A stretch of DNA of 60,081 nt, the filler included, from Diploschistes diacapsis (taxonomy: Eukaryota), in the NCBI GenBank assembly GCA_023645945.1. It is 5 parts of 5 records of this genome, joined end to end, with 100 filler letters (N's around TTAATTAATTAA, not from the genome) between each part and the next. Parts side by side here need not be neighbours in the genome. Positions count along the whole stretch, not along the records: positions 36,127 to 48,055 come from JALAIB010000783.1; 4 more parts are not named here. One strand, given 5' to 3'. The notes under the pieces are model-generated. The model had not been told where the DNA came from. It ran no database searches and saw only the letters and a list, made by a program, of their open reading frames with translations. Below are positions 1-60,081 of the stretch, piece by piece. The translations under genes and the position numbers were made by a program. Numbering within the stretch: the first letter of the stretch is position 1; the number at the start of each line of letters is the position of its first letter.

Positions 1-211
1 CCCCCCACCCCTCCCTCAAAAGTACTGCTACAGCTAGTATAACTCAATATTAATAGCGCTTGCGCCGTTCATATCCTTGACGATCCGTGTCAACAAGCCG
101 TACCTCATATCCGACTCAGTTACTGAATATCACCGTCCAAAAGCCAAACGTGATGAATCGTGTAGAGAAGAAAGACGTTCCATAAGTGTGTCTCTAGCGG
201 ATGGGAAGCGT

Positions 212-1414
212 TCAAGGTACTGCCGGTGTGATGTATTTCGATCTAGAAGAAGCATCTTTCTGATCAATTGGCAGTTTGCTAAGTAGGTCCTGTCGCACGT
301 GGTAAGGAAGGGGACGGCGAGATTGTGGAACGCGCTCCGTGAAGCTGAGAATGCTGGGCGAGTCATGGAGCGAAGATTCGCTCCGCGTCGGATCTATGGA
401 GCTAGGGAAGAGTCTTGAAGGTGTTGAAGAGCCGGAGGACGCCCGCTCGATCTTAGGACGATATGGAAGGCCAGAGGAAGGAGAGTCGCGGCTGCTCGCA
501 ATCATTGGAGAGGACTGCTGAGCTCTCGGGGCCAACAGCAACTGCTTTAGAGCTTCAGTCTTTACCCTGAACTCCTCGCCCTCAGACCTTTCAATTGTCG
601 AGGGTGATCCGGTCTGCAGTCGGGCATGTACCTCGCCCGGTTTGAAGAATTGCGTTGAAGGACCTGCAGACTTGGCCCGGTCACTAACGTGAGCGGCATC
701 CTGCGGGCTGTCCTGTGACCGCCTTGCCTTTTCTTCTCGATCTGCCTTGAAGAAGATGTCAAGAGGAGAAGGCTCCCGCGCATGCAGATTTTCCCCGCGC
801 AACGAAGTGCGCAACGTTGGTGAATCGTTTCCGTTCTCATTAGAGGATTCTCGCGACGATTCATCATCAGAAGGTAAGGGATTCAGGTCTGATATTTTAT
901 CTCCCAGAGGCGTAGGCTTTGCGAAGAACTTCGGTATGGGTAGAGATGAGGGCGCAGGAGAAGTATGAAACGTTGGCCCAGCATATATTTGTTTTGCCTG
1001 TTTCAAGGGCGTTGCGGTAGCTTGAGACTGTTCTGCCAGTGAGGGAGCAGCATGCGGCATTGATTTCCATGGGGCAGATTCATCCAATTCAGGCTTCGCG
1101 CTTATCCTCTTTCTGCCTCGTCCATTTCGACTCTTGGACAGTATAGGACTAGTGCTTGAATCCAAGGACATTTGTGCCATGTCCAGCGTGGAAGATGCAC
1201 ATGGAGGAGTCAAGGGAGACACAATGCCATCTGAAGAGGTTGAAGTATTATAAGATCGTGGATCAGCATAACTGGTTCGAGGCGTGGTTTTGGGAGTCAA
1301 CGGAATGTCGGCGACATTGCTCTGGAGAAGTTTGGAATGCTCCTTCCGACGAGAGGTCTTGCCTCGTTGTCTTCGCGAAGGTGTGGGGGTTGGCGGCTCT
1401 GCGACGGCAGACAT
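212..1414 (-). CDS. Edc1/PNRC-like mRNA decapping activator (disordered, Ser/Pro-rich)
   Basis: 400-aa ORF containing YAGPTFHTSPAPSSLPIPKF, matching the YAGxxF activation motif plus LPxP Dcp1-binding motif of the Edc1/PNRC2 family; also SPLDIFFKADREEK, a block I recall from filamentous-fungal homologues. Confidence 0.75.
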   Translation of the reverse strand: MSAVAEPPTPTPSRRQRGKTSRRKEHSKLLQSNVADIPLTPKTTPRTSYADPRSYNTSTSSDGIVSPLTPPCASSTLDMAQMSLDSSTSPILSKSRNGRGRKRISAKPELDESAPWKSMPHAAPSLAEQSQATATPLKQAKQIYAGPTFHTSPAPSSLPIPKFFAKPTPLGDKISDLNPLPSDDESSRESSNENGNDSPTLRTSLRGENLHAREPSPLDIFFKADREEKARRSQDSPQDAAHVSDRAKSAGPSTQFFKPGEVHARLQTGSPSTIERSEGEEFRVKTEALKQLLLAPRAQQSSPMIASSRDSPSSGLPYRPKIERASSGSSTPSRLFPSSIDPTRSESSLHDSPSILSFTERVPQSRRPLPYHVRQDLLSKLPIDQKDASSRSKYITPAVP

Positions 1415-2060
1415 CGTGAACCTGGTGGCTTGAAAAATAGGCAGCCTGTGAGTGAGATTTGGGAAAGAAATAACAAAAGAATAGACTAGTCAAGGTGATC
1501 ATGCGGGTTTTATAGTAGAAATATTTCGATTGGGTAGAGCGCAGTCCGTAGTCAGTCAAGTTTGCGATTTCAAGCCAAGTGGCGGCCGTAACCGCTTTTT
1601 TGAACTTCGTCGAGACTCAAATGTGTAGTGAGAAGGATGACATAGTTTGAACAGGTGGATACTCTCAGAATTCATTTCTATCACTATGGTCGTTGTGAGG
1701 TTAGAGAGTGTAGATGATAAGATGGAGGGGAGGATAGCGCCAGGCTTTGTTAAAGAACAGCCCTATAGGGCTGTAATCCAATAACAACGCGCGGCAACTT
1801 CCGAAAGCTTGGCCGTGATAGACACTCTAGCAGCCTAGCATTTCTGTATCTTTGTGTATCTCGGCGACAAGGCCGCCTGTGAACAGCAGAAACAGTTAAT
1901 GTTCTGACGGTACCTCGGGGGTGCATTGTTCGGCGTTGACCTTGCTGCAGAGTATAAAAATTTTAAAATATCGGCTCTGGCATCACCTACTTCGTGCTTG
2001 AGAGCCCGTTCTACCTTTGCCAGGTAATTCTAATCAATCGACTCCATTAAGTACTTCAGT

Positions 2061-2597
<537 letters not shown>

Positions 2598-3473
2598 TCA
2601 GCAAGCATACAAGAATTTGACCTTAAGTGGACTGTCGATGACCAGTTTGTCTTGAGATCGCAAGCTGGTTCGTGGACGAGCTCTTAAACTTTGCTATTAT
2701 GTGCAGTGGTAGAGGCACATGGAGGCACATGAAGCAGATTCGGGTGGCTTAACCTGATGATGGATCTGTTGAATGCGTGCGCTAGGTGGATGGCCCATAG
2801 ATACCAAAGTACCTGTTACAGCAAGAATCAACCAATGAATCACGATGACCACTCCTGTACGACTGGCCATATCCCTAATTTATTTTCTTTCCATCCACCT
2901 CTATAGACGTGACAGGTCCGGTTGAACTTGCTGGAAGCCAGCATTGTGGATCTTCGTTATATGCTGGCCATGGTGGTACCACCATAAAGAACGTCAGGAA
3001 GGTGCCTCCGAGGCCAATCCATAATGTGAGATAGATATCTTGTTGAATTAATCCAACAACGAACGCAATTATCTGGGAGAGGTTAGTTGGGATAGGCAGT
3101 CAAAGCATGTGGCACGCACCCCAGTTGCGATCAGCACAAGAGTAGAAATGAGCTCAGTCTTTTTCTGGCCAGCGAAGTCCTAGCATAATTAGTTCTTGTA
3201 GCAAGCTTCAAGCGCCCTGTAGCACAAACGATTTGGCCTTCCGCAAGGTCCTGTGCCTTGAGAAGAAGAGCATCTGCCATGTTACGATCAAGCAGTTTGG
3301 AGGAGCTTGATAGTTGTTGTGTCTACTACAAGGTAGAGAGGTGCAATGTTCTCTGCTGACTCGGATAAAGATTTAACCGTAACTACCTACTTATGTGAGT
3401 TATCATGACATTGTTTTTCCCTACATACGGGACTCTCGCAATTTGGTGAGAAGTAGGTGGATATACTTCCTTG

Positions 3474-4763
3474 ATGTACAGAAACATGTCAGCTACATTG
3501 GCTCGGCGCGCGAGGCACTCAAGCCTCCAGCAAAGGAATCTAGGACCCACCTCATTGACTTCCTTGATTCAGCGTCGAAACTCGTCCATATCCTTTGAGA
3601 AGATCGAGTCTGATCTATTGTCCCGGCAGTTACCTCTACTATCCGATACTCCTACGGGAACTCCAAGTATTCTGCTTGATGCCACCCTTTCGGACATCCT
3701 TCCCCCATTCCTCAGGCCTTGGCCAGGGTCGACAGCCACGTGGGACAAAAGGACTTCCGCTGCGTATCGGCCAGGCCATCACCTTTTGTATTTCCCTCCT
3801 AGAAATCCACTATCTTCGCTCCTTCCCGATGGCACTGATCCGGCACAATCTCCTGGAGCCCCTTTTGTAAGGCGGATGTGGGCTGGAGGCCGTATTGACT
3901 TTCTCCCCACGAAGGGAACGAAATTTCGCATGATGGGAGAGAGAATGACGTGCCTTGAGCGTATTACTAAAGTTTCCACTAAAGGCAAAGAGGGAGAGGA
4001 AAAGATATTTGTGACTGTTGAGCGCCGTTTCACAGGCCTAACAGCCAAAAGGAGACATCCTTGGTTTCAAGCTGATAGTGTTGGAACTTTGCCAGAAGAT
4101 CAACTCCGCAAGGCTCTTCTGCACGACAAATGTTGCTCGCTAGTTGAAGAACGTGACCTTGTTTTCATGAGAGAGCGAACTCCAGAGCAAGCGGCGGACG
4201 CTGCTAAAATGACTTCGAAATATGTCAAGCATCCGCATAAATCCTCCTATTCTATATCTCTGACCCCAACACCCTCTCTGCTGTTCAGGTTCTCCGCGTT
4301 GACCTTCAATGCTCATCGAATACATCTTGATAAATCATACTGCAACAATACTGAGGGGCATCGGAACCTGCTAGTACACGGTCCGCTGAGCCTCATGCTC
4401 ATGCTGGAAGTGCTGAATCGGTATTTGGCAGACAATTATGGAGTCACACGTCTAGGGAATGGTGGGACTACCCAAAACAGAGCTATTGCGAGTATTCAAT
4501 ATCGTAATATTGCTCCACTGTATGCTGAAGAGCTCATGAACGTCTGCTTACACGATCGAAAAGATGGGGGATTTGATGTTTGGGTTGAAAATCAAGACGG
4601 CGGTCTCGCAGTCAAGGGCACTGCGAAGACAGTATCTGCTGCTGGTCCTAAAGGAGAGTCTTCCAAACACATTACCGAACAACTGCTCGTTGGTGACTCG
4701 AAAGGGGAATCTCCTACGGATACTACGCCCGGTTCAGTGGCTGAAGTTCCATCTCGTTCTTGA
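3474..4763 (+). CDS. HTD2-like hydroxyacyl-thioester dehydratase (double hotdog/MaoC fold), probably mitochondrial
   Basis: Motifs RRMWAGG, LFRFSALTFNAHRIHLD and LLVHGPL; Arg/Ser-rich N-terminus resembling a mitochondrial presequence; first ATG at 3474. Confidence 0.85.
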   Translation: MYRNMSATLARRARHSSLQQRNLGPTSLTSLIQRRNSSISFEKIESDLLSRQLPLLSDTPTGTPSILLDATLSDILPPFLRPWPGSTATWDKRTSAAYRPGHHLLYFPPRNPLSSLLPDGTDPAQSPGAPFVRRMWAGGRIDFLPTKGTKFRMMGERMTCLERITKVSTKGKEGEEKIFVTVERRFTGLTAKRRHPWFQADSVGTLPEDQLRKALLHDKCCSLVEERDLVFMRERTPEQAADAAKMTSKYVKHPHKSSYSISLTPTPSLLFRFSALTFNAHRIHLDKSYCNNTEGHRNLLVHGPLSLMLMLEVLNRYLADNYGVTRLGNGGTTQNRAIASIQYRNIAPLYAEELMNVCLHDRKDGGFDVWVENQDGGLAVKGTAKTVSAAGPKGESSKHITEQLLVGDSKGESPTDTTPGSVAEVPSRS

Positions 4764-6742
4764 GGCTCGCATGGGGCTACCACTATCACCAGATCGCTCA
4801 CGTAGTACCACAAGAGAGGTTATCGGCACGGCCCGTTCCTTTGGGCAAATCTTGAAAACTCGTTCAGCACACAAATTCGTTTGACTACGGTGGAACACGT
4901 AAAGGTTAGCATATCATAATTTCGTGGTCATGCTTGTTGGGCGATGCTTCAAGCGTTCCTTTAGTTTACAGGCACACATTGCATACAACGCTGCCTGAGA
5001 GTACTGCTATTTTTGTGAAAAAAACCCTCTAACTAGCTTCGGTCCACGATAATAGGATCCAATGTTTAATTCCGATCGCCTCTTCAAACAGCCATTCTTC
5101 AATGCCTTCAAGACCAGAACACCATTTCTACGAGACCTTCTTGACTTGCTAGACTGGGAGGACATCCGCACCCTCGATATAAGCTGTAGAGGGCTTCTGA
5201 ACAATAAAGAACGATCTGACTATCTCAACATCATCGGCGTCTTATTGGCAGCCAGAACTGGGTTCGGTACATGAAGAATAGCGGCTCCACGATCCAGCTT
5301 CTAGGGCCCGAGCATTGTGATACTATGGAACAATTCATCAAGGAGAGCTATTGAGGACGGACCATCATGCTGGTTGCCTCTGGTAAAGTCAACCAATCGA
5401 CTACTCCATTTCGAGGATTTGGAACAACATCTGCATCGATTGCACCGCACCTATCCGTTCGATACGTGCTAAAATGGTAGGGTGTTTTTTGCCATGGCTT
5501 GTGGGATGGCCTCGAGGGTAGATGGATATCGTTATCCGGTATGGAAATTGCTACACTATGTAGCCATATCTGGCACATGTCCACCGATAATAAGTGTGAC
5601 CTGAAGAGCTGCACAACCGCGGCAAGCTAAGTATCTTTGGTCCTCTGGGGGAGTTTGAGCGCTTCAAGCTGCTGCAGCCAGGATCGCACTTGCTGGCGCC
5701 AGATTCGCATTCGGCTAGTGAAGAAAGCAAAAGGTGTATCGAAAGGCAGATCAAAACAATCAGATGGGCTGCATACTCTGAGGAGGAGTTCGAGATACTC
5801 GTACAATTTGAGAAGTCAATAGGCTTGTTCCCGGTCTTCCATCCTCCTCGTTGCTTTTCTCCTCGTAATGGAATTGCATCGCCGAAAAAAGAGCCCTTTG
5901 TTGCGGTTGTATGAGACATCGCTGAGTCCGCGATCATCAATTTAACTCGTTCCCGGCGCCGTCACTCCTCTAAGGCCCCCCTGGGTCCGACGTCAGGCAG
6001 GTGCTTGAGCTCGCGCCCGTAAATTAGCTGCTTCTGCTCGTGCTTTTGTTATGGTTATAGCGTGGAGTGGGGTTTAACGTCTGTACGAACATGCTTTTGT
6101 TTTTCACCGGAGTTTCGAGTATGGTCAGTTTTCCAAGATGAGTGGCAGGCGTCCTGTAGCTTCGATAGCTAGGCAATTGCAATCAAGAAACAGTGTATCA
6201 TTTTGCTTTTTGGTTATTATTATCATGACCCTTCCCGAGCCTATGTCATCAAAATACCGAGGACACCGTTGTTGCTGCGTAGATTATGCGAGCCCTTTGC
6301 AGGCTAGTTTGTATTGGGAGACTTTAGCATCCAGGCACTCTACACTCTACAAAATACTATGGAGCTGAACTAGGAACCCCGGCAGCCTATTAGTATCGAT
6401 TAGAATTCGTATCTTTGTTCGTCCAATCTTCAAGTGAGCACAAAAAAAGTCAATAGATCCTTCCGGGTCAGCGCAGCACGCGAAATCTACACGACATAAA
6501 ATTACAATTACCTACACGTGTAGGCGGCAAAAAAGAATACTTGTTGCAGATAGCTAGATCTACTCCTAGTCTTGTGCTTCTACGATAGCATCTACCTTTC
6601 GAGCCTTGCCGCGCTCACTTCGAGATCGATATGCAAGTCCCTGCTAAAGAGCAAGCTTCTCTCTAGTTCCAGGAGACTGGAGTCTTTCACCTTCCTGCAT
6701 GATCCCTTGGGCCAACTTTGCATCTCATTTCTCACATTAAGG

Positions 6743-8180
6743 ATGGAACATCTGCCAGAGGAAATCGTTTCAATCATATCCAGCTTCACCAGGATCGCTG
6801 ATCTAAAAGATCTGCGACTCGTCTCTCGACTCTTCTACCATGCAGCAACACCGCACCTATTTGATACAATTTTGTTAATGGCAAATACCTCGTCTTGTAA
6901 GCGCTTTGCAAGAGTTCTTAATAGCCCGCAGCTTGGTGTTTACGTGAAACACGTTATTTTCAAAACCTTATGGGACCTCGATTGGCTTGCACATTATGGC
7001 AAACCCAACTGGCGCCCTGATTGGGACGAAGACGGGGCGTGGCTCAAGGCAGTCAAGGCCCTCAAGAGTTTCCTTCCCCGGACCAAGGCAGTAGAAATGC
7101 ACTTTTCGCGCGACATTTGTGGCTCGGACCGTGACTTCACTAATTGCATGGAGCCTCCGAGTTACCGAGTCGAGAGACTGGAAGCGCTGTTCAAGACACT
7201 GGCCCATCGAGCCAAGTCAGACAAGGTCTGTGCGGTCGAGGAGCTGACGATCGTTAACCTTGCGAACATTCCGCATGAGGAGCTAGTCGCGTCGGCCGGC
7301 TTCAAGAAGGCTATGAAAGCTCTGAAAGAGCTCCACCTTCTGGTGGGCACTGAGGTCATTGAAGCGTCCCCGGAGAGCGAGATCCACTGCGCGGAAATTA
7401 AAACGTTCCCACCTCACCTACGGTCTTGGTGGCTGAAGCCAACATCGAAATATCTCACGGCTTTGACCCTTTACTTCGACAGGCACTGGGGCATCTTTCC
7501 CTTCTTTGAGCTTGGAGACTTAGACTTCCCGAACCTACGATATTTGGCTCTGGGCAACTATGTCTTCGGTTATTCGTCTCAGACCAAGTGGCTGACGTCC
7601 TTGACGACTCTCCACACCATTATATTGGACAACTGTTCCATCTTGTATATGCTGCAGACATACCCAGAATTCAACGAAGAGTTCGACGTAGATACAGACG
7701 AGTGGGAGCCGGTGGTCCACAGAGAACCGTGCAACTGCCAGAAGCAAATCTATGCCAATCCAATGAGATGGGATGGCCTCCTGGAAGCGATCAGATTGAA
7801 GCTGTACGACCTGAAGAGCTTCTCCATGGGCTGCGGCGAATGGGAGAACGACGAGAACCTTGTAAGTTGCAAGCAGAAATGGTAAGCTCGACCCCATTTT
7901 ACTGATCTTCTGCGTGCAGCGCTGTGCTTTCCTCGACCGCGCTCAACTTGGGGCGAATGTAGTTTGGCCTTGTCACTACATCACGTTCAACGCTGCAGGT
8001 GGGCCCTGCATGTGGTTGGATCACGATTCGATGCTCGATGACATGCCGCCTAATCCACGTTGCTTTGAGTCCAATGCAACGAAGGGGAGGCATGCGGTTG
8101 GGCCAAGTAACAACGAGAGGGACGAAGAGGCTCTGGAAGAGCTTCTGCACTCGGTCGATGTGAGAGCTACATTGGTTTGA
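6743..8180 (+). CDS. F-box domain protein (fungal, LRR-like C-terminus); 2 exons
   Basis: MEHLPEEIVSIISSF...DLKDLRLVSRLFY is an F-box signature; intron 7862-7919 (GTAAGT...CTGAT...CAG) joins the 6572 ORF in frame to the 7914 ORF. Confidence 0.75.
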
Positions 8181-9086
8181 TAAGGGATGACGATAATTGA
8201 TGAATGAAAGTCTAAGTGGCCGAGTAATATGAATCTAGCATATAACTCCTGGTGCTCGACACAGAGGTCGAGTATATCTATGATGGAAAGGACGTAGGGA
8301 GAGGCTTGGTGCCGGCGTAACCAGTGGCATCGCTAGCAGCCATCGCCTGATTACAGTATTGTGACATACCTCCAAGGTCGAACTAAGGTTTTAGAGAGTT
8401 GAAGGCTATCCATCTCCCCGGCCGTTATCGAACATCCAATCAATGGATTTGAAGTCTAGATACAGCGTAGCAGCAACCGATAATATTCATGGAACTTCCG
8501 CTTGCAAACAAAGACTCTGCACGTTAGCTGACACGGAGTATATCCGATGTTCCTGCTGGCAGCTGCAGGCATCATCAGGCAGGCAGGCCGTGCAAATAGC
8601 CAGCCAATATTAGCGAGTTGTAGAATGCGTATGCTCCACCACAGAGCGCATGTAATTAATTAAAAAGGTTTATACCCAGTACAAAAAAGGGGGAGAAGAA
8701 AAAGGTTATCGGTCAAGGGGGAAGCCAAAATTTCCCTTGATTTTCCCTTAATTTTTCCTTGTTTTTCATGGCAGGAAAGGAGGATAAAAGTAGATACTAA
8801 ATATTTAGGGTTCCGGAATAAAGGAACATCCAGTCACCCGTCTGTCTGTCTGTCTAACAAGTTACAGTTAGTTACCAGTTACCGTACAAGTCTACAACCT
8901 TTGCAACCTCCTCCCTATTTTCAATCAACAAAAACCCACTTCTACCCTTTCTAACGCGCCAACTTTAGTTGTTCACTCAACACGACATCGAATCAATCAC
9001 CAATCCTGTCCGCTTATAGATTCGCCTGGACCCTACGGCTGAAACCTAAGCGGCTCAAAGGACAGCCGCAACATCCCGCTGCGGCC

Positions 9087-10727
9087 ATGGCCCCCAAGTG
9101 AGTCTTTCCTGCCTGTACAGTCTCTGTACCCCTCGTCAGAAGATGCAAAATATTGCGACGAAACATTACTGATCTTTCTTGCTCCAAAAGTAGTTTCGGG
9201 GCAGCATGGCGCACCTTTTGGCACACCATGACCTCTTACGACCGACACGCTTCCCACGACTCTCCTTACCGCACCGGTCAACATATGCCTCTCAACCAGA
9301 GCCGACACGCCCCCCTGACGTCCGTAGCAACAAGCGCATTGGAATCGAGAGCGGACTTGAGCTCACCTTACGGCGACGAAGTGGCTTCGCCAACAAGCGT
9401 GGGCTTCCGGAACGAGATCACGTCCCCAACCTCGCCCTACTCGCCTGGAATGAGGTCAAATTCTCTCATGAACACGACGAACTCGCACGACAACGCCTTG
9501 GACGCTGTCAATCCCGGAGAAATCCAAATGCAGAGTTTTCAGGAAGGTCTTCCGCCTCCGCCGCCTGTTCAACATTCGTGGAAGAGAATTGATCGATGGG
9601 TCGAGGACAATTACACCGAGCTATGGGATCAGCTCGGAGAGGGCTGCACCCAAAACGACGTGAACGAGCTGGAACACGAACTGGACTGCTCGTTACCGAT
9701 CGAGGTGCGTGAGTCTTTGCAGGTTCACGACGGCCAAGAGCGCGGTGGAAGGCCCACAGGGATACTATTCGGCTGCATGCTGATGGACTGCGAAGAGATT
9801 GTGCAAGAATGGAAGAACTGGAGGACGGTCAACGAAGAATACCTTCAATCACCATCGAACAGTGGTCTGCAAGCCCCAAAAACTTTTGCGTCTTCTTCTT
9901 CAACTTCTACCCCACAACAAGGACCGAACCCCCATTGGCGCCAGGATCTGCTGGAGAAGCAGGATTCGCAGCCGCCCAAGGCAATCCAGAAGGCATATGC
10001 CCATCCCGGGTGGATACCGCTCGCCCGAGACTGGGGCGGAAACAATATAGCAGTAGATCTTGCGCCCGGGCCTGCGGGAAAATGGGGACAGATCATTATT
10101 TTTGGCCGGGACTATGACTGCAAATACGTTGTTGCTCGATCGTGGGCTGCTTTTTTGGCCACGGTCGCCGACGATATGGGAAGCGACAAGGTTTTCGTTG
10201 ACGACGATACTCAGGAACTAAAGCTTAGGGAATTCAAACAGCAGAGCGTTGAACCGCCATACCTTGATATTCTCCGCTGGAGGATGGACCGGAAATATGG
10301 ACGAAGGCCTATGAGGAAGGCTCCAAACCGCGTGACCTCGAGTCGCAAGGGCTCACCCTACGGCAGTCCCACCGAGGAACGCGGTCGATCCCCGAATAGG
10401 TTTTCTGGACGCGGTCTCAGCGCTCAAAGCCCACGAGCTAAGGCCACTGGCGTTCCCAGTCCACTATCACAGGTCTCCGAAGAGAGTGTGAAACCGTTTG
10501 CTGTGCGCCCCATGGTCGACACTGGCAACAAGACCGAGAATACGAAGCTGGAACCCGTGGAGAAACTCGTCGAAGCACCGACCCCGACTGTCGCCGCAGA
10601 CACTGTGCGAGAGCTCAGCCTAGCAGATGCGCTGAGCGCAAAGGCCGAAGAGAGCGAGTCGGCGGAGCAGTCCGTGACTGGACTCGGCGTGGGCGGGCTC
10701 GAGGAGATGAAGAATGTTGCGATCTGA
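9087..10727 (+). CDS. SMI1: Glucan synthesis regulatory protein Smi1/Knr4
   Basis: FWHTMTSYDRHASH, SWKRIDRW, HDGQERGG, PGWIPLARDWGGNNIAVDLAPGPAGKWGQIIIFGRDYD; short first exon 9087-9097, intron GTGAGT to AG at 9190 or 9193 (both in frame). Confidence 0.93.
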
Positions 10728-11950
10728 TCCACCACGCACACTTTTCTCCGAGGCTCAGCAGCAAGGTTCTCTGGCCCCCCGGTTACGAAATAAGCTCGAA
10801 GTGCGGAAATGGGCTGCATTCCCTACTGTATTATTATCACTATTGCCACTACTGCTACCATTACCATTCTGAACGGCGTCTTTTTAAGAACAAGGGTATC
10901 TGCTCGGGTTTCGCCATTTCCCCTTGCGGGCCCGGCCAACGAAACACTGGATTCGAATATACACGAATGGGGTTTTTTTTGCTTGAAGGGTGCGAGTGTC
11001 TGAAGTTTTGAAAGCGCAAGAACTGTTGAGGCGGTTTGTTCCGGGTCAAGTCCCCGGATGCTAACGGCGGATCCGACTACAGCCCGTGTGAAGCGAGCGA
11101 GGAGAAAGAAAGGCACACGTGTGGACGGACCTGCTGCTGCTGCCGCTCGAATGCGGGTGTAGCACCCCTGGGTCTCTTCTCATTTTCCTTTCTCTTACCG
11201 CATCGCGTGAAGCGATCGAGTGCTTTCTGCGGGACCGTTCCCATCGCAAGGCTGTCTGAGCGTCTGTCTGTCCGTCCGTCGTAGTTCTACCTGTTGCTGG
11301 CGCTTATGGAACGGGCGCGAGTACCTGCTGACCTTGTCGGGGAAACAGCTTGGGGAAAGAGGGCACGGGCGACACGGGAGGCGGCAAAAGGCATATAGAT
11401 ACGTTAGAGGCAGTCGGCTGCTTGGCAATACATCGACGGGTTAATTTCGATTTGGTTTTCACCGCTTTTGGGTTATTAGTTCTGATATCGGTGCCGGTAA
11501 ACAACAGCCGTGCTGGTGGTGGTCGAAGACATCCACCATGCATATACATACACTTCGTCTATCCCAGACCACAACTTGCTCCCCTCTCCTCTCCCCCTTC
11601 TCGCTACCCTGTTGCTTGCAATAATACCACACCCCTATCTGCTGCGTGCCTGTGCCTGCCTGCCCTGTTTGCTTTTACGTCAAGTTGCTCGGATATCTAC
11701 GCTATCTACCAGGGGGGGGGGCGATTCGGGTAGACCCCAATTCCCAGAGTTATGGCTGCCAACTCACACTCCACCTTTCTTCTATTTCCCATTTTCCCCA
11801 TTTTCCATCGCACTGCACGAGCCCCCCCAAAAAAAGCCCCTGTATGGTTTTTTTATTTATTTAACTTTTTTTTTAAATTGCCTTTTTTTTTTTGGACCTG
11901 GAACCTTGATGCTCGGACGGACAGACAGACTCCCAAGGACATCTATCTGG

Positions 11951-12050
11951 NNNNNNNNNNNNNNNNNNNNNNNNNNNNNNNNNNNNNNNNNNNNTTAATT
12001 AATTAANNNNNNNNNNNNNNNNNNNNNNNNNNNNNNNNNNNNNNNNNNNN
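11951..12050. other. Artificial contig-joining linker
   Basis: 44 N + TTAATTAATTAA (stops in all six frames) + 44 N. Confidence 0.98.
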
Positions 12051-12731
12051 GGTTAATTGTTACGATGTATATGGATGGTTTGCCGGATAAGTCGTTTGCA
12101 TATAGTGTTCAAGAATAGGGGAGCTGGTACTGTGTACATTTTGTGTTTCCCAGAATGAAGATTACGAAGTTCTCCGTGAAACCTCTTCGCATTGTCGGAC
12201 ATAACCACATTTACCCCCCACCATCAAGCAGCCAATCACCACTTTTGTTGTCCCTCGCAGCGCCTAACCGAGCCTAAACTCAACACCAACCCTCAACCAT
12301 CTCACCTTCCTGAATCCCCACCCCTCACCTTAAATCTCAAAGTACAGCCAGAACCGCACACAGCACCCGCAAAGAACTTCCCTCAGGCATTCCCACCACT
12401 ATATCCTACAGACCCTGTAAGATTCCTCAAGGCCGCCAAGGGGCTGGAGGAAACAGACAGACAGATACCCCACCAAAACAAAGCGACAAGAAAGCCAGCA
12501 TCCCCGCGCCCCACAGCTACGACTTTCTGCGGCTTTTCTTCCATCCACTTCGTGGAGGGGGGGGGACCGAATCTCTCCGTCTCTCTCGGGCTCGATAAAA
12601 TACATCCCCCCGATCTCTCCGGGCCCCAGCAAGCTTTGAGCGGTTGCAGCCCCGGGCGTGGCGTCGCGGGATCTCCGAGCCCCAACGCTACATAGCGGTG
12701 GCGAAGCAGGCGATAGCAAGGAGGGCAAAGC

Positions 12732-13446
12732 ATGTTCCAGCCCCTCGATTCGGGCTCTCGCAGCAGCACGAGCCCGAGCGGAAAGGACGGTACTGAAATG
12801 GACAATGTGGCATCTGGCGTTTCGAAGGGGGGTTCGAAGCCGATGGACGATGGGCAAGTCTTCCCGTCTCTCTTTTTTTCCGCTTCAAACTTGCCCCATC
12901 GAATGCCCCCCTTCCACAAAAACTTCCCAAAATGTTAAAAATTACTGCAAGGAAAAGAGAAAAAACTAACCCGAACATGTTCTTGTGTGGATGTTGCAGA
13001 TCTCATCGGCAGCAGCAGCAGCAGCACTATGTCTCCCCTTCGGACACCATCCTCTCGCCCGCCAGCCAGAAGATCAGCGCGCTGAAGGGGAAGAGGTTCG
13101 GTGGCGGGACCAGCTCGTACGTTCGTTCCTATTTTCCGCCGCGGCCCCTTGTCCCCATACCTCCCGCAATAACCCCGCCGTTCAGCTCCCTTTCTTGTCC
13201 AGTCCAACCGTTTTTTCCATGATCGAGTAATGAGAGTGGAGCACTGCTGACGGTGTCTGATGTTTTGAATGATGCAGGGCAAAGCCGCAAAGTCTCTTCG
13301 CGAGGACCTCGATCAAGAATGCGCGGGAGAAGAGTCCAAATGGGATGGAAGGGGGAAGTTCCGGGAACAATGGACTGGGGAGGGATGTGGGAAGCGTGGG
13401 TGCCAGCACCGCTGATGTTGGTGGTGCTGGCGAGAAAGCGGGCTGA
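12732..13446 (+). CDS. SPO12: Spo12-family protein (135 aa predicted); 3 exons, first intron GC-AG
   Basis: join(12732-12853,13000-13116,13278-13446) gives ...QQQQQHYVSPSDTILSPASQKISALKGKRFGGGTS/SAKPQSLFARTSIKN..., the Spo12 SPSDxxxSPxS.K and KPQSLFA motifs; introns GCAAGT...ACTAAC...CAG and GTACGT...GCTGAC...CAG; the start exon is less certain. Confidence 0.85.
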
Positions 13447-15953
13447 GGCTGTTGTGTTGGTGGGGGGGTAAGAAGGGCGGAAGAGAGGAAGAGGCAAGGC
13501 AATGTGTGCAGGAGATGTACTCGAGAGCACCTTTCCAGAAGCTGGTGCTCGTCTACTTTGTTTACCCGGTATTTCAGCGCGAGGGTGGCTCGTTTGCATG
13601 CATGCGTGGGTCTGTACGGTAGCGGTAGCGGTGTGAGGTGTTGAGCATCATTCTTGTTTCTGCATTCAGCAAGTTTGTCCGGGTTGAACGTGATGTGGAC
13701 ATTCATTCGAAGGCAACAGGCCTTGTAAGATTCCAACGGTTGAGGGACAGAGAGAGAAGAGTACTTGTATGATAAATGATGTATGGACGCTGGGTGGGGA
13801 ATGCGCTGTGCTCGTGATGAACGACTGGCGGTAGTATTATTGTCTGGCAGACTGGAAATATTGTAACTTTCTCCTAGAGTCTAATGTTCTGTGAAGTGTA
13901 AGATCCCTCTGACATAGAATTGCTTTCCAATAGCTCCAAGTTCTTATGGTGCTGTACCAGGCATGGCTGGATATGATGGATTCCTTGGCAGATGCCTCTG
14001 GTAGCGGGCTGGAAGGTGCCTTCAAACGCTTCAAGTCGTCCAGACATAGTAAGCTTTATGTTCGAGACGATGTCGCTGCGGATATTGCTTGGATACTAAC
14101 AGCATCTGATGGAAGAGCGGTCGACCTAAAGTCCGCTATCATCATGAGGGACTGCTACACAGTGGCTTAAGAGTCCTGCGTCTGCTCAATGATATGCATA
14201 TCGAGCTTTTAACTGATGGAATGATGCTGCATTGAAGGAGCCTGAACTTGCCTTTTCTAGCCGAGACTCTTCGGAGACTAATTTATATCCTGAACTGCGC
14301 TGAGCCTAGAGGTCAGCCCTAAAAGACTTCGCAATATCAGAAAAATAAACAGACAGAAAACTTGTGTGGCGATAAGCATCCATACCCTACCTGGCTGCAG
14401 TAGCATGTACCACGGTCTCCCAGATACCTCGGCGCACTGTACTTGCACTCTTGGTCTCGCGGTTCCTGCACTACTGTAGGTACAACAGGCCGGATATCTC
14501 GGAGGAGCCTCCTGCTCTGGGCGTGCCAGTGCAGTGATCCTACCTGTAACGTTGCAGTCTTCTAGAGACCTTCTTTGAAAGTGCAGGCGGTGAAGTAAAG
14601 ACACGGCTGCCAGAACCCTCCCGGAGATCCATCAGTCGCGCAGTAGTACCAGCAGTGGGGTAGGGCTAATGCGGCTTTAAAGTAGGTTAGACAAAGCAAC
14701 ATCTAGAGGCGGGATCATTGAGATGAACATTTTGCAGCGGTGAGCAAACTGTAAATCGCCAACAGAATTATGCTCAGCTAGCAGATGATATTGTCCCCAA
14801 TGTGTTTTTTTTTCAGTGTCCACTCGGTATAACCGATAAGGGCTCGAAGGAAGACTTGCAATGGGACCGGAGTGCTTAACGGTTGAAGAAAAGGCCAGAA
14901 TTTTGTGGAGGGGCGGGTCTTGTGTGCGAGCGCACTAGCTGGCGGATTTAATAGGCGAGCCCCTTTTTGTGGGATTCTTTCGACGTTGTAGAGGTGGATC
15001 GATGCGTTGGTGATGTGGCACAACTGGTTTGAGTTGAAGCACTTGGGCCCAACGTTATATGCAGGTCTCTGGGGCAGGAATGCTCCATTGGGCTTCATGA
15101 GACCCTCCGCAGTAACAAGAGCCGCAAGGGGGAAGAAATTATTCAAGTCAAGACCCTGGGGCCTCATTGTCGAGGCCCATGACCGATGTCAAATATAGCC
15201 ACAGGTCAAATCAAGATGAACGGTGTTTCCAAAAATCTGCAGCATTGGGCGTCGAGCTTCTTGATTCGTCTGGCTATTTAATCTGCCTGTACCTATAGGC
15301 TATGCCCCTACATCCGCTGCATGCGCTTCGAGTTCGTTCTCCAATGTCCTCAGAGCTGCGAGCCTCCTAGCACGGTATTTTTGGGGAACCTCAAGAAATT
15401 TCTTCCAATGTGGGGGGGATGAACTAGACCAGCGGTTGGCGGCAGTGGGATCAGCGTACCGAGAGCTTGTCAAAGACGTTAAACGAAGCTTCTGACAGTG
15501 GAGGTGAGAGCTTATGCCGAATGCATGCATGCATGCATTAAGCAGCCAAAGAGAGCCAACGCCGACTCATGCAACAACCCTCTTCTACTTCTACCAGCGG
15601 GACCAGAGCGAGTTAAGCCATACAATACAGCTCTGAAGTGAATGTGCCTGAACAGGAAGAGATGCACTATTTTGGCGGGCCGGTATTGTGGTATTGAGAC
15701 AGATGGCTGGATAAATAAATAATTAATTAATTCTGAAAGAGCGTCTCTTGGTAGAGCAACATCAACATTAACATCGACATCGACATCAACATAGGATAAG
15801 TTACAGGTCTGGCATCCCCTATTATTGATTCTTGGTAAAACTTGGTATTCACGTTCACGAATGGCCATCAGGTGGTATTGTAGTATGTGGTATGCGACAG
15901 TCTGGAGCCTGGAGGCATCATTGAGAGACACTGCAATTTCCGCTAGTCTGCCG

Positions 15954-15995
15954 CTCTCTCTCTCTCTCTCCCTCTCTCCCTCCCTCTCTCCCTCC

Positions 15996-16033
<38 letters not shown>
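15954..16033. repeat. Compound (CT)n/(CTCC)n microsatellite
   Basis: About 80-nt pure pyrimidine tract on the + strand. Confidence 0.95.
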
Positions 16034-16036
<3 letters not shown>

Positions 16037-16458
16037 TCTGTCACCCCGGCTGGTCATGATTTCCTTTTGCAAAAGCAGCCATTCCAGTCAATCACCAATC
16101 ACAGCTCTCAGTACATTATCAATTACGATGCATCATCATCATCATTATCGTTATCAATCATTGCCCAGCCTTTGCCACTATTCAACTGGTTTTTCGCTGG
16201 GCTGTGGACCGGACGCTGGCTAAGACCCGGGGATCGTATTGATTAGAGAAAAATCAAGAGGCCACGCAACAACAACTGAACATCAAGTGATTCTCGATGG
16301 TACTGTATTTATTTTAGTAGCAGGTTCTAGATAAGGGTCATGGGAGCTTTAGTAGCAGGCCGACAGGCCCATTGTCCGTGCTGGGGCTGACCCGTGTGAA
16401 GCAGAAAATGCATGGACCAGCCCCAGGCTCTATCCAAAACGGGGCTTGTCCAAAAGGT

Positions 16459-16487
16459 TCAGGTCAGGTCAGGTCAGGTCAGGTCAG
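16459..16487. repeat. (AGGTC)n pentanucleotide repeat
   Basis: tcaggtcaggtcaggtcaggtcaggtcag. Confidence 0.9.
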
Positions 16488-18269
16488 TCGACCCGGAACA
16501 AGACTGGATCAAACTCGGACTAAGCCTGAAATCTTGCGAATCTTGCGAATCTTCCAGCACTTTCTGTGTAATAATTCACGCTCTTTGTTACAGCTAGAGG
16601 GGCAGTCTTTCACAATCTATGACATAAATGGCATAAATGACATAACTCTGTGCATAACTCTGAACATAGTTATGTTTATGCTGGATATACTTTTTATGTC
16701 AGTCGGTTGTGGACTTGTTGCCTCCTGTTCATATTTCATTCACCGCTCGAATACTGCATTGTCGACACAGAGGACGAAAAACACTTGGACACCTAGCATT
16801 GGGTGCATTCTTCATCTCTTCCCCAGTTTTTCTCAGGTAGCCGAGCAACTACTCGCCCAGCTAAGATTGGCGGTGCAGTAGTTGCTCGACCGGCTTCTCG
16901 TTGTTTACCCAACCAGTCACTTTGTTATGCGTTTGTAGCGATGACGACGCTTTCCTCCTGCTTCTCTAATTCTCTAATTCTCTTAGTTCTCCTAGTTTCT
17001 CCTAGTCCTCCTAGTGCCTGCCGCCGATTCCTAACTAGTCCTATAGGTTCCTTTGGCCGATTCAAATGCACCAAAAAGCAACAATAACAATTTAGTCGCC
17101 TGCTCTTCCACTGCCAAGCTTCCTCCCACCTACTCTCTCCTGTCAATACCCAACCCCTAAAAACCAAACCGCTGCCCGCTTTATCCAACTTCTTACCAAC
17201 ATCCCGTCTCTCCCAGAGTTTGCAGCCACTCTCTCAGCTCCCACGATAATACCTGTCATAATAGCAATTGCGTGTTGCACCCCCGTCGAGCTCTTCATAC
17301 TCTCTGGTCTTCTCCCTCATTCTCTCATCATCTCCTAGTCCCCATCGTCGTTCTCTCTCAACCCGTTCCTGCAATCCTCCCGCTTCCACACCATTCTTCC
17401 GACCACCTCGACTTTCTAAAATTCGATCCGACCTTAACGTACTTCCTACCCTGTCTACAAGTTCAAACGAGAGTTCTTTGATAGTTGGTCTTGGTGGGAG
17501 GAGAATAAAGGCTATCAACTTGTCCAAACACCTCTTCAGGGCCTGGCTTTGCCTCGATTCAAGCCGAACAACGCTCGACATTGTCAAGCTTCAATAGCTA
17601 GAGTCCACAAACTTCCAACGGTCCAGTGCTTGCTTTGGGCCTCCAGTCACGCTTTGAAGACTGGAGTGAGCTTCTACGAGCTCGCACTGCTGCCTACCAG
17701 CAAAAAGATCTGGTGACCATCTACGTTGCTATCGGGGCCCCGTCAAGCTTTTCTCAATTCGTACCACGAATCCACGCAGCGGCCCTTTTCCTAGTCATCG
17801 ACTTGTCGAACATTCGGCGTCCCTTCCTTTCCAGCATTGCCTTGTGGTCAAAACACGTCGACCCATCCTTCTACTCTTCGACCCTCTCGTTAGGAACGTT
17901 TCAAACCTTATATCTGGTAATAGGATGAGCTCATAACGACCTTTTTCAATACTATTGCATGCACCACTTTTCGAGCATTGCTTGCCACTACGACGGACCC
18001 TTCCCTTTTTTCTATTGAATACTCTTGTACATGATTTAACTGACTGGACGATCGGAGTTGTTTTGTGGTGATTCCCATGAACCCTTTAGTGGACAGCGAT
18101 CTCTAGCCTTTCCTTCCCTTGTCTATCTTCCGGTATTCTGCTTATTCTGGTACTCTCGACTTATCAGCGTCTTGCTCGTAACATCTTCGACCTTTCGATT
18201 CTGCAGCTGCCATTCGGGACGTCACCCAAATCCATCGACCAAGTTCTCATTGGCTGCCTCGATAGCTCA

Positions 18270-20258
18270 ATGGCTTGCATGAAGAATGGCTTTCGGGAAG
18301 GCTCCATTCTCGATGGCCGCTTCGTTACTGTATCTCCGTTGAACCACGGATCTTTTGGAATGGTATTTTTGGCAGAGGATATGAAGACGGACGAACTTGT
18401 TGCCATCAAGTGTCTTACCAAGCAATCCACGACCTCTCCCTGCCCCGACAGCGCTACCAATGATCATCTTATCGAGCTGCTTTGCCACGATCGTCTTGGC
18501 TACCACCCAAACATCGTCAATTTGCTACATGGTTTCGAAACCGATGCTCACATGTTTTTGGTTCTGGAGTTTTGCTCGATGGGCGATCTTTACGAAGCTA
18601 TCCGCATGGGCCGGGGCCCTTTGGAGACGGAGCATGTCAGGGCATTCATGCTTGAACTCATCGATGCCGTCGAATTCATGCATGCAAAGGGCCTCTACCA
18701 CCGCGACATCAAGCCTGAAAATATCTTTCTTGATGCCGATGGCTCGATGAAGCTTGGTGACTTTGGCCTGTCAACGACCGAGACCTGGACCTACGAAGCC
18801 TGCGTTGGCAGCGATCGTTACATGGCACCCGAGCAATATGACCCCTCGGACGTTGGATACTCTCCGGCTCAAGCCGACATCTGGTCCATTGGCATTTGCT
18901 TGCTGAACATCTTGTTCTCTCGCAACCCGTTCGTCACGCCCACAGAGTCGGATGTTTTGTATGCCGACTTCGTTCGCGACCGAGAATCTTTGTTCGACGT
19001 TTTCCCCAGCCTGTCACAAGATGCCTTCGATGTTTTGATCCATGCTTTGGCGGTCGACCCCACCAAGCGCTCCCTGTCCGCCGTTCGTGCTGCTCTCGAG
19101 CGTGTCACTACCTTTACCTCGGATGACGACGTCCTCGACGAGTTCTGCACCGAGGGCAGAGAGGTCGTTCCCGCCACCGCCAACCGCCAACCCTTTCGCA
19201 CTCCATCCATCCAGAGTCCTCCGGTTGATCAGGGCGGTGCTTTCCCGTGGTCCAAGGTTCTCCACATGACTTCTCCTCGTCAGCTTTCCGTCATCCACGA
19301 CGATGAACTGTTCCCTGAGCATCCGGCCGCTGCGTGGTCATCCAATCAGGCCGATGCCTTTTCGATCGGTTCACTTTTGGATTCCACCCTCGGAGCCTCC
19401 ATCAAGTCCATGAACCTGCGCGAGCCCAAGGCTCGTGATCCACCTCGCGCAGAACCTGCTCCGATCTCCGAGTCTGTGCCCACTGCTGGCTCCAAGGCTA
19501 TCAAATCCATGTCTACGATCTTTGGCAAAAAGGACAGCACCATGTCGAAGAGTTGGAGCGACTTGTGGGATGAGGACGAGGAAGAGGAAGGCGAGGAGCT
19601 TGACGCTCGCCGTCGCTACAATGCTCGCAACTGGAGCTCCGAGAGCGTCGATCAGGATGTTACCATCGGTCGCAGAGGGCTCTCGGAGATAACAAACACT
19701 GCCGCCGCCAACTCCAGAACACAAAGTCCACCGGCTCAGGCCGAGTTTTGTGTTTTCGGTGACAGCACCGAGGATGTGGCTTCCATCGACTTGCATCCTC
19801 AGCCTTCTCCCAAGACCTCTGTTTACTCTCCTCCTGCTAAACGCTCCGTCATGGACAAATGGGCGGCATTGGGCAATCGACGTCGGGCAGCAACGACTGA
19901 GCCATTGGACAAGTCAACCGGGTCTGCGGCTGCCGGCGCAAAGTCCGTCTCTGGAGGAACATGGCGCCACGGGTTCGGGTTGAAGGCTTTTTCTGGGAAC
20001 AAGGATTTCACTTTTGGGGATGGTGTCAATTTGAGCTCTGGCAAGGGTTTGGGGTTCGCTGGCTGGAAGCATCGGGGTGAGGACAAGGCTGGCAAAGAGA
20101 TACCCGGGGCTGTTAAGATCAGAGATTGGCGCCGTGATAACCATCATGTTCATCGTTATCATCACGGCCACGCCGAAGACGATGATTTCGACTCGCTCGA
20201 TATCATCGACAACGGTGACGTTGAATGGGTTGGGGGTTGGAAAAACTCCCAATTGTGA
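18270..20258 (+). CDS. KSP1: Ser/Thr protein kinase, Ksp1/Ran1-like
   Basis: LNHGSFGMVFLA, VAIK, YHRDIKPENIFL, KLGDFG, CVGSDRYMAPE, ADIWSIGICLLN; C-terminal KSWSDLWDE and DKWAALG blocks typical of fungal Ksp1. Confidence 0.88.
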   Translation: MACMKNGFREGSILDGRFVTVSPLNHGSFGMVFLAEDMKTDELVAIKCLTKQSTTSPCPDSATNDHLIELLCHDRLGYHPNIVNLLHGFETDAHMFLVLEFCSMGDLYEAIRMGRGPLETEHVRAFMLELIDAVEFMHAKGLYHRDIKPENIFLDADGSMKLGDFGLSTTETWTYEACVGSDRYMAPEQYDPSDVGYSPAQADIWSIGICLLNILFSRNPFVTPTESDVLYADFVRDRESLFDVFPSLSQDAFDVLIHALAVDPTKRSLSAVRAALERVTTFTSDDDVLDEFCTEGREVVPATANRQPFRTPSIQSPPVDQGGAFPWSKVLHMTSPRQLSVIHDDELFPEHPAAAWSSNQADAFSIGSLLDSTLGASIKSMNLREPKARDPPRAEPAPISESVPTAGSKAIKSMSTIFGKKDSTMSKSWSDLWDEDEEEEGEELDARRRYNARNWSSESVDQDVTIGRRGLSEITNTAAANSRTQSPPAQAEFCVFGDSTEDVASIDLHPQPSPKTSVYSPPAKRSVMDKWAALGNRRRAATTEPLDKSTGSAAAGAKSVSGGTWRHGFGLKAFSGNKDFTFGDGVNLSSGKGLGFAGWKHRGEDKAGKEIPGAVKIRDWRRDNHHVHRYHHGHAEDDDFDSLDIIDNGDVEWVGGWKNSQL

Positions 20259-21185
20259 ATTGAGCGGCAAGATATTGCTTTCAAGAGCGGCATCCATGGG
20301 CGGATGTTGTTCTCGAAGCAGCTATGGGCGGGGCTTTGAGTAGTCCGTGCTTCCCTCGTGGGTCCGGAGCTCTCCCCGATAGTCTCAAGACTCGGTTCAC
20401 GCATGTTGTTCTTTCTGGCTTTAGATGGATAGCTCTAGCGTTCTAGCTGTTAGCTCTCTTGAGCGAGACTGAATTACATTTACCCACTCACTCAAACTTT
20501 TCTCGCAAGGTGATAGTCGTCATGGACGGTCAGTGTTGTGATCTCATTGTGCTCCTGAATCTCATTACCCCACCTATTTGATGTTACGAATATGCTTGGA
20601 AGACAGTATTATCACGTTGGTTCTATTAGTGATACGCTCATGAAAGGCTCCCGAATCCTGTATACTTGTGTTGCATAACTTCTCGGCCTCTTCATTTCGA
20701 GTACTATATATTTGTAGTGGTCCAAAGCCTATCCTAGACAGAAGAGCAGGCGTCATTCCCCATTCCCCTGCGTCCACAGTTTTGAAAAGTATCTACACGG
20801 ATTGCGTTCGAAAAGGGTGGGAGTTGGGGGTTTACGGAGACGTATTTCGAGCCGCACCACAGATCCCCCAATGCTTCATCAAGCGAAGAAGACCCCGGAT
20901 GATAATACAAAAGGCGCTGTACACACGTTTTTTTCAAAACCCTGCTGAGCCGAGATGAGATTTTGAAATTTGGGTGGTGGAGGAGGAGGAGGAGAAGCTA
21001 GTGCTTTTGGTATAATAGGCCTTTGGGGGACTCGTTCACTTCGATGCTGTATGTTTGTATTGGTCAGGTTGCCGAGCCGGGACTTGGAAAAGTTGTCTTC
21101 TCTTCGGTTAAAAAAAAAAAAGGAAGAAAAAAAAGAAGCGCGATGGTTGATTGAGTCTCGAGCAATTCCGGAAGATTTTTGATGG

Positions 21186-21192
<7 letters not shown>

Positions 21193-21216
<24 letters not shown>
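21193..21216. repeat. (TG)12 microsatellite
   Basis: Direct inspection. Confidence 0.9.
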
Positions 21217-21426
21217 CGGCTTTGGTCAAGCCCCTATCCAGCAGTGAATTGGGAGGGGCGGGGATATGGATACCGGTGTATGTGGATGTGCAAGGAACTT
21301 ACCGGCGATGTGCTCACGCACCCCCCAACTCGCCCAAGCTGAGGAACTCGAACCTTGTAGGGGTGGTGATGGGGTCATGTTTTGGGGTATGACCATGTGT
21401 GCTCCCGGAATGGCTCTCCGGATCTA

Positions 21427-21445
21427 ATATATATATATATATATA
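21427..21445. repeat. (AT)n microsatellite
   Basis: Direct inspection. Confidence 0.85.
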
Positions 21446-23989
21446 CCATCTGCGGGGAAACAAAGGGGTTAATCTATCATGAGGAAGGTTGAGAAGCTCT
21501 GGGTGAATGAATGGTGGATTGTGGATGGTGGTAAGACTCATCGAGTCTACTTACCCTCGTCTATTCTGTTTACTTTCTCCTCACTCGAGCCGGGAAAGAT
21601 ATCTTATGTCTCGGCTTTGGTAGCTGCTCTACTTGGCCAAAAACCTTATTACTTTCTTAAAGTGGGTTGCGGTTTTACTCGTTGCATATCTTCTGCGCTT
21701 TATACATCCCTAATATAGGCACAGGCAAGCCAAGATCCATCATGTCCGAACTCGGGCCAAGAGGGTCGCCCTCTTCCTGCCCCAATTTTGAACTCTCAAC
21801 ATCAAATCTCCATCCCACTGCACCACAGCCATCACCCGAAGAAGGTCGTGCTCTGCAGCGCTCCTCCTCCTCCGATGTGCGAGTATAATGAGTCTTAGCG
21901 AATACCTTCTAAACCCAGCCACATCCTAGTCCACGCTCAATGAAAGAGCACTCTCTATCGAACGATCATCCTCTATGGCAAACACTTACGGGAACCGCAA
22001 AAGACGTTCTCCAAACGGTAGGAATCGATTGGCTTGATGTATCACTCCTCGAGCACCAAGTCCCGTCCTTGTAGGAAGAACGCCGCCTCAGTTACTCATG
22101 AGTATCGATTGCCGTTCAGAACCGACGCGGGTTTGGCCGGCAGCTGTTGAGGAAACGAAACGGAAGCTGACCGAGGAGGGCTCGGGAGAGGTAGCGGTCG
22201 AGTGGCATAGGCGCCCCCAGAGGTTCTCGGAATACTCCGTAAAACCCTTGAGAGCTCAAAACCTACCGTTATAACCATCAACGGATCAAGTTATCGGCCG
22301 CGCAAATGCGGATTGGGCTCAGCTCACAATGCAGGTCCAGAGTGTGCCGATAAAGAATGGTTTACAGGACTGGGAATGAATTTGCGTATGGAAGGATCAG
22401 GTTCTTGAGATCAGAATCGTGAGCGCCAGATACGCTGGAGATGGCCTGGACGTGGTAGGAGCCACGTTCCCCGGTAGCATTGGTGGTTTTATCGGTCTTG
22501 CGGGTGCTTCCGACACGCAGATGCGGTGCTGTACTATGACCACGCATCAAGATCCTCGTGCAGTTCAAGTCAGAAGCCCAGGTCTGATTACAAAGACTCT
22601 AAAGACACCATGGCTGGGCTCATAGGAGTGCTCGGAGAATGAGCTGGCTGCTGAATTGTGCTCCCACGGACACAGGCTTCGCTTATATCATATTATCATA
22701 TAGCCGGAGGACTCCTCGAATCCTCTTGCTAGTATTTTGAATCTTAAACATTTATTTTTCCCTTACCACTCTGCTTGCGTTATATACATGGATATACTCT
22801 TGACACCTACCTTATTAAACGGGTCAGTATGCTGGAAAGTGTAACTCGATTGCATCCGGTGTTCAAATGAGGTAGCTACAGATTTAACAAAAAGCTACTG
22901 TGAGATACTGCTTTCAAGGGATCAGTGTTTCAATTGTTCAATCTGTCGTTAAGAATAGACCGTTCACTACTAAGAAAAATGCGCGGCTAAGCGCGGTGTG
23001 GAGGCGATTTTGACCTCCGAAAACAGAGTTACAATGGGCAAATTTATACCTCTTTTGGGGCTAGCTTGCTTTGTCGATTGAAAACAGGAAAGCGCGCTTT
23101 TCGGTTCCTCTGCTTTGAAACGAATGTCGCTTTTCAGCAGCCTACGCCAAGGAAGTCACTTGTTTTTGAGATTCAGATGCGAGATATCATTGCGGTGGAT
23201 GCTCCTGCAGCGCGCCGCAAGTACTTTCATTCCTCTAAATGACATGCGATCGGTTGAAGCATGGTGCTGGAAGGCAGAAGACAGGCTGAATGGAGGGCTC
23301 TCTCGCCTGTAAAACCACAGATATCAACCCTTTCAAATCGACTTTGCCTCTTAACGCCCTCCTCATCATCAGCTGGACCTCTTCACATAAATTGTGGCAA
23401 GCAAAAGTCTTTCAAACCTTATCTCCAACGGAGATTCTTCCGGTTCCCACCAATGCGCTAAGCTGGCCCACAAACAACCTTGAGTCTCCGCTTCTCCTAT
23501 GAATCTTGGGCCGTGCATGCAGCGCAAAGAAGAACTCGCTCAACAATATGCCGCCGTTATTGAGCGGAACTCGACGATGTTCCTTCTCCACTCGAGGTCG
23601 TTCTGACACTTGCGCTAATCAGTTGAACTTATAGCCAATTGAGGCTTCAGACAGCTTTCGAATATGTGAGATATTGATTTTGTGATCAGCTACTCATCTT
23701 GCATCTATCTTCTCCCTTCAACCGGCTGCATGCTGAGACCGAGCTATACTGCAAGCAAATCTAGCTGTCTTGACCGAGTCTCCAGGATTAATCGACCGGT
23801 TTGCTCGCTCTGGTTGCCCCTACCTTTCGCGCCGAGCCATTACTACTGAATTTGGCCTTAGAGCACCTGCAACCACGACCCCCCCAATCTCTACACCAAG
23901 CCAGGATCCTCGAAGCTTTCTTTTCAACGCCGGCCATCCTTTCCAAACTCTTGCCCTCCTTCAGACTGCACCATGTCTCCCCCTCCTCC

Positions 23990-24089
23990 NNNNNNNNNNN
24001 NNNNNNNNNNNNNNNNNNNNNNNNNNNNNNNNNTTAATTAATTAANNNNNNNNNNNNNNNNNNNNNNNNNNNNNNNNNNNNNNNNNNNN
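23990..24089. other. Artificial contig-joining linker
   Basis: 44 N + TTAATTAATTAA + 44 N. Confidence 0.98.
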
Positions 24090-24334
24090 GGGCGGAGGAG
24101 GGGGGGAAGAGGAGGAAGAAGGGGAGGAAGTGAGTGGAGCGTGCGGAGGATGTTGGGGAGGTTTGGGAATGGAGGAAAAGGGGGAGAAGGCTGGGTTTTA
24201 CATAGCTAGCCAAGCGTTGAAAGGCACCTCAATGCATGTTCTAGCGGATTGGGCAATGGCTGACGACTTCTGTGGTAAGCTGTAGAAGCGGGTACAGCTG
24301 CTAGCAAGGCACCTCATATCTGGCCCCCCTTCGT

Positions 24335-25249
24335 TTACATCTTCTTCAACGCCGCCCTCAACGACTCCTCCAGATCCTCTTCCTCCAATCCCAGAATGCC
24401 ATTCGCAAAGCGCTCATCCTTGGTCCAATCGCTGTTCGTCACGCAGACGCCAAACACGACATTCCACATCGCCCCCTGATCCCCTTCCTTCTGGGACTTG
24501 GCCACGTTCTCCTCGAACCACTTCTCAGAGCTCTCCCTACTGACCTCAAACTTGCTGCCCGTAACCTTCTCCAGCGCCGCCACCAGCTCGTTCTGCGACT
24601 TGCAGAAGCTCTGCACGAACAAGAACCTGTTGCGCGTCTCCGCCTCGTGCTAGAGCACGCGCACAACCGCCCTCGCAACCTGCGCCAGGTTGGTCACCGA
24701 GAACTTTCGGTCCCCGTCATCCAGCACCAGCGCCGTCCCCTCGCCCAGGTCGAGCTGCAGGAAATGCCCCTTGGTCACCAGAAACGCCCAATCGAAGAAC
24801 ATCCCGTTCCCGATCGCCGTCCAGGTCAGCCCGCCGCTCCCCGCCTCGCTGTTCGCCTTGGCCTTGAGATAATCCAGCAGCTCCCTCTTGGGGCCCCATA
24901 CCCCGGGCGCCATGGCGACGTTTTCGTCGCTTTCGGTGTCGCCCCCGAACTCCCCGGGGATGAAGCGCTTCACGCCGGCCTTGATTGCGGCGTCAACGAA
25001 ACGCTTCTGTACGGAGGTTGAGGTCGTGGTGATAGTGCTGACGACGGCGTCCTGGCCGGCGAAAGCGGCCTCCAGGTCGGACTCGGGGTAGGAGTCTAGG
25101 ACGGTGATGACGCGGACGGTGGAGGGGTAGGTGGTGGTGGAGGATTCGCGGGTCAGGACGGTGACGGTGAAGGATTTTTGGAGCTCTTGCAGCGTAGGCG
25201 TGCCAAGGGAGCCGCCAGCGCCGATGAGGAGGACGGTTTTGGTTGCCAT
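24335..25249 (-). pseudogene. NmrA/isoflavone-reductase-like oxidoreductase interrupted by one in-frame TAG (24652-24650)
   Basis: VLLIGAGGSLG Rossmann motif, AAIKAGVKRFIPGEFG, WTAIGNGMFFDW; the frame continues through the stop as AVVRVL*HEAETRNRFLFVQSFCKSQNEL to TAA at 24335; no intron signals at the stop. Confidence 0.75.
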
Positions 25250-26228
25250 TGCGTTTGGCGTGGGTTATATCTTAGTATAGAACGGTTGGGTTCTCGGCTA
25301 GCTGGTGGCTGCGATTGCTCTTTTGTGTGGATTTGGAGCGTGTGATCCTCCCGTTTGTCCTGCACTAGACAGAGCGACCACTGGTCTCCTTTACATACAT
25401 CTTCCCACTCAGTGATCTTGAGGTCCGAAGCTTTCGACCGCTGCCGACAGCCAGGGTCTCCCCCGCAAGATCTAAGCAGCGTAACATTAACTCCATCTTT
25501 AAGCCGAGAAGGGTGGTGCCTTGCTTCGTAATTGTTCGACAGCGCTGCAATACGGGTGGGGGGGAAAATGATGTCTGCCTGTAACATGCCAGGGTTCCAT
25601 AGCAATTGATTAGCAAACGTCGCTGCTTGAAGGCAGATATTATTGATCAGCACGGTCCGCTTTCGAAGATGTAGCGAATGGGATGTCGTGATGGCATGTT
25701 GAAGAACGTTCGGGCTTCCCGAGATGTCAAGGCTCGGTCGGCCTTTGTCGTCAGCGAAGATCGAAGATCTCGGAGTTGATGGCTGCAGAAATTCCCTTTC
25801 TTGGAATCGAAAAGCAGACACACTAACGTGCCATATAGATCACGTGAAGTTTCCTGCTGTGATTAGCCCTAGGAGGCTGAAACCTCGTCGGCGCATACAG
25901 ATCGCCTTTACTGTTAAGAATCCTGACACTCTCTTTACATCGTCTAATCATATCTCCCTTCTCATATCTCCCTTCGAAGCATCATGAACCAACCTTCCAT
26001 TTCCTCAATCTCCAGCTTATCTGCCTGAAGAAGGCGCGTTCAGTTTGGGTTCGATATTATATGCTTCCCAGGCCAGCCAAAAGAGGTAAATTATACTTGA
26101 TGGTATTTAAAACTGAAACTGTGGGTTAAGGTTAATACGTTAACCACGCCCTTGTGCGGGAGTCACAAACACTCTTATTGCTTATTGATACAAGTTGCAA
26201 GTAAAACATTTCAATCAATACACCATTT

Positions 26229-28745
26229 TTACTTCACCGATGTTTCCTTACCTTTAACAAGAGTCCGCCTTTGTTCTTCCAAGTCTCTAATACCTTCATT
26301 CTCGAATTCTTCGGTAGACACAGACTCTGTATCTTTTGTAGACTCAGATTCTGCGTCTTCAGTTGATTCATCAGAAGCCTCTTTTTGCCCCTTCAGTAAC
26401 TTCTTAACCCTCCCGTATATGCTTTCGCCTTTTTCCGTTTTAGATTCAGGGACGATTGTGTTGAAGTACGTGGGTCCAAGGTCATTTATCTCCTGGATTC
26501 TTTCGAGCTCCTTCTTAATCCTCTCTGGTTCCGATTTAAAGACAGAGACGCTGTACAAGTAACGACATTGAATACATCCTTTATCCTGTCCGACTATTAC
26601 CACCAACACAGCGTCCAAGTGATGACCATAGTCAGCTAGATCTGGGCGCTTCAGTTTCTCGCTAAGGAGTATTGCCATCTGCTCTGGAAGCTGTTTCGTC
26701 GATAAAATTCCATACCGGCTGGGCTCCACCACATCTTCGGTAATGACTTCGCCATTAATGTTTCTCAGACAGCTGATTTCGAACCAGCACCCCGAGTCGT
26801 CAATCATGTTGAAAGTTCTATTGAGAGGCCTCATGATGCCAGAAATGATTACGCCAGGCAGTCGAATCGCAAGATCTTCCCTGGTATGATACCCATCTTG
26901 GAGATGGTAATAAGCGACGGAGTTCTGCCCGTCACATAAAGTGGCAGGTGCCCAACGATAGCCTTCCGCTGTCAACCTCGGCGCGGACTAGAAAATAGCA
27001 CCTGCGGAAATGGTCTGCAGAGGTTCCCAAATGACTTTCATTCGATCCTCGACGGGAGCTCGGACGATAGCTTCGGGACTAATTCCTAACAGATTTCCTA
27101 AACATAACCCTTCGTCAGTTCCCACGCTTGTCGAGCGGAAGGCAAGGGCCTTTTTGGCCTCTTGTACGGTGAAGTGGTCCTTGTCTAGAAATTCGGATCC
27201 CCGGAGGGTATACTGGGCTACCAAGCTCCTATGGTTCCAAAGTTCATGAGGACCCCAGGCGAGTCTGTTCGAAGTAAGTCGAGTTCTTATCACGTTGACG
27301 AGGGTGATTTCAGGAAACAGCAATTGATATGTCCAGCCGTTAGCAGCTTTGCCACTTGAGTTACTTTCACACTTGCTGAAATTGAAACTCACGTTTGTTC
27401 GTGCCTGATGTCCCCTACTATAGGATCCACTGCGTAGTCAGAGAACTGGAAGTACAAACTAGCACCAATGTATCCCTCTTGAAGTGTCCACAGCCTGCGA
27501 TTCCAGGGGCTACAGAGAATACGGAACAAAGCCTCGTCTTGTCCCATAGAATGGTGCGGTTGCGACATTACGTACTTATCTATAACTAACACTATCTCAG
27601 CGTCTTTATAGCTCTCACGCATCTTTATCAAAGCGAGATTATACGCCTCGGTGGGCTCAAGAGGGAAGCAAAGCGTATCAAGCCAAAAGGCAGTCGTTTT
27701 CCCATCAGAGGCCTGCGCGACGAGGTCACATATGCGCATATACTGACAGCGAGGAATTGCGTTGTCACTGTTGTTGCCCAGTCCATCGGACCATACATGG
27801 GAAATTGCCACAAATCCCGTGTCAGTGGAAGAAGCAAGGGACACGTGTATCTTTCCATTGCCATCAACCAACGTCTCGGTAGTCACGAGGGATACAGCAT
27901 TCTCCTGCTGTAGAATTTCAAATAGACTGTCCTGGGAAGCAAAGACGAACCTACAATCACAGCCGTCCGTCACATGTTGAGTTTTATAAGTCTCCGGAAC
28001 ATTCTGGTAAGCAAGACAGTTATCAGAAGCGCAGAAGCGATGGCTCTTATTCATACCCGGTCGCTCCAGCCGCGAGATAAAGTACAATTCCGAGCTGCTA
28101 ACTTCCATGTACAGCTTGCGGACCTCACTCGGACACCAACCATCTGCAGTCATCCGAGAAACTAGCAATTCGTTTGCGCCCGCGATGTCTACCATAGGTA
28201 AGACCGGCGCCTCGTCTGCGCTGCCGTCGCCCACGAAAGCAGGCCGCCACGCGAGGCGCACGAACTAGTAGAGCGTCGCGCAGGAGAACAAGAGCCGCTC
28301 GTCGACCTCCACCTTCTCAAAGAAGGCCTCGGTAAACACGCGGCCCATTTCCGAAAAGCACTTCGCGAGGCGCTCCACATCCGCCCGGCGTGTGTCCGCT
28401 GCAAGCGCACTCTCCCGTTGGATCCATTCGTCCAGGTAATCCTTCAACGCGGCGGTCGTGATGACCGGTCGGCCGTTTTCTTCCGAGGTGCGCACGAAGT
28501 CTTCCTTCTTGACGGGCCGGCCGAAGACTTCGCACAGCAGGCCGAAGTAGCACCAGCTTTGCAGCAGGCTGTTCAGGTCATCGGCGGTGCGGGTTCCACT
28601 GTCGCGGCGCGAAGAGCTCGGCCTCTTTCCATTTGACGCGGTCAAGGTATTCGAGCAGAGGGCCACCGTCGTGCTCTTGGTGGCAGAAGTACGGGACTTC
28701 AATGGGAGGTAGGATTGGGTTGAGGGGGGATGGTATATGGTCCAT
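26229..28745 (-). pseudogene. HET-domain protein gene, disrupted (1 frameshift, 2 in-frame TAG)
   Basis: N-terminus MDHIPSP...IEVPYFC...HDGG from ATG 28745; frameshift near 28591-28593 into LLQSWCYFGLL; TAG at 28267-28265; GWCPSE; HET motifs FVAISHVWSDGLGN, FWLDTLCFP, SPWNRRLWTLQEG; probable intron 27392-27286; TAG at 26990-26988 just before SAPRLTAEGYRWAP. Confidence 0.85.
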
Positions 28746-29228
28746 TCGATTTGCCTCTTGCGTCAGAGGTGAGAATCAGGCTGATGGTATGTGCTTAAGT
28801 CCAGTGCCCTAAATGTGAATATATATATATATAGAGAGAGACTAAGCCTTCTAGGCTCTACATGGGTTCGTCTTTTCTCTGCGCTACTAGTAGCCGGGAC
28901 AACAAGTCGGACGTGGCGTTCTCTTCCTCATTCGCCAGTCTTGAACAAGGTTACAGGCGCATAAGGCAACTTATCGACAGGGTGAACCTGCATGGTCAGA
29001 TATGACCCATATCGTTATATAGATCTCACGATCTTGTATGGTTCGACGGTATTTTCTCTTATGCCACCTACTAGGAAATCGCCATCTCGGAAAACTCGAA
29101 CCAGCAGGCACGCTAAGAGTAAGTTACAGGAGTTAGAATACTATTAAAGGTAAGAGAGCCTTGAGAACGTGTATAGAACGATGGCCAGGAAGCAGAGGTT
29201 CCCCAAAGATATCTGCTACCAATGCTAC

Positions 29229-31631
29229 TCATTGCTCGTCCCCACGAGCTTCCTTTCCCAGCTGCTTAAGCGCAAGTTCGTAACTCTCCCTATCCTCATC
29301 GGACACGCCACCAACCTGCATCTCCCTCCTCGTTACCTTCCTTGCCCTCTCAATCTTCGAAGACCTCCCTATCTCGTTCCAAAACCATCTCGCCTCGTGA
29401 TGAGCAACCAGCGTCGTCGCTACGCCTGCTGCTCCGGCACGCGCCGTTCGGCCAATGCGATGGACATAGCTCGTCAGACTAGTGGGCATGTCGTAATTTA
29501 CCACTTGGGCCAGATTCTTTAGATCTAGGCCTCGCGATGCACGATCCGAGGCCACTATGACGGAAAGCTTGCGCTTGCGGAATGCAGCGAGGGTCCTTCG
29601 GCCTGAAGACGTGCCCGAGGACTTGGTGAAAGGAGATATTAGATTCGCAAAGGAGGGCCGCAGCAAAGCTATTAGGCGGCACAGGCGTAGTGCGTTCTCG
29701 TTGATGTTCGTAAAGACTAAGATGCCGTGCTGTGCTTCGGTTCGGAGCGGAGCAGCAATCCTCCTCTCTGGGCTTTCTGAAGTTATAGAAGCGTCGTCTG
29801 AGGATGTTCCACTGTCCTCTACATCAGGGGAATCGGAGTCACCCTCGATCGCCGAGCTCTGGCTAGAGTCTGAGCTGCTTGAATTTGCCGAAGTAATGCT
29901 ACTGCTGGGAGATTTCAAGTTTTTATGAGGAGTATCCCTATGGCCTGGCATACTTTCTTCAATCAGCTGCAACAAGTAAAGTGGCTTGTCAGCTGCTTCG
30001 CGCACGGGGATAGCAACCTCTATGAGCTGTGCCGGAAGTACCGAGGATGTGTCCTGCGCTTCTTCCTCCTTACCTCCTCTAACATCATCCCTACGCGAGT
30101 TCTCACCCTCCAGCGCAACCAGAGCAGGCCGATGGAGGTTCAACTGCTCCAATTTACTAACGTCTCGTGCCATCGTTGCACTAAGGATGACTTTCCTAAC
30201 GTGCCTTTGGCGGGGCCAATCGTAACTTGCAGACATGGTGCGAGGATTATTCGACGTCGTGGGCTCGGTCTCAAGTAATGGGATGACTACCTCGAGCCAC
30301 TGCTGGAAGCCTTGGTCGAGAAGCTTGTCTGCTTCGTCTATGATCAGCCACTGGAGATGCTCCAAAGTAAAGCCATTCGTTGTGCGTACGTGGTCAACTA
30401 AACGTCCTGGCGTGCATATAAGAACATCGACATTTGATTTGTATGCTGCTACCATATTAGGCAACTCTGCAAGAGGATCGTCGTCGTCATTGTCGTCGCT
30501 GTCATCATCCATCGGCTCGTCCAACCAATCCCAGGGATCCGCTTGGCTGAGTCTTTTCTGTTCAACCTTGTATGCCTGACGGTCGAACCTCCACACCTTC
30601 CTGATAATGGTTGCTTGCTCTTGCTTCAACGACTTACTACCGACAGCCACACCTATTTCTAAGCCCGCGTTACACTGCTGGAAAGTATCCTTAACTTGAT
30701 CAACCAGCTCCCGAGTCGGTACTACTATCACTGCTCTTAGTTTTCTCACCGGCTTATCTTTTAGTGCTTTAACAATAGGCAGAGTATAGGCGAGAGTCTT
30801 CCCCGACCCCGTAGCTGCAGAGATACAGATGTCTCCATGGTGCATTTTTGGACCCGGAAGCAGCATCTGTAGAACAGCAGCTTGTATGGCAAATGCATCT
30901 TCGATTCCTAGTTTGGAAAGCATTTCTATTTGTTGCTTACCAAGTCCAAGGTCACGAAAGGGAAGCGTAGCGTCAGCCTTGACCAACGTGGGTTTTGCGA
31001 GCCATTCGGGTAGAGCTTGAACCGTCGACTTCGTAGGCGAGTCAGGAACCTCTGCGGGCTGAGGAAGGGGAACGAGTCCTTCTGCTTCAACCTTCTGAAG
31101 AAAAGCTTCCTCGTGTGGATCGGCAGCATCTTCTCGACGTTTTTGACGCTCAGCAAGTTCCACGCCCAATACCTTTGACCTAGCGAACTTCTCCCGCACC
31201 TTCCGGTGAGCATCATCATGAATCGATTCTGCATCTATATCCGCATTGGATTTTGGCCTGACTACCTGGGTCTTCTCTGATGCATTGCCGGTCTTTTCTC
31301 TCTTCTCCTTCTTGCTTTTACGCTCTGATGTCGCCCGAGGTTTGCGTATTCCTCCAGTCTCAAGCATAACATCATTTACATCCTCCAATTTTGGAATCAA
31401 ATGGCCATTGACAACAGCTTCGTTACCGCTGTTTGTGCATGCGGCCAGGAGCAAAGTATCAACCTTGCTCTCCAGCTGTGGCGAAGCTTGGTTATTGGGA
31501 TCTGAGGCATTGAGTTTTGGTTTCTTCCTAGGCTGAGCCCCTACAATGCCTTCACTTCGACTTGGGGCCTTGGCTTGGCCTCTGGCACCATCGGCTGGAG
31601 GAACATAGCGAGCATAGAATTGCGTAGCCAT
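29229..31631 (-). CDS. DBP6: ATP-dependent DEAD-box RNA helicase Dbp6
   Basis: FYARYVPP N-terminus, AFAIQAAV Q-motif, AATGSGKT, PTRELV, TPGRLVDH, DEAD, LSAT, SRGLD, YVHRIGRTARAG. Confidence 0.93.
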   Translation of the reverse strand: MATQFYARYVPPADGARGQAKAPSRSEGIVGAQPRKKPKLNASDPNNQASPQLESKVDTLLLAACTNSGNEAVVNGHLIPKLEDVNDVMLETGGIRKPRATSERKSKKEKREKTGNASEKTQVVRPKSNADIDAESIHDDAHRKVREKFARSKVLGVELAERQKRREDAADPHEEAFLQKVEAEGLVPLPQPAEVPDSPTKSTVQALPEWLAKPTLVKADATLPFRDLGLGKQQIEMLSKLGIEDAFAIQAAVLQMLLPGPKMHHGDICISAATGSGKTLAYTLPIVKALKDKPVRKLRAVIVVPTRELVDQVKDTFQQCNAGLEIGVAVGSKSLKQEQATIIRKVWRFDRQAYKVEQKRLSQADPWDWLDEPMDDDSDDNDDDDPLAELPNMVAAYKSNVDVLICTPGRLVDHVRTTNGFTLEHLQWLIIDEADKLLDQGFQQWLEVVIPLLETEPTTSNNPRTMSASYDWPRQRHVRKVILSATMARDVSKLEQLNLHRPALVALEGENSRRDDVRGGKEEEAQDTSSVLPAQLIEVAIPVREAADKPLYLLQLIEESMPGHRDTPHKNLKSPSSSITSANSSSSDSSQSSAIEGDSDSPDVEDSGTSSDDASITSESPERRIAAPLRTEAQHGILVFTNINENALRLCRLIALLRPSFANLISPFTKSSGTSSGRRTLAAFRKRKLSVIVASDRASRGLDLKNLAQVVNYDMPTSLTSYVHRIGRTARAGAAGVATTLVAHHEARWFWNEIGRSSKIERARKVTRREMQVGGVSDEDRESYELALKQLGKEARGDEQ

Positions 31632-32232
31632 GAGACTTGTCCAAGCGTCTGCAATGGGCTGAAGACTTTCTTACTTTGATATAGCGGCACCCTTGTAAAG
31701 ACCGTAGGGACTTTGATCTTTTGCAGCACATCCTTTAAGACAAATAAGGTTAGCTCGAGCGGTGGAGCCGAAAAAATGCACGTGATAAGCTGGTCAGCTG
31801 ATAAACTCGCGGGCCAATAACATACAAGAGAATCAAAAGTAAGTTAGCTTGGATTATTACATAATCTGCTCGTCATCTCAAGGTTTATCCTATCAAACAT
31901 AACTCGTAGGCACCCCGCGCCACTGGAGAAAAGAATGCTACGATCACAGCAACTACCTGCCAAAGCTCTGTACACACATTCTGAGTCTTCCATTACGAAT
32001 GCTTGACCTCGCTTCAATGCTGGTCAAAAGCTGTTGCAGGCTGACTCAAGCCTTGACCACGACCAAGAGGGTCCGAGTGTCAACACTATAACAGATTAAC
32101 TCGGAGACTTAATGGACATCTCATTCTTTCATATTTTTCTACTCTCGCCATCGGATCAATCCACGGTCAACCGGGTGAGCGTTATCGCGGTGCACTTACA
32201 AACACACTAACAAGAGGAGGCGGCTAGTCAAG

Positions 32233-33015
32233 ATGTCCCAGTTCATCACCATCGTCCAACCTCTTGGGCAATCTGTTCGCCAATACCCAACTGATGACAT
32301 TGGCTCCACTCCTCCAGCCAGCATTTCTGCCGGCTTCCGCGACTGTATGATCGTTCGCAAGGCAGTCTTTATCGAAGAGCAGGGCTGTCGCTTAGCGAAT
32401 GAAATCGACACCGACGATGAAAGGGCGTTCTACTGGGTTGCCTACGCAAGCATCGGCGCTCCCAAGAGCAGCTCCCCAGCACTGAAGGAACCGGGAAATG
32501 AGCGCAGCGAATACCAGCGTCGTAAGTCTATCGGCGGCCAAGTTCCCGTCAGTGTCCTACGCCTTGTCCCGCCGCCCCACGGTAATCACCCGGCTCCTGG
32601 TAGCGTTGATGGAGTCGGAGGAGAAGAAGTCGAGACCGTCTACAACGGGGACCGCAAGACTAGTTTTCATGACGGCAGGGAAATCTACGTTAAGATCGGG
32701 CGCATGGCTACAGTCAAGGATTTTCGCGGATTCGGCCTCGGGAAGCTCCTGATGAATCATGCTCTCGATTGGGCCAGGGCGAACAAAAAGACCCTCAGTT
32801 TGATTCCCCAGGATGGCGCCGAGCGTGAAAGAGCACAGCAGGAGCTAGGCGAGAAATTCGGGGAGCTGGAGTGGAAGGGTCTGGTTCTGGTGCATAGTCA
32901 GGTATCCGCCATCAGGTTCTACAGGCAGTTTGGCTTCGTGGAGGATGAGGAGCTAGGCATCTGGATCGAGGAGGGCATTGAGCACGTTGCGATGTGGAAG
33001 AGGATGAAAGTTTGA
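32233..33015 (+). CDS. GNAT acetyltransferase (ElaA/YjcF-like fungal family)
   Basis: VRKAVFIEEQ, KIGRMAT..FRGFGLGKLLM, FYRQFGF, EEGIEHVAM; probable 5'UTR intron 32175-32227. Confidence 0.88.
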   Translation: MSQFITIVQPLGQSVRQYPTDDIGSTPPASISAGFRDCMIVRKAVFIEEQGCRLANEIDTDDERAFYWVAYASIGAPKSSSPALKEPGNERSEYQRRKSIGGQVPVSVLRLVPPPHGNHPAPGSVDGVGGEEVETVYNGDRKTSFHDGREIYVKIGRMATVKDFRGFGLGKLLMNHALDWARANKKTLSLIPQDGAERERAQQELGEKFGELEWKGLVLVHSQVSAIRFYRQFGFVEDEELGIWIEEGIEHVAMWKRMKV

Positions 33016-34121
33016 GCAAGGGCACCGGTTCATAACATGGTCATGTTACGAAGCTTTCGAAAAACGACTCAACGGCCGAGAGGGCGTAACAGCGCAAGAT
33101 TGTCCATCCAGCTCTTGATCACTTATACTCGGACAAGAGGCAGTACTGATGTCAAAGTTCATGGCAGACAGTGTAGGCGATTCAATCCCCACCAACAATC
33201 AATATGCAGAAAAGAATCCAGGCTCGTTTCTGATCGAAGAGGTGCTATGTAACAAAACATATACATTGAATATTTATTATGGGTCTTTATTTTGTACACA
33301 CCATGCATCTTAAGCCTCGAGCTGTGATGCGTCATAATTTCACCAGAGCCACCCAGCCAGCCACAACACAAGCCATCAAGGTGAAAAGGCGATGACTGTT
33401 GCCAAGCCTAGTAGAGCCTTCGAAGGCCCAAAGGAGCACAACTTCAAGAAGCTAGAACCCCAAGCCATGGCCATTCTATCTACGCTTACGCCGCGGCCCG
33501 TTGCGTACAGGAAAAGGGCATCGATACATGTATCCCGTTTGCTATTGCTTCCCACACAAGCGGTGATCTGGGACCACTTTCAGTAGGAGCCTCGGCAGAC
33601 CCTTTGTCTGCGCCATATGCATTGCAACCAGACCCTGATAAGGCAGGTGTCTTCTTGTCTTCTTGTTTTTTTCCCTGCCGTTCGCTAGCATCTTCCTAAC
33701 TGAGTCCTCCGAACCTTTTGCAGTTGCTGCCCCGATATTCGTCGAATTCTCTTCGCGGCCATCACGGCTCCCGGTCGGGTCCTATGACTCCTATCTCCCG
33801 CTCTTCAATGAACTGACGGAGACCTTCCGCTTCCGGTAGCCTTGTGTTTCGTTTTCTAGGCCCATTAGGACTATTATAAGCATCTGATTCCTGGTATATG
33901 GAACTGAGAGCCTCTGCACCGACCACAAAGCGATCCCATTGTGCCGTTGCGGCGCAGGATGTTGTGGCACGAGTCACGCAAAAGGTAATGGCATGGCCAA
34001 ACCGTTTCGCTGTGGAATAAAAGTCCGCTGCCATCCCCCAGCCCTTCGAACCCTTCAAAACGGCGTTGCTTTGTTGTCATTATAATGCATGATCACGAAA
34101 AATGAGCGCAGCATTTTCAAT

Positions 34122-35580
34122 ATGGATCTTCAGGATCCTGCAAATACACCGCTGCTCAGGCCCCCAGCCGGCGTTACTCCAGACTTCGTAAATCCGCTTA
34201 TTCGAGCGCCTGAGACGTATGCTATCAGCTATGTTCTTTTTGCCCTGAATACCGTGGCAGTGGTTGCGCGGCTCTATACTAAGGGAATAGTGATGAAGAA
34301 GATCCATATGGATGATTGTATGCCAACCTGACAGCCTCCGCGCATAAGGGATACTTATGAATATAGACGCTTTGATAATAGGATGGGTCTGTCACAACGT
34401 TCAAGCCCGAGATATACTGTTGCTGAACGAATCTAGGCGGGTACACTATCGTTCATGGTCCTCGTTGCGTTTCTACGACCTATCGCAGGGCGCCATCAAT
34501 GGGACGTCAGCCTCTCGCAAGCGCCCAGCTTCCTTTGGGCAAGTCTTGACTACAACTGGCGACTTCATCGTTGTTAATTCAGTAATTAGAATCTTAATGC
34601 GGCAGAGGTTGCCTACGTCCCTCCTATGCTCTTCCTCAAATTATCTATTCTACTACAACTCAAACGGATCTTCATGGGCTCTCGCCTTAACCTAACTTGG
34701 CTTGCCTTCCAAGCGATGATATGGCTCAATGTTCTATTCTTCACCATAATACTGCTCTTTACGATCCTTCGGTGCCTACCTCGGGCCAAACTCGTCAACC
34801 CGGAGATCGAGGGGACGTGTTTCAGCACTGGTGTTATCCTCACTGTGACTTCGTCATTCAACGCCGCTTCTGATTTTCTCACGCTTCTACTGCCCCTGTG
34901 GGTAATTGGCCATCTCAGTCTATCTGTTAAACACAAGGTTGGAATCTCTGCCGCTTTCGCAGTTGGGCTTTTGTGAGTCACTCCGGTGAGGCATTTGCCA
35001 AGCATTGACGTGGTGTCTGATTATGATCAGGTGCTGCATCGCAAGCGCTTTGCGTACATATTACTGCGTCTTGCTCTCACAGACAGACGATGTAACATGG
35101 GCCGTGTTGCCTATAGGCTTCACAGCATTCATCGAGCTGTTCTGCGCGCAGCTAGTGGCGTGTCTGCCCGTCATGCCCGTCTTCTACCAGCATATCCGGC
35201 AACAGGTACTGGGCAGCAAACCCACATCCGCCCCCAGCCGCTGCTCACGCTCCCGACCCATCTCACCGAGCGCAATCGCACAAGCACTGGAGCAGACCGT
35301 ACTTACTTCGCCCCTCGCTGGCAGGGGAAAGCATACGGCAGACATGGAGGAAAAGATTGCAATATCTGTCAAACAGGCGGAGAGAAACACTGCTGAGCGG
35401 ACATGGCTCGTTATAGACGACACATCGTCGTCTGTCGGCAGCGAACACGTAGTTCTTGAAAGACCGGCAAGCGCGTTGACGCGGGAGGAAGTCAACGATA
35501 CGGCTCGGTATGGTGGAGGAGTAGAAGCAAAGCCTAGGGGGTTAAGGAAGGTGGACAGGTCGGCCAGACATAGTTTGTAG
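34122..35580 (+). CDS. PTH11-like / fungal rhodopsin-domain integral membrane protein; 5 exons
   Basis: join(34122-34317,34367-34386,34437-34538,34590-34972,35031-35580): PPAGVTPDFVNP, ARLYTK...MDDY, GRHQWDV, KLSILLQLKRIF, NAASDFLTLLLPL, ACLP; third intron is GC-AG; an upstream ATG at 34089 is also in frame. Confidence 0.85.
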
Positions 35581-36026
35581 ATAGGCCTGACCGTATACGA
35601 TTTTGCTTTGCTGCCCTGCTCTATACTGGATTGTGCACAGCGATGCGCCCGTTTTAGGCAAGGAGTCGACGCTCACTTTGGCCGTATTGGAATCACATCT
35701 AGGAAGCTGAATTATTCGAATAATGTATATTCATGGTAAGGAAAGGCATGCCACTCCGATTATCTGAGAGAATTTAAAATATAGATCAACTAAGATTACA
35801 CATACCTTCGCATAGCATCGATAGGGAAATAGACACATACCAAAAAGCTTAAACACAAACCTCACCGGAAACTTGGGGCGCCCTTCCAACCTACGAAGGC
35901 CCTTCCCAAAAAGCTTTAGCGCTAGGGCTTCCAAGGTCCCAAGGAAACCTCAGGCTAAACCGAGAACCGCAGTCCAAAACCTGCCCTCACCTCCTTCTTT
36001 CCTCCCACCACCCCTGCCCTCCCTTC

Positions 36027-36126
36027 NNNNNNNNNNNNNNNNNNNNNNNNNNNNNNNNNNNNNNNNNNNNTTAATTAATTAANNNNNNNNNNNNNNNNNN
36101 NNNNNNNNNNNNNNNNNNNNNNNNNN
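36027..36126. other. Artificial contig-joining linker
   Basis: 44 N + TTAATTAATTAA + 44 N. Confidence 0.98.
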
Positions 36127-38236
36127 GGATGGGAGAGGGCGAATGGCTCGCGGGAGGTTGGTTGTGGGGTGGACATGGTGATGCGCACGTGCGGTGGTTT
36201 TCGTGGAAAAAAACCGATATTGATGCTATTGATCGTTAAGAGGGATGGCGCCATGGCAGTTTCGGCATTGCTGGGCCAGTGCGACTTTCTTTATATGCTT
36301 CGGGCCTGTGGCGCATCGCAACAACATGCCCGTATGTATGGGTGTCTCTGGGGGTCAGTTGGGGCTACTCGAGGCGACGCCGCCTTGGGTGCGTAAGCCA
36401 GCGCATGATGTGCCGTCTTTGGGTATCGGAGCACACAATTCCATGCAGCTCGTTCGGCTCATCGTTGATGGAATCCACGAATCTCCCATCTCATAGGGGG
36501 ACCTCTTAGCCTCAGGAACAGCCTCAGGAACGAACGGCGCTGTAGATAGATGGGCATGAGCGACCTAAACTTAGTCAACAGAGAAAATTGGCTGCGGCTG
36601 CGCCTTTCCCTTTTGGGTTGGAAAGCGAGCATATCCCGAATCGGTTTGGCGTGCCGATTCTAGTTTAGCTCGACGTCACTTTTCTTATCCGTCTTTGGCC
36701 TAGGTAGATAGAAGAATCTTGGCGATATCAATGCGAGTTGCTCGTTTCCTTGCCGCCAGATGCTGCGCGCACTCTGATTCTCCTGTTCGATTCGAAACCC
36801 TATGGCATTGAATGCCTTTGGGGGGTTAAGGTCCCCTCCAGGCTGCTTTTAATCCTCTAGTGAATCCGAAGTTAGGGCCTTGGATCCATGGGGGATTAGA
36901 CCCCCTACTTCAGGCTTGTCTCGAATCTTCCCATGCTTGTTTGAATTCAGACCACCCCTGCTTCTTCTGCCAGTGCAATGGATATCCATCATAGAGCTGG
37001 ATGCCCCCCAGCGTGAAACAAAGCGCACGACCTGGGCCCTCTTTACCCCTGGAGCACGTGAAGGATCTCGATATGAGCAAAGTGAGGATTCAGCGCGTTC
37101 CAGGGCGCTATCAATCTCGGATTCTGTTTGGTATCAGGGAAGCATAAGTCACAACCGTTGGAGACATGAATCATTATAATTCAAACAGCATATCCTCATC
37201 AGATCCTAATACACAGAGCAAAGCTTAGCTCTTGCCTTCTGCTGTTCAGATTGTTCCCGTCGTTCAATCCGTTTGTGCTGTCTCGCTTCCTCCTGCCCCC
37301 TCGCTTCCCGTCGCTTAGTATGCTCCTGTTCTCTGGGTTCTTGCTGCTTCCTCGTTTCTTCCGGCTGTCCGCCTTCCTGAGGCCGTATGGAGTTTTGCTC
37401 ATACTCTTTCGCCATACCAGTTGCCTGCTCATAGACTTCGCGACTTCGTGATAGCATATACTTTTCGGGCATTTTCCGAACCCTTCTATTGCGGTTATTG
37501 CGGTGTGACTTCCGAATTTCTCGTCGCAAGGGTTGTCGGGCGGCGAGGGCGGTAATTGCATAAAACAAATTTATATAGCAATAGCTCTCTGTCCATCTTC
37601 GCAGTGTGCATATGTTGATGGAAAAAATCCTGGATCAACTGGAGTGAACCTCTGGGGAACTGGCGGACAGTTCAAACACTGAGGTCGAGGTGCCAAATAC
37701 TTTGCAGCTTCGCCTCTAGTCCAGCGAGGAGAGCTGTCTATTCCATATGAATGATCAAGCAGCATAGCGTGATCTTCTCGGAATCTTGGTATTTTCACAG
37801 CATGCTGGGCACCAGATCTTAATTTCTGCGCGACAGGCTTTTCCAACCCTGTGCTTTGAGAGACGCCCCTTAAGCTCTGGTATTGAAAGCAAAGTCCGCA
37901 AGGGAGCTCGCATCCTTGTTTGTGGTTTGGCTTCATTGGTGGTTTCTGTATGACTAAGAACATACAAAGTGTAAGTTAAAGAAAAACCAGCGCTTGATGA
38001 GAAGAAGAAGCCTCATTGATTATGATTTGAGGTGGGGGCGTGCTCAACATGGAGTTTGAGACTCAGTATCCCCCGATACACCCCTCACGCATCAAGGGTA
38101 CAAATACTTATATCGAGCCATACCTAGCAATGGTGGAAGTTCACTTGCTTTGTAGCACCTGGATGATGGTAACGCTTGGTGGTGATTTAGGCTCAAGGGT
38201 CAAAAAAGTTGTTTTGGGTCCAAAGCGATTAGGACC

Positions 38237-38242
38237 AAAAAA
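38237..38242 (-). terminator. RNA polymerase III T6 terminator of the tRNA gene
   Basis: TTTTTT on the minus strand, one base after the discriminator. Confidence 0.8.
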
Positions 38243-38279
38243 TTGACCTAACCAGGGGTCGAACCTGGAATCTCTTGAT

Positions 38280-38301
38280 AACAGATCTCGATTGTAGGAA
38301 A
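38280..38301 (-). other. Canonical tRNA intron (37/38), 22 nt
   Basis: TTTCCTACAATCGAGATCTGTT, one base 3' of the anticodon; the third-last base G can form the conserved anticodon-intron pair with C32. Confidence 0.88.
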
Positions 38302-38312
38302 TCGTAGTCAAG

Positions 38313-38364
38313 CTAGGATGGGTTAGTCAACTTGAGATTATTCATGCCCGGAGAGATGACATAC
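38313..38364 (-). other. Spliceosomal-type (U2, GT-AG) intron inside the tRNA gene, between positions 26 and 27
   Basis: 52 nt: GTATGTCATCTCTCCGGGCATGAATAATCTCAAGTTGACTAACCCATCCTAG; consensus donor, branch point and acceptor; exact removal restores the cloverleaf. Confidence 0.85.
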
Positions 38365-38577
38365 CGCCTTGCCATTGGGCCATTAGGCCTGGTTGATTTT
38401 CTAATTGCTATTTTTACTAATATATTGCTAACTCTTAACTTTCTCTGATCTCAAGTTTTTCTAAAACAGCCAACTGTCTTGGCATTAGGCGCTGAAAAGT
38501 GCAGCTCGATTTAAACAGAGCAGCTGAAAACCTGCTCGGTTTCAAGAACATGGAGCGACTCTGTTTGTTACAATTAC

Positions 38578-39678
38578 TTATGTTGCCCCTAGAGACGACT
38601 TGAGAGCACTGCAAGCTTCAGCATACGCCCATTCCGTCTGCCGATTTCCCCATTCCCAAGCATCACCGCGCACAACAATCCACGGCACCTTGTCCCAGCC
38701 ATGCCCCACCTTTTCGATCTTCACATGTTTCGCATCCTTACCCGCACCCTTCAATCTACCGACGAACCTCTCGCCTTCCTCCTGAAGCATATCATACTCG
38801 CACGTCAAGATGAAGATATTGTCCGGTAGAAGCCTCTGAAGGAAATCAACGCTAGCCTGGGCGGGCGACAAGAAGGGGTCGCGAAGGATCTGTGCACTGG
38901 GGTCATCCTCCGCTCGCACAGGCAAGTAGCTGTGGTCGAAGAGAGAGCTGAGCGTTGCTGGCATGTTCTCGCTGGGCTTGGGGTTCGTGGCCCGTCGTTG
39001 GGGTCGCGAGAGGGTGTAGTCGACGGCAGGGTAGAAGGAGGCAATGGCCACGATGTCACAGCGAGCCCCGGCCATGGTCTTCGAGTCGAAGCCAGATGGT
39101 ATGGCGGAGCAGTGAGCCTCATGTAACTTCTGCTGCTCCGTGCCTTGTTGGAGCACCGCGTAAAGCAATGGAACGGTTATACTGAGATTGGCGCCAGCAG
39201 AGAAGCCGCTCGTCATCACCCGTGTAGTATCGAGGCATAGCTCCTCTGCATGGTTCGCAAGGTAGTCCAGGGCAAGCGCTCCGTCCTGCACCGCCGTAGG
39301 ATATGGGTATTCCGGAGCCTTTCGGTAGCCCACGCTGACTACCACTGCACCCAGCGCGTCCGAGACTCGGTTTGCCCATTTGATATCATCTTGAGCATTG
39401 CCGATAGTGAAGCCTCCGCCATGGAAGTTGACCACCACTGGGTACTTTGCCTCGGCTTTCGATTGGTATGGTTTCGGATGATAGAAATACAGAGGTATTC
39501 GCCCTTCTGTGAACGGCTTGGGCACCTCGACTGTGCGCTGAAAGGTATAGCTCCTTGTCTGCGAGTTCCACATACCATCCAAGGTGTTCACCGTTTGCAT
39601 CAAGGTTCTCCACATTGTAGCCTGCGCCTTGAGGTACAATTGCGACGGACGCGGCTCTGGCTTTGAGGTTGAGGCCAT
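38578..39678 (-). CDS. Alpha/beta hydrolase fold-3 (HSL-like lipase/esterase)
   Basis: VVVNFHGGGFTIG, YRKAPEYPYP, nucleophile elbow GFSAG, CEYDML, HGWDK; first ATG at 39678. Confidence 0.9.
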   Translation of the reverse strand: MASTSKPEPRPSQLYLKAQATMWRTLMQTVNTLDGMWNSQTRSYTFQRTVEVPKPFTEGRIPLYFYHPKPYQSKAEAKYPVVVNFHGGGFTIGNAQDDIKWANRVSDALGAVVVSVGYRKAPEYPYPTAVQDGALALDYLANHAEELCLDTTRVMTSGFSAGANLSITVPLLYAVLQQGTEQQKLHEAHCSAIPSGFDSKTMAGARCDIVAIASFYPAVDYTLSRPQRRATNPKPSENMPATLSSLFDHSYLPVRAEDDPSAQILRDPFLSPAQASVDFLQRLLPDNIFILTCEYDMLQEEGERFVGRLKGAGKDAKHVKIEKVGHGWDKVPWIVVRGDAWEWGNRQTEWAYAEACSALKSSLGAT

Positions 39679-40564
39679 TGTACCGGTTGATATAGCAAGA
39701 TAAGACAATTGCAATGTGATAAAGACACGTTGAATCCCTTCTGAAGTAACAAGGTAGCTGGAACGGACACAGTATGCTAGGAAATGTGGCTGGTGGAACT
39801 ATATACGGAACATCTTCCATCGGCAAATACGCGTAGCTGCTGCTGCCTGGATGTTCACTCATCCTTTTCGCCCACGATAGGTGGTTTGAAAGTTCCGCTT
39901 GAAGTATCATTTGAACGAGATAATGGTATAGTTCCCATAGTCGTGTGATGCCCGAATCGATCGATTGTTCTATACCGTAGTGGCAGATGTCATACCTAGT
40001 AATCTGGAGCTGCAACGCACTTCTCCTTCTCTTCAACCCTGACGCTAACAAAGTCACCTACCTTTATATCTTGCCTCAGACGCACACTAGGGCGACCAGA
40101 CACGGAAATTGAGGCCTTGTTCGTTGCTCAAAAAGTTGTTCTCAGAGGGGTTGCTGTTGGGTTCGCGTACGAATTTCATGATTTGTGCGACTACGTACTG
40201 CAGCGCGCACGAAGCCCAAGAGAAAATATACAAGAGAAATGGTGTGATCGAATCAACGAAAAAGACCGATCTCTGTGGAGTTGTTTCAGCTTTATCACTG
40301 TCGGGATTCGCTTCTGGACAGTTCCTCCCATGGAAGCCTTCACCACTTCGACGTGACTGACTGGACTGAAGCTCATATTTCAGCTGTTTGATTCTCGACG
40401 TCGCAGCACATGGTCGAGGGAGCCATGGTATCTAACAAAAGCCGGCTGCAATCCGTCTACGGTGGATCAGACCCATCTGGTGCGCCATTCTCTTGTCTCA
40501 ACAACACCCAGCCTCCTTTTTAGTACGAAGAAACACCTTTTCGACTGCGACGAGAGACGACCTC

Positions 40565-41674
40565 TCAGTAGGTCGAGCCAGGCATCACACCGAGTCTCCC
40601 TCCGTCAATGAGCTGAATACTCCCGCAACAATATGCCCCTGCTTCGGACGCAAGATAGAGCACCGTCCCCGCCATTTCCTCCTCTCTGCCCACGCGTTCC
40701 AGGGGCAGTATCGCTCTCGGTATACTGCCTTCGACCGTGAAATCGCCTTCGCCAAACAGAGACTGGAGCATATCCGAGGGGAAAACTAGCTCGCCTTAGT
40801 CAGCACGGAATTTTCTCCACTCTGATAACCGCCACCACCACCACCACCGAGCCCACAATTAAGTCAATGAGACCAAGTCCAAACTTACATCCAGGCGCAA
40901 TCGCATTGACCCTAACCTTCCACTGTACCAAATACCCCGCCAGGCTCTTCACCAAGTGCGTCACGGCCGCCTTGCTCGTCGTGTACGCCATCCCACTCAT
41001 CTGCCACGAGCGATGGAAGCCCGCAATACTGCTCGTCACCACCACCTGGCTCGTCTGCCTCACGTTGCCCCTTTTGTTCCCCTTGTCCAACAGCTCCAGA
41101 AAGGCAACCGTCGTGTAAAAGGCCCCCGCCACGTTCACCTTGTACACCTGCGCGAAGTCCTCCACGGGACTCTCCCACAGCGCCTTCTGGACCTCCTCCA
41201 GCGTCAGCGGTCCGCGGCTGTCGTTCTCCTGCCGGGGCGAGATGGCCATGTAGTTGGGTCCCAGCACGCCGGCGTTGGCGAGCAGGAGGTTGATGTAGCC
41301 CGTTTCGTGCGCGATGTGCGACGCGGCGGCCTGCAGCGAGGGCTTGGATGTGGCGTCGCACTCGAGGGGCAGGACTTTCGCGCCGGGCGGGAGTGGCTGC
41401 GAGGCGATGGAGGCGGCGGCCTCCTGCAGCTTGGACAGGCGGCGGCCTAGGATGTAGACGGTGGCGCCGTTGGTGGCGAGGGCGCGCGCCATGGTGAGGC
41501 CGAGGCCTGGAGGGTGGTGTTAGTCGGTGCGCTCGGTTGGAAGCTTCGGGGTTGTGAGGCCTGAGAGTGAAGGGACGGTGAGAGCGACATGCCTGTTCCT
41601 CCTCCCGTGACGACTGCCACCAGCCCTGTGCAGTCGAACAGAGTCTGCCTGTCCATGCCATTCGTAGTAGCCAT
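40565..41674 (-). CDS. Short-chain dehydrogenase/reductase; 3 exons, first intron GC-AG
   Basis: Exons 41674-41593, 41506-40889, 40785-40565: VAVVTGGGTG/LGLTMA, LLANAG, TSSIAG, YTTSK, RVNAIAPG/FFPSDM, IDGGRL. Confidence 0.92.
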
Positions 41675-42357
41675 TACGCTTACCTTCTCGTTCGAATTTG
41701 TCTCGGAAAGCTCTACGTCGCGTCCAGGTACCCAAGTGAATACAAAACCAGCAATGCGAAATACCGACCTCCCACTCTAGGTACTATATATCAAGACAAT
41801 ATCGGCCTTCTCCCCCCTCTCCTAAATCCGCGCCCCCAAGGCCCGAATTCCCCCCCGCGCAACTTCCGTCATTCCATTTTGGTAATCCTTGCTTTGGCCC
41901 CTTCGACATACATGCGGACGATTCAGACGAAAAGTTAAATAATGAGGTAATTAGTCCCCCACTGCTTTCGATTCGAGGTCGCTCGTCCTGGGTTTTCTTG
42001 ACTCTTCTCTCCGTTTTGTTTTGTCGGCCGGGTTCGGTTCGGGTAACGCCGCACTTATATCCAGCTTCTGTGGGTCTGAGGCCGCAAGCAGCCGCAGGAG
42101 CCGCTGGCTCGGAGATACATGTTATGCAGCCAGGTGACTCGACTGCTTAGTAATGATGGCCAAACAGACGGGATGCTCATGAGAAAAAAAAAGAATTCGA
42201 CCATATCTAGTTACGCTAGCGATCCCAATCCGCCGCCCAAAGCCCAATGTTGAAAAAGTCCAGGGGGTATCTCTATCTCTATCTCTATTTCTATCCTCTA
42301 TCTCCCATAACCGTGTTCCTCGCAATGCGCCCTTGTTGAAAATGCCCCCCTACTCAA

Positions 42358-44856
42358 TCAATCACGAACATCAAAGCCACCAAGCGTACTCTGCAGCTTC
42401 GCCCGCATCTCCTCCCACTCGTCGCGCTCGTCGCTCAGGATCGTGATCGCGCCCCCAGCCCCGATTCTCCACTCCTCGACCTCGGACGCGTCATCGTCCC
42501 ACTTGTACGCCGTGCGGATGACGACGGAGAAATCGCCGCCCCCGCCGACGCACATGTAGCCCAGGACGCCGGCGTACACGGAGCGCGGCCCGTCCTCGAT
42601 GCCCTGCAGGAGCGTGCAGGACCGCTTTTTCGGCGCGCCGGTCATGCTGCCTGGCGGGAGGCTGGCGGCCAGGACGTCGATTCCCGAAGGCGGAGCCGTT
42701 GTAGCGCCGGCTGCGGAAGCGGGGGCGGTTTCGCCGTGCAGGCGGCCGAGCGTGCCCTCGATCACGCTGACGAGCTGGTAGACGCTCGCGTACTCCTCGA
42801 CGGCCATCAGGGAGCGGACGTGGACGTTTCCCGAGCCTACAACGCCGTACAGGTCGTGTCTGATTAGGTCCACAATCATTAGGTTCTCTGCTCTTTCTTT
42901 GGGCGCGGATAGCAGCGTTGTGGCTTCTTTGAGGCTCACGCGTCGGGTCTCGCCGGAAGGTGTGGTTTGATGTTTCCTGACTGTGCCCTTGATTGGTCGA
43001 AATTGGACTGTTGACGCGAGCGAGTAGGGGCGCGTCCATGATAAGAACCTCTCCGGTGATGAAGAGAGAACGGTCAGGGGACCGAGACGCAAGTATGCGG
43101 CAAAAGGAGCGGGATTGCAGTCTCGCAGCTTTAGGTATCTCTGCCACGAGGAAGCTTTTCCAACAAGTGGTGTTGTCTTGATGTGGGTTGTCGCAGTCAA
43201 GCACAACTCGTAAGAGTTCCCGGCTCGGATTTGGTTCTGGCATGTCTGAATCTTGCGCGCATAATCAGCCTCATTGGGCTTGATGCACGAAACGGACGGC
43301 CGGTGCTCAGGTGGTGTTGTGACGCTGATTCCAGGAATAATCATGCCTCTCACCAAAATGTTCTGTGTTTCCTGGATCCACTGTAAATCATTGGATCTGA
43401 TGCTTTGAATGCGCAGTAGGTCTTGAAAATGGTCGATGACTATGCTCCGCTCGACAAAGGCAAATCCAACATCAGGCCTCGAAGTATCCCACCACGATGG
43501 AATGTTGATGGTTTCCAAGCACGCTTCGTAGGTGATGTAGCCCATCAAGCCGCCCCAGAAAGGAACATTTATGCTGCCGTCACTGATCTTGTGCTGTTCC
43601 ATGAATGACTTGAGATAGGAGAAGATCGTTTCCGTAGCGCCAAGCTTTTCCTTATGGACGAGCATGCGGTGCTTCGTTTCAACCTCTTTACTCTCAATAT
43701 GATAGCTCAGCTTGATCGTGTCCGAGTCAACAAACCCGATGATGCTGTATCTCCCGAGCTTTGGCATTGACCGCTTTTCCGAGTCTAGTACCACGACCTC
43801 GGATTCGGTCAAGCCTAACATATCCAGTATTCTGGGGACATCCAACTTTCCCAAAGAAATGCATTGATCCTTGTATGAATGGTGAAAGGGATTTCCGTTG
43901 GTCAATGACGCAAATGAAGAAGAGGTAGGTGGACTGGATAGCGAGCGGTGAGATTCCGAGGAAGGGAAGATCCGGGAAGGCTGCTGAGAATGATTATCCA
44001 AGCTGATTTGAGCTGCGCTCTTCGCTCTGCGAGATGCTATGTCGGCTCTAGGAGATACAAACATACGTGGTCTGTATTGCTGATGGTCTACACCCAGCAC
44101 TTTCCAAGACTCAATGATGACGCTCAAAGGTAGAAACGTTTGGGGTCTATAGTGTCGAAGCCAGCCTAAGCTCAATTCCCACCAATTCTTGATTACCGTA
44201 CTCGCCTTCGGGGAAGAGCAAACCGACTCTGGGTGAAACTGGACACCATAGAATGGTCTACGGGCATGCTTGACAGCCATGAGGATTCCATTTGCTTTCT
44301 TTTCGTTTGGGGCACCGGGAGTAGAATCAGAAAAGTCCCAGGCAAGCGCAATCAGCTCTGGGGGATCATACCGACGTACGCCGAACCACCGAGCCAACTT
44401 TCCAGTCTCACGGAGCACGCGGTCAGGAAGGGTTACCTGCAGGGAGTGATACTGAACGCTCGAGACTTGGGGAAGATCTCTGAATATCAACGACCCGCTG
44501 GTGGACACTGTAGTCTCGATTCCGTGGCGAGGCCGAGGAAGTTCCGTCGCTTTGCCGCCAAAAGCATGGACTAAACTCTGGAATCCAAGGCAGATGCCAA
44601 GAACCGGTATTACAATCCCATCTGAAAGGCTCCATAGTTCAGCTATCAAGCCAACGTCTTCCCGGTTGCTTGGATTGCCAGGTCCGGGCCCTGCAATGAC
44701 TGCTGCAAAGGGCCGGAGCAAGGCGGTCAGGTCCTCAACATGCGTATCAATATGGATCTTGGTGACCAAGACTGACAGCTCAGTCTCAAGTAGAGAGATG
44801 ATGTTGTTTGAGAAGGAATCATACGCATCAATGAAAAGGACACGCAGCTTCGACAT
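42358..44856 (-). CDS. ABZ1: Aminodeoxychorismate (para-aminobenzoate) synthase, fused GATase + chorismate-binding
   Basis: FIDAYDSFSNN, GPGPG, LGICLGFQ, YHSL, GVQFHPES; SSSPERFL, RPIKGT, KERAENLMIVDLIRHDL, PPGSMTGAPK, GAGGAIT. Confidence 0.95.
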   Translation of the reverse strand: MSKLRVLFIDAYDSFSNNIISLLETELSVLVTKIHIDTHVEDLTALLRPFAAVIAGPGPGNPSNREDVGLIAELWSLSDGIVIPVLGICLGFQSLVHAFGGKATELPRPRHGIETTVSTSGSLIFRDLPQVSSVQYHSLQVTLPDRVLRETGKLARWFGVRRYDPPELIALAWDFSDSTPGAPNEKKANGILMAVKHARRPFYGVQFHPESVCSSPKASTVIKNWWELSLGWLRHYRPQTFLPLSVIIESWKVLGVDHQQYRPRMFVSPRADIASRRAKSAAQISLDNHSQQPSRIFPSSESHRSLSSPPTSSSFASLTNGNPFHHSYKDQCISLGKLDVPRILDMLGLTESEVVVLDSEKRSMPKLGRYSIIGFVDSDTIKLSYHIESKEVETKHRMLVHKEKLGATETIFSYLKSFMEQHKISDGSINVPFWGGLMGYITYEACLETINIPSWWDTSRPDVGFAFVERSIVIDHFQDLLRIQSIRSNDLQWIQETQNILVRGMIIPGISVTTPPEHRPSVSCIKPNEADYARKIQTCQNQIRAGNSYELCLTATTHIKTTPLVGKASSWQRYLKLRDCNPAPFAAYLRLGPLTVLSSSPERFLSWTRPYSLASTVQFRPIKGTVRKHQTTPSGETRRVSLKEATTLLSAPKERAENLMIVDLIRHDLYGVVGSGNVHVRSLMAVEEYASVYQLVSVIEGTLGRLHGETAPASAAGATTAPPSGIDVLAASLPPGSMTGAPKKRSCTLLQGIEDGPRSVYAGVLGYMCVGGGGDFSVVIRTAYKWDDDASEVEEWRIGAGGAITILSDERDEWEEMRAKLQSTLGGFDVRD

Positions 44857-45197
44857 CTTTGGTAGATAACGAAAGGTTTCGTAGTATCATAATTCGCGAA
44901 AGAAGAGCAAAACATACCAGGGCCTACCGGTTTAGTTTGTCAAAGTATCATGGACTCTTGCCCTCGGGCTCGCTTTTGCAGGAGACCTTGGACATACGGT
45001 GTGAGATTCCAGTATATAATTGCCCTTCATAGTAAACGAGTTTTCAGAGGTTTCGCTTGCAGTGACCGCGCCGTGCGCCGCGATAAATATTTTACTTCGG
45101 GCGGAAGCAACTGTGAGGTCGTCGAGTATTTACTGTGTGTGCACCTGCTTGACAGTGAGGATTTCGAAAATTTTCTTGCGTGCCGATCTCGGTCGCC

Positions 45198-48055
45198 ATG
45201 GCTCATCCTCCGGAGCTCGATCTGGACATTATCCGAGCAAGAGCGGAACAAGAAAACAACGACAGCGCCTCGGGCATTCCTAGGCCAACCTCACCGTCCA
45301 CAGACGCGGTCATTGTACGCGCAGATGAAGTAGATGAGGTGCCCGAGGATAGACCTCAGCGTCCTATCCTCCGACGTGAAGGTTCTGCTCCTCCACCACC
45401 GCCAAGACAACCTCCTCCGCCAGCGCCACAAGCACAAGAAGACGGGCAATCCGAGTCTTTGAGCGTAGCACAGCTGAGGAATATTGCTACGAATCTGCCC
45501 AAACTAGAGCCCAAGGCCTACGCTTACAGCTATGATGAGACTAGGACTTTTCCGGAGGAGCTTGAGGAGTGGTTTCAATACACGGAGTACGAGCGAGGGC
45601 TCTGGGAGGCTTCCAAGGGTGCCTACGATGAGGGTTTTGCGAGCTTTGAGGATATGGAGGAGCGAGGAGCGGGCGCTGGTCTCGACCCCTCTTCTGGATG
45701 CAACGAGAGGTTTGTCACCCAGCAACTGGAAATTCTTGAGGGAACCGATCCAGAGTCGAGGAGACAGGCTTTACTGGCCATCACCTACATGGCTATGGGA
45801 TCATGGGCCAGGCTTGACAGCCGAAGCGACAGTGTCCCTGAAGAGGATGCATCGGATTTTGCGCCGCCAAATGGCAAATACCGGAGAGCAAACGTCCAGT
45901 TATGGTCCATTCAGGCAGCGTCGATCCTGCTTTGCAGGGCTGGGGCTGTAAAGGTCTTGTTCAAGATTGTTCGGAAGATCTGTGATCAGTAGGTGATCAC
46001 CGCCCCCGAGAAGCTTTGTTAATTCGAACGAGGTCTGCGAAGAGCGAACTCTCTCCTCTAGATGATTCCGAGCTAGCCGCAGCTCTGACAAGTCTGTACT
46101 TTATAGCAGAGGCAGGGCGACAGCAATTGAAGCGGGAAGCCGGGGATTCCATTCGAACAGCATTTCGTGAGTATCTTATTTCTGGCGTGTCATCTCGCGA
46201 TTCTGGCTAAAATCTGATGATAGTTGCGCTCGAGCCAAGCTTTCTTGAGTACTTCTGTCAACTGATAGCTAGGCTACGATGGGATGATTCTTCCAGTCTG
46301 CCCTTTACAAAGGTATGGTTCTTCTAGAAAGCCTGGAGCTTGCTAATATCGAAAGGTTCTTCTGCTATTCTGGAAATCAATTCTACTGGACTTTGGTAGT
46401 AGCAAAGATCTGAACAGCTGCAAGAACGAACTTCGAACCGACAACGATGTGGACAAGAATCAGAACGAGGCCTATTTGACCGCCTCCCCTCTGGACTATC
46501 ATGCGTTCCGTCAAGAGATCACCTCCAAGTATCCTGCCTACAACCCTCCCCCGCCACTAGTTCCATTGGAGATTGACAACAACACTATGCTGCCGCCACT
46601 GCCAAATCACGTAAGTACAAGCACGAGCCACGACGATCTGCAAGCTCTGGGCGTGAACAATGGCCCCTCGACGTCCATCTTCCACCAACCCGTCCATATT
46701 GCGACTCCTGCACCCTCTCCCCCTCCAACACCAGGCGGGCCGGGTGGGAAAGGTGGAAAGAAGCAGAACTACCAAACGAATCAGAACTTTCCCTTCTTGT
46801 ATCCACCGTTAGACAGCACCAGCAATGAAGTTGGAGGTAAGGGGAATGCGGTACTACAGGATCGTCTTGTAGGCAAGCAGTGGGAAGGAAGTGACATACC
46901 AGCGTCGATACTGGAGGCTGCACAGCTATTTCACAGTCGAATGCGGATGTCAAGACCACTGCGGCAGTTATGGGACGTGCGCGAAGAGTTTATCAAATAC
47001 GAGAGAGGATGGATAAGCGATGACAGGAATGCCCGAGAGCAGGACAATGCTCCAGAAGATGGAGATGACGAGCCTGGTCGAGAAGATGAGAGCAGCTTGA
47101 GAGGCAGCGAAAAACCGCATGATTTGGCCGCCGAGGACGCGGAGCCCCCTGCTCCACGGAAGGAAGACGACGATTCGGTCCAGCGCAGACTTGATGTAGT
47201 TGAAGTATTCTATGTAAGTTCACCACAAGCGCTACGATCCGGGACTGACGACTGCCAGCGAAGCGCAATACCCAACCTGCAGTCCATCGTCATTGTTCTC
47301 CTCAAGGTCCTTCTCTCCAATATCACTGTTCTCGGGTCTCAACCTAATGCCTCAAACCCGGAAGGCGGCGATGATGCAGTCGTATCCAACGGGTCGGATC
47401 TTCTGCCAACAATGAACCTCAATCTGTCAAATTACCTATCCGGGACGAACGAGCAGCATTCCGATGCGCATCTGGAGTCGAACCCGTTGGAAGTCTTGAA
47501 TTCTATTAGGACTAGGGAGATCACCTCGAAGGCCGTAGCAGGACTCATTCTTGCGCTGCTGAAGTGGTTCAGGCTATCGCGTAAGTCTCCCGCAAAAGTT
47601 TTCTGTGATGTGCTCATATGTGAGATAGATATCCTGAAGTTCGAGTACTTTGCCCAACTCCTGCTCGACTCGAATTACATCCCACTTGCCTTGAAATACT
47701 TTGCCCTGCAAGACGTGGACAAAGCAGTCGACCTCAAGCACGACCGCGATGATCTCGGGTATTTGCTCTTACCTTTTCTTGCTTCTCCCTTTTTCTCTCG
47801 CGTGTTCTTATCTCCCCTTATATTACATCCTCACGGCCAACTCTCTTCCGTTCTTTTCATTCTCTACCCTCTCTTTCCTTCTAACTCTGTGTTCCATTCT
47901 TACTTTTCACTGTCCTTCCGACTCCTTCCTTTCCACTATCCCCTTTCCTTGCTCCGCCTTCTTCCGTTTCCCGATAATTGTCGACCCCTCACTAACCCAT
48001 CACAGTTTCTTCCGCTTCTGCCACCTCGACTCCGGCCACGCCTTCACCCCACCCC
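45198..48055 (+). CDS. FAR11: STRIPAK component Far11/PRO22/HAM-2 (STRIP1-like); multi-exon, 3' truncated at contig end
   Basis: FPEELEEWFQY, LRWDD, LLLFWKSILL, TASPLDYHAFRQEITSKYPAYNPPPP, PGGKGGKKQNYQTNQNFPFLYPP, REITSKAV...LLKWFRLSH/ILKFEY, FFRFCH in the last visible exon. Confidence 0.92.
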
Positions 48056-48155
48056 NNNNNNNNNNNNNNNNNNNNNNNNNNNNNNNNNNNNNNNNNNNNT
48101 TAATTAATTAANNNNNNNNNNNNNNNNNNNNNNNNNNNNNNNNNNNNNNNNNNNN
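48056..48155. other. Artificial contig-joining linker
   Basis: 44 N + TTAATTAATTAA + 44 N. Confidence 0.98.
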
Positions 48156-50180
48156 GCGCTGGGGCTGTGGAGGGGGGAAAGGACGAGGCCTTGGTGATGC
48201 TGCTGGAAAGAGCTCTGAGAGGGTGATGGAGTTGTATAAAGATTCCATTTTGGAGGAACGAGGGGCGTCATGAGGGCATATACTGGATATGGGTGGTTAT
48301 GACTTCGACGAGGGGACATTGTTTACGTTAGCGGATACGTTGGCTCTTGCCCGTTGCCTGGTGCAAAACGAGCTGTGGCCCTGGGCGCGCTCCTGTAAGT
48401 ATACATCCTCTTGCCCTACCATCCCAGCGAAGTGCCATTGTTGAGCGATTGCAGCAAAAGCTTCGATGTCTACGAGAATCACACTTACAGCATGTATGGA
48501 GCGCTCCAATACTCCATCCAGACGTCGTGTCTTTTTGAAGCGTTTCGCCGTTTCCGACTCTATTCGACCTGTCTACTCCCATAAGATCACATGCATACTC
48601 TTATACACCCACTCTTTCATTTCCATAAACAATAAAAATAAAAGCAGAAAACCCCTTCTCCAGATTTCCCTTTCCACCTTCTCTATCTATCCCTCGCGCT
48701 ATCCCCAAAAAGGCCCTCAATAGCCCTTTCAACTTTATTTTCCCCAGTCCACCACTCTTTATCCCCACACCCACGCTAAAACACCAAGAAACCGCGTTAA
48801 GGGCTATTGACACCCAAAAGCGGCAAGTGCGCCCCCCCTTTTGGCTTTATGTTCATTGACTTTGATGCGTTTACTTGAGGCCTATTGATTGCCATCATCG
48901 GTATCGGTCAATCAGCAAACAATCCAGACTGTTGATTTCAATTCGAGGTCGAGGGCATGGCGGCAATACGCAAGCAATATGCAGTATTTGCACGCAAAGC
49001 ATATACGATTCATCAAATGGCCGTATTCAACCCCTACGGGAGACAAAAGGCTCATGGTGTTCTATTAGTTTGTCAAGGCGCCGGAAAGCATGGCAGGGGA
49101 TGGCAGTGACTGGGGCCTGCTCGTTTAGGGTTCTGTGATTGTTTTCATTAGCGCTTGCCATTTGTATACAGGTACGCACATACATACCGACATTGGTTGG
49201 GATTGAAGGCTAACCCTGGTCAGGTTGGGTTCCTGGTATTATACGATGCGATGCGATGGAATATTGCGGTGCCTTAGGCGAGGCAAAGGTGCTTCGTCGC
49301 CCGCTGCTGCTATGGTCTTAGGATTCTATATGCTTGTAGAGGGAGAAATTGAGGGTTGTATTAAATTGCATCTGCCGTATATTGTACGAAAGCAGGCAAG
49401 CAGCAGAGTTAGCCAACTACCACCACAGCTTCCGGGAGAGAAGCCGCTCTGGAACATTCAAGATGAAGCCTGAGGTTAGTGTACTCCATCGTCCTTGTTC
49501 CGGCCTTCTTGTCTACACCTCCTGTCCTCTTCCCCTTCACCTCTTCAGTGCCTCGGTATCCGTACTCTCTTTCTCTTTTGCTCGATTCCTGGCTCCTCTG
49601 CCGCAATATACTCCTACCCTTTTCCCCCTTGTCCCCCACTGACATTAGTCATCCTTATTCATATGCCTTTCGTCCTTATTGAATACTCGATCTCCTTTAT
49701 TGTTATCTTGGCACTGGCTCGCTCACTGACTCCATATCTTTCTCAGTGCCATCGCTCTCTTTATTGTCGGACCTCAGCAGGGCCCTTCCCTTCAAAGTAC
49801 ACTCGTTATTCTGGGTTCTTTGCTCACTCCAATCCATATGTTGCTCAGTCCTTTCGATTGATCACTCTCCCTTCTTCTTCTTCATTCCTATATTTAGCCT
49901 TCTTGACGCTTTCGAGCACATATTCTCTTGCTTGTTTGTCCTCCTTCTCCTTCTCCTTCTTGTTGTCTCAAAGTATCTTATCTCCTATCACTCCTACCGT
50001 GAACGGACTCCCCATATTTAGCCCGGTGCTATCGAATATATAATCTCACTTCTGTCCCCCGAGCCAGAAGTTGTCGTTTCCGTACGCCAGTCACCCTTCC
50101 ATCCCGCTCAAGAACACTACCATCCCAGCTAACCAGCATCCAGCACCCAGTTTCTTCCCAGAACTCAGCAATCACCAACT

Positions 50181-51155
50181 ATGCAGCTCCACCACTTCCT
50201 CTGCCTCACCCTCAGCACCATTTCCCTCATCCGAGCTACCGCCCTCCCCTCGTCAACCGCCGCCGATGACAAGCCGACGCTCACGGACGCTATCGTCCCG
50301 AGGCAGGTTCCAAGCTCGGAGGATGTTGAGCAGCGCAAGCGCCAAGAATTCGGTACGTGGGATCCTTCTTTTGTCGGATGGCACGACCCAGCGGCCCAAG
50401 CCAAGGCGACCCGCTACCCGCACCAACCAGGTGAGACGGCGATATGAACTAGGTCGAGCTTTTTGTTCCGATCGAGCCTTCTCTTCGGTGCCGTGCGATC
50501 CTTTCCCATGTTTGCCAGGCTCGGACTGTGTCCGCCTGTGCAGTGCATGACGGCGGAAATCGAGTAGCGGTGACGGTAGCCCTGGCGGATTGTCTGGGTC
50601 GTTCCATGTACCACCATTTTCCTATGTCCCCTGTGCTTGAAGCCCTGCTCGCACATTCACTGCTGGCGTTTGCGCTCTTAGTTTCTTTTCCTTTGTCCCC
50701 TTGTTTTCACCCAAGTCAAGTACCTAAGAACCCAATTCTAACTTGTGGTGTTCATTCTAGCTGTCACCGTTCGCCATGCCGATGCCGATGCCGATGCCGA
50801 GGCTGATGCTGATGCTGGCCCTATCGCCGAGGCTGAGTCCAACACCTGGTGCCATCGCAAAGGTGAATCCTGCTGGAAGAAATTGAAGCGCTCTGCGTTC
50901 CCCATGCCCGAGCCGGAAGCCAAGGCCGAAGCGGGCTTCCTGAGTGGTAGGTCTAATTGGTGCAATCGGCGCGGTGAGCCGTGCTGGAAGGTCAAGCGCG
51001 CGGCGGACGCGCTGGCGGACGCACTTGCCGACGCTGATGCCGATGCCAGTCTTGGTGAGTAAAAGCGTGCCTATGATCGGGGCCGTGGGTATTTGGAGGC
51101 TAACGTGAATGCCCTAGTGAAAGATGCTCTCGCTCACATACACGCATCTGGATGA
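50181..51155 (+). CDS. Alpha-factor-like pheromone precursor (ppg1/ppgA/ccg-4 class); 3 exons, 193 aa predicted
   Basis: join(50181-50430,50761-51054,51118-51155), both introns phase 1 with GTGAG donors, CTAAC branch points and TAG acceptors; signal peptide MQLHHFLCLTLSTISLIRATA; X-A/X-P dipeptide runs; cores WCHRKGESCW and WCNRRGEPCW, each followed by a KR site. Confidence 0.85.
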
Positions 51156-51249
51156 GTCTTGCTATAAGGCCAAGCGAGATCTGTAAGTGCTTCGGATCGC
51201 GCGTGATGAGTGGAAGGGCACCTTCTAACCTGGTTAGGTGCCTATTGGG

Positions 51250-51408
51250 TGGACTTAGTGTTTTTCGTGGTGTTTTCTTGGATCTTCCTCTGGGCCCTTT
51301 TCCTGGTACTGGCGTTTGGTTAGCTGCCCTTTTAGATGGACTTAGTATTTTTCGCCCCTTTCTCTTGGATGTTTCTTTGGACTTATTTCCTGATACTGGT
51401 GTTGGGCT
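51250..51408. repeat. Degenerate direct repeat, 87-nt period, 2 copies
   Basis: tggacttagtgtttttcg...ttggatcttcctctgg...tttcctggtactggcgtt at 51250 versus tggacttagtatttttcg...ttggatgtttctttgg...tttcctgatactggtgtt at 51337. Confidence 0.75.
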
Positions 51409-52468
51409 GGAGTTTTGGCGTTAACCCCCAACCGACTGACATACTTCAATCCGCTCTTTTACAAAAAAACTTGCACCTAGCCTCAATCGCCCTCCTCTGC
51501 CTCGTCTGTTGGTCTCGCCGCTGGTGCCCCCTTGGCCGCGCTTGCAGCCACTTCAGCTTTAAATCTCGAGCAACACCTGTTTTGGGAAAGGCTGACCGGA
51601 TCTCACCTTCCTTGGTGACACTAATATGATTGCTAGAACTTTCAGGCCTTCTGTTGATCGATCCAGCTGCTCCTCAACAACGGCGGTTTTTCCAGGAATT
51701 TGTCGTTTGAGCGCCTGTTTCCGCACCAGGTCTTTCAAAGAACATTTATTAGTCTACTTATTCTAATATGATATTTTGAATTCTCGCGCTTGTATCCATG
51801 AAGGGTTTCGCATTCCATGAACATCATGTTTTCATGGCTTCATGACCCATAGCAGGGACATGGGCGTACATATTTGTGGGGTGTTTCCAGAGGACGGATA
51901 TTTTGAGTTCTACCAAAGCCATACTGAACAACATCAGAGGGGATATTGGGTTTGCAAGCTTAAGCACATACTGGACTATCCAGATTTTCATAAGATGTGC
52001 TTTTCTAACTAATAAAGGACGGAAATCACAAGATTTATTGAATGCATGAGTGCTTGACACAAACCACGTTGTACATTGTATTAAATGAATTGAGTTGTTG
52101 AAGCGAATTCTCACAAATCCGAGCAGCTGTGGCTGTGATAGTCGCGAGAGGGTAATGAGAAAAGGCAGACACCTTGACAGAAAAGGTGGCAACCGAAACG
52201 TTGGGGCAAGCTTTAAAGTCTAACCTTGAGGCAGGGTTTGGGGCAAAGCTGTGTTAGCCATATCGACAATGGCAAGGAGGGTCCGAAGGGTCTGGATCCG
52301 AGACTAAGACTCACATGCCATCCTCCGATCTATGGGTGGATCTGACCATGAATATGTATCCTGATAAGTGTCGGTGACAAGTAACCTATAAATAGCTCGA
52401 GCCTGACTATGGTAGCAATATCTACCTTAATCGTCAACAACTAGCCTAGTTCCACCATCTGAAGGGTT

Positions 52469-53230
52469 CTATAACATTTCCTCGTCCTCCTGTCTCCTTG
52501 CTACTTGTTGTGGCTGATAGTGGTACATGTGCTGGAACATGCCATACTGGAATTCCATGGGCTGGTTGCCTGCAAAGTCTCGCCACCACTCTTTGGCCGA
52601 AAAAGCAGGATCAAGTGCATGTGGCAGACCGACCGCTGAGCCCAGCGGTTGGTAGAAAGCCTTTGCTGACAAATGTGGTTGCAGTTGCGGCTGCGCCTGC
52701 AAATTATAGTCACGCTTGGCCAACAGTTCATAGCCAGACTCAATGTAAGGCTCGGCTGCTTTGACATCCTCGGATTTCTCATAAGCCATCTCCATATCTC
52801 CCAAATCCGCTGCGGCTGACGTTCTTTCGTATCTCAGCCTGTCTAGCTCTTCTTCTTTCTCGATTGTGGTATTTTCGAGCGAGCCGCTAGGTTGAATTGG
52901 TGAGATTTTCCATAGCTGAACCAGTCTTTCCCTTTGCTCTGTGTTTGCATTTTTGAAAAGGGTGATTTGGGACAGTGAAAGGCTTGTTGAATCGATACCC
53001 TGCTGCGATAATAACCGTGCTATAACCGACTGTGTCAGTTCACCAGAAATGGTGTCATCGGGCTGCTGCAACATGGGAACCCGGTGAGCCGAATGATGAT
53101 AGTGTTGGCTGATGCTGAAATTCGCACTCGGAGTTGGCGGAGGCCGGTCCTGCTGTTGAGGCTCGCTTTTGGCCTGCGGAATAGCGAAGTTCATCGATCG
53201 ATTAAACAAAGTTGCGAGCTCATCCTGCAT
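52469..53230 (-). CDS. Conserved fungal hypothetical protein
   Basis: Likely start MQDELATLFNRSMNF at 53230; blocks ISQHYHHSAH, GIDSTSLSLSQITLFKNA..Q..RLVQLW, AEPYIESGYELLAKRDY, which I recall from uncharacterised Pezizomycotina proteins. Confidence 0.7.
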   Translation of the reverse strand: MQDELATLFNRSMNFAIPQAKSEPQQQDRPPPTPSANFSISQHYHHSAHRVPMLQQPDDTISGELTQSVIARLLSQQGIDSTSLSLSQITLFKNANTEQRERLVQLWKISPIQPSGSLENTTIEKEEELDRLRYERTSAAADLGDMEMAYEKSEDVKAAEPYIESGYELLAKRDYNLQAQPQLQPHLSAKAFYQPLGSAVGLPHALDPAFSAKEWWRDFAGNQPMEFQYGMFQHMYHYQPQQVARRQEDEEML

Positions 53231-54174
53231 CTTCAGATCGGTTTCTCTTAGGGTCAGTCCGCACTGCAAAACTTGGTTAACGGTAGCAAAAAAGGTGAGA
53301 GATAACTTGCTTACTGCAGGGCATGCAGCAAGCCATTCGTTCTGGAGAAAACTCGAAGAAAAGCCTCCAGCATGACCACAATTTGAGCATTTTGTCATTA
53401 GAGCTTCAGGAGAAGCCATGATGGATAGCTAGGAACTAGCTGAAGAGTCAGGTAAGAGAGGGGGCCTTGGGGAAAGCTCCAGATAGACAAAGGGCAGCAA
53501 TACACTAAGATTAATTCGCTATCTGATCCTAACGCTAAGGGTTTTGAGCCTAATGCTCCTATGCTGTTAGACCCTAGGAATAGCCCCTGCTGTGTAGGTT
53601 GTTGTGGAGACCCAAAACCTATGTGTATGTGACGTGTCTGCTGTGACTTGTTAGAGTCTGATTCGTAGGCCTTTGAGCTTGAGATAGCCAAATAAACTAT
53701 TAGCTGAAGCGAGCTATGAACGCTTGCAACAAAGTAAGAGGAACAGAGCACAAGAGTCCGAAGGATAATGAAAAGAGGAACGAAACACAATTATAGGTCT
53801 GAAGGGAGGAAGTCTGATGATCTCACAAAGAACTATACTGCTGCATGTGAGATTGGGGGGTTTGAAACGGTGCAGTTCTGAAACGAGTCTGTGGCGCGTT
53901 TGACGCTGGAGATTTATTTCCCCATAAGTCCGGACCGGACCGCGTGCTGATAGTAGGATGGAGTGTATTTATAAGAAGGGGTCCCGGTAGATGAGAGAGG
54001 TGTAGGTACAAAAAGGAGCCTGAGCTACGGTGATTGACGCGACAGGGCAGTAGCCTAGTAACGGAGCGTCAAGTTCTGCTCACATATGAGCTTCAACCCA
54101 TCACATCGTCTCTTATCCGTGCGTTTGTCTTCCGATTCACCAAACAGTGTGTCTAGAAATCTACTTTCGCCATT

Positions 54175-55256
54175 ATGGTACGTTACCGTCCGATCTCGGT
54201 CTGCGTTGCTCATACTCTTAACCTATGTATAGACTTCGATAGGCACGGGGTATGATCTACAAAACTCTATCTTCTCTCCAGACGGCAGAAACTTCCAAGT
54301 ATGACCACATTCGAGCGGATCATCTAGAATCATACTCATCCGTGGCGTAAAGGTTGAATATGCGGTCAAAGCAGTTGAGAATGGCGGCACCTCGATTGGA
54401 ATTCGATGCAAAAACGGTGTCGTGCTAGCCGCGGAGAAATTAATTACAAGCAAGCTTCTGAAGCCCGGCTCCAATAGGCGAATAGCTACGGTCGATCGCA
54501 ACTTTGGCGTGGTATGCCTCGCCCAATCGTTCACGGTCGTCCTGGAACGGCGTATGTCTGACATTGTGCTCTAGGTGTGCTCGGGTCTAATACCTGATGG
54601 GCGACATTTCCTGGCGAGAACTAGGGAGGACGCTGCAGATTGGCGGGAGCGAAACAAAAATCCTATTCCTGTCGCTTCGTTGGCCGATCATATGGGCAGT
54701 TACGTACAAAGCCACACCATGTTCAGCGGTATCCGGCCATTTGGGATAACGGCAATCATCGCAGGGTGGGACTCGGAAGCAGAGCTGCCTGTTGATGGAC
54801 AAGTAGGTTCAGGACCACGGTCAGGCTCCGGAGGGAAAGTGCCAGGAGTAAAAGCTGGCGGGCCAGGCCTTTACATGATCGAGCCGAGCGGTCTATATTG
54901 GGTATGAATTACCCATGCAAAAGGCAACTCAAGCTAATGAATTTCAGGGCTACTATGGTGCGGCAACTGGCAAAGGAAGACAGGCGGCAAAGGCAGAGTT
55001 AGAAAAGCTGGATCTCGCGGCCGGCGAGTTGTCGCTGGAAGACGCAGTCAAAGAAGCAGCGAGGATTATTTTCGTTGCTCACGAGGACAGCAAAGACAAG
55101 GAGTTCGAGCTGGAGATGACATGGGTCAGCTCTTTGGACGGTCCGACCAAAGGAAGGCATCAGCAAGTCCCTAAATCCCTGCTTGAGGAGGCGGAGAAGC
55201 TTGCTAGGAAGCACATGGAAGGGGACGACGACGAAGACGAAAAGATGGAGGAATGA
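54175..55256 (+). CDS. PRE10: 20S proteasome subunit alpha-7; 5 exons
   Basis: ATG-only first exon (54175-54177), then TSIGTGYDLQNSIFSPDGRNFQ/VEYAVKAVENGGTSIGIRC..., GLIPDGRHF, GLYMIEPSGLYW/GYYGAATGKGRQAAKAELEKL, HEDSKDKEFELEMTW. Confidence 0.96.
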
Positions 55257-55419
55257 TAGGTCGCAGACGTGTGGCCAAGATGTACAGTACCCATAGACTC
55301 TGGCGCAGCAAAGCATAGTAGGCGCAAGGCTTATATAACATCGGCTCTAGAGGTTATGGTCTATTCTCCATGTTCGACGCGGCGAAAATGCTAAATGATG
55401 CTTTCACGCTACCTACCTA

Positions 55420-56087
55420 CTATATCTTGCCCTCGGACCAATTCCTTCTCTTCGTGCCTAATTCGACCGCTGCCGATCCCCAATCTTCGCCGTGGCAGTG
55501 GCCTTTGCCCTGCATGCCTGCCCTGGCCATGGCTTGCTCTTCGTTCAGAACCGTTAAGAGACCGAAGATGACGGGCACTCCCGAATCAAGCTGAACCTTC
55601 ATTAGACCGTGGGAGACGGCATCTGCTATGTACTCGAAGTGCATCGTCTCACCCTTGATCAGAACGCCTATCGCTAGGATCGCATCGAATGCGGACGTCG
55701 AGCTCTTGCCGGAGCTTTGGTGCGCTTGGGTCGCAGTGGCGGTAAGATCGGTCGCGGACATGCTGGCCAGCAGATCCGTCGCAGATACGGCGCCGGAGGT
55801 GGACGATTGAATTGTGGAAGCGGAATAGATCCTTTGCACGGCGTATGGAAGTTCGTAACTCCCCGGTACGTCTTCTAGGACTATGTTCTCTTCCTTTACT
55901 CCCAAAGCTTTGAGAGATTTTTGGGCGCCCTCCACCAACGCGGATACTATGGTGCTGTTCCACCTTGCATGCACAATGGCAATTCTGAGGGCAGAACCTA
56001 CAAGGTCTTAGAGGCCAGATAGCTCATACGTGATAGGGAGGTACCATCAAGTTTCGGGGCGTCGCCGATGCCCTTTAATGCAGCCAT
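55420..56087 (-). CDS. RIB4: 6,7-dimethyl-8-ribityllumazine synthase; 2 exons
   Basis: Exon 56087-56045 (MAALKGIGDAPKLDG), intron 56044-55998, then SALRIAIVHARWN, VPGSYELP, IGVLIKGETMHFEYI, PVIFGLLT, HGEDWGSAAVELG. Confidence 0.95.
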
Positions 56088-56870
56088 GGTTTGTGAGCGT
56101 ACGTACAATACAGCAATAGGAGTAGATGTATCGTAGCAATTGACGAAGAGGGCGCCACACAGATTGCGAGCCAAAAGAATATCTAAAGCTATATACTATA
56201 CACCTATGTGCCAAGGACAAGCGACCTATACTTGATATAGATAGGTATCTGTGAAGCTGTATTTGTGTAACGTAACTCTAGCTGTGACTGTGTTGTATCT
56301 AGGTAGATTACAACCCCAAACTCCCTTGCCTCCAAACGGGTTCTTCGGTGGGGTGCAGCCCTACCAAGATACTAGAATCACGGATGGCCATTTCGTATCA
56401 TGGACGAGTCCTCGACTCTGTATGGATGGCCATTCAAAAGCTGCAGGAGCCGATGCGGTTTCATGCAGTAGCCCCAAATTCAACAAGAAGCGACTCACAG
56501 CAGTTGCGGCAGTAGGGGTATCTTTGTCTACACATACAGGGTCAGCCGAATGGCCCGAAAACTAGGGCGCTGCGCCAGGACTGTCAAATGACTGCATCTC
56601 GTGCCAACCTTTTTATGCTGCCATTGCTAGGCCTGCAACAGATGCAACAGATACAACAGATACGAACCTACCTATCTGTAACCTAGTAGGCACGCGCGTC
56701 CATGTCCCCTCGCTTCAGAAGCAAGCTTAGGACCATCCCCATCGATGTCAACGTCCTCGTGACTGGCCAGTCTGGATCTTCGTACTTTCCTTCCACTACT
56801 TCCCGTTGCTCTCCCCACCAACATGTGTTTTCATTGGAGACTTTTCTTTCGAGACTCATGACCTTCACCA

Positions 56871-59800
56871 ATGGCTTCGAACTCGACAGTAGCTCGCTAT
56901 CGCCCTGCCATCGCTGTTTTGGCGGCGTTGGCGGCTGGCTATACCATCTACTATATCCACAATAGCAGCCACTTTTCAATAGAGCCTTCGGCTAGCTCGC
57001 GACGGCTCTGGAGAAGCAATGCAGTCGTACATCGCCGCAATCGTCGCCAAGATGACGGGCCTCGAGACCCAGCAGATTGGCCGCGCTCCGCCTACGATGC
57101 TCCAAGATTGCTGCAAGAGTTTCGAGCTTGCTCGAATCCTCTAGCCACCTTTCGCTTCAACATCGGGACAAACGACCAAGGCTCTGTTCAATTCTTCGAA
57201 GTTCCCCTCAGTCCCGTCGCGTTCCCGTCGCTAGAGCTCATCAAGCAAGAATGCGGTGTAAGCGATGAAGGCGCCGAGGACATACGGCAGAACTACGAAA
57301 CGGCGCTCATGAAAGCCTTTCTATGTCAGCGACTGCCCCCAAACTGTTCGCTCATCGATCCCGGTGGGCTAAACGCTTTTGTGGATGCTTTCGAGGCGGA
57401 AGACTTTATCTTCACCGACTCGATACTCTTACCTATCGCTCAATTCAATGGTGGGGCATATGAATACTTGGACGAGCGCAGGGAGGCATACGAAAGCCGC
57501 AGCGTCCGCCCACCTGTGAGAAGACGATTGCGCTCCAGACAGGAAGCAGCTGCACAAGGGCCTGATACCACGGTTGTGCAACAAACGCCTCCAAGCCCAT
57601 CACAGCCTCTTGAGATCAATTCGGCCGAGACAACGCAGATATTCGAACCCGAAGACTTTGCTCTGCCATCAGAGGTGATGGAGGTTGACGAAGAAAGCGA
57701 GCAATCCTGGAATGGGGAGGAGAACGAAGAATCAAGAAGAGAAGGGCAAAGTCTATTAGACTTGCTATATCACATCGCGGAAGATCAGGCTCGGAGAGAA
57801 GGTGTTGTCCATCGTGGTGTATCCTGCAATAGCTGCAATGCTACTCCCATCCATGGCATCCGATATCGGTGCACCAATTGCGTCGACTACGATCTTTGTG
57901 AACAATGCGAAGCCATGCAGTTCCATATGAGGAACCACATATTCGTGAAGATCCGCATACCTGCGCCATCGCACAGCAGCACAAGGCCGCCCCAGCCAGT
58001 GTGGTACCCTGGCACTGCACAAAGTCTCCCAAACAGTCTTCCTCGAGATCTGAATAAATCATTGACCGAGGAGACAGGATTCTCCGACAATGAGGTGGAC
58101 GCAATGTGGGATCAATTCAAGAATCTTGCTGCCAGCCTATGGCAGGAGGATCCCGATAAGCTGGGCTATGCCATTGACAGGGAGGCCTTTGACAAATGCT
58201 TTGTCGTCAGTGCTCGCGCTACGAAGATGCCGCCAACATCCTTGATCTTCGACCGCATGTTCTCTTTCTACGACACGAATCATGACAGTTTGATAGGCTT
58301 CCGCGAATTCGTAGCCGGTTTGGCTGCAGCGCGAAGTAACGATCCTGACGAGAGGCATAAACGCATCTTCTTCGGCTTCGACTACGACGGGGATGGATAC
58401 GTTAGCCGAAGGGATCTCTTGGTGATATTCAAAGCTCACTACACTGTTCAACGAGAGTTTACACGTGAGCTTGTCACAGAGATGGAAGCAGATCTTCTTG
58501 AGGGTGGTACTCTCCGGGACAATATTTCAAGCAACCAACCCATCAGCGCAGCTTATCATGGATCGTTCAGTACTCTGGGAGGCCGTGCTGGAGAAGGCAA
58601 ACAGCGAGACGCCCATGGGGACATGGTCATTGTCGACAATGGTGGTGCAATTGCCGAAGACCCGACAGACGAGGGCGATCTCGATCAAATCATTGGCGAT
58701 CTACGCGAGATAGCTCAGTTTGGCAGTCTCCAGGATGAGGACATGGCAACTGTCCAGCCCGATATTCCGCCGTCCGCGCCCGAGGGAGGCAATCAAGTCG
58801 ACCACGGCGGTGTCATCACCGATGCAAGGCCTACCGAGATCACATCGTCTGAAGCTACGGAGAGAGCCAGCACTCCAGAAACTCTGGTCTCGACTCCCAT
58901 CAGCGAATGGCCGCCATCGCACGTAGCAGACCGAGACGTCGAGGGGGCGCTTGGTCATTCTGTTGCGCTCGGCGAGGTCACCAACGAGTCTGACCGTAAT
59001 AAGATTCTCAAGGCAGCAGCTAACAGGATCAAAGCGGAAGAGGAACGTCCAAGGCGGCAACAAGTGAGAGACTCGGCAGTTAGAGATCGACATAATCGCA
59101 GGCAATTCTATCTTGACGACGAAAACAAAGTATTGGACTCGCAAGTCATCCAAAGGCAGGTATCGCAATCAGCAACCAGTAGCGGAGCAGCGCAAGCAGC
59201 GCAAGGTCTCGGCTTGAGCGGACAATCTCACGAGCCCACGGTCGACGTCGGAAGGCCTCCTCCGAAGAATGATAAATCGGCTAAAGAACCGGCTAAAGTC
59301 TCATCGCCGGCTTTGCAAGCTTTCCGGGAACCGCCGCCCTTACCGGTGAACGTTGGGCAAGAAATTCTGTACCAGATCACGCAAGAGAGCATCAACGAGA
59401 TGCTCGACCCTATGTTCAAACTAAGGGAAGATCTGGCCATGGAAATTATAGAACTGGCTCCGCACTTTGAGAGCTGGAAGCACCATCTTGCAGCATACAA
59501 GCAAACGAAAGTAACTGAACTCTGCAAGCTGCAGATAGAGAGGATTCAGTCACTGTGGAGGAGATCGGCAAAGGACTTTACCTTGGGATCCTCGATCCGG
59601 TTCTTTCTACAGAAGTATATCGCCCACCAATCCGATATTGATCGAGAAGAGTATAGTAGCAATCTGCTTGACATGTTCCATGTCGGCATCATCGATAGGG
59701 AGACCCTGGAAAAGAAGCTCGAGGAGAAGCGACAGCACGACGAGGCCCATGCCGAAGCCGCGAAGAAGGCCGACCGAGAAACGACAGTGAAGCCATCCTT

Positions 59801-60081
59801 AGGCCAAGACAGCGCGGAGCAGTTATCCTCAGCGCCGCATGCCGCTGAACCAAGCAGCCAGGCGCAGCAGGAATATCCACCCGCAGCAGTCGAGCTCCAC
59901 GAGAGCGTCCGCGCCTTTAACGAAGCCGATCTAACCATCGAAGCCGCCATCCGCGACCAGGAACTCCCAAGTCTCCTCAGCTCGGCAGGCTATTCGGTCG
60001 CCGAAGAGGCCTCGGCACAAAGCTCCGCTTCCGCATCCGCCCCGCCTCCCGACCCTACACTCCCCCAAAACCGCCCAAATG
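56871..60081 (+). CDS. ZZ-type zinc finger / EF-hand domain protein, 3' truncated (absent from ORF track because no stop falls in the window)
   Basis: Frame from ATG 56871: N-terminal hydrophobic anchor AIAVLAALAAGYTIYYI; LLYHIAEDQARREGVVHRGVSCNSCNATPIHGIRYRCTNCVDYDLCEQCE (ZZ); EF-hands FYDTNHDSLIGFREF and FDYDGDGYVSRRD; GQEILYQITQE; ends PDPTLPQNRPN in the same frame. Confidence 0.9.
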   Translation, partial: MASNSTVARYRPAIAVLAALAAGYTIYYIHNSSHFSIEPSASSRRLWRSNAVVHRRNRRQDDGPRDPADWPRSAYDAPRLLQEFRACSNPLATFRFNIGTNDQGSVQFFEVPLSPVAFPSLELIKQECGVSDEGAEDIRQNYETALMKAFLCQRLPPNCSLIDPGGLNAFVDAFEAEDFIFTDSILLPIAQFNGGAYEYLDERREAYESRSVRPPVRRRLRSRQEAAAQGPDTTVVQQTPPSPSQPLEINSAETTQIFEPEDFALPSEVMEVDEESEQSWNGEENEESRREGQSLLDLLYHIAEDQARREGVVHRGVSCNSCNATPIHGIRYRCTNCVDYDLCEQCEAMQFHMRNHIFVKIRIPAPSHSSTRPPQPVWYPGTAQSLPNSLPRDLNKSLTEETGFSDNEVDAMWDQFKNLAASLWQEDPDKLGYAIDREAFDKCFVVSARATKMPPTSLIFDRMFSFYDTNHDSLIGFREFVAGLAAARSNDPDERHKRIFFGFDYDGDGYVSRRDLLVIFKAHYTVQREFTRELVTEMEADLLEGGTLRDNISSNQPISAAYHGSFSTLGGRAGEGKQRDAHGDMVIVDNGGAIAEDPTDEGDLDQIIGDLREIAQFGSLQDEDMATVQPDIPPSAPEGGNQVDHGGVITDARPTEITSSEATERASTPETLVSTPISEWPPSHVADRDVEGALGHSVALGEVTNESDRNKILKAAANRIKAEEERPRRQQVRDSAVRDRHNRRQFYLDDENKVLDSQVIQRQVSQSATSSGAAQAAQGLGLSGQSHEPTVDVGRPPPKNDKSAKEPAKVSSPALQAFREPPPLPVNVGQEILYQITQESINEMLDPMFKLREDLAMEIIELAPHFESWKHHLAAYKQTKVTELCKLQIERIQSLWRRSAKDFTLGSSIRFFLQKYIAHQSDIDREEYSSNLLDMFHVGIIDRETLEKKLEEKRQHDEAHAEAAKKADRETTVKPSLGQDSAEQLSSAPHAAEPSSQAQQEYPPAAVELHESVRAFNEADLTIEAAIRDQELPSLLSSAGYSVAEEASAQSSASASAPPPDPTLPQNRPN

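Follow-up and report, generated by a model that had tools for sequence, protein, structure and literature searches.

A putative spliceosomal intron beside a canonical tRNA intron in a fungal tRNA-Arg(ACG) gene

Introduction

To our knowledge, the introns of nuclear tRNA genes sit between positions 37 and 38 of the tRNA, and the tRNA splicing endonuclease (SEN) together with tRNA ligase is the only machinery that takes them out. The splicing of transcripts made by RNA polymerase III (Pol III) is generally considered to be inefficient outside the case of U6 snRNA. Koehrer, Vogel and Domdey are said to have placed, about 1990, a pre-mRNA intron in an artificial tRNA gene of yeast and to have found it spliced by the mRNA pathway; if this report is correct, a tRNA precursor made by Pol III can be a spliceosome substrate. 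We describe here a tRNA-Arg(ACG) gene found in the window, by which we mean the whole stretch of DNA that was analysed (60,081 nt, filler included, from an assembly of Diploschistes diacapsis). Its first insert (intron 1, I1) bears the splice signals of an mRNA intron, and its second (intron 2, I2) is a canonical tRNA intron. Unlike the yeast construct, which was reportedly engineered and had its intron at the natural intron site, the arrangement described here is natural and recurrent, and it concerns other sites.

Outside mRNA genes, spliceosomal introns are known in the genes of U6, U2, U5 and U1 snRNA and of rRNA, and the determinants of intron insertion into non-coding RNAs are termed unclear in a 2018 review (PMC5855946). 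That the spliceosome can act on a Pol III transcript has a precedent in the U6 snRNA introns of fungi, among them Schizosaccharomyces pombe (Tani and Ohshima, 1989, 1991, cited in PMC5855946). I1 resembles the U6 introns in being a short GT-AG intron with a branch site in a small, structured, non-coding Pol III gene; the U6 introns are removed by the spliceosome and are lineage-specific insertions of varying position, a likeness that we draw to the tRNA inserts reported below. Differently from the U6 case, the host is here a tRNA and not a component of the spliceosome, and the usual explanation, reverse splicing into an RNA located at the catalytic centre, is not directly applicable; moreover, this tRNA precursor also has to be processed by another splicing system, SEN. 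The spliceosomal introns in rRNA genes of ascomycetes, among them many lichen formers (Bhattacharya et al., 2000, cited in PMC5855946), are likewise short, have a strong consensus, interrupt a non-Pol II gene and come from the same broad fungal group and lichen habitat. However, they lie in kilobase-long Pol I transcripts, whereas the product would here be a 72-nt Pol III RNA with a tertiary core broken by the intron.

Ectopic and multiple tRNA introns of the bulge-helix-bulge (BHB) type have been described in archaea, in Cyanidioschyzon merolae and in nucleomorphs (PMC3728597, PMC4033280, PMC3978253). They resemble the inserts studied here in breaking tRNA genes outside position 37/38, sometimes more than once, and in being missed by standard gene finders; unlike these inserts, they are cut by the tRNA endonuclease at a BHB motif, which is absent here, and do not carry GT, branch and AG signals. 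The canonical nuclear tRNA introns (position 37/38, SEN and tRNA ligase) are the kind to which intron 2 and a 20-nt intron at another locus, L008, belong. I1 differs from them by its location at 26/27 (25/26, 27/28 and 31/32 at the other loci) and by its mRNA splice signals. In the open-access literature of PubMed Central and bioRxiv, no natural spliceosomal intron in a tRNA gene was found. The putative extension to tRNA of the spliceosomal introns of non-coding Pol III-type genes appears to be new and, as far as sequence and comparison go, well supported.

A tRNA-Arg(ACG) gene interrupted twice

Positions 38389-38244 on the minus strand of the window read, in the sequence itself and with ARAGORN, as a tRNA-Arg(ACG) gene made of three exons and two inserts. 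The gene and its surroundings contain the following features, all on the minus strand:

38578..39798, minus strand: alpha/beta-hydrolase ORF on the same strand as the tRNA, ending 192 nt upstream of it (PF07859, E 7e-38; context only)
38419..38425, minus strand: ATATATT, an AT-rich element resembling a TATA box, located at about -36 to -30 relative to the mature 5′ end; putative promoter element
38365..38389, minus strand: exon 1, 25 nt, tRNA positions 1-26 (acceptor 5′ strand, D arm, G26), from ARAGORN and intron-less genes
38382-38372, minus strand: A box TGGCCCAATGG, within exon 1
38313..38364, minus strand: intron 1, 52 nt, of spliceosomal type, position 26/27, from the alignment and from ARAGORN after excision
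38364-38359, minus strand: 5′ site GTATGT of intron 1
38328-38322, minus strand: branch site (G)ACTAAC of intron 1 (ACTAAC at 38327-38322), predicted branch A at 38323
38315-38313, minus strand: 3′ site TAG of intron 1, in the arrangement ACTAAC-N6-TAG (nine nt after ACTAAC, TAG included)
38302..38312, minus strand: exon 2 CTTGACTACGA, tRNA positions 27-37, with the 5′ strand of the anticodon stem and the loop that holds the anticodon ACG, from ARAGORN; the same 11 letters occur in a contig of data set X4 (see below)
38280..38301, minus strand: intron 2, 22 nt, canonical nuclear tRNA intron, position 37/38, from ARAGORN once intron 1 is removed
38244..38279, minus strand: exon 3, tRNA positions 38-73, with the 3′ strand of the anticodon stem, the variable loop, the T arm, the 3′ strand of the acceptor and the discriminator A, from ARAGORN and the stem comparison
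38265-38255, minus strand: B box GGTTCGACCCC, within exon 3
38237..38242, minus strand: T6 run resembling a Pol III terminator, one base past the discriminator (trailer ATTTTTT)

The preliminary description of this locus had proposed a tRNA-Arg(ACG) gene interrupted twice, the second time by a canonical intron, and ARAGORN agrees: excision of I1 lets it recognise tRNA-Arg(acg) whose 22-nt intron occupies the canonical site, and with both inserts excised it calls a 72-nt tRNA-Arg(acg). On the native sequence the same program makes no call in the window when introns are disallowed (its default) and reports a false Asp(atc) with a 72-nt intron at this locus when they are allowed. Comparing finder results with and without the insert, as had been suggested, was done in this way, and Arg(acg) emerges only after the 52 nt have been removed. 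In an Rfam search of the window, the tRNA was not matched here, neither at the gathering score nor at E up to 10.

The GTATGT start, GACTAAC branch site and TAG end that had been ascribed to the insert are read directly in the sequence. After exact excision the cloverleaf is complete, and the statement that the four stems, the A and B boxes and the T6 terminator are intact holds: all stems, both boxes and the downstream T run are present, the acceptor stem reads GGCCTAA/TTAGGTC, and the D stem consists of 3 pairs plus C13-A22, like that of the intron-less genes. Removal of exactly GT...AG restores the junction between D arm and anticodon arm, as judged by ARAGORN, but the boundary is not strictly unique, a correction to the preliminary description, because a repeated G permits two equally good placements in the alignment to an intron-less gene, GT...AG or GG...TA. 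Runs of four or more T had been said to be absent from both introns, and the longest are indeed 2 in I1 and 3 in I2. The gap between A box and B box amounts to 106 nt with the inserts vs 32 without, which is long for a tRNA gene. The letters of exon 1 are identical in two intron-less genes of metagenome contigs (L024 and L026), and their 38382-38365 part recurs in the X4 contig. The observation of the insert is confirmed as real, and it lies far beyond chance. Within the window, no further hidden tRNA was found that combines a T arm with a matching acceptor and a T run. A small RNA inside I1 was considered and rejected, with no C/D-box-like motifs visible by eye and 52 nt being too short.

Host and mRNA introns of the window

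The window contains genes for a HET domain, SMI1/KNR4 and a Far11/HAM-2-type protein among other typical fungal genes; the nearest clusters of its aminodeoxychorismate synthase are ascomycete, and the nearest named relatives of Far11 are lichen-forming Teloschistales MAGs, at only ~50-53% identity. Because of this gene content and these nearest protein relatives, we assign the DNA to a filamentous ascomycete of a poorly sampled lineage that lives in lichens or on rock. In the Far11 gene, two mRNA introns are fixed by homology and reading frame:

46167-46223: Far11 intron, 57 nt, GTGAGT...CTGAT...TAG
46313-46355: Far11 intron, 43 nt, GTATGG...CTAAT...AAG

I1 belongs to a like size class and has the same type of signals as these two introns, in keeping with the match to the mRNA introns of the window noted in the preliminary description, and it is closer to the consensus than either of them. 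Far11 intron 1 (start 45989) was dropped, as no pair of ends agreed with the reading frame and stops interrupted every frame of the joined CDS. A census of the window with the regular expression GT..CTRAY..YAG, a loose pattern, gave 40 matches vs a mean of 54.9 in shuffled sequence, was uninformative and was dropped, and the 124 noisy candidates of an ORF-merging intron finder were left out of the evidence.

Comparable inserts at other loci

Metagenome contigs were scanned with a pattern consisting of D-arm letters, any 45-75 bases and six anticodon-loop letters, and splice signals formed no part of it. The 26 matches comprise four tRNA-Arg(ACG) genes with an insert (3 loci), two intron-less genes and 20 non-tRNA sequences, the latter mostly GC-rich and coding-like. 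A search of the genome for further tRNA genes of this kind had been recommended at the outset; the metagenome scan yielded three more Arg(ACG) loci. To place the insert boundaries, the genes were aligned to L026, which is intron-less, except for L008, where the parts were inspected directly. The three loci are:

L001: insert of 46 nt, GTAAGT...GTTAAC...TAG, position 25/26, two placements, one of them GT...AG
L019 and its orthologue L002: insert of 48 nt, GTATGT...ACTAAC...AAG, position 27/28, placement unique
L008: insert of 49 nt, GTTCGT...GCTAAC...CAG, position 31/32, placement unique

L008 additionally carries a 20-nt canonical intron at 37/38. After removal of GT...AG, ARAGORN calls Arg(acg) in all four genes, of 72 nt in L001, L019 and L008 and of 70 nt in L002. 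The two intron-less matches, L024 and L026, are ordinary tRNA-Arg(ACG) genes that were picked up via a chance downstream match, and their core is the same as that of the window gene.

The same pattern gave 22 chance matches in prokaryote genomes, which served as controls, and 0 matches in viral contigs. A GTNNGT start together with a YTAAC...AG end occurs in 4/4 of the tRNA-like matches vs 0/42 of the others (20 metagenome, 22 prokaryote). When four inserts are counted as independent (window, L001, L019/L002, L008), all of them allow GT...AG, an outcome with a chance of ~9e-10 under equal base frequencies. The inserts of all loci sit between the A and B boxes and contain no T run above 4, and beyond their signals they align poorly with each other. 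This recurrence at four different positions, as read from the sequences, goes beyond what had been noted earlier. The introns at 25/26, 26/27 and 27/28 may descend from one old intron that slid, or may represent separate gains.

A tblastx comparison of the metagenome loci with the window revealed nothing in common. The neighbourhood of L001 gave bacterial MnmG-type clusters only among protein clusters, and in Pfam GIDA and a P450 fragment, which are not decisive for the taxon of L001; the contigs with similar genes are environmental and may be fungal-like. Among the other matches, L010 fits the pattern and has CTAAC and was counted as non-tRNA, having no T arm and giving nothing with ARAGORN; the tRNA call at L004, with a 916-nt intron, is spurious; and L018 is a chance match in a bacterial-type tRNA cluster.

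The locus in other data sets

Contigs of other data sets were aligned to window positions 37300-39300. The window occurs in full in a lichen metagenome, X1, which is probably its source. Two further sets, X2 and X3 (the latter a rock metagenome), come from other studies and contain 0.41 and 0.29 of the sampled words of the window, respectively. One X3 contig spans 38222-38426 with 8 differences and no gap, and X2 contigs cover 38268-38364 and 38366-38451, with the insert present and free of indels. Among the differences listed (25 more are unlisted, and those near contig ends unreported), the ones inside the insert are at 38319 (X2) and at 38334 (X2 and X3), both outside GTATGT, ACTAAC and TAG. 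The listed pieces of X2 omit position 38365 and two of the four differences in the piece 38268-38364 are unplaced; the 5′ splice site of X2 may be altered.

A fourth data set, X4, contains a 47,977-nt contig that matches 38382-38365 and 38279-38252 with zero mismatches and has exactly 11 letters, those of exon 2, between 38365 and 38279; both inserts are hence absent at the proposed junctions. This is a natural gene without the two inserts, located at another locus or in another organism.

A proposed maturation pathway

We consider it probable, on the evidence of these sequences, that I1 is a true spliceosomal intron (U2-type, GT-AG) in a Pol III-type tRNA gene, removed before the tRNA endonuclease acts. 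The 5′ sites are GTRNGT-like throughout (GTATGT in the window, GTAAGT in L001, GTATGT in L019/L002, GTTCGT in L008), a CTRAY-type branch site lies near the 3′ end in each case (ACTAAC in the window; GTTAAC, ACTAAC and GCTAAC at the other loci), and all inserts end with AG (TAG, TAG, AAG and CAG), leaving a junction equal to that of natural intron-less genes; the window gene and L001 each allow one alternative placement that is not GT-AG. The canonical position of SEN introns, 37/38, is occupied by intron 2 and not by intron 1 (26/27).

We infer the following order of events. Pol III would start from the A and B boxes inside the gene, aided by the upstream TATA-like element, and would stop at T6, yielding a precursor of ~150 nt. 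The spliceosome would recognise GTATGT, ACTAAC and TAG, and the 52 nt would leave as a lariat, thereby rebuilding the join between D arm and anticodon stem. Only thereafter would the precursor have the mature-domain geometry that SEN measures, and SEN together with tRNA ligase would then take out the 22-nt intron at 37/38 to give a tRNA that is put to use. The stretch between the A and B boxes could be the only insert site that a Pol III gene would tolerate.

Whether these genes form a class is a more finely balanced matter, and we see about equal reason to accept and to doubt it: such a class would consist of nuclear tRNA genes that depend on the spliceosome, found in filamentous ascomycetes, many of them associated with lichens, and perhaps in other organisms too, in which mRNA-type introns were repeatedly gained between the A and B boxes and kept in working genes.

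Selection on the tRNA and alternative explanations

The main alternative is that the interrupted genes are dead or dying copies, in which reverse splicing put an mRNA intron, once excised, into an abundant tRNA, and a DNA copy of the product then entered a tRNA gene by recombination; the insert would not be usefully removed and the gene would be a young pseudogene. In favour of this are L002, with a 2-nt deletion in its T loop and B box, a copy that may be decaying or misassembled, and the existence in other contigs of genes that share the core but lack the intron (L024, L026 and X4). Against it, the cloverleaf is flawless in four of the five genes with an intron, and their acceptor and T stems have diverged by lineage with compensation. 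Across six distinct genes, 120 of the 126 stem cells are paired, the 6 exceptions all being the family-wide C13-A22 that is shared by the intron-less members, and 7 of the 21 pairs show compensatory double changes. The comparison of L019 with L002, both of which already bear the intron, points in the same direction: their exons have 0/70 substitutions vs 24/445 in intron and 5′ flank taken together (4/48 in the intron, all outside the three signals, and 20/397 in the 5′ flank), a zero count with a chance of ~0.03. Their 3′ flank, which is partly non-homologous (111/331 differences, 140 gap columns), was left out of these rates.

The terminators and upstream elements are retained as well, T runs being found downstream of the intron-bearing genes and an AT-rich, TATA-like element ~30-40 nt upstream of the mature 5′ end in 7/7 aligned genes, intron or not. 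A like outcome at four positions in at least four loci speaks further against decay. We infer from these patterns that the tRNA structure is under selection at the RNA level and that the gene product is used, and regard the pseudogene explanation as unlikely. The splice signals themselves are less telling. In the alignment of orthologues that had been proposed as a check, they are unchanged among the differences listed, which is not significant alone: among close relatives, the signals are spared by all 4 changes found in 48 nt and by both changes found in 52 nt, with chances of ~0.24 and ~0.5.

A slightly less probable explanation, to which we give little weight, is that the tRNA lies inside a read-through or non-coding Pol II transcript, is spliced co-transcriptionally and is then released by RNase P and RNase Z. 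Recruitment of the spliceosome is normally coupled to Pol II, and the tRNA of the window lies 192 nt downstream of the same-strand alpha/beta-hydrolase ORF. Such a context is not common to the loci, however: the large ORF neighbouring L001 is on the opposite strand, and L019 and L002 are in AT-rich DNA without long ORFs nearby. In all genes, moreover, the A and B boxes are kept, a T run follows closely and T5+ is avoided inside the inserts, which is relevant only to Pol III. It is because T runs are avoided in the inserts and both boxes are kept that we favour a Pol III transcript.

It seems very improbable that I1 is an ectopic tRNA intron cut by the tRNA splicing endonuclease or another nuclease, with GT/AG and branch-like motifs that are incidental. 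Multiple and ectopic tRNA introns do exist in a eukaryotic nucleus, that of C. merolae (PMC3728597). BHB motifs, defined as two 3-nt bulges with the splice sites and a 4-bp helix between them, are absent at the four inserts when scored with our own script, as the central helix forms, out of 4 possible pairs, 2 in the window, 2 in L001, 1 in L019 and 1 in L008, and 8%, 30%, 79% and 100% of shuffled introns, respectively, attain the same totals. Furthermore, an ectopic intron would leave the GT...YTAAC...AG signals (4/4 inserts vs 0/42 controls) unexplained.

An assembly or chimera artefact, which the preliminary description had named as a possible source of the insert and which might be suspected in a window that probably stems from one metagenome assembly, has a negligible probability, because contigs of two other studies (X2 and X3) hold the locus with the insert, free of indels, and unrelated metagenome contigs carry analogous genes. 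Self-splicing introns of group I or II are ruled out, as the inserts have 46-52 nt vs some hundreds of nt for a ribozyme core and no Rfam match occurs in the window.

Consequences and behaviour of tRNA finders

If I1 is indeed spliceosomal, it would represent a third class of nuclear tRNA intron, and the non-mRNA substrates of the spliceosome (U6, U1, U2 and U5 snRNA and rRNA) would be extended to the most abundant Pol III product. If such genes form the class outlined above, some of the tRNA supply would be spliceosome-dependent, with two splicing systems acting in a fixed order, and present lists of the tRNA genes in these organisms would contain systematic gaps or errors. The genes would also offer a model of intron gain, with a tiny host, exact junctions, four insertion sites within seven nucleotides and intron-less alleles at hand, and a system that permits testing whether splicing can be uncoupled from Pol II.

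As for annotation, the anticodon inventories of such fungi may be wrong. It had been anticipated that genes of this kind would be overlooked or called wrongly by standard finders, and the Rfam miss in the window and the miscalls by ARAGORN agree with this. Among the five native intron-bearing genes, three are miscalled by ARAGORN as Asp, Gly or Lys tRNAs, native L002 yields no gene, and native L008 is called as Arg with an odd structure.

Automatic annotation of the insert-bearing genes

When run with introns allowed on the native, unspliced sequences, ARAGORN placed false introns in the window gene (38244-38389) and its metagenome counterparts at loci L001 and L019, all of them tRNA-Arg(ACG) genes with an mRNA-type insert, and took them for tRNA-Asp(atc), Gly(tcc) and Lys(ttt); the L008 gene of the same kind it returned as Arg with an odd structure. 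Automatic anticodon inventories would be corrupted by insert-bearing tRNA-Arg(ACG) genes such as these four.

Individual gene copies and their upstream element

The canonical intron of the L008 gene, 20 nt long and placed after the anticodon loop, opens with ATCAAG, which is a copy of the six letters immediately 3′ of the intron; because of this repeat there is more than one possible placement of its boundaries. The L002 gene (about 1467-1587 of its locus, minus strand) lacks 2 nt in the T loop (the CG of TTCGATC) relative to its orthologue L019, and is either a decaying copy or affected by an assembly error.

All seven tRNA-Arg(ACG) genes compared, namely those of the window, L001, L002, L008 and L019 and the intron-less genes L024 and L026, have an AT-rich, TATA-like element approximately 30-40 nt before the mature 5′ end. 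This recalls the Pol III genes of fission yeast, in which an upstream TATA is required. In the window it lies as follows:

38408-38426, AT-rich TATA-like element, upstream of tRNA-Arg(ACG)

The tRNA locus and its surroundings in other data sets

In X2, a data set of another study, summed contig depth approximately doubled in the bins of the tRNA exons (window 38238-38304 and 38372-38438); further contigs there probably carry these exon sequences, derived from paralogues or from other organisms. Downstream of the tRNA, window 37300-38060 is far more diverged among the relatives in X2 and in the rock metagenome X3, by many substitutions and several indels, than either the tRNA locus or the upstream alpha/beta-hydrolase gene, and is probably intergenic.

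Other genes

Two further protein-coding features were located in the window:

45159-48107, plus strand, Far11/HAM-2-type gene (N1221 and DUF3402) with at least three introns
46167-46223 and 46313-46355, plus strand, fixed introns of this gene
27389-28264, minus strand, HET-domain (heterokaryon incompatibility) ORF

The first intron of the Far11/HAM-2-type gene starts at 45989, and no reconciliation of its ends with the reading frame was achieved. The HET domain is a marker of filamentous ascomycetes. From the metagenome pattern scan, the match at L018 was rejected as a chance match, unrelated to mRNA-type tRNA inserts; four clustered tRNA genes of bacterial type, for Gly, Thr, Tyr and Thr, surround it (L018 169-1833).
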